From NCBI GenBank assembly GCA_028703745.1, contig JAQVME010000002.1, positions 1-26,440 on the forward strand: a DNA stretch of 26,440 nucleotides, written 5' to 3'. This document shows, piece after piece, positions 1 to 26,440 of this stretch. This DNA comes from Clostridia bacterium. Its GTDB lineage: Bacteria; Bacillota; Clostridia; Christensenellales; DTU072. The notes under the pieces are model-generated. The model saw only the letters and a program-made list of their open reading frames with translations, was not told where the DNA came from and did no database searches. Both the position numbers and the translations under genes were made by a program. Numbering within the stretch: the stretch's first letter is position 1; each line of letters begins with the position of its first letter.

Positions 1-137
1 ACAGTTGACCTTACACTTAGTCGGGGTTGGATAATACGTTATCCAATCACTCTTACAAATAATGTTGAGAGTATAAAGATAATTAACCTGACAGTTCATT
101 TTTACTGTCTTGTCTGTTCTATGGAGGTAAAAAGAAC

Positions 138-167
138 GGCGCTTTCCTTTTGGGAAGCGCCTTTTTT
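138..167 (+). terminator. Intrinsic terminator, possibly also serving the convergent AraC gene
   Basis: GGCGCTTTCC-TTTT-GGGAAGCGCC forms a 10-bp stem (one G-U) followed by T6. An A-rich run upstream gives a partial U-tract on the minus strand. Confidence 0.75.
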
Positions 168-203
168 AATGCCGTTTTTGCCGTATCGCACAAGAAAAAA
201 GGG

Positions 204-1118
204 CTATTCTCCCAATATCTGCTCGCGGCGGCTTTCGCGGTAGAGGTTGGGGGTAAGTCCGACAAACCTCTTAAAAATCTTTATGAAATAACCGCAATCT
301 TCAAAGCCAACCTCATACGAGATGTCTCCTACCGGCTTATTCGTGCGGGCAAGCAGAGTTTTTGCCGCTTCGATGCGCATGCCGTTGACGTAGGTTGAGA
401 GGTTTGTTTTGAATACCTTTTTGAAAAGCTTGCTGAAATAGCTGGGGCTGACGTCGCACAACGATGCCAAATCGTCGAGCCGAATTTCTTTATGGAAGGT
501 TTCGTTTATGTATTTTATGGCAGGCTGGATAGTGGGCGCGCTTTTATGCGCAGGCAACTCGTGCGAGGCAACATCAGAAAACGCCTTGCCGTCAATCTTT
601 TCGGAGGCTTCCTTTATGACGTAGTTGTACATATAAAATATCATGTTTGATAGCGCATCTATACGGTCAAGCGACATGACGGGAAGAGCTTTGTAGAGGC
701 TCAGGAGCGCGCCCTCCAGCTTTGTCTCGTTGTACGCGTTGGTTACGCGTTCAAGAGCCTGTTCCGGGTTTTTTAGGCGGATTTGACCCGCCATAACCGC
801 GCCGACATAGGTGCCTTGCAGTGTCACAGGCGTGGCAAAGTCCACAAGACCCATATGGCAGAGATAAATATAAGGCTTTGAAATGCGCGCCGCCTCGAGT
901 CCGCCGCGCGAATCGCATTTTTGGCAGAATTCCCGAAGGGCGGGATCCTCACGAACCCGTTTGCAAAATTCGTTGCAGCCGCTGTGCGCGGAGACGGGCT
1001 TGCCCGTAAAATCTACGGTGATAAGAGCTACTTCCGTAGCAAAAGATATTTTGTCCTGAAGTTTTTGGAGGTCTCCGACCTCAAACAACTGTTTCAAGAG
1101 CAGGCTTCTCTCGGGCAT
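204..1118 (-). CDS. AraC-family transcriptional regulator with N-terminal PocR ligand-binding domain
   Basis: N-terminal PocR-type motifs (CQKCDSRG, PYIYLCHMGLVDFATP, GQI). C-terminal AraC double HTH (LASLCDVSPSYFSKLFKK...VGFEDCGYFIKIFKRFVGLTP). GAGGAG SD upstream on the minus strand. Confidence 0.92.
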   Translation of the reverse strand: MPERSLLLKQLFEVGDLQKLQDKISFATEVALITVDFTGKPVSAHSGCNEFCKRVREDPALREFCQKCDSRGGLEAARISKPYIYLCHMGLVDFATPVTLQGTYVGAVMAGQIRLKNPEQALERVTNAYNETKLEGALLSLYKALPVMSLDRIDALSNMIFYMYNYVIKEASEKIDGKAFSDVASHELPAHKSAPTIQPAIKYINETFHKEIRLDDLASLCDVSPSYFSKLFKKVFKTNLSTYVNGMRIEAAKTLLARTNKPVGDISYEVGFEDCGYFIKIFKRFVGLTPNLYRESRREQILGE

Positions 1119-1349
1119 ACTTTCTCCTCATACACATTTTCTATTTTTTTACTATAAGGGCGGGCGTTTCCGATTGTTGTGTTTTGTCCGGCGGACAAGA
1201 AGCAACAATTAATGAAAGCAGAAGCAATGCTCGGAAATCCGCCATTATCCGCCGTTATATGTTAATAAAGGTACAAAGTGCAAAATGGTACAACAAAATA
1301 ATACCATAACTTTGCTTATTTGTCCAATGTTTTTTTTTGAGCATTAGGC

Positions 1350-1355
1350 TATAAT
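1350..1355 (+). promoter_or_regulatory. -10 box (TATAAT) of gldA promoter with no recognisable -35; likely activator-dependent
   Basis: Perfect TATAAT 42 nt before the ATG. The hexamer at the -35 position (ATGTTT) is a poor match. An AraC activator gene lies adjacent. Confidence 0.5.
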
Positions 1356-1397
1356 TAAAGGTAATTAAAATCTAATTAATAAAGGAGTAATTTTTTT

Positions 1398-2534
1398 ATG
1401 AGAAAAGCATTTATCAGCCCCTCAAAATACGTTCAGGGTGAAGATGAATTATTAAATTTGGGTTATTTTGTAAAGACTTTCGGGAAGTCCGCGCTACTCA
1501 TTGCGCATGCCGACGACGTAAAACGCGTTCAGGACAAGCTTGACGCCACGGTTGCGAAATTCAAGATTACATTGGTTGCCAGCAATTTCGGCGGAGAGTG
1601 CTCGCGTGAGGAAGTCGCCAGACTTACCGAAGTAGCGAAGCAGAACAAATGCGCCTGCACGATTGGTCTGGGCGGCGGAAAGGCCATCGACACCGCCAAG
1701 TGCGTTGCCAAGGGCAGCAACCTTATTATCGTTCCTACGATAGCGGCGACTGATGCGCCCACCAGCCATTCGGCGGTGCTTTACAGACCGGGCGGCGCCT
1801 TTGACGATTATGCCTATTTCAAGGCAAATCCCAGCGTCGTGCTAATTGATACAACGATTATTGCCAAAGCTCCTACCAGATTCCTCGTTTCGGGTATGGG
1901 CGACGCCCTCTCGACATATTTCGAAGCCCGCGCTACGCAAGAATCCTACAGCAACGTAAACGCCGGACTTCCCTGCGGATACAGAGAAGGCTTTGCCGGT
2001 CCCGCCAAGGGAACAAAGACAGCAATGGCTCTTGCCACTCTGTGCTATGAGACCTTGCTCGCCCAAGGCGTAAAAGCCAAAGCGGCGTGTGATAACAATG
2101 TGGTTACCCCCGCCCTTGAAGAAATAATCGAAGCCAACATCCTTCTTTCGGGACTGGGGTTTGAGAGCGGCGGTCTTGCCGCCGCGCACGCCATCCATGA
2201 CGGACTAACCGTGCTCGAAGGCACCCACAAGATGTTCCACGGCGAGAAAGTGGCGTTCGGAACGCTGGTTCAGCTCGTGCTTGAGAACGCGGCGCAGGAA
2301 GAGATTGACGAAGTCGTTGATTTTTGCCTCAGCGTAGGACTTCCCGTATGCCTTGAGGATATCGGCGTAGAAAGCATCACCGACGAAGAGCTTATGGCGG
2401 TAGCCGAAAAATCGTGCATTCCGGAAGAGTCCATTCATTCGATGCCCTTCCCCGTAACAGCCAAGCAGGTTGCCGCAGCCATACTTGTAGCAGACAAGCT
2501 CGGCAGCGAAGCCAAGGGTTGCTGCTGCTGCTAA
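1398..2534 (+). CDS. gldA: Glycerol dehydrogenase (iron/zinc-containing ADH family)
   Basis: SPSKYVQG N-terminus, GLGGGKAIDTAK, PTIAATDAPTS, GMGDALSTYFEA, and metal-ligand His motifs AAHAIHDG and HGEKVAFG. AAGGAG SD. Confidence 0.95.
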   Translation: MRKAFISPSKYVQGEDELLNLGYFVKTFGKSALLIAHADDVKRVQDKLDATVAKFKITLVASNFGGECSREEVARLTEVAKQNKCACTIGLGGGKAIDTAKCVAKGSNLIIVPTIAATDAPTSHSAVLYRPGGAFDDYAYFKANPSVVLIDTTIIAKAPTRFLVSGMGDALSTYFEARATQESYSNVNAGLPCGYREGFAGPAKGTKTAMALATLCYETLLAQGVKAKAACDNNVVTPALEEIIEANILLSGLGFESGGLAAAHAIHDGLTVLEGTHKMFHGEKVAFGTLVQLVLENAAQEEIDEVVDFCLSVGLPVCLEDIGVESITDEELMAVAEKSCIPEESIHSMPFPVTAKQVAAAILVADKLGSEAKGCCCC

Positions 2535-2548
2535 TTTAACAAAAAAAG

Positions 2549-2579
2549 GTTGAAACTGAGGGCAACCTCAGTTTTCGAC
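2549..2579 (+). promoter_or_regulatory. Intra-operon stem-loop between gldA and dhaK
   Basis: AAACTGAGG-GCAA-CCTCAGTTT, a perfect 9-bp stem with a GNRA loop, extendable by about 4 bp. Confidence 0.6.
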
Positions 2580-2603
2580 AATTTTAGAGAAAGGAGAGAT
2601 ATA

Positions 2604-3590
2604 ATGAAAAAAATTATAAATACCCCCGAAACCTTTGTTATCGAGATGTGCAAAGGCCTGATCAAGGCTCATCCCGAACTCGATTTCATCGAAAAATTCA
2701 AGGTTGTCAAGAAGAAAGAGATAAACACCAACAAAGTCAGCCTTATCTCAGGCGGTGGTAGCGGACATGAGCCTGCGCATGCGGGTTTTGTCGGCAAGGG
2801 CATGCTTGACGCGGCGGTTTGCGGTGACATTTTCGCTTCTCCCTCAATCAAGCAGGTATATACCGCCATCACCAAGACCGAATCGAAGAAGGGCACGTTG
2901 CTTATAATAAAGAATTATTCCGGCGACTGCATGAACTTCAACGAAGCCGCGGCGCTTGCCAGGGAAGACGATATTGACGTCGATGCCGTTTACGTAAACG
3001 ACGATATAGCCGTCAAAGACAGCCTTTATACCGTAGGACGCAGAGGCGTTGCGGGAACGGTATTTGTTCACAAGATTGCAGGCGCGGCGGCAGAGGAAGG
3101 CAGAAGCCTTGCCGAAGTAAAAGCCGTAGCCAACAAAACGATACAGAACGTGCGGTCAATCGGTTTTGCGTTGACATCCTGCACGGTTCCCGCAAAGGGG
3201 ACCCCAACCTTTGAGCTGGGCGCCGACGAAATGGAATACGGCGTAGGCATTCACGGCGAACCCGGCAGACAGAGAATGCCCGTTGCCAAGGCAGACGATC
3301 TTGCCGCCGCCATGGTCAGCCAGATTGATGAGGATATGTCGATAGCCGGCGCAGAAGTCGCCGTCATGATAAACGGTTTCGGCGGCAGCCCTCTTCAGGA
3401 ACTCTATCTGTTCAACAATTCTGTTTCTGCAGAAATAGAGAATAAGGGCGCAAAAATATATAAGACGTTGGTGGGCAACTTTATGACGTCCATAGACATG
3501 GCAGGAGCATCGGTGACGGTACTCAAGCTTGACAGCGAATTGAAAGCGCTGCTTGATGCGGAAGTCAACACTCCCGCGTTGAAGAATTAG
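2604..3590 (+). CDS. dhaK: Dihydroxyacetone kinase, DHA-binding subunit K
   Basis: SGGGSGHEPAHAGFVG, KNYSGD, GRRGVAG and GIHGEPG motifs. Start re-called to ATG 2604 (MKKIIN, AAGGAG SD) instead of the TTG at 2550. Confidence 0.95.
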   Translation: MKKIINTPETFVIEMCKGLIKAHPELDFIEKFKVVKKKEINTNKVSLISGGGSGHEPAHAGFVGKGMLDAAVCGDIFASPSIKQVYTAITKTESKKGTLLIIKNYSGDCMNFNEAAALAREDDIDVDAVYVNDDIAVKDSLYTVGRRGVAGTVFVHKIAGAAAEEGRSLAEVKAVANKTIQNVRSIGFALTSCTVPAKGTPTFELGADEMEYGVGIHGEPGRQRMPVAKADDLAAAMVSQIDEDMSIAGAEVAVMINGFGGSPLQELYLFNNSVSAEIENKGAKIYKTLVGNFMTSIDMAGASVTVLKLDSELKALLDAEVNTPALKN

Positions 3591-3599
3591 GAGGCGGAA

Positions 3600-4250
3600 A
3601 TGAACAAAATCACCACAAAAGATATGACTGTCATAATTAATACAATGGCAGATATTATCATTGAGAACGAGGTTCCTTTCTGCGAGCTTGACAGCGCCGC
3701 CGGAGACGGAGACTTTGGAATGAGCCTGGCAAAAGGCTTTAAGCAATTAAAAAAGGAATGGGACGAGCTCGACTTTGACGATATCGGCGCCTTCCTAAAA
3801 AGCTGCAGCATGGTCATTATGGAGCATTGCGGAGGAGCTAGCGGGCCCATCTGGGGTTCGGCTTTCAGAGCCGCCGCCAAGGCCGCAGGCAACGTTGAAG
3901 AAATAGGGCTTGCCGAGCTTGCCGAAATAATGCAGGCCGCCGTAGTCGGCATTCAGAAGACGGGTGAGAGATCCTTCGGAAGGGGCGCAGTGGTGGGAGA
4001 CAAAACTCTTATAGACGCGCTTGTTCCGGCGGCAGACAGCCTGTCCGCCAGCGCCGACGCGGGCGAAGAGTTGCTCTCTGCTATGCAGAAGGCCGCCGCC
4101 GCCGCAGTAGCGGGAGCCGAAAGCACAAAACTTATTGCCGCAAAAATGGGCAGAGCGGGCACGGTCGGCGACCGCAGTATCGGATATCCCGATGCCGGCG
4201 CATTCGGACTCGGGGTTATCTTCACCGGCATAGTAAACAGCCTTTCATAA
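3600..4250 (+). CDS. dhaL: Dihydroxyacetone kinase, ADP-binding subunit L
   Basis: LDSAAGDGDFG, GGASGPIWG, GDKTLIDAL, KMGRA and DAGA motifs. GGAGG SD overlaps the dhaK stop. Confidence 0.95.
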   Translation: MNKITTKDMTVIINTMADIIIENEVPFCELDSAAGDGDFGMSLAKGFKQLKKEWDELDFDDIGAFLKSCSMVIMEHCGGASGPIWGSAFRAAAKAAGNVEEIGLAELAEIMQAAVVGIQKTGERSFGRGAVVGDKTLIDALVPAADSLSASADAGEELLSAMQKAAAAAVAGAESTKLIAAKMGRAGTVGDRSIGYPDAGAFGLGVIFTGIVNSLS

Positions 4251-4268
4251 AAAAACACTACCGAGAAT

Positions 4269-4295
4269 AAACCCCGCTTTCATAAGCGGGGTTTT
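4269..4295 (+). terminator. Intrinsic terminator of the dha operon
   Basis: AAACCCCGCTT-TCAT-AAGCGGGGTTT, an 11-bp stem ending in a T run. Confidence 0.8.
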
Positions 4296-4319
4296 CGTTA
4301 TAAAAATAAGGAGGCAAAA

Positions 4320-4667
4320 ATGGCAAAATATGAGACGATTATACAGGGAAGTTTTAACAAATTGCTTGAAACGATAGAAACGAGGATACTAAGCGGAAGC
4401 GTGTCGGCGAGCCTCGAAGACGGCAGCGATTATGAAAATGACGGCGTTCGGTGCGCCGTTCGTGTATATGAACGGTATAGCATGATCGGCAAGAACAGAG
4501 TAAGCATGAACGTCACGTTGATAGGCAAGGACGACGCCCTGTTTTTGTCGGCAATAACGTCGGGCGGCAGTCAGGCGGTGTTTTTCAAAATAAACACCTT
4601 CGGGGAGGAGGCGTTTTTGGAAAAGATAAAAGAAATAGCCGAAAGCTACAAAAGAGAAAACGGCTAA
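4320..4667 (+). CDS. Conserved small protein, DUF6054-like
   Basis: AAGGAGG SD. The sequence (SASLED...VYERYS...NRVSMNVTL...ITSGGSQAVFFKINTFGEEAFL) resembles the DUF6054 family as recalled; not searched. Confidence 0.7.
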   Translation: MAKYETIIQGSFNKLLETIETRILSGSVSASLEDGSDYENDGVRCAVRVYERYSMIGKNRVSMNVTLIGKDDALFLSAITSGGSQAVFFKINTFGEEAFLEKIKEIAESYKRENG

Positions 4668-4673
4668 GGCAGA

Positions 4674-5789
4674 CTAAAGTATATATCTTATATTAATAAA
4701 GGAAACAAATATAAGCATCAAAAGGAAGGCAAAGTTCAACGCAAAGAATTTGCCGAGATAAACAAGGGCTTTTTTGGGATACATTGCGCTGTAGATACGG
4801 AAGGAAATAAGGCTTGCCAAAGAGGCGACAAGGGTTCCCGTTCCGCCGATATTAACGGCAAGCAGCAGTTCGCGGTAATTCGCCGTAAATTGAGAAAGAA
4901 AGATAGCCGACGGCACGTTGGAAAAGAACTGGCAGAACAGCACGCCCGTAAGCAGCGTGCTTTTTTCCATCAGGAGCGTAACCAGCCGCGCTATGGCGGG
5001 CAGGCGTGACATATTTGAGGCAAAAACGAAAAAGGCGGCGAAGGTAAAGAGCAGACCGTAGTCGACTTTACGGAAAGCCTTGCGGTCAAGCAAAAGCATG
5101 GCGGCAATGACAATACCGCCGGCGATAATATAAGGGATTATATTGAATACCGACAGTATAGAAACAGCGAAAAGCAGCGCGTATACCACGGTCTTTCGCG
5201 TGTTCAGGTCATAATGCACGTCTATGACCAGCTCCACGGGATGTTTTTTGACGGTGAAGCCGAACAGCACGATAAGTAGCAGAGAAACGGCGAAGGGCAG
5301 CAGCATTGTCAGCACAAAATCACTCAGAGGAATGGCATAAAAGCTGTGCAAATACAGGCTTTGCGGATTGCCGAAGGGCATAATCATACCGCCTAGGTTT
5401 GCGGCGATATTCTGCATAATGACAGTTGTGGCTATGTATTCTTCCTTGCCGCATTGCTTGAACACGAGAATGGTAAGCGGCAGAAAGGTCAGCAGCGCCA
5501 TATCGTTGGCAATAAAAATAGACGAAAAAAAGGTGAGAAGCACCATATTCATCACAAGAAAACGGGCGTTTTTGAGTTTTTTTATCAAGACACGCGCGGA
5601 GATAGTAAAGATGTTTATGTTTTTATAGCCCCCAAGCACCAGCATAATCGAGAACAGGCAAAGCAGCGTTTTGACGTCGAAATAAGACAGATATTCTTTG
5701 TCGGGCGGCACAAAGAAAACGGATACTGCGGCGAGTATCCAAGCGACGGTCAGCACAATATTCTGCTTCAAAAAGTTTGCGATTTTCAT
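4674..5789 (-). CDS. ArsB/NhaD/SLC13 (IT superfamily) anion or citrate-type permease
   Basis: Highly hydrophobic 371 aa. Motifs FIANDMALLTFLP, AANLGGMIMPFGNPQ, SNVP and VNIGGTGTLVASLASLI. Confidence 0.88.
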   Translation of the reverse strand: MKIANFLKQNIVLTVAWILAAVSVFFVPPDKEYLSYFDVKTLLCLFSIMLVLGGYKNINIFTISARVLIKKLKNARFLVMNMVLLTFFSSIFIANDMALLTFLPLTILVFKQCGKEEYIATTVIMQNIAANLGGMIMPFGNPQSLYLHSFYAIPLSDFVLTMLLPFAVSLLLIVLFGFTVKKHPVELVIDVHYDLNTRKTVVYALLFAVSILSVFNIIPYIIAGGIVIAAMLLLDRKAFRKVDYGLLFTFAAFFVFASNMSRLPAIARLVTLLMEKSTLLTGVLFCQFFSNVPSAIFLSQFTANYRELLLAVNIGGTGTLVASLASLISFRIYSAMYPKKALVYLGKFFALNFAFLLMLIFVSFINIRYIL

Positions 5790-5797
5790 ACATCACA

Positions 5798-5825
5798 AAT
5801 ATAGCACAACGCAAATAAAAAGCAA
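5798..5825 (-). promoter_or_regulatory. Sigma-A-type promoter of the permease (TTGCTT-16-TGc-TATATT)
   Basis: Minus-strand -35 at 5825-5820 and extended -10 at 5803-5798, only 8 nt from the ATG. Confidence 0.5.
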
Positions 5826-5887
5826 GCAAAAAGAGGAGGGTTTTGGGGGGCATTCAGTTGTGTAAGCTGCTTGAGGACAGGCAAGCA

Positions 5888-6562
5888 TCAGACGCGTCTG
5901 TAGCCTTTTAATAAGAACATGTTTTTATGGAAATCCAGCAGGCCTTCGTTACGCATTTTTGACAGTTCATTTGACATGGCGCTTCGGTCTACGGCGAGGT
6001 AGTCTGCCAGCTCCTGACGGTTGAAGGAAATGGTGAAAGCTTTGCCTTTTGCTTGCGAGGTTTGAGATGAAAGATAAAAAAGCAGTTTTTCCCTCGTTGT
6101 CTTTTTTGTCACGCAGGCGATTTTGTGGGTGAGAGATACACTTTTTTTTGTGAGAATACTTATGAGGTTGACAATAACCCTATTGTGAAAAAAGCAGTTC
6201 GAGGAACAAGTGGTTATGATTTTTGCATAGTCAATAAGCAACACCTCGGCTTTTTCGGCGGCAAGCGCGCTGACGGGCGACGAGGGTTGCGACGCCGTGT
6301 CGGGAAAGGACTCTCCGAACATTTCGCCGCTGTGGATTTCCGACAAAATCGTACGGTTACCCCAAAAATCGTCTTTTATAATGAGTATTCTGCCCGATAG
6401 CGCGATGCCTACGGTGCGAGTGGTATCTCCTTCCATAAAAAGGTAGGAGTTTTTGTCATAAACGGCTTTTTTTGCAGACAAACAGCTCAGCATTGCCGCA
6501 ACATTGTCCTCTACGCCTTTAAAGAGCGGAGAGTGTTTTAAGATATCTAAATATTTTTCCAT
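5888..6562 (-). CDS. Crp/Fnr-family regulator, HcpR-like
   Basis: cNMP-binding-like N-terminal domain (GEMFGE) and C-terminal HTH (RQELADYLAVDRSAMSNELSKM). Divergent from the hcp operon. Confidence 0.9.
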   Translation of the reverse strand: MEKYLDILKHSPLFKGVEDNVAAMLSCLSAKKAVYDKNSYLFMEGDTTRTVGIALSGRILIIKDDFWGNRTILSEIHSGEMFGESFPDTASQPSSPVSALAAEKAEVLLIDYAKIITTCSSNCFFHNRVIVNLISILTKKSVSLTHKIACVTKKTTREKLLFYLSSQTSQAKGKAFTISFNRQELADYLAVDRSAMSNELSKMRNEGLLDFHKNMFLLKGYRRV

Positions 6563-6574
6563 AATACACCGTTA

Positions 6575-6590
6575 TGTTGTTTTTACAACA
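6575..6590. promoter_or_regulatory. Palindromic operator TGTTGT-N4-ACAACA, candidate HcpR site
   Basis: Perfect 6-4-6 inverted repeat with Crp-family geometry (TGTTG-N6-CAACA), located between the divergent regulator and the hcp operon. Confidence 0.65.
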
Positions 6591-6645
6591 GATTTAATAA
6601 TTATAATATGCTACAATAAAATAAAAAAGTCAAGAGGTAAATAAA

Positions 6646-7347
6646 ATGCTCAGAAAAATAATAACGATAGACGAGGGGAAGTGCAACGGCTGCGGAGCCT
6701 GCGCCGAGGCTTGCCATGAAGGCGCTATCGGTATGATTGGCGGCAAGGCGAAGCTGCTGCGCGATGACTATTGCGACGGACTGGGCAACTGTCTGCCCGT
6801 CTGCCCCACCGGAGCAATAACCTTTGAGGAAAGAGAAGCCGCGGAATACAACGAGGAGGAGGTTCGCAAGAAGATGCAACAAAAGGTGCAAGAGAAGCTT
6901 GCTTGCGGCTGTCCGGGGACTCAAGCCAGAAAGCTGGAGCGCAAGGAAGAAGAGGAATGCTCGCGGAGTTATGCAGAAAGTCCCAGCAGATTGCAACAAT
7001 GGCCTGTGCAATTAAAGCTTGCACCCGTCAACGCGCCGTATTTCAAGGGGGCAAACTTGCTGGTCGCCGCTGACTGCGCGGCGTACGCCTATGCGAATTT
7101 CCACGAGAAATTTATAAAAAACCGCATTACCGTAATAGGTTGTCCCAAGCTTGATATGGTGGATTATACCGAAAAGCTTACTGAGATTATCAGGCTCAAC
7201 GACATAAAGAGCGTAATGGTGGTGCGTATGGAGGTGCCGTGTTGCGGCGGAATAGAATTCGCCGTTAAGAACGCGTTGCAAAAAAGCGGAAAATTTTTAC
7301 CGTGGCAGGTAGTAACCATTACTACCGGCGGGGAAATAATAGATTAA
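6646..7347 (+). CDS. 4Fe-4S dicluster ferredoxin-domain protein (hcp-associated)
   Basis: CNGCGACAEAC and CDGLGNCLPVCP cluster motifs. C-terminal AADC, GCPKLD and EVPCCGG motifs. Confidence 0.9.
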   Translation: MLRKIITIDEGKCNGCGACAEACHEGAIGMIGGKAKLLRDDYCDGLGNCLPVCPTGAITFEEREAAEYNEEEVRKKMQQKVQEKLACGCPGTQARKLERKEEEECSRSYAESPSRLQQWPVQLKLAPVNAPYFKGANLLVAADCAAYAYANFHEKFIKNRITVIGCPKLDMVDYTEKLTEIIRLNDIKSVMVVRMEVPCCGGIEFAVKNALQKSGKFLPWQVVTITTGGEIID

Positions 7348-7369
7348 AAAAACAGGGAGGACAGTATTT

Positions 7370-8947
7370 ATGAACGAGATGTTTTGTTTTCAATGTGAGC
7401 AGACGGGCAGAGGCACGGGTTGCACGGGAAGAGCGGGGGTTTGCGGTAAGCCGTCGAACGTCGCAAATCTTCAAGACGAGCTTATCGGCGCGCTTATCGG
7501 ACTTGCGCGCGCCGTCAACAAAAAGGGCTCAAATAAGGACACCGATAAGATTGTGCTCAAAGGACTCTTCACAACTATAACCAATGTGAACTTCAACGAT
7601 AAGACCCTTGCGGAATTGATTGAAGAGGTTCGGCAAACAAAAAGAATGCTGGTGGCGAAACCCGATTGCGATGCCAGACATAACGAACACGATATGCAGT
7701 CGGTTTGGAACGCTGACGAAGACGTGCGTTCGCTGAAAGGGCTTATCCTTTTTGGGCTGAAAGGTGTGGCGGCATACGCATACCATGCGTATGTACTGGG
7801 GTATTCCGATGCTGAAGTAAACGGCTTTTTCTATAAGGCGCTGAACGCCATAGGCGAGGATTGGGGCATGGCGGAGCTACTTCCCATAGTGCTCGAGGTC
7901 GGCAGAATCAATTTGAAATGTATGGAAATACTTGACAAGGCGAACACGGAGAGCTATGGCGTACCCGTGCCGGTCAAGGTGCCGCTTACCGTCGAGAAAG
8001 GCCCCTTTATTGTCATAAGCGGGCACGACCTCAAGGATTTGCAACTGCTGCTTGAACAGACTGCGGGCAAGGGTATAAACGTCTATACTCACGGCGAAAT
8101 GTTGCCGGCGCACGGATATCCGAAGCTCAAGAAGCATGCGCATTTGAAAGGGAATTTCGGCACGGCGTGGCAAAATCAGCAGAAGGAATTCAAGGATATT
8201 CCTGCGCCTGTGCTTTTCACCACGAACTGCATTATGCCGGTACGCGACAGCTATAAGGACAGGGTTTTTACCACAGAAGTGGTTTCGTACCCCGAGATGG
8301 TACATATAGGCGAGGACAAGGATTTTTCGCCGGTGATAGCAAAGGCGCTGGCTCTGGGTGGCTACGCCGAGGACACCGTTTTTTCCGGCATAAACGGCGG
8401 AACGGAGGTAATTACCGGCTATTCGCACGGGACGGTTCTTTCGGTTGCCGAAACAGTCATCGGCGCAGTCAAGAGCGGAGCCATCAAGCACTTCTTCCTT
8501 GTCGGCGGCTGCGACGGCGCAAAGCCCGGAAGGAACTATTATACCGAATTCGTAAAACAAGCGCCCAAGGATACCATAATATTGACGTTGGCTTGTGGAA
8601 AATACCGCTTCAATGATTTGGATATAGGCGAGATAGGAGGGTTGCCCCGCATAATGGATATGGGACAATGCAACGATTCCTTCGGCGCCATCAAGGTGGC
8701 GGTAGAGCTGGCTAAAGCTTTTGGTTGCGGCGTCAACGAATTGCCTTTGTCGATGATTCTGTCGTGGTACGAGCAAAAGGCGGTATGCGTGCTTCTTACT
8801 CTGCTTTATCTCGGCATAAAGAACATAAAACTCGGACCGTCTCTCCCTGCCTTCGTCTCCCCGAACGTGCTGAACTATCTCGTGGAGAATTATAATATAG
8901 CCCCCATAACCACGCCCGAACAGGACCTAAAACAGATATTGGGCTGA
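7370..8947 (+). CDS. hcp: Hybrid cluster protein (hydroxylamine/NO reductase)
   Basis: MFCFQCEQT..GC...GVCGK N-terminus, SGHDL, YTHGEMLP, TTNC, GGCDG, LACGKYR, GQCND and SWYEQKA motifs. Confidence 0.97.
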   Translation: MNEMFCFQCEQTGRGTGCTGRAGVCGKPSNVANLQDELIGALIGLARAVNKKGSNKDTDKIVLKGLFTTITNVNFNDKTLAELIEEVRQTKRMLVAKPDCDARHNEHDMQSVWNADEDVRSLKGLILFGLKGVAAYAYHAYVLGYSDAEVNGFFYKALNAIGEDWGMAELLPIVLEVGRINLKCMEILDKANTESYGVPVPVKVPLTVEKGPFIVISGHDLKDLQLLLEQTAGKGINVYTHGEMLPAHGYPKLKKHAHLKGNFGTAWQNQQKEFKDIPAPVLFTTNCIMPVRDSYKDRVFTTEVVSYPEMVHIGEDKDFSPVIAKALALGGYAEDTVFSGINGGTEVITGYSHGTVLSVAETVIGAVKSGAIKHFFLVGGCDGAKPGRNYYTEFVKQAPKDTIILTLACGKYRFNDLDIGEIGGLPRIMDMGQCNDSFGAIKVAVELAKAFGCGVNELPLSMILSWYEQKAVCVLLTLLYLGIKNIKLGPSLPAFVSPNVLNYLVENYNIAPITTPEQDLKQILG

Positions 8948-8990
8948 AATCGTAAACAAATGAAGATATAGATACAAAAGAAGAAAAGAT

Positions 8991-9020
8991 AAAGAAAACC
9001 GTCTTAGGACGGTTTTCTTT
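8991..9020. terminator. Intrinsic terminator of the hcp operon
   Basis: AAAGAAAACCGTC-TTAG-GACGGTTTTCTTT, a perfect 13-bp stem. Confidence 0.85.
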
Positions 9021-9144
9021 TAGAAGCGAAAAAACAACTTTTATAAATGACATATTCCTCAAGGGAAGTGCACTATTGCAGACAAGGTGACATATATAAT
9101 GGATAAGGCAATAAAAAAGCACATATAAAAATACAAAAAAACGT

Positions 9145-9173
9145 TTGACTTGACTTTTTTTATGTGCTAGCAT
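9145..9173 (+). promoter_or_regulatory. Sigma-A promoter for the T-box leader (TTGACT-17-TGc-TAGCAT)
   Basis: -35 at 9145-9150, extended -10 at 9168-9173, about 15 nt before stem I. Confidence 0.55.
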
Positions 9174-9188
9174 AAAGATAACTTAAAA

Positions 9189-9437
9189 CCGATGAGACAG
9201 AGTAGTAGCTTATCTAACGATTTTTCAGAGAGTTCTGGGGCGGTGTGACAGAACAAATCCGGTAAGTGAATGGACTGTTGAGGGCAAAGGCGAAATTAGC
9301 AGTAGCTTTTGACGGAATCCCCCGTAATAGGGAAAGAGTATGATAGTACTCGAGAATGAAGGTAACAAAGTCATTTGTTATGAAATTGGGTGGCAACACG
9401 ATATATTCGTCCCAAAACGAATTTATCGTGTTTTTTT
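9189..9437 (+). ncRNA. Tryptophan T-box riboswitch
   Basis: AGAGA box at 9227. Apical stem GTTCTG/CAGAAC with GGTGTGA loop. Specifier GAA-TGG-A (UGG at 9271-9273). AGTA at 9301. Stem III TAACAAA/TTTGTTA. T-box AATTGGGTGGCAACACG (9384-9400). Antiterminator and terminator with T-tract. Confidence 0.9.
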
Positions 9438-9458
9438 ATTGTATAAAGGAGAGCGGCT

Positions 9459-9575
9459 ATGAAAAGACAAACAAAAAACGATTTATATTTCTTCCGATGG
9501 CGTAAGGCCGTGGACTTTTTTTCCGCAGTAAGTTTACCCACAAAAACCATCATAATAATAAAAGGAGAATTATAA
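9459..9575 (+). CDS. Putative 38-aa uORF/leader peptide MKRQTKNDLYFFRWRKAVDFFSAVSLPTKTIIIIKGEL
   Basis: AAGGAG SD 7 nt before the ATG. One Trp codon (9498). The stop lies 2 nt before the trpB ATG and the ORF covers the trpB SD. Confidence 0.45.
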   Translation: MKRQTKNDLYFFRWRKAVDFFSAVSLPTKTIIIIKGEL

Positions 9576-9577
9576 AA

Positions 9578-10960
9578 ATGAATAAGAAAATACCCGTAAA
9601 GATATATTTAACAGAAGACGAGATGCCGAAATCCTGGTATAACCTTCGCGCCGACATGAAGCAAAAGCACGAGCCTTTCCTTCATCCGGGCAAGCTTGTT
9701 CCCTGCACACCCGAAGACCTGTATCCGGTGTTTTGTAAGGAGCTAGTAAAGCAGGAGCTTGATCAAGAGAACAGATATATAGAAATACCCGAAGGAATAA
9801 GGGATTTTTACAAGATGTACCGCCCGTCGCCCCTCGTTCGCGCATACTTCCTCGAAAAGCTGCTGGATACTCCGGCGGAAATCTATTACAAACACGAAGG
9901 CAATAACACCTCCGGTTCACACAAGCTCAATTCCGCGGTGGCTCAGGCATATTATGCCAAACAAGAAGGGTTGACATCGCTTACAACAGAAACCGGAGCA
10001 GGACAATGGGGCTCGGCGCTTTCTATGGCATGCGCTTTCTATGGAATTGACCTCAAGGTCTATATGGTAAAAATCAGCAGTCAGCAGAAGCCTTATCGGA
10101 AGGCGCTCATGGAGACTTATGGCGCGAACGTAATTCCCTCTCCTTCGGATACGACGAATGTCGGCAGAAAGATACTTGAAGAAAACCCGACGACGGGCGG
10201 CTCTCTCGGTTGCGCTATCAGCGAAGCTATCGAAGTCGCCGTGACGACGGACAACTGCCGTTATGTGCTAGGAAGCGTGCTTGACCACGTACTGCTGCAC
10301 CAGTCGATTATCGGACAGGAGTGCAAGATAGCCATGGACAAATACGGCATCAAGCCCGACATAATAATCGGTTGCGCCGGCGGCGGCTCCAATCTCGGCG
10401 GACTTATAGCGCCTTTTATGGCAGGCAAAATAAACGGTACCGACGACACACGCATCATAGCCGTGGAGCCGTCGTCCTGTCCGTCGCTCACGCGAGGGAA
10501 ATACGTCTATGATTTCGGCGACACAGGCAAAACTACGCCGCTAATGAAGATGTATACTCTGGGTTGCGGTTTTATGCCTTCAGCCAACCACGCCGGCGGA
10601 CTGCGCTATCACGGCATGAGTCCTATTATCTCCAAGCTTTATGACGACGGCTACCTTGAAGCGAGATCTGTTGAGCAGACGGCAGTTTTTGACGCCGCCA
10701 TAATGTTTGCCAGAACCGAGGGCATCCTGCCTGCGCCGGAATCCTCACATGCCATAAAAGTGGCTATAGACGAGGCGCTGGAATGCAAGAAGACGGGGCA
10801 GAAAAAGACCATTCTTTTGGGAATGACTGGCACGGGCTATTTCGATATGACGGCATACATTGCGTATAACGAAAAGACCATGACGGACTATATCCCTACG
10901 GAAGCCGACCTCGAGCAGGGCTTTGCGTCATTGCTAGACATACCTCAAAACAAGCAGTAA
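9578..10960 (+). CDS. trpB: TrpB-like PLP enzyme (TrpB2, stand-alone tryptophan synthase beta)
   Basis: 460 aa with the long N-terminal extension of TrpB2. GSHKLNSA (PLP Lys), TETGAGQWG, GCAGGGSN, GGLRYHG and APESSHA motifs. Confidence 0.93.
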   Translation: MNKKIPVKIYLTEDEMPKSWYNLRADMKQKHEPFLHPGKLVPCTPEDLYPVFCKELVKQELDQENRYIEIPEGIRDFYKMYRPSPLVRAYFLEKLLDTPAEIYYKHEGNNTSGSHKLNSAVAQAYYAKQEGLTSLTTETGAGQWGSALSMACAFYGIDLKVYMVKISSQQKPYRKALMETYGANVIPSPSDTTNVGRKILEENPTTGGSLGCAISEAIEVAVTTDNCRYVLGSVLDHVLLHQSIIGQECKIAMDKYGIKPDIIIGCAGGGSNLGGLIAPFMAGKINGTDDTRIIAVEPSSCPSLTRGKYVYDFGDTGKTTPLMKMYTLGCGFMPSANHAGGLRYHGMSPIISKLYDDGYLEARSVEQTAVFDAAIMFARTEGILPAPESSHAIKVAIDEALECKKTGQKKTILLGMTGTGYFDMTAYIAYNEKTMTDYIPTEADLEQGFASLLDIPQNKQ

Positions 10961-10984
10961 TTATTCCACGCCCATGCAAAAACG

Positions 10985-11012
10985 AAAAAACCGTCGCAAG
11001 ACGGTTTTTTTT
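10985..11012. terminator. Bidirectional terminator between trpB2 and aspS
   Basis: AAAAAACCGTC-GCAA-GACGGTTTTTTTT between convergent genes. Confidence 0.88.
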
Positions 11013-11035
11013 ACGTTTATTAAATAGCAAAGCCC

Positions 11036-12358
11036 TTACGGGGTAAGTCTGTTGGGACCGCGAAACAAGTAAGTCACTTCCTTGATGCTGGGAAGATTGA
11101 GAAGTTTCATAAGCATTCTTGAAAGCCCGAAGCCCAGTCCGCCGTGAGGAGGAGCGCCGTATTTGAAGAAATCGATATAGAACTGAATGGGCGGCAGGGT
11201 CATACCTTTTTCGAGAATTTGTTTTTGAAGAATTTCTACTCTGTGCTCTCTCTGCGCTCCCGTTGTCAGTTCAAGCCCCTTCCAAAGCAGGTCAAAGCTC
11301 TTTGTGAGGTTGTTGTTGTCCTCGTGGCGCATGTGGTAGAAGGGTCTTGCTGCTATGGGATAATCTATAACAAAGCAAAAATCACAATTATATTTCTTCT
11401 TTGTGTATTCGCAAATGAGCCTTTCGCCCTCGGGATCAAGGTCGCCCTTCTGCTTTTGCGGAACCTTGTAGCCCATCTCCGTATCAAGTATGGAGATAAC
11501 CTCGGCGAGAGGTATGCGCGGAAAGCGCCCCTCGGGGATTTCCACTTCTTGACCGAAAACTTCTTTTATTTCATCGGCATGACGGTCTTTTATTTTTTGC
11601 AAGAAATAACGTATCCAAGCTTCTTCCTCATCCATAACATCGTGATGGGACTTGATCCAGGAAATTTCCATATCGATGCTGACGAACTCGGTAGCGTGAC
11701 GGGAGGTGAACGAGGGTTCGGCTCTGAATACCGAGCCTATCTCAAAAACCTTGTCAAAGCCAGCCGACATTGCCATCTGTTTGTAAAATTGCGGAGACTG
11801 CGCAAGATACGCCTTGCGGTCAAAATAGTCAAGAGAGAACAGCTCGCTGCCCGATTCGCTGGCATGCCCCATAAGCTTCGGTGAATGTAATTCCACATAG
11901 CCGTTGTTGATCCAATATTCGCGCATAGCCATCTCCGCCGTGGTCTGCACCTGAAAGATGAGGAGGCGGTCTCTCTTTCTGAGGTCGAGATATCTCCAGT
12001 CCATTCTGTGGTCAATGCTGACATCGTCTGTGTTGTCGGCAATGGCTAGGGGAAGCAAGGGCTCGGCAAAGTTCTCGACACTGACTTCTTCAACAAGCAG
12101 CTCTTTTTGTCCAAGTTTGACGTTGGGCGCCGAGACTGCTATGCCCGTGACGGTTATGCAGCTTTCGAGGGAGCAAGCGGAAATCAGCCTTGACTTTTCG
12201 TCGTCGGCTTTCATATTAGTGAGCTGCAGCTTGCCGGTGTGGTCGCGCAGCACGATAAATTGCATTTTTTTCTGGTCGCGAAGTGTTTCTACCCAACCGC
12301 TGACGGTAATTTTTTGGCTTATATACTTGTCGACATCTTTAATCAGGACTCTGTTCAT
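11036..12358 (-). CDS. aspS: Aspartate-tRNA ligase, short archaeal/eukaryal type (probably non-discriminating Asp/Asn)
   Basis: OB-fold (GWVETLRDQKKMQFIVLRDHTG), AYLAQSPQFYKQ, motif 2 FRAEPSFTSRH, motif 3 GAPPHGGLGFGLSR. 440 aa with no GAD insertion. Confidence 0.92.
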   Translation of the reverse strand: MNRVLIKDVDKYISQKITVSGWVETLRDQKKMQFIVLRDHTGKLQLTNMKADDEKSRLISACSLESCITVTGIAVSAPNVKLGQKELLVEEVSVENFAEPLLPLAIADNTDDVSIDHRMDWRYLDLRKRDRLLIFQVQTTAEMAMREYWINNGYVELHSPKLMGHASESGSELFSLDYFDRKAYLAQSPQFYKQMAMSAGFDKVFEIGSVFRAEPSFTSRHATEFVSIDMEISWIKSHHDVMDEEEAWIRYFLQKIKDRHADEIKEVFGQEVEIPEGRFPRIPLAEVISILDTEMGYKVPQKQKGDLDPEGERLICEYTKKKYNCDFCFVIDYPIAARPFYHMRHEDNNNLTKSFDLLWKGLELTTGAQREHRVEILQKQILEKGMTLPPIQFYIDFFKYGAPPHGGLGFGLSRMLMKLLNLPSIKEVTYLFRGPNRLTP

Positions 12359-12390
12359 AGCTACCTCTTTTCTTCTGATAATTATGATTA

Positions 12391-12419
12391 ACTATATAAT
12401 AAAACATACCGAAAGTCAA
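12391..12419 (-). promoter_or_regulatory. Sigma-A promoter of aspS (TTGACT-17-TATAGT)
   Basis: Minus-strand -35 at 12419-12414 and -10 at 12396-12391. Confidence 0.6.
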
Positions 12420-12458
12420 ATGATTGTATTCATATTGACTTATCTATTAACTTAGGGC

Positions 12459-12487
12459 TTGCATTATTTAATAAAATAGCATATAAA
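12459..12487 (+). promoter_or_regulatory. Sigma-A promoter of the orphan ORF (TTGCAT-17-TATAAA)
   Basis: -35 at 12459-12464 and -10 at 12482-12487. Confidence 0.5.
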
Positions 12488-12513
12488 TAAAAGAAGAGAA
12501 GGAAGGAGAAAAT

Positions 12514-12819
12514 ATGAACATTCTTGCGAACTGTATTCACAAAAGATATAAGAGAGGATGTCTGGAGGTGCTTGAAAGCGCAATAAAGTTGAGCTTGCCG
12601 CTGGACGATATGCTGTATCTGCTTTTTTGCTATTACCAGTCATTTAAGTCCCCGTTTCTGAGCGACGAAGAGTTCAATAAATACGCCCGTAGCGTCACCT
12701 TCGACGAAATCATGGAAGAACTGCTCGTCGCAAGGGATATTATGACGATGAGGATGAACAAGGAGCTGATGGAGTTTGAAGGGCATCTTTCCGTCTGGAG
12801 AAAGGACGCCGTCAATTAA
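12514..12819 (+). CDS. Hypothetical protein, 101 aa
   Basis: AAGGAG SD, own promoter, occupies otherwise empty intergenic space. No motif recognised. Confidence 0.7.
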   Translation: MNILANCIHKRYKRGCLEVLESAIKLSLPLDDMLYLLFCYYQSFKSPFLSDEEFNKYARSVTFDEIMEELLVARDIMTMRMNKELMEFEGHLSVWRKDAVN

Positions 12820-12903
12820 GAGAGCTTCCTTTCCTTGCAAAAAATCGCGGAGACAAGCGCCAAAATACGCAACAAAAATTCGTTTGGAACTATTAATAAA
12901 CAG

Positions 12904-12932
12904 TTGACACCGTGGCAATAATAGTATATTAT
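12904..12932 (+). promoter_or_regulatory. Promoter of the tRNA cluster (TTGACA-17-TATTAT)
   Basis: Consensus -35 and near-consensus -10, 13 nt before the first tRNA. Confidence 0.8.
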
Positions 12933-12945
12933 ATTAAAGCATCGT

Positions 12946-13023
<78 letters not shown>

Positions 13024-13048
13024 CAAAAACAAAAGAAAAAATTTCTAT

Positions 13049-13125
13049 GGCGGCGTAGCTCAGCTGGTTAGAGCGGCCGGTTCATACCCGGCAGGTCGTT
13101 GGTTCGAATCTGACCGCCGCTACCA
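13049..13125 (+). tRNA. tRNA-Met (CAT, elongator)
   Basis: GGCGGCG acceptor stem, GCCGG-TTCATAC-CCGGC anticodon arm, encoded CCA. Resembles Bacillus elongator Met rather than Ile2. Confidence 0.92.
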
Positions 13126-13131
13126 ATACCG

Positions 13132-13206
13132 GGCCCCATGGTCAAGCGGTTAAGACATCGCCCTTTCACGGCGGTAACAGGAGTTCGAACCTCCTTGGGG
13201 TCACCA
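13132..13206 (+). tRNA. tRNA-Glu (TTC)
   Basis: TCGCC-CTTTCAC-GGCGG anticodon arm, cloverleaf fold, CCA. Confidence 0.95.
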
Positions 13207-13212
13207 ACGCAA

Positions 13213-13288
13213 GGGAGCATAGCTCAGCTGGGAGAGCGCCTGCCTTACAAGCAGGATGTCATAGGTTCGAGCCCTATTGTTCCCACCA
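13213..13288 (+). tRNA. tRNA-Val (TAC)
   Basis: CCTGC-CTTACAA-GCAGG anticodon arm, cloverleaf fold, CCA. Confidence 0.95.
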
Positions 13289-13296
13289 AGAAGAAT

Positions 13297-13324
13297 CGTC
13301 AGTACTGAGTACTGGCGTTTTTTT
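13297..13324 (+). terminator. Terminator of the tRNA cluster
   Basis: CGTCAGTAC-TGA-GTACTGGCG followed by T7. Confidence 0.8.
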
Positions 13325-13407
13325 ATGTGCATGGGAGGCTTGATTGTATACAAACGGTTGCTTTTTCTCAAGCTTACCTATGTACGCTACCTCGCCGTGA
13401 TTGGCAA

Positions 13408-13436
13408 TAGACAAAAACTTTTATATAAGGTATAAT
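13408..13436 (+). promoter_or_regulatory. Sigma-A promoter of desulfoferrodoxin (TAGACA-17-TATAAT)
   Basis: Near-consensus boxes with 17-nt spacing. Confidence 0.7.
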
Positions 13437-13460
13437 AAAACAAAAAGCTAGGAGGACACG

Positions 13461-13844
13461 ATGAGTAAAATTAAATTTTTCAGATGCGATATTTGCGGAA
13501 ATATAGTAGGTTTGATTGAGGACGCCGGCATACCTATGGTCTGTTGCGGTGAGGATATGACAGAACTTGTTCCCAATACCAGCGAGGGCGCGTACGAAAA
13601 GCATTTGCCGGTAGTCTCTGTTCAAGGCGACCGTATCTCCGTAGCCGTCGGGAGCGTTGCCCATCCCATGGCAAAGGAGCATTATATTCAGTGGATTTAT
13701 CTCGAAACCGACAAGGGCGGACAACGCAAGGCTTTGCTACCGGGACAGCTGCCCGAGGCAGTTTTTGCGCTCGTTGACGACAAAGCGGTGGCGGCGTACG
13801 AATACTGCAATCTTCACGGATTGTGGAAAACTGAGATAGTCTAA
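13461..13844 (+). CDS. dfx: Desulfoferrodoxin / superoxide reductase
   Basis: Centre I C-x2-C...CC (CDICGN...VCCG). Centre II EKHLP, HPM...HYIQW and YCNLHGLW. AGGAGG SD. Confidence 0.95.
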   Translation: MSKIKFFRCDICGNIVGLIEDAGIPMVCCGEDMTELVPNTSEGAYEKHLPVVSVQGDRISVAVGSVAHPMAKEHYIQWIYLETDKGGQRKALLPGQLPEAVFALVDDKAVAAYEYCNLHGLWKTEIV

Positions 13845-13872
13845 GAACCCCCAAAAATATAGCTCAAAACAG

Positions 13873-13900
13873 TTGCAAACAAAAATGAAAGTGATATAAT
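13873..13900 (+). promoter_or_regulatory. Sigma-A promoter upstream of SulP (TTGCAA-16-TGa-TATAAT)
   Basis: -35 at 13873-13878 and extended -10 at 13895-13900. Confidence 0.65.
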
Positions 13901-13910
13901 TCACATTAGT

Positions 13911-13938
13911 AAAGCAGGCTTAGCTAAGCCTGCTTTTT
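13911..13938. repeat. Perfect 26-bp palindrome / terminator-like hairpin
   Basis: AAAGCAGGCTTAG-CTAAGCCTGCTTT (13911-13936), with the T run continuing to 13938. Confidence 0.8.
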
Positions 13939-13966
13939 CGTTTAACTGCACATAGAAGGATAAGGT

Positions 13967-15487
13967 ATGAAGAAACAGAGGATGATTCCCGAACTGGTTT
14001 TGTCGCTTCAAGACGGCTATACCGCCAACAAGCTGCTCAAAGATTGCATTGCCGGCATAATCGTCGGCATAATAGCTCTGCCGCTTAGCATTGCGCTTGC
14101 CATTGCTTCGGGCGCCAGCCCGGCGGTCGGGCTTATTACGGCAATATTCGCCGGCGGCACCGCCGCCTTGCTCGGAGGCAGCAAAACCCAAATAAGCGGT
14201 CCCACAGGCGCCTTCGTCGTCATTGTCTTCGGTATAATCGCGAAGAACGGTATGGCGGGTCTGATAATGGCGTCCTTTATGGCGGGCATATTTATAATAA
14301 TTATGGGTTTGGCGCGTTTCGGCAAACTCATAAAATACATACCGCTACCCATTATCACGGGTTTTACGGCGGGCATTGCAATAACCATCTTTATCGGACA
14401 GCTGAATGATTTCCTTGGACTAGGACTCAAAAACCTTCCTGCGGAGAGCTTGCACAAGCTTGCCTACTTGTTTAACAACATAGGCGGTATTTCGTGGATA
14501 ACCGTAGCCATGGGCGCCGTTGCCTTGCTTATCATAGTCATTGTACCGAAATTTCAAAAAATCCTGCCCGGACCGCTATGCGCAATTCTTATTTGCACGG
14601 TTTTGAACTTGGTCTTGCCCGTAAAAAGCGTCACGCTGGGCGACATCTTCGGCACGGTGAATATCAACATCTCCTTCAGTTTCGGCTTTTTTGATTTTTC
14701 TCTTCTGCCGTCGCTTATCGTTCCGGCGCTTACGATTGCCTTTCTCGCTTCCGTAGAATCGCTACTTTCCGCCGTGGTTGCCGATAGTATGACCTCGACC
14801 AAGCACAACCCCAATATGGAGCTTATCGGACAGGGCTGCGCAAACATAGTCTCCTCCCTTTTCGGCGGACTGCCCGCAACCGGCGCAATAGCCAGAACAT
14901 CGGCGAACATAAGAAGCGGCGGAAAGACGCCTGTAGCCGCGTTGGTGCATTCGGTAGTCATACTGTTGCTCTCGCTATTTCTTATGCCGTACGCAAAATA
15001 CATACCTATGACGGTTTTTGCCGCCATACTCATTGTTGTTTGTTACAATATGTTGAACCTCAAAGAAATAAAGAAGGTGCTTAAGACTACGCCTGCGGAC
15101 ATAGGCTTGATGGTCTTGACTTTTGCGCTGACTGTGGCGTTCGATCTCGTTGTGGCCATTCTTGTTTGTACCTCGCTTTCCCTCCTTTATCAGTTATTCA
15201 AGAGGTACGTAAGAAAGAATACCGCCGCCAAAGAAATCACGACAGAGGGCACCAAGCTGAAGGGCAGTATATCCTATATGAATTATGACAAGCTTTTTGA
15301 CACAAGTAGCGGCGAGGCGCTGGTGCTTGATATGACAGACGTCATTGAGATAGACGCCACTTTCACGGACTTTCTCATTCAGAAGGCCGAAAAAAAGCAA
15401 GTCAAGATACATAACCCCAGCAAAAAGATACAAAAGCAGCTTGCCAAGCACCGCGAATTCGCCTACCTTGCGCCGGAAGAAAAATAA
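13967..15487 (+). CDS. SulP/SLC26 inorganic anion transporter with short STAS domain
   Basis: AGIIVGIIALPLSIALAIASG, GGSKTQISGPTGA, ESLLSAVVAD, ELIGQGCAN, PATGAIART, and STAS-like LVLDMTDVIEIDAT. Confidence 0.93.
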   Translation: MKKQRMIPELVLSLQDGYTANKLLKDCIAGIIVGIIALPLSIALAIASGASPAVGLITAIFAGGTAALLGGSKTQISGPTGAFVVIVFGIIAKNGMAGLIMASFMAGIFIIIMGLARFGKLIKYIPLPIITGFTAGIAITIFIGQLNDFLGLGLKNLPAESLHKLAYLFNNIGGISWITVAMGAVALLIIVIVPKFQKILPGPLCAILICTVLNLVLPVKSVTLGDIFGTVNINISFSFGFFDFSLLPSLIVPALTIAFLASVESLLSAVVADSMTSTKHNPNMELIGQGCANIVSSLFGGLPATGAIARTSANIRSGGKTPVAALVHSVVILLLSLFLMPYAKYIPMTVFAAILIVVCYNMLNLKEIKKVLKTTPADIGLMVLTFALTVAFDLVVAILVCTSLSLLYQLFKRYVRKNTAAKEITTEGTKLKGSISYMNYDKLFDTSSGEALVLDMTDVIEIDATFTDFLIQKAEKKQVKIHNPSKKIQKQLAKHREFAYLAPEEK

Positions 15488-15516
15488 CAGAGCGGCGCTG
15501 AAAGAACACCTTTAAC

Positions 15517-15544
15517 AAAAATCCAGTGATAACTGGATTTTTTT
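15517..15544 (+). terminator. Terminator of SulP
   Basis: AAAAATCCAGT-GATA-ACTGGATTTTT plus additional Ts. Confidence 0.85.
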
Positions 15545-15591
15545 ATTGACATTATTTGACCGATTGAGAGGCAAATGCGCCGAAAAGCCGG

Positions 15592-15620
15592 TTTACATAT
15601 ACATTAAGAAATGTTATAAT
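15592..15620 (+). promoter_or_regulatory. Sigma-A promoter of the ECF operon (TTTACA-17-TGt-TATAAT)
   Basis: Near-consensus -35 and extended -10. Confidence 0.65.
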
Positions 15621-15634
15621 TTTTTTATATTTCT

Positions 15635-15665
15635 GGAACTAAATTCCTTTTTCTTTGCACTTATA
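15635..15665 (+). promoter_or_regulatory. Possible autoregulatory ECF promoter (GGAAC-17-GCACTTATA)
   Basis: AAC-containing -35 typical of ECF promoters, T-rich spacer, located just before the SD. The -10 assignment is a guess. Confidence 0.3.
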
Positions 15666-15681
15666 TAGTGTCAGGAGGCAT

Positions 15682-16227
15682 ATGGACGAATTGATATATA
15701 CTTTCTTCAATGCGGCCTACGATAAGAATTATCGAAAGGTAATGGCTTTTGTCGTGGCGAAATGCAGTGATGTAGGGTATGTGGAGGATATCGTTCAGGA
15801 GGTTTTTACGGATTTCTTCGGTATATTGGCAAAAAAAGGTATATCTCACATAAAGAATGAGCATGCCTTATTGATGAAAATAGCCAAAATAAGAGTTTAC
15901 AAGTACTATTCGCTGAAAACCAGACTAAGAAATCTCGTGCCGCTGATAAAAAAGAGTGAGGAGGGAGAGGAAAGCGAAAATTTTGAATTTGAATACGGAG
16001 ACGTTGAGGAAAGCTATATAAATTCCTATACCGTAAAAGAGGTGTGGCGGCAGATAAGGCAGTACCCCGCCGACGTGCAAAAAATATTCGTGTTGCATTT
16101 CAATCTGGACAAGCCGCTCAAAGAAGTGGCGGAGCTGCTGAGTATGACTGAATCAAACGTAAAACACAAGTTGTACAGAACCATAGAAAAATTGCGGAAG
16201 GTATATAGCGGAGGGGAAGTAAGATGA
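15682..16227 (+). CDS. ECF RNA polymerase sigma factor
   Basis: Sigma-2 EDIVQEVF and sigma-4 EVAELLSMTESNVKHKLYR. Start re-called to ATG 15682 behind AGGAGG. Confidence 0.9.
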   Translation: MDELIYTFFNAAYDKNYRKVMAFVVAKCSDVGYVEDIVQEVFTDFFGILAKKGISHIKNEHALLMKIAKIRVYKYYSLKTRLRNLVPLIKKSEEGEESENFEFEYGDVEESYINSYTVKEVWRQIRQYPADVQKIFVLHFNLDKPLKEVAELLSMTESNVKHKLYRTIEKLRKVYSGGEVR

Positions 16228-18236
16228 AAGAGAAAGATTTTATCAAAAAGGCTGTGGATGAGGCCTTCGAAAAAAAGGAGCAAATCCGCATGAAAGCCGT
16301 TGCCGCAGGGCGGCAGCAAAAAGTTAAAAGGAGTTTTTTTATGAAAAAAGGACTGGCAATAACCATAATAATAGCCGTCATAGCCGTGGCGGGGCTGACC
16401 GCAATGTCTGCTATCTATACGCCGCAAAAGTATGACTACGGGCAGCCGATGAAGGCAAGCGCCTATTCGGAAGTAATTGACGCTATTGAGGAGTATTACA
16501 AAAAGCAAAACAGCTTCCAATTTCGGGATATACTCGGAGGCGTAGTGACGTCCGACAAGGCCGCGCCCGAAATGGTCAACGAAAGCGCGGCGCCTTCTTC
16601 GGACTATTCGCAAACAAATGTCCAAACAAATGGCATGGACGAGGGCGATATAGTCAAGAACGACGACAGGTATATCTACAAAATAACCACACAAGGCTGC
16701 TTCATTATCGAGACAAATAACGGCGCATTGGAAACAAAAAGCTCTATCGTCGTTGAGAACTATGTTCCGCAGGAGCTTTATGTTCAGGGCGACACGCTCA
16801 TTATGATCGGCGGTATATATGAGCAGAGAGGATTTGCGTATATGAGCGGTATCGAGCCCATGATGGACTGCATCGGCTATTTGACGTACAACAAGACTGA
16901 CATAAGAGTGTATGACATCTCCGACAGGACGGCCCCGTCTCTTGAAAGACAAATTACCATAGACGGAGGGTATTATTCCTCCAGAATAAAAGAAGAGGGC
17001 AACAAGCTATATTATATGGTCAATTACAGCTTCAGCTACGGCGATGAAGAAAGCTATATCCCAAGAATAACCGACACAGCCAAGGGAGAAACGTCAACAA
17101 AAATACCCGTAGAAAATATATATATTTACGGCGACGTCAGCTATTATTCTTATTTGATAGTGGGAGAAGTTGCGCTTGACGAACCCGAAGCAGATTCAGC
17201 TATGCTGGCGTATCTTGGTCTCGGCGGAGAAATATATGTCTCCACCGACAACATTTATGTGGCGACCTACGACAGCTACAGCCGATACGATACCAACATT
17301 TTCGGCTGGGTGAAAAATAGCGTTGATAACGCGCCCAGCACTAGGCTGGTAAAAATAGCTTTGAGCGACCTCAAACACAAGGCCACAAGCCGCATAAACG
17401 GCACCGTAAAAGACAGGTATTCTCTTGACGAGTACAACGGGTACTTGCGGGTGGCGGTCACCGTTTCCGCTCGCACGACCTTTAGCAACCTTTACGTGCT
17501 GCGCCCCGACTTGACAGTAATCGGCAAAGTCGAAAAAGTAGCCGAAGGCGAAAGGATATATTCCGTGCGTTTCAACGCCAACAAGTGCGTAATGGTGACT
17601 TTCAAAAATATGGACCCGTATTTTATATTCGATTTGACCGACCCTGCAAAGCCGTTTATTACAGGCGAGCTGAAAGAGGACGGAGTCAGCCATTATATCC
17701 ATTATATTGAAGGCACGGATTATACCGTGGGTATAGGCATGATGTCGCGCGTACAGCATACGCCTTATGGAGACAGAGTGGAATGGACGGGCTTGAAAGT
17801 GTCGTTGTACGACAATTCCGGCTCTGAGGCTGTGAACGTAAAAAATATCGAGATACCCGGCAGCTGTCACGCCGAGATATTCTACAACCCCAAAGCCTTG
17901 TTATATAATAAGGAAAGAGGACTTATAGCTTTTTCTTACGAGAACTGGCAGTATGACGATTATTACTATTATTCTTCGATGACTCAAGGGCTGGCTGTCT
18001 TCGGATTCGATTTAACACAGGAAGACGAAAACAAGCTTGCCTACAAAGGCACTTTGACAAATCTTGAAGAAGAGGTAGGCACAAACGACTGGTACGGCTA
18101 TTATGCGGACTATCTGACTTTCATAAACAGAGGTATCCAGATAGGCGACTATATCTATACCGTAAGCGACAAATATATCGCCTCTTATGACATTGCTTCG
18201 CTGGAATTGGTGCAACGGCTGGATTTGACCGAATAA
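16224..18236 (+). CDS. Membrane-anchored beta-propeller domain protein (Beta_propel/PF09826-like), candidate anti-sigma or sensor
   Basis: Basic 42-aa N-terminus, single TM segment (GLAITIIIAVIAVAGLTAMSAIY), signature YSQTNVQTNGMDEGDIVK, and YSLDEYNGYLRVA, ERIYSVRF, DPYFIFDL. ATGA overlap with the sigma gene. Confidence 0.85.
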   Translation: MKEKDFIKKAVDEAFEKKEQIRMKAVAAGRQQKVKRSFFMKKGLAITIIIAVIAVAGLTAMSAIYTPQKYDYGQPMKASAYSEVIDAIEEYYKKQNSFQFRDILGGVVTSDKAAPEMVNESAAPSSDYSQTNVQTNGMDEGDIVKNDDRYIYKITTQGCFIIETNNGALETKSSIVVENYVPQELYVQGDTLIMIGGIYEQRGFAYMSGIEPMMDCIGYLTYNKTDIRVYDISDRTAPSLERQITIDGGYYSSRIKEEGNKLYYMVNYSFSYGDEESYIPRITDTAKGETSTKIPVENIYIYGDVSYYSYLIVGEVALDEPEADSAMLAYLGLGGEIYVSTDNIYVATYDSYSRYDTNIFGWVKNSVDNAPSTRLVKIALSDLKHKATSRINGTVKDRYSLDEYNGYLRVAVTVSARTTFSNLYVLRPDLTVIGKVEKVAEGERIYSVRFNANKCVMVTFKNMDPYFIFDLTDPAKPFITGELKEDGVSHYIHYIEGTDYTVGIGMMSRVQHTPYGDRVEWTGLKVSLYDNSGSEAVNVKNIEIPGSCHAEIFYNPKALLYNKERGLIAFSYENWQYDDYYYYSSMTQGLAVFGFDLTQEDENKLAYKGTLTNLEEEVGTNDWYGYYADYLTFINRGIQIGDYIYTVSDKYIASYDIASLELVQRLDLTE

Positions 18237-18267
18237 AAAAAGAGAACTATAAGAAAAAGAAATAACA

Positions 18268-18294
18268 AAAAGTCAGGCGTCCAGCCTGACTTTT
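18268..18294. terminator. Bidirectional terminator
   Basis: AAAAGTCAGGC-GTCCA-GCCTGACTTTT between convergent genes. Confidence 0.85.
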
Positions 18295-18296
18295 GT

Positions 18297-18770
18297 CTAT
18301 TTAGTATTATTGTTGTACGGTCTTAACTCTTTTATCATCTGCTCAAAACCTTCGCTTAAAAAGCCTATCTTGCTGTAAAGCTTTCGCGCTACCTCATTCG
18401 TGGTGAGCACCTGCAGGGTTATGGCGACGGCTTTATCGGAGAATTCGCTTTCGAGCCAACTGAGGAAGGTTGTGGCGTAGCCCTTATTGCGGTTTATGGG
18501 ATTTATGTAGAGTTCGTCAAGAATGATGACGTCACCGCCGTCCTCGTTGCACCAATATGAGGAGATTAGGGCGTAGCCAATGGGCATTTGAACGTCGTTA
18601 TCTATTAGTATGACGCCCCACAGGTTTTCGTGGTGGTCCATAACACGTTCAAATGTTTTTTTTGTCAATGCTTCGTCGTATTCTCTTGCTGTAGCTCCCC
18701 CGCTATAAAAGGCCCTGCACATTTCCTTGAATAAATCCAAATCGTCTTTATCGAAATATCGTACTATCAC
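18297..18770 (-). CDS. GNAT-family N-acetyltransferase
   Basis: LDELYINPINRNKGYAT (motif A) and NEVARKLYSKIGF (motif B). GTG start with AAAGGTG SD. Confidence 0.9.
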   Translation of the reverse strand: MIVRYFDKDDLDLFKEMCRAFYSGGATAREYDEALTKKTFERVMDHHENLWGVILIDNDVQMPIGYALISSYWCNEDGGDVIILDELYINPINRNKGYATTFLSWLESEFSDKAVAITLQVLTTNEVARKLYSKIGFLSEGFEQMIKELRPYNNNTK

Positions 18771-18799
18771 AAATCACCTTTCTGTGTTGTATTGATTGT

Positions 18800-18828
18800 A
18801 ATATAGCATAACCGAATACAAACAGCAA
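18800..18828 (-). promoter_or_regulatory. Sigma-A promoter of GNAT (TTGCTG-17-TGc-TATATT)
   Basis: Minus-strand -35 at 18828-18823 and extended -10 at 18805-18800. Confidence 0.5.
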
Positions 18829-18945
18829 ATAAAAAAAAGCAAGTCGAAAAACAAAAAATCCGCACGGCTTTCCCCGCACATTCATGCGCCTCGCACGCGA
18901 CAATATTCGCCAAAAATAAACAGGTAATCGAAATCTTAAAATATG

Positions 18946-18981
18946 GAAAAGGCGGACTGTCTTGAGATAAAAACAATCCGC
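18946..18981 (-). terminator. Probable terminator of the collagen-like gene
   Basis: On the minus strand, GCGGATTGT...ACAGTCCGC (9 bp, one G-U) followed by CTTTT. Confidence 0.5.
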
Positions 18982-19012
18982 GCTTTGCTTTTTTTCGGCG
19001 TTTATTAGCTTC

Positions 19013-19612
19013 TTACGCCAGTTTTAAGATTGTCATCGAGGCTCCGGTTGCTGTGTCGGGGCTGGGGGCAAGCCCGGTTGCCAAAGTGACGGCGGCGCCA
19101 AGGTTGACAAGGGCAATTACGGCAGCTACCGCAAGGGTAATGATTATGCTGCCGTGCGTTTGAGTGGCGCCCGTCCGTGAAACGAAGGTTCTTGCCGCGG
19201 CGGTGACGCCGTTTATAGTTATACCCCATGCGCCGTCGGTACTTGTGACGGAGGAAACCTGAAAATTAATCAAGTAGGTTCCTGCCGAGAGCACGATACT
19301 TGAACCGGGAGGGCTGAACGCGATAGGTGCAGGTGATGCCGGCGAATTGAAAACTACGGCTTCGGAAGGGCTCACTTGCTGCGCAAATGTGGAATATATA
19401 TACGCCGAAGCGACGATTCCGGGGGGTCCCGGCGGTCCCGGCAGACCGGGAAAGCCCGGAGGTCCCGGCAAACCGGGAAAGCCTTGCGGGCCTCGGGGAC
19501 CCGTCAAGCCTATTGGTCCCTGCGGTCCTCTCGGTCCCGGCGGACCGGAGGGACCGACGACAGGAAACCTGAAGACCGGTCTAAAACAACAATCTCTATC
19601 AAAACAACTCAT
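19013..19612 (-). CDS. Collagen-like protein with BclA-type C-terminal domain (putative spore surface protein)
   Basis: Cys-rich N-terminus, 16 consecutive Gly-X-Y triplets (residues 20-67), beta-rich C-terminal domain (AVVFN...GTYLINFQV). AAGGAG SD. Confidence 0.82.
19434..19487. repeat. 27-bp tandem duplication in the collagen region
   Basis: GGTCCCGGCAGACCGGGAAAGCCCGGA followed by GGTCCCGGCAAACCGGGAAAGCCTTGC (encodes GFPGLPGPP twice). Confidence 0.75.
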
Positions 19613-19715
19613 TATTTTCTCCTTTTGTTGAATGCTTTACGCTATTACATATTATGAGTAGCGCATAAATTTTGACAAAAGAACCAATCTTTTTTTATAA
19701 TATGAAAAAAGATGC

Positions 19716-19743
19716 TTGACAAGCGCAAATATTGTGTGATAAT
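19716..19743 (+). promoter_or_regulatory. Sigma-A promoter of the ilv-leu operon (TTGACA-16-TGt-GATAAT)
   Basis: Consensus -35 and extended -10. Confidence 0.75.
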
Positions 19744-19791
19744 GTAAATTCATAGAAGAAATGCATACAATGTAGTATCTTGAGGAGAAAC

Positions 19792-19902
19792 ATGCAGATA
19801 GCGCTTGCCTTGGCAAACATTATAATAATTAGCATCATTAGCATTATCGTACTAGTACTAGTAGATAGTGTAGATAAGGTTTTGCCCAAAGTTGCTGGTT
19901 AA
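19792..19902 (+). CDS. ilv-leu leader (attenuator) peptide MQIALALANIIIISIISIIVLVLVDSVDKVLPKVAG
   Basis: GAGGAG SD. 20 of 36 codons are Ile/Leu/Val. Lies between the promoter and a terminator preceding ilvB. Confidence 0.85.
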   Translation: MQIALALANIIIISIISIIVLVLVDSVDKVLPKVAG

Positions 19903-19934
19903 ATTGCTATATGCAAATTAAAAATGATAATCAC

Positions 19935-19962
19935 GACCTACGGCAAACCCGTAGGTCTTTTT
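19935..19962 (+). terminator. Attenuator terminator upstream of ilvB
   Basis: GACCTACGG-CAAAC-CCGTAGGTC, a perfect 9-bp stem followed by T5, 19 nt before the ilvB ATG. Confidence 0.9.
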
Positions 19963-19981
19963 ATAAATCCAGGAGGACACC

Positions 19982-21646
19982 ATGAAAATCAGCGGAGCGA
20001 GAATATTAATAGAAGAGCTAATTGCCCACGGCGTGGACACCGTGTTCGGATATCCCGGTGGCACGGTACTTCATATCTACGACGAACTTTATAAGGCAAG
20101 CGACAAAATAACGCATTATATATCCGCCCATGAGCAGGGCGCAACCCATGCTGCCGACGGCTACGCAAGGGTCACGGGCAAGACCGGAGTCGTCATTGCC
20201 ACGTCGGGACCCGGCGCCACGAACCTCGTGACGGGCATTGCAAACGCCTATCTGGACTCCACGCCTCTTGTCGCCATAACCGGCAACGTAGCGACTACGC
20301 TTATAGGTCGCGACAGCTTTCAAGAAGTAGACATCACGGGCGTGACTATGCCCATAACAAAGCATAACTTTATTGTAAAAGACTTGAAGAGGCTTTCTGC
20401 CGTCATAAGAGAGGCGTTCATAATCGCCAACAGCGGCAGACCCGGTCCGGTGCTTGTTGACATACCAAAAGACATCCAAATAGCGGAGATAGAGTATACG
20501 CGAGGAGAGGTGTCAGAGGCAAAGCAATGCCACGAGAACGGCAAGGAAGCCTTTTCGCGGGCCATAGAGCTTATCACAAAGGCAAAGAGACCGTTCATAT
20601 ACGCAGGAGGCGGAGTAATCATTTCCAATGCGACGAAGGAGCTTGAGCAGTTCGCCGAAATCATCGATGCGCCGATAGGCAGCAGTATGATGGGACTTTC
20701 TGCCATGGACGCCAAGAATCCGAGGTTCCTCGGAATGACGGGAATGCACGGCAAGTTCGCCGCCAGCAAGGCTATGTCCGGTAGCGATTTGCTTATCGCC
20801 ATAGGCACGAGATTCTCGGACAGAGCCACGGGCAACAAACAGGAATTTTGCAAGGGCAGAAAGATTATACACATAGATATCGACCCTGCGGAGATAGGCA
20901 AGAACATTCCGGCATACGTGTCGCTTATTGGCGACGTCAAAGAAGTGCTGACAAAGCTCAATTCGCGCCTCGAGCCTATGGTTAAGACCTCTTGGAGACA
21001 GGAGATTGACGACATAAAGAATTGTCCCGACTCCCATCTCGAGATGAATAAGACTAGGCTTAATCCTCAAAGCATAATAGAATGCGTAAACAAGCTTGCT
21101 CCGCCCGACACTATTATAGCCACGGACGTGGGACAGCACCAGATGTGGACTGCGCAATACTACAAGTTCACCAAACCGAGAACCTTTATCACTTCGGGAG
21201 GACTGGGTACAATGGGCTTTGGGCTCGGCGCCGCAATAGGAGCCGCCATAGGAACGGGGAGAAAGACGGTGCTGTTTACTAGTGACGGCTGCTTCCATAT
21301 GAATATGAACGAAATGGCAACGGCGGTTACCAACGACCTTCCTATTATAGTAGTGCTTATGAACAACAACGCTTTGGGAATGGTGCGGCAGTGGCAAACG
21401 ACCTTCTTTGAAAAAAGGTACTCAAACACCACGCTGAACCGCAAAACCGATTATGTCGCGCTTGCTAAGGCGTTCGGCGCCGATGCAAGGAAGATTTCCT
21501 CGCTTTCCGAGATGGAAGAAACGCTGAAGTGGGCTTTCGAGCAGAAGGGGCCGGTGCTTGTTGACGCAATTATTAACAACGACGAAAAGGTGCTGCCATT
21601 TATTCCGCCGAATGGCACAATTAATGATATAATACTGAAGGGGTGA
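19982..21646 (+). CDS. ilvB: Acetolactate synthase large subunit
   Basis: VFGYPGG, HEQGA, TSGPGATN, DVGQHQMW and SGGLGTMG motifs, plus ThDP motif SDG...NN. Confidence 0.97.
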   Translation: MKISGARILIEELIAHGVDTVFGYPGGTVLHIYDELYKASDKITHYISAHEQGATHAADGYARVTGKTGVVIATSGPGATNLVTGIANAYLDSTPLVAITGNVATTLIGRDSFQEVDITGVTMPITKHNFIVKDLKRLSAVIREAFIIANSGRPGPVLVDIPKDIQIAEIEYTRGEVSEAKQCHENGKEAFSRAIELITKAKRPFIYAGGGVIISNATKELEQFAEIIDAPIGSSMMGLSAMDAKNPRFLGMTGMHGKFAASKAMSGSDLLIAIGTRFSDRATGNKQEFCKGRKIIHIDIDPAEIGKNIPAYVSLIGDVKEVLTKLNSRLEPMVKTSWRQEIDDIKNCPDSHLEMNKTRLNPQSIIECVNKLAPPDTIIATDVGQHQMWTAQYYKFTKPRTFITSGGLGTMGFGLGAAIGAAIGTGRKTVLFTSDGCFHMNMNEMATAVTNDLPIIVVLMNNNALGMVRQWQTTFFEKRYSNTTLNRKTDYVALAKAFGADARKISSLSEMEETLKWAFEQKGPVLVDAIINNDEKVLPFIPPNGTINDIILKG

Positions 21647-21650
21647 CAAA

Positions 21651-23200
<1,550 letters not shown>

Positions 23201-23226
23201 AAATCATATAACAAAAAGGAGCCATT

Positions 23227-24885
23227 ATGAATTCGGACAGCATAAAGACAGGTGAGGAGCGAGCGCCTCACCGCTCGTTGCTCAAGGCTTGCGGCATGTC
23301 AAAAACCGAGATGTCAAGGCCGATAATAGGCGTGGTCAATTCGTTCAACGAGATAGTCCCCGGACATATCCACCTGAACGAAATAGCCAGGGCAGTCAAG
23401 GACGGCATACTTGCCGCGGGAGGAACTCCGCGCGAATTTAACACTATCGGCGTCTGTGACGGCATCGCCATGGCGCATCAGGGAATGAAATATTCGCTAT
23501 GCACCCGCGAGCTGATAGCCGACAGCATCGAGTGCATGGTAAACGCGCACCGTTTTGACGGACTGGTATTTATACCCAATTGCGACAAAATCGTGCCCGG
23601 CATGCTTATGGCTGCGGTAAGGCTGGATTTGCCCTCCATATTTGTTTCGGGCGGAGCCATGCTTTCCATAGCCGGCGAGAACGGCGAATACCTCGACCTC
23701 AACAGCGTTTTTGAAGGCGTGGGCAAAATCAAGGCAGGCAAAATGAGCCTTGAAGAGCTCGACGAGCTGGAAGAAAACGCGTGTCCGACGTGCGGCTCCT
23801 GCTCGGGCATGTTCACCGCCAACTCTATGAACTGCCTCAGCGAGGCAATAGGTATAGCCTTGCCCAAGAACGGCACAACCCCTGCGGTATATGCCGAAAG
23901 AATCAGACTGGCTAAGGCAACAGGCGAACGCATAATGCAGCTTGTTCGTGACAATGTTACGGCGAGAAGCATAATAAACAAAAAATCCATAAGGAACGCC
24001 CTGACCGTAGATATGGCGCTGGGCTGCTCGTCGAACACCGTGCTGCACCTTGCGGCGATTGCAAGGGAGGCGGAAGTGCCATTTGATTTGAAATTAATAA
24101 ATGAGATAAGCTCCGTCACACCCAATCTATGCAAGCTTGCGCCTGCGGGCAAATACCACGTTCAGGACCTGCACCATGCCGGCGGCGTGCAAGCGGTTAT
24201 GAAAGAGCTTGCAAAGAAAGGCCTACTCGACCTCTCGTTGCCCACCGTTAACGGCACCGTTGGCGAAAACATCGCCGCCGCCAGAGTAAAAAACAGCGAG
24301 GTAATAAGACCCGTGGAGAATCCGCACAGCGCGACAGGAGGGCTTGCCATACTTTACGGCAACATCGCCAGAAACGGCGCCGTCGTAAAGAGGAGCGCAG
24401 TCGCTAAGAATATGCTCAAGTTCCGAGGCAAGGCAAAGGTTTTTGACAGCGAGGAGGCAGCAACAGCGGCTATCTACAAAGGCGAAATCACAAAAGGCGA
24501 CGTAGTCGTCATCAGATATGAAGGTCCGGCGGGCGGTCCCGGGATGAGGGAAATGCTTTCTCCCACCTCGGCGATTGCAGGCATGGGACTTGACGCCGAC
24601 GTGGCGCTACTCACCGATGGCAGATTCTCCGGAGCTACGAGAGGCGCGGCAATAGGACACATTTCTCCCGAAGCGAGAGAAGGCGGCGACATAGCGTATA
24701 TTGAGAACGGCGACTTTATTGACATTGACATAAACAATTATTGCATATCTCTCGATGTTTCCGAAGCTGAAATGCAGATAAGAAGACAAACAAAACAACT
24801 AAAGGCGCAACCGGAGCTGACAGGCTATCTGAAAAGATACGCCAGACAGGTAGGCTCGGCGGACACCGGCGCCTCCTTTAAATAA
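23227..24885 (+). CDS. ilvD: Dihydroxy-acid dehydratase
   Basis: [49 protein letters not shown] and TDGRFSG motifs. Confidence 0.97.
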
Positions 24886-24904
24886 TAAAAACAAGGGGAC
24901 GAAC

Positions 24905-26407
24905 ATGAACAGGATTAAGATATTTGATACAACGCTGAGAGACGGGGAACAAGCGCCCGGCTGCAGTATGCATCTCGACGAAAAAATCGAGGTGGCGCTA
25001 GCTCTCGAAAAGCTGAGGGTTGACGTAATGGAAGCAGGTTTCTCCGTCATCTCCAAAGGCGACTTTGATGCCGTCCAAACCATTGCTAACACCGTGAAGA
25101 ACGCTTCGGTAGCCAGCCTTGCAAGAGCCGTAAAAAAGGATATTGAGAGCGCCTACGAGGCGCTTAAAGGAGCAGTAAGCCCCAGAATTCATACCTTTAT
25201 TGCGACGTCGCCCATTCATATGGAATACAAACTGAAGATGAGCGGCGACAAGGTACTCGAGACCATTTTCGATACGGTTTCTTATGCAAAAAGCTTCATT
25301 AATGACGTGGAATTCTCGGCGGAGGACGCTACGAGAAGTGATAAGGAATTCCTTGCTAAGGCAGTACATACCGCCATAAAGGCAGGAGCGACAGTAGTCA
25401 ATATACCCGACACGGTCGGCTATACCACACCGATAGAAATGTTCGACCTTATTACTTACCTTATGAACAATGTCGACAACATCCATAAGGCAGAGATATC
25501 CGTGCATTGCCACAACGATCTCGGCATGGGAGTAGCCAACTCGCTTGCCGCCGTCAGAGCAGGAGCCACGCAGGTGGAATGTACCGTTAACGGACTTGGC
25601 GAAAGAGCCGGCAACGCCGCGCTCGAAGAGATAGTCATGGCGCTCAACACCCGCAAGAACATCTACAACGGCTACACAAATATTGACACGACACAGATAT
25701 ATAGAGCCAGCAAGCTGGTATACAACGTGCTGGGACTCTATTCGCCGATAAACAAGGCCATTGTCGGCAGCAACGCCTTTGCGCACGAAGCAGGTATTCA
25801 TCAGCACGGCGTACTGGCGAACAGAGAAACGTACGAAATAATGACTCCCGAGTCCATCGGACTGCCGAAGAACAACATGGTATTCGGCAAGCACAGCGGC
25901 AAGCACGCCATCGAAAACAGACTCAAGGAGCTGGGCTTTGAACTTTCAAAGGACGAAATGGAGGCCTTCTTTGTCAAATTCAAAACTTTAGCCGACAAGA
26001 AAAAGACCATAAACGACCTTGATCTTCAGGCTCTGCTGGGACACACCGAAAAGGAAATAACCTCCAAAGGCTACAAGCTTGACAGATTCACCGTCAACAC
26101 CGGCAACTATATTACGACCAACGCCGTAGTAAGACTGTCGGACGGCGAAAAGCTTTATGAAGAGGTAGCTATAGGCGACGGTCCAATAGACGCTGCCTAC
26201 AATGCCATCAACAAGATTCTTAAGGCGCCCGAGCATTCCTTGGATGACTATGCGATACGCTCTATAACCGAAGGCAACGACGCGCTGGGCGAAGTAGTCG
26301 TCAGAATAAAATGCGGTGATTGCGTCATAACCGGCAGAGGACTTTCCACCGACATTATTGAAGCAAGCTTGCTTGCCTACATCAACGGCATGAACAAGCT
26401 GATATAG
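24905..26407 (+). CDS. leuA: 2-isopropylmalate synthase
   Basis: [31 protein letters not shown] and HEAGIHQHG, plus C-terminal Leu-binding regulatory domain (GDGPIDA, EGNDALG). Confidence 0.93.
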
Positions 26408-26421
26408 GCGTAAGGAACGAT

Positions 26422-26440
26422 ATGAAAACCATAGAAATAT
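26422..26440 (+). CDS. 5' fragment of next operon gene (MKTIEI..., truncated by window edge)
   Basis: AAGGA SD followed by ATG, 14 nt after the leuA stop. Confidence 0.5.

Follow-up and report, generated by a model that had tools for sequence, protein, structure and literature searches.

A probable leader-peptide attenuator responding to isoleucine, leucine, and valine ahead of ilvBNCD-leuA in an order of Clostridia

What controls the ilvBNCD-leuA operon in a Clostridia genome that shows neither a T-box before ilvB nor a CodY protein? The window, that is, the whole stretch of 26,440 nucleotides analyzed here, comes from a metagenome-assembled genome (1.5 Mb, 233 contigs, 76% complete, 46.6% G+C) and carries this operon at its 3′ end, the contig ending at position 26440, after leuA. 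All five genes score above NCBIfam cut-offs, in agreement with the operon assignment of an earlier reading of the letters alone (hereafter the sequence-only reading), and ilvB has its own Shine-Dalgarno (SD) element, GGAGGA, at 19972–19977. That reading had proposed that the DNA preceding ilvB encodes a multivalent attenuator. Given the recurrence of the arrangement in relatives, the preference of cognate strands for each other, a compensatory antiterminator core, a ribosome-sized spacing, and folds computed under ribosome masks, we consider it very likely that the locus is a classical ribosome-mediated leader-peptide transcription attenuator, which would sense Ile, Leu, and Val together and control ilvBNCD-leuA. 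The sequencing runs that hold this DNA are DNA runs only, from landfill, manure, and wastewater metagenomes, and no RNA run is listed among them.

Searches for the other known controls of branched-chain amino acid (BCAA) operons gave negative results. At the gathering threshold, no T-box or other Rfam 15 family was found in the leader (19600–20050) or in 16 related leaders. At E ≤ 10, the same interval returned just eight weak and unrelated families, none of them a leader family and none of them RF00230, which bears out the earlier statement that no T-box precedes ilvB. The Rfam search covered 20 related loci, with T-boxes serving as positive controls (window 9183–9417 and locus L013, which belongs to another family of the same order). 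The T-box at 9183–9417 (131 bits) is the only one in the window and in the genome (76% complete), a very low count for a member of the Bacillota, and it precedes a 460-aa PLP-dependent (PALP, TrpB-like) gene at 9578–10960. CodY (TIGR02787) was found neither in this genome (76% complete) nor in 40 genomes of the family, 27 of which are of high quality (at least 90% complete), and no match to the CodY box, with up to three mismatches allowed, lies near 19600–19800. The gene upstream of the leader is divergent, so the terminator in front of ilvB cannot belong to an upstream gene. The product of this divergent gene resembles exosporium proteins of spore formers. Farther upstream in the window, at 12946–13285, four tRNA genes form a cluster.

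An open reading frame (ORF) with its own SD and ATG sits between a promoter and ilvB, in this genome as in its relatives (table 1). Promoter, SD, 36-codon frame, and Ile/Leu/Val composition, including the run at codons 10–24, were all found as the sequence-only reading had described them: Ile, Leu, and Val make up 20 of the 36 codons and 13 of the 15 codons of the run. The exact peptide is absent from a collection of 15 billion proteins. The TTGACA box and the TG-extended −10 of the proximal promoter (P2) are kept at the equivalent position in the related loci L003, L004, L005, and L007, and the leader transcript probably starts near 19750, from P2. The role of the distal promoter-like site (P1) is uncertain; another promoter-like site, on the minus strand and for the divergent gene, overlaps it.

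Table 1. Features of the leader and its surroundings, with counterparts in two cultured carriers (window positions unless a locus is named)
Feature	Position	Strand	Description and basis
Divergent upstream gene	19013–19612	−	Collagen-repeat protein with BclA C-terminal domain
Distal promoter-like site, P1	19672–19701	+	TTGACA-18-TATAAT, 12/12 matches; sequence; conserved in L003, degenerate in L004
Proximal promoter, P2	19716–19743	+	TTGACA-16-TGTGATAAT, extended −10 (TG)TGATAAT, 11/12 matches; sequence
SD of leader ORF	19782–19787	+	GAGGAG; sequence; AAGGAG or GAGGA at equal spacing in L003–L005
Leader ORF	19792–19902	+	ATG at 19792, 36 codons + TAA (19900–19902); translation; 9 Ile, 5 Leu, 6 Val
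Region 1 (candidates)	19805–19836	+	1a GGCAAAC 19812–19818, 1b AATTAGCATC 19827–19836; duplex energies 1a:2a −7.5, 1b:2b −9.6 kcal/mol
Regulatory run, codons 10–24	19819–19863	+	IIIISIISIIVLVLV; translation; two rare CTA Leu codons inside
Region 2 (antiterminator 5′ strand)	19878–19900	+	2a GGTTTTGCC 19878–19886, 2b GTTGCTGGTT 19891–19900
Region 3 (antiterminator 3′ strand)	19929–19948	+	AATCACGAC 19929–19937, second GGCAAAC copy 19942–19948; overlaps whole 5′ arm and loop of terminator; folding, co-variation
Intrinsic terminator	19935–19962	+	Stem 19935–19943/19949–19957 (9 bp, 6 G-C), loop 19944–19948, T tract 19958–19962 (TTTTT)
Operon	19982–26407	+	ilvB 19982–21646, ilvN 21651–22154, ilvC ends 23200, ilvD 23227–24885, leuA 24905–26407; all above NCBIfam cut-offs
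Leader ORF, Oribacterium sinus DSM 17245	L030:1036–1131		Annotated "hypothetical protein HNQ46_001909"; MBB6041918.1
Leader, Oligosphaera ethanolica DSM 24202	L023:984–1162		VFISLANLIIVIILSVIVLLGVSALGVLPEPT, GTG start, plus terminator before ilvB; NZ_JAUSVL010000001.1

The combination of an Ile/Leu/Val-rich ORF with a terminator is not a product of chance. Over the six frames of the 1.5-Mb genome, 8 of 19,930 small ORFs (15–60 aa) reach the richness of the leader, defined as at least 10 Ile, Leu, or Val in any 12-residue window. A scan of the 465 intergenic regions that precede genes and measure 100 nt or more found 13 SD-preceded ORFs ending near a terminator, and the ilvB leader is the only one among them with a strong amino-acid enrichment. 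The richest other ORF among those inspected (contig C98) lies antisense inside a 781-aa gene and was discarded as a chance ORF. No further leader-peptide attenuators, whether for His, Trp, Thr, or other amino acids, were seen in the genome by a simple scan.

The sequence-only reading had also drawn attention to the ATA, GTA, and CTA codons of the run. The idea that these are rare codons is ruled out by genome codon usage for ATA, the commonest Ile codon (47%), and for GTA, which is of average use (26%), whereas CTA is indeed rare (6.7%), and we retained the idea for this codon alone. Among Leu codons, CTA accounts for 23% in 17 leaders and for 7% in the ilvB genes next to them (Fisher p = 3e-5, the relatives not being independent). 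The rare CTA codon and a CTAGT motif recur in the leaders of several families, and the Ser codon inside the run (ATTAGC) is also widely kept. Within the run, the Val-Leu-Val-Leu-Val codons contain the palindromic GTACTAGTAC, around which a hairpin can form (19841–19872) that might act in pausing or belong to region 1.

The sequence-only reading had proposed a search of the ilvB leaders of relatives, and the same arrangement was found before ilvB in 38 other genomes. In a first sample, ilvB was searched in 40 related genomes, which yielded 17 loci with readable upstream DNA; at 10 of these, an Ile/Leu/Val-rich ORF of 29–42 codons is followed by a terminator. These 10 comprise three species of the same genus, five further genomes spread over four genera of the family, and members of two other families. 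In a wider sample of the order, 22 of 79 evaluable loci were positive, and six more leaders came from named or other genome records, including those of Oribacterium sinus DSM 17245 (Lachnospiraceae) and Oligosphaera ethanolica DSM 24202 (Lentisphaerota). Within the order, the leader is present at 32 of 96 evaluable ilvB loci, in 10 families, and it accompanies nearly every ilvB whose identity to that of the window is 59% or more. The 90%-identity cluster of the O. sinus peptide (MBB6041918.1) has 24 members, found on more than 1000 contigs.

Although the leader sequences barely align, most have an SD, and all keep an open frame of 29–48 codons and the Ile/Leu/Val run. The overall composition of 17 leaders (I 18%, V 15%, and L 14% vs. 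F 3%) reflects this bias, and the peptides share little else. Other families of the same order have a T-box before ilvB (L013, L019, and L022); in L013, T-boxes stand both before and after ilvB (L013:1181–1437 and L013:3262–3497), which indicates that T-box and leader peptide alternate at this operon within one order. At the remaining loci of the order, those with neither leader nor T-box, nothing was recognized before ilvB.

The terminator (−14.2 kcal/mol, 5-nt loop) is the sole terminator-like site in 19400–20100. One is found at the equivalent place in 39 of 39 leaders; in an alignment of nine sequences (A2), it is 86% paired, with three pairs changed on both sides. The segment formed by regions 2 and 3 folds at −14.6 kcal/mol and is mutually exclusive with the terminator, whose 5′ arm it takes up; the two structures thus differ little in energy, which is what one expects of a kinetic switch. 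Region 2 spans codons 30–36, and its last base is the T that opens the stop codon TAA. The 9-bp terminator and the repeats from which the switch had originally been deduced (GGCAAAC, present twice, GGTTTTGCC, GTTGCTGGTT, and AATCACGAC) were all recovered.

The capacity of the end of the ORF to pair with the terminator is general. Its last ~20–25 nt pair with the 5′ arm and loop of the terminator in 17 of 17 leaders, more stably than in dinucleotide shuffles (mean z −1.8, Fisher combined p = 2e-8); because the relatives are not independent, such p-values overstate the evidence. A control that is independent of composition consisted in comparing cognate and non-cognate duplexes. Over 15 leaders, region 2/region 3 duplexes average −16.2 kcal/mol when both strands come from the same leader and −11.4 kcal/mol when they do not (permutation p = 5e-5). 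The antiterminator core (A2 columns 108–115 with 177–184) is 95.5% paired, four of its eight pairs being compensatory; its score was reached by none of 500 shuffles, and slid registers fall to 35–53% paired. Examples of matched strands are GTTTTGCC/GGCAAAAC, GTACTGCC/GGCAGTAC, and TTAATGCCTA/TAGGCATTAA. The core also accounts for a conserved peptide motif near the end of the ORF, "LPK": an invariant TGCC pairs with GGCA of the terminator, whereas the Pro codon varies freely at its unpaired third base, so the motif is best explained at the RNA level.

The helix between regions 1 and 2 is less certain than the other elements, with moderate support from pairing and comparison. The 1:2 helix originally put forward, GGCAAAC with GGTTTTGCC (1a:2a), is supported by its predicted duplex energy and by 75% pairing in A2, where two pairs show changes in both strands, but the best fold of the full-length leader pairs 2b instead with AATTAGCAT, inside the Ile run (1b:2b). 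Cognate 1:2 binding beats non-cognate binding (p = 1e-4), with a position that shifts between genera and is not conserved outside the closer relatives.

The spacing of these elements is that expected if a ribosome operates the switch. Measured over 39 leaders, the distance from the last codon of the run to the start of region 2 has a median of 19 nt (IQR 16.5–25), and that from the start of region 2 to the stop codon a median of 20 nt; the corresponding distances in the window are 17 and 19 nt. The first roughly matches how far a ribosome extends downstream of its A site. With such a spacing, region 2 would stay accessible while a ribosome stalls in the run and would be covered by one that has reached the stop codon.

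Two alternative structures do not by themselves tell what selects between them, and a trans-acting factor (an RNA-binding protein, a small molecule, or an uncharged tRNA) might set the switch in place of the ribosome, the ORF then being a by-product of the RNA sequence. The T-boxes found before ilvB in related genomes of the order (L013, L019, and L022) lend some weight to this idea. We nevertheless hold it to be highly improbable: the Rfam search that recovered the T-box control in L013 detected no T-box, riboswitch, or other match here or in the 16 related leaders, and there is no conserved unpaired block fit for a ligand or protein site. Nor would a by-product be expected to keep its start codon, its SD (in most leaders), its frame length, and its Ile/Leu/Val run across sequences that barely align, or a distance of ribosome size between that run and region 2.

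The attenuator reading was further examined by folding the nascent RNA of the window, up to the terminator loop, under a 30-nt ribosome mask. With stalls at codons 12, 16, 19, 22, and 24, the best nascent fold is the 2:3 antiterminator, which is lost with a ribosome on the stop codon. The logic of read-through and termination set out in the sequence-only reading is thereby reproduced, the antiterminator being best unless the ribosome stands on the stop codon. In classical attenuators, absence of translation leads to termination. Here, the untranslated nascent RNA also favors the 2:3 antiterminator, so that this behavior is not clearly predicted. In every modeled condition, the terminator prevails at equilibrium as soon as arm 4 has been added, and the model therefore depends on co-transcriptional kinetics, that is, on the order of synthesis. 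For the same reason, equilibrium pairing probabilities under masks, computed for 17 leaders, were abandoned as too crude a measure; the quantity "arm 3 paired upstream" used in it also counts unrelated pairings. The evidence relied on instead consists of the nascent-RNA folds, the cognate and non-cognate duplexes, and the co-variation counts.

That the terminator is the equilibrium structure in all modeled states is also what one would see if it were constitutive and partly leaky, lowering operon expression without any sensing of amino acids. This explanation leaves the conserved Ile/Leu/Val run, the co-varying antiterminator, and the conserved spacing unaccounted for, and we give it an even smaller probability than the trans-acting factor. 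The least probable of the alternatives is that the leader is a genuine gene for a small hydrophobic membrane peptide, a tiny transcription unit in itself that is closed by the terminator, with a place before ilvB that is incidental or just polar: the peptide does resemble one transmembrane helix, its O. sinus counterpart is annotated as a hypothetical protein, and Ile/Leu/Val-rich peptides are also simply hydrophobic (which we counted against the attenuator reading), but across families it is conserved in Ile/Leu/Val content alone, the TGCC core at its C-terminal end tracks the terminator GGCA by compensatory changes, the ORF always lies between a promoter and ilvB with its end complementary to the terminator 5′ arm, and no separate ilvB promoter lies 3′ of the terminator.

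Returning to the ribosome-mediated attenuator, the arrangement of these elements leads us to infer that the leader is translated, that ribosomes stall in it, and that the outcome responds to amino-acid supply, in the following way. Transcription would start from the proximal promoter, and the 36-codon leader would be translated while the RNA is being made. When charged tRNA-Ile, tRNA-Val, or tRNA-Leu is short, the ribosome would stall within codons 10–24, its front edge just short of region 2, which could then pair with region 3, block the terminator, and permit read-through into ilvB. When the amino acids are plentiful, the ribosome would reach the stop codon and cover region 2, leaving region 3 to pair with region 4 (19949–19957), and transcription would end at the T tract near 19960. 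The weaker pairing between regions 1 and 2 probably favors termination once the ribosome has gone or if the leader is untranslated.

Mechanisms of this kind are well known. In enterobacteria, the leader of ilvGMEDA has 32 aa, 15 of them BCAA, and that of ilvBN 32 aa, 11 of them BCAA (PMC6123439). The present locus resembles these leaders (ilvL and ivbL) in its multivalent Ile/Leu/Val peptide of similar length (~32 codons there), in the BCAA operon that follows, in its terminator and overlapping antiterminator, and in the proposed logic of ribosome position; it differs from them in showing no sequence similarity, in its Clostridia host and ilvBNCD-leuA gene order, and in a 1:2 helix that is weaker and variable in position. 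A 2018 review describes ribosome-mediated attenuation of BCAA operons as common in Gram-positive bacteria (PMC6123439). BCAA leaders have been tested experimentally in S. aureus and Listeria and predicted or tested in Lactococcus, Streptococcus, and Corynebacterium (PMC6123439; PMC5794164; PMC5864092; PMC10272879; PMC11857589). The S. aureus ilvBNC leader, Rli60 of Listeria monocytogenes, and the leaders of Lactococcus lactis, Streptococcus, and Corynebacterium glutamicum share mechanism, pathway, and Gram-positive setting with the one proposed here, but their hosts are Bacilli or Actinobacteria, several of which combine the attenuator with CodY, whereas CodY was not found in the 41 genomes searched here. 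By description, the S. aureus leader is Leu-rich, while ours is Ile-dominated, with Val and Leu. The T-box leaders (RF00230) that precede ilv-leu operons in Bacillota stand at the same place in the genome and likewise act through a terminator/antiterminator switch; unlike the attenuator proposed here, they sense uncharged tRNA directly and need no translation, and no T-box match exists at this locus.

In the literature searched, from which the 2010 survey of Lopatovskaya et al. was absent, a BCAA leader-peptide attenuator is undescribed for Clostridia; a genome-wide study of 2010 deemed "regular" leader peptides in Firmicutes notable, in that case for his genes (PMC2965389). The suggestion of the sequence-only reading that the attenuator might be undescribed for this lineage fits both this result and the lack of an Rfam family, and concerns the lineage, the mechanism itself being textbook. 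The probable attenuator is widespread in one order of Clostridia and uncatalogued, and belongs to a well-known kind. The conceptual gain is accordingly modest. For annotation, it adds an uncatalogued regulatory element in a large and mostly uncultured group of Clostridia, where the leader ORF goes uncalled or is labeled a hypothetical protein. It also suggests how BCAA synthesis is controlled in a family where CodY is not found, and it presents T-box and leader peptide as interchangeable solutions at one operon within one order. The practical gain is a clean and well-conserved family with two cultured carriers, O. sinus DSM 17245 and O. ethanolica DSM 24202.

The second of these carriers belongs to another phylum. 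The ilvB of O. ethanolica is 67–69% identical to that of the window and its leader keeps the "LAN ... VLP" motifs, which suggests that the operon crossed phyla along with its attenuator. A broader scenario would have one ancient, uncatalogued attenuator family act as the main BCAA sensor of the CodY-less Clostridia of this order, inherited with an ilvB clade and moved across phyla into Oligosphaera (Lentisphaerota). We put it forward tentatively, and would sooner bet against it. If it were true, these Clostridia would have kept the device so widely that their transcription and translation would have to be tightly coupled, or synchronized by pausing, in contrast to the "runaway transcription" described for Bacillus subtilis.

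Two minor features concern translation at the edges of the leader. The end of the leader and the spacer are overlapped by a tiny second frame with a TTG start (19892–19921, MLVKLLYAN), probably a by-product; L003 and L004 have frames that resemble it without being equal to it. In the relative L010, within the ~20 nt that precede the leader ATG, the −10 box lies only ~11 nt from that ATG and no clear SD is seen; the leader may there be translated from a nearly leaderless mRNA.
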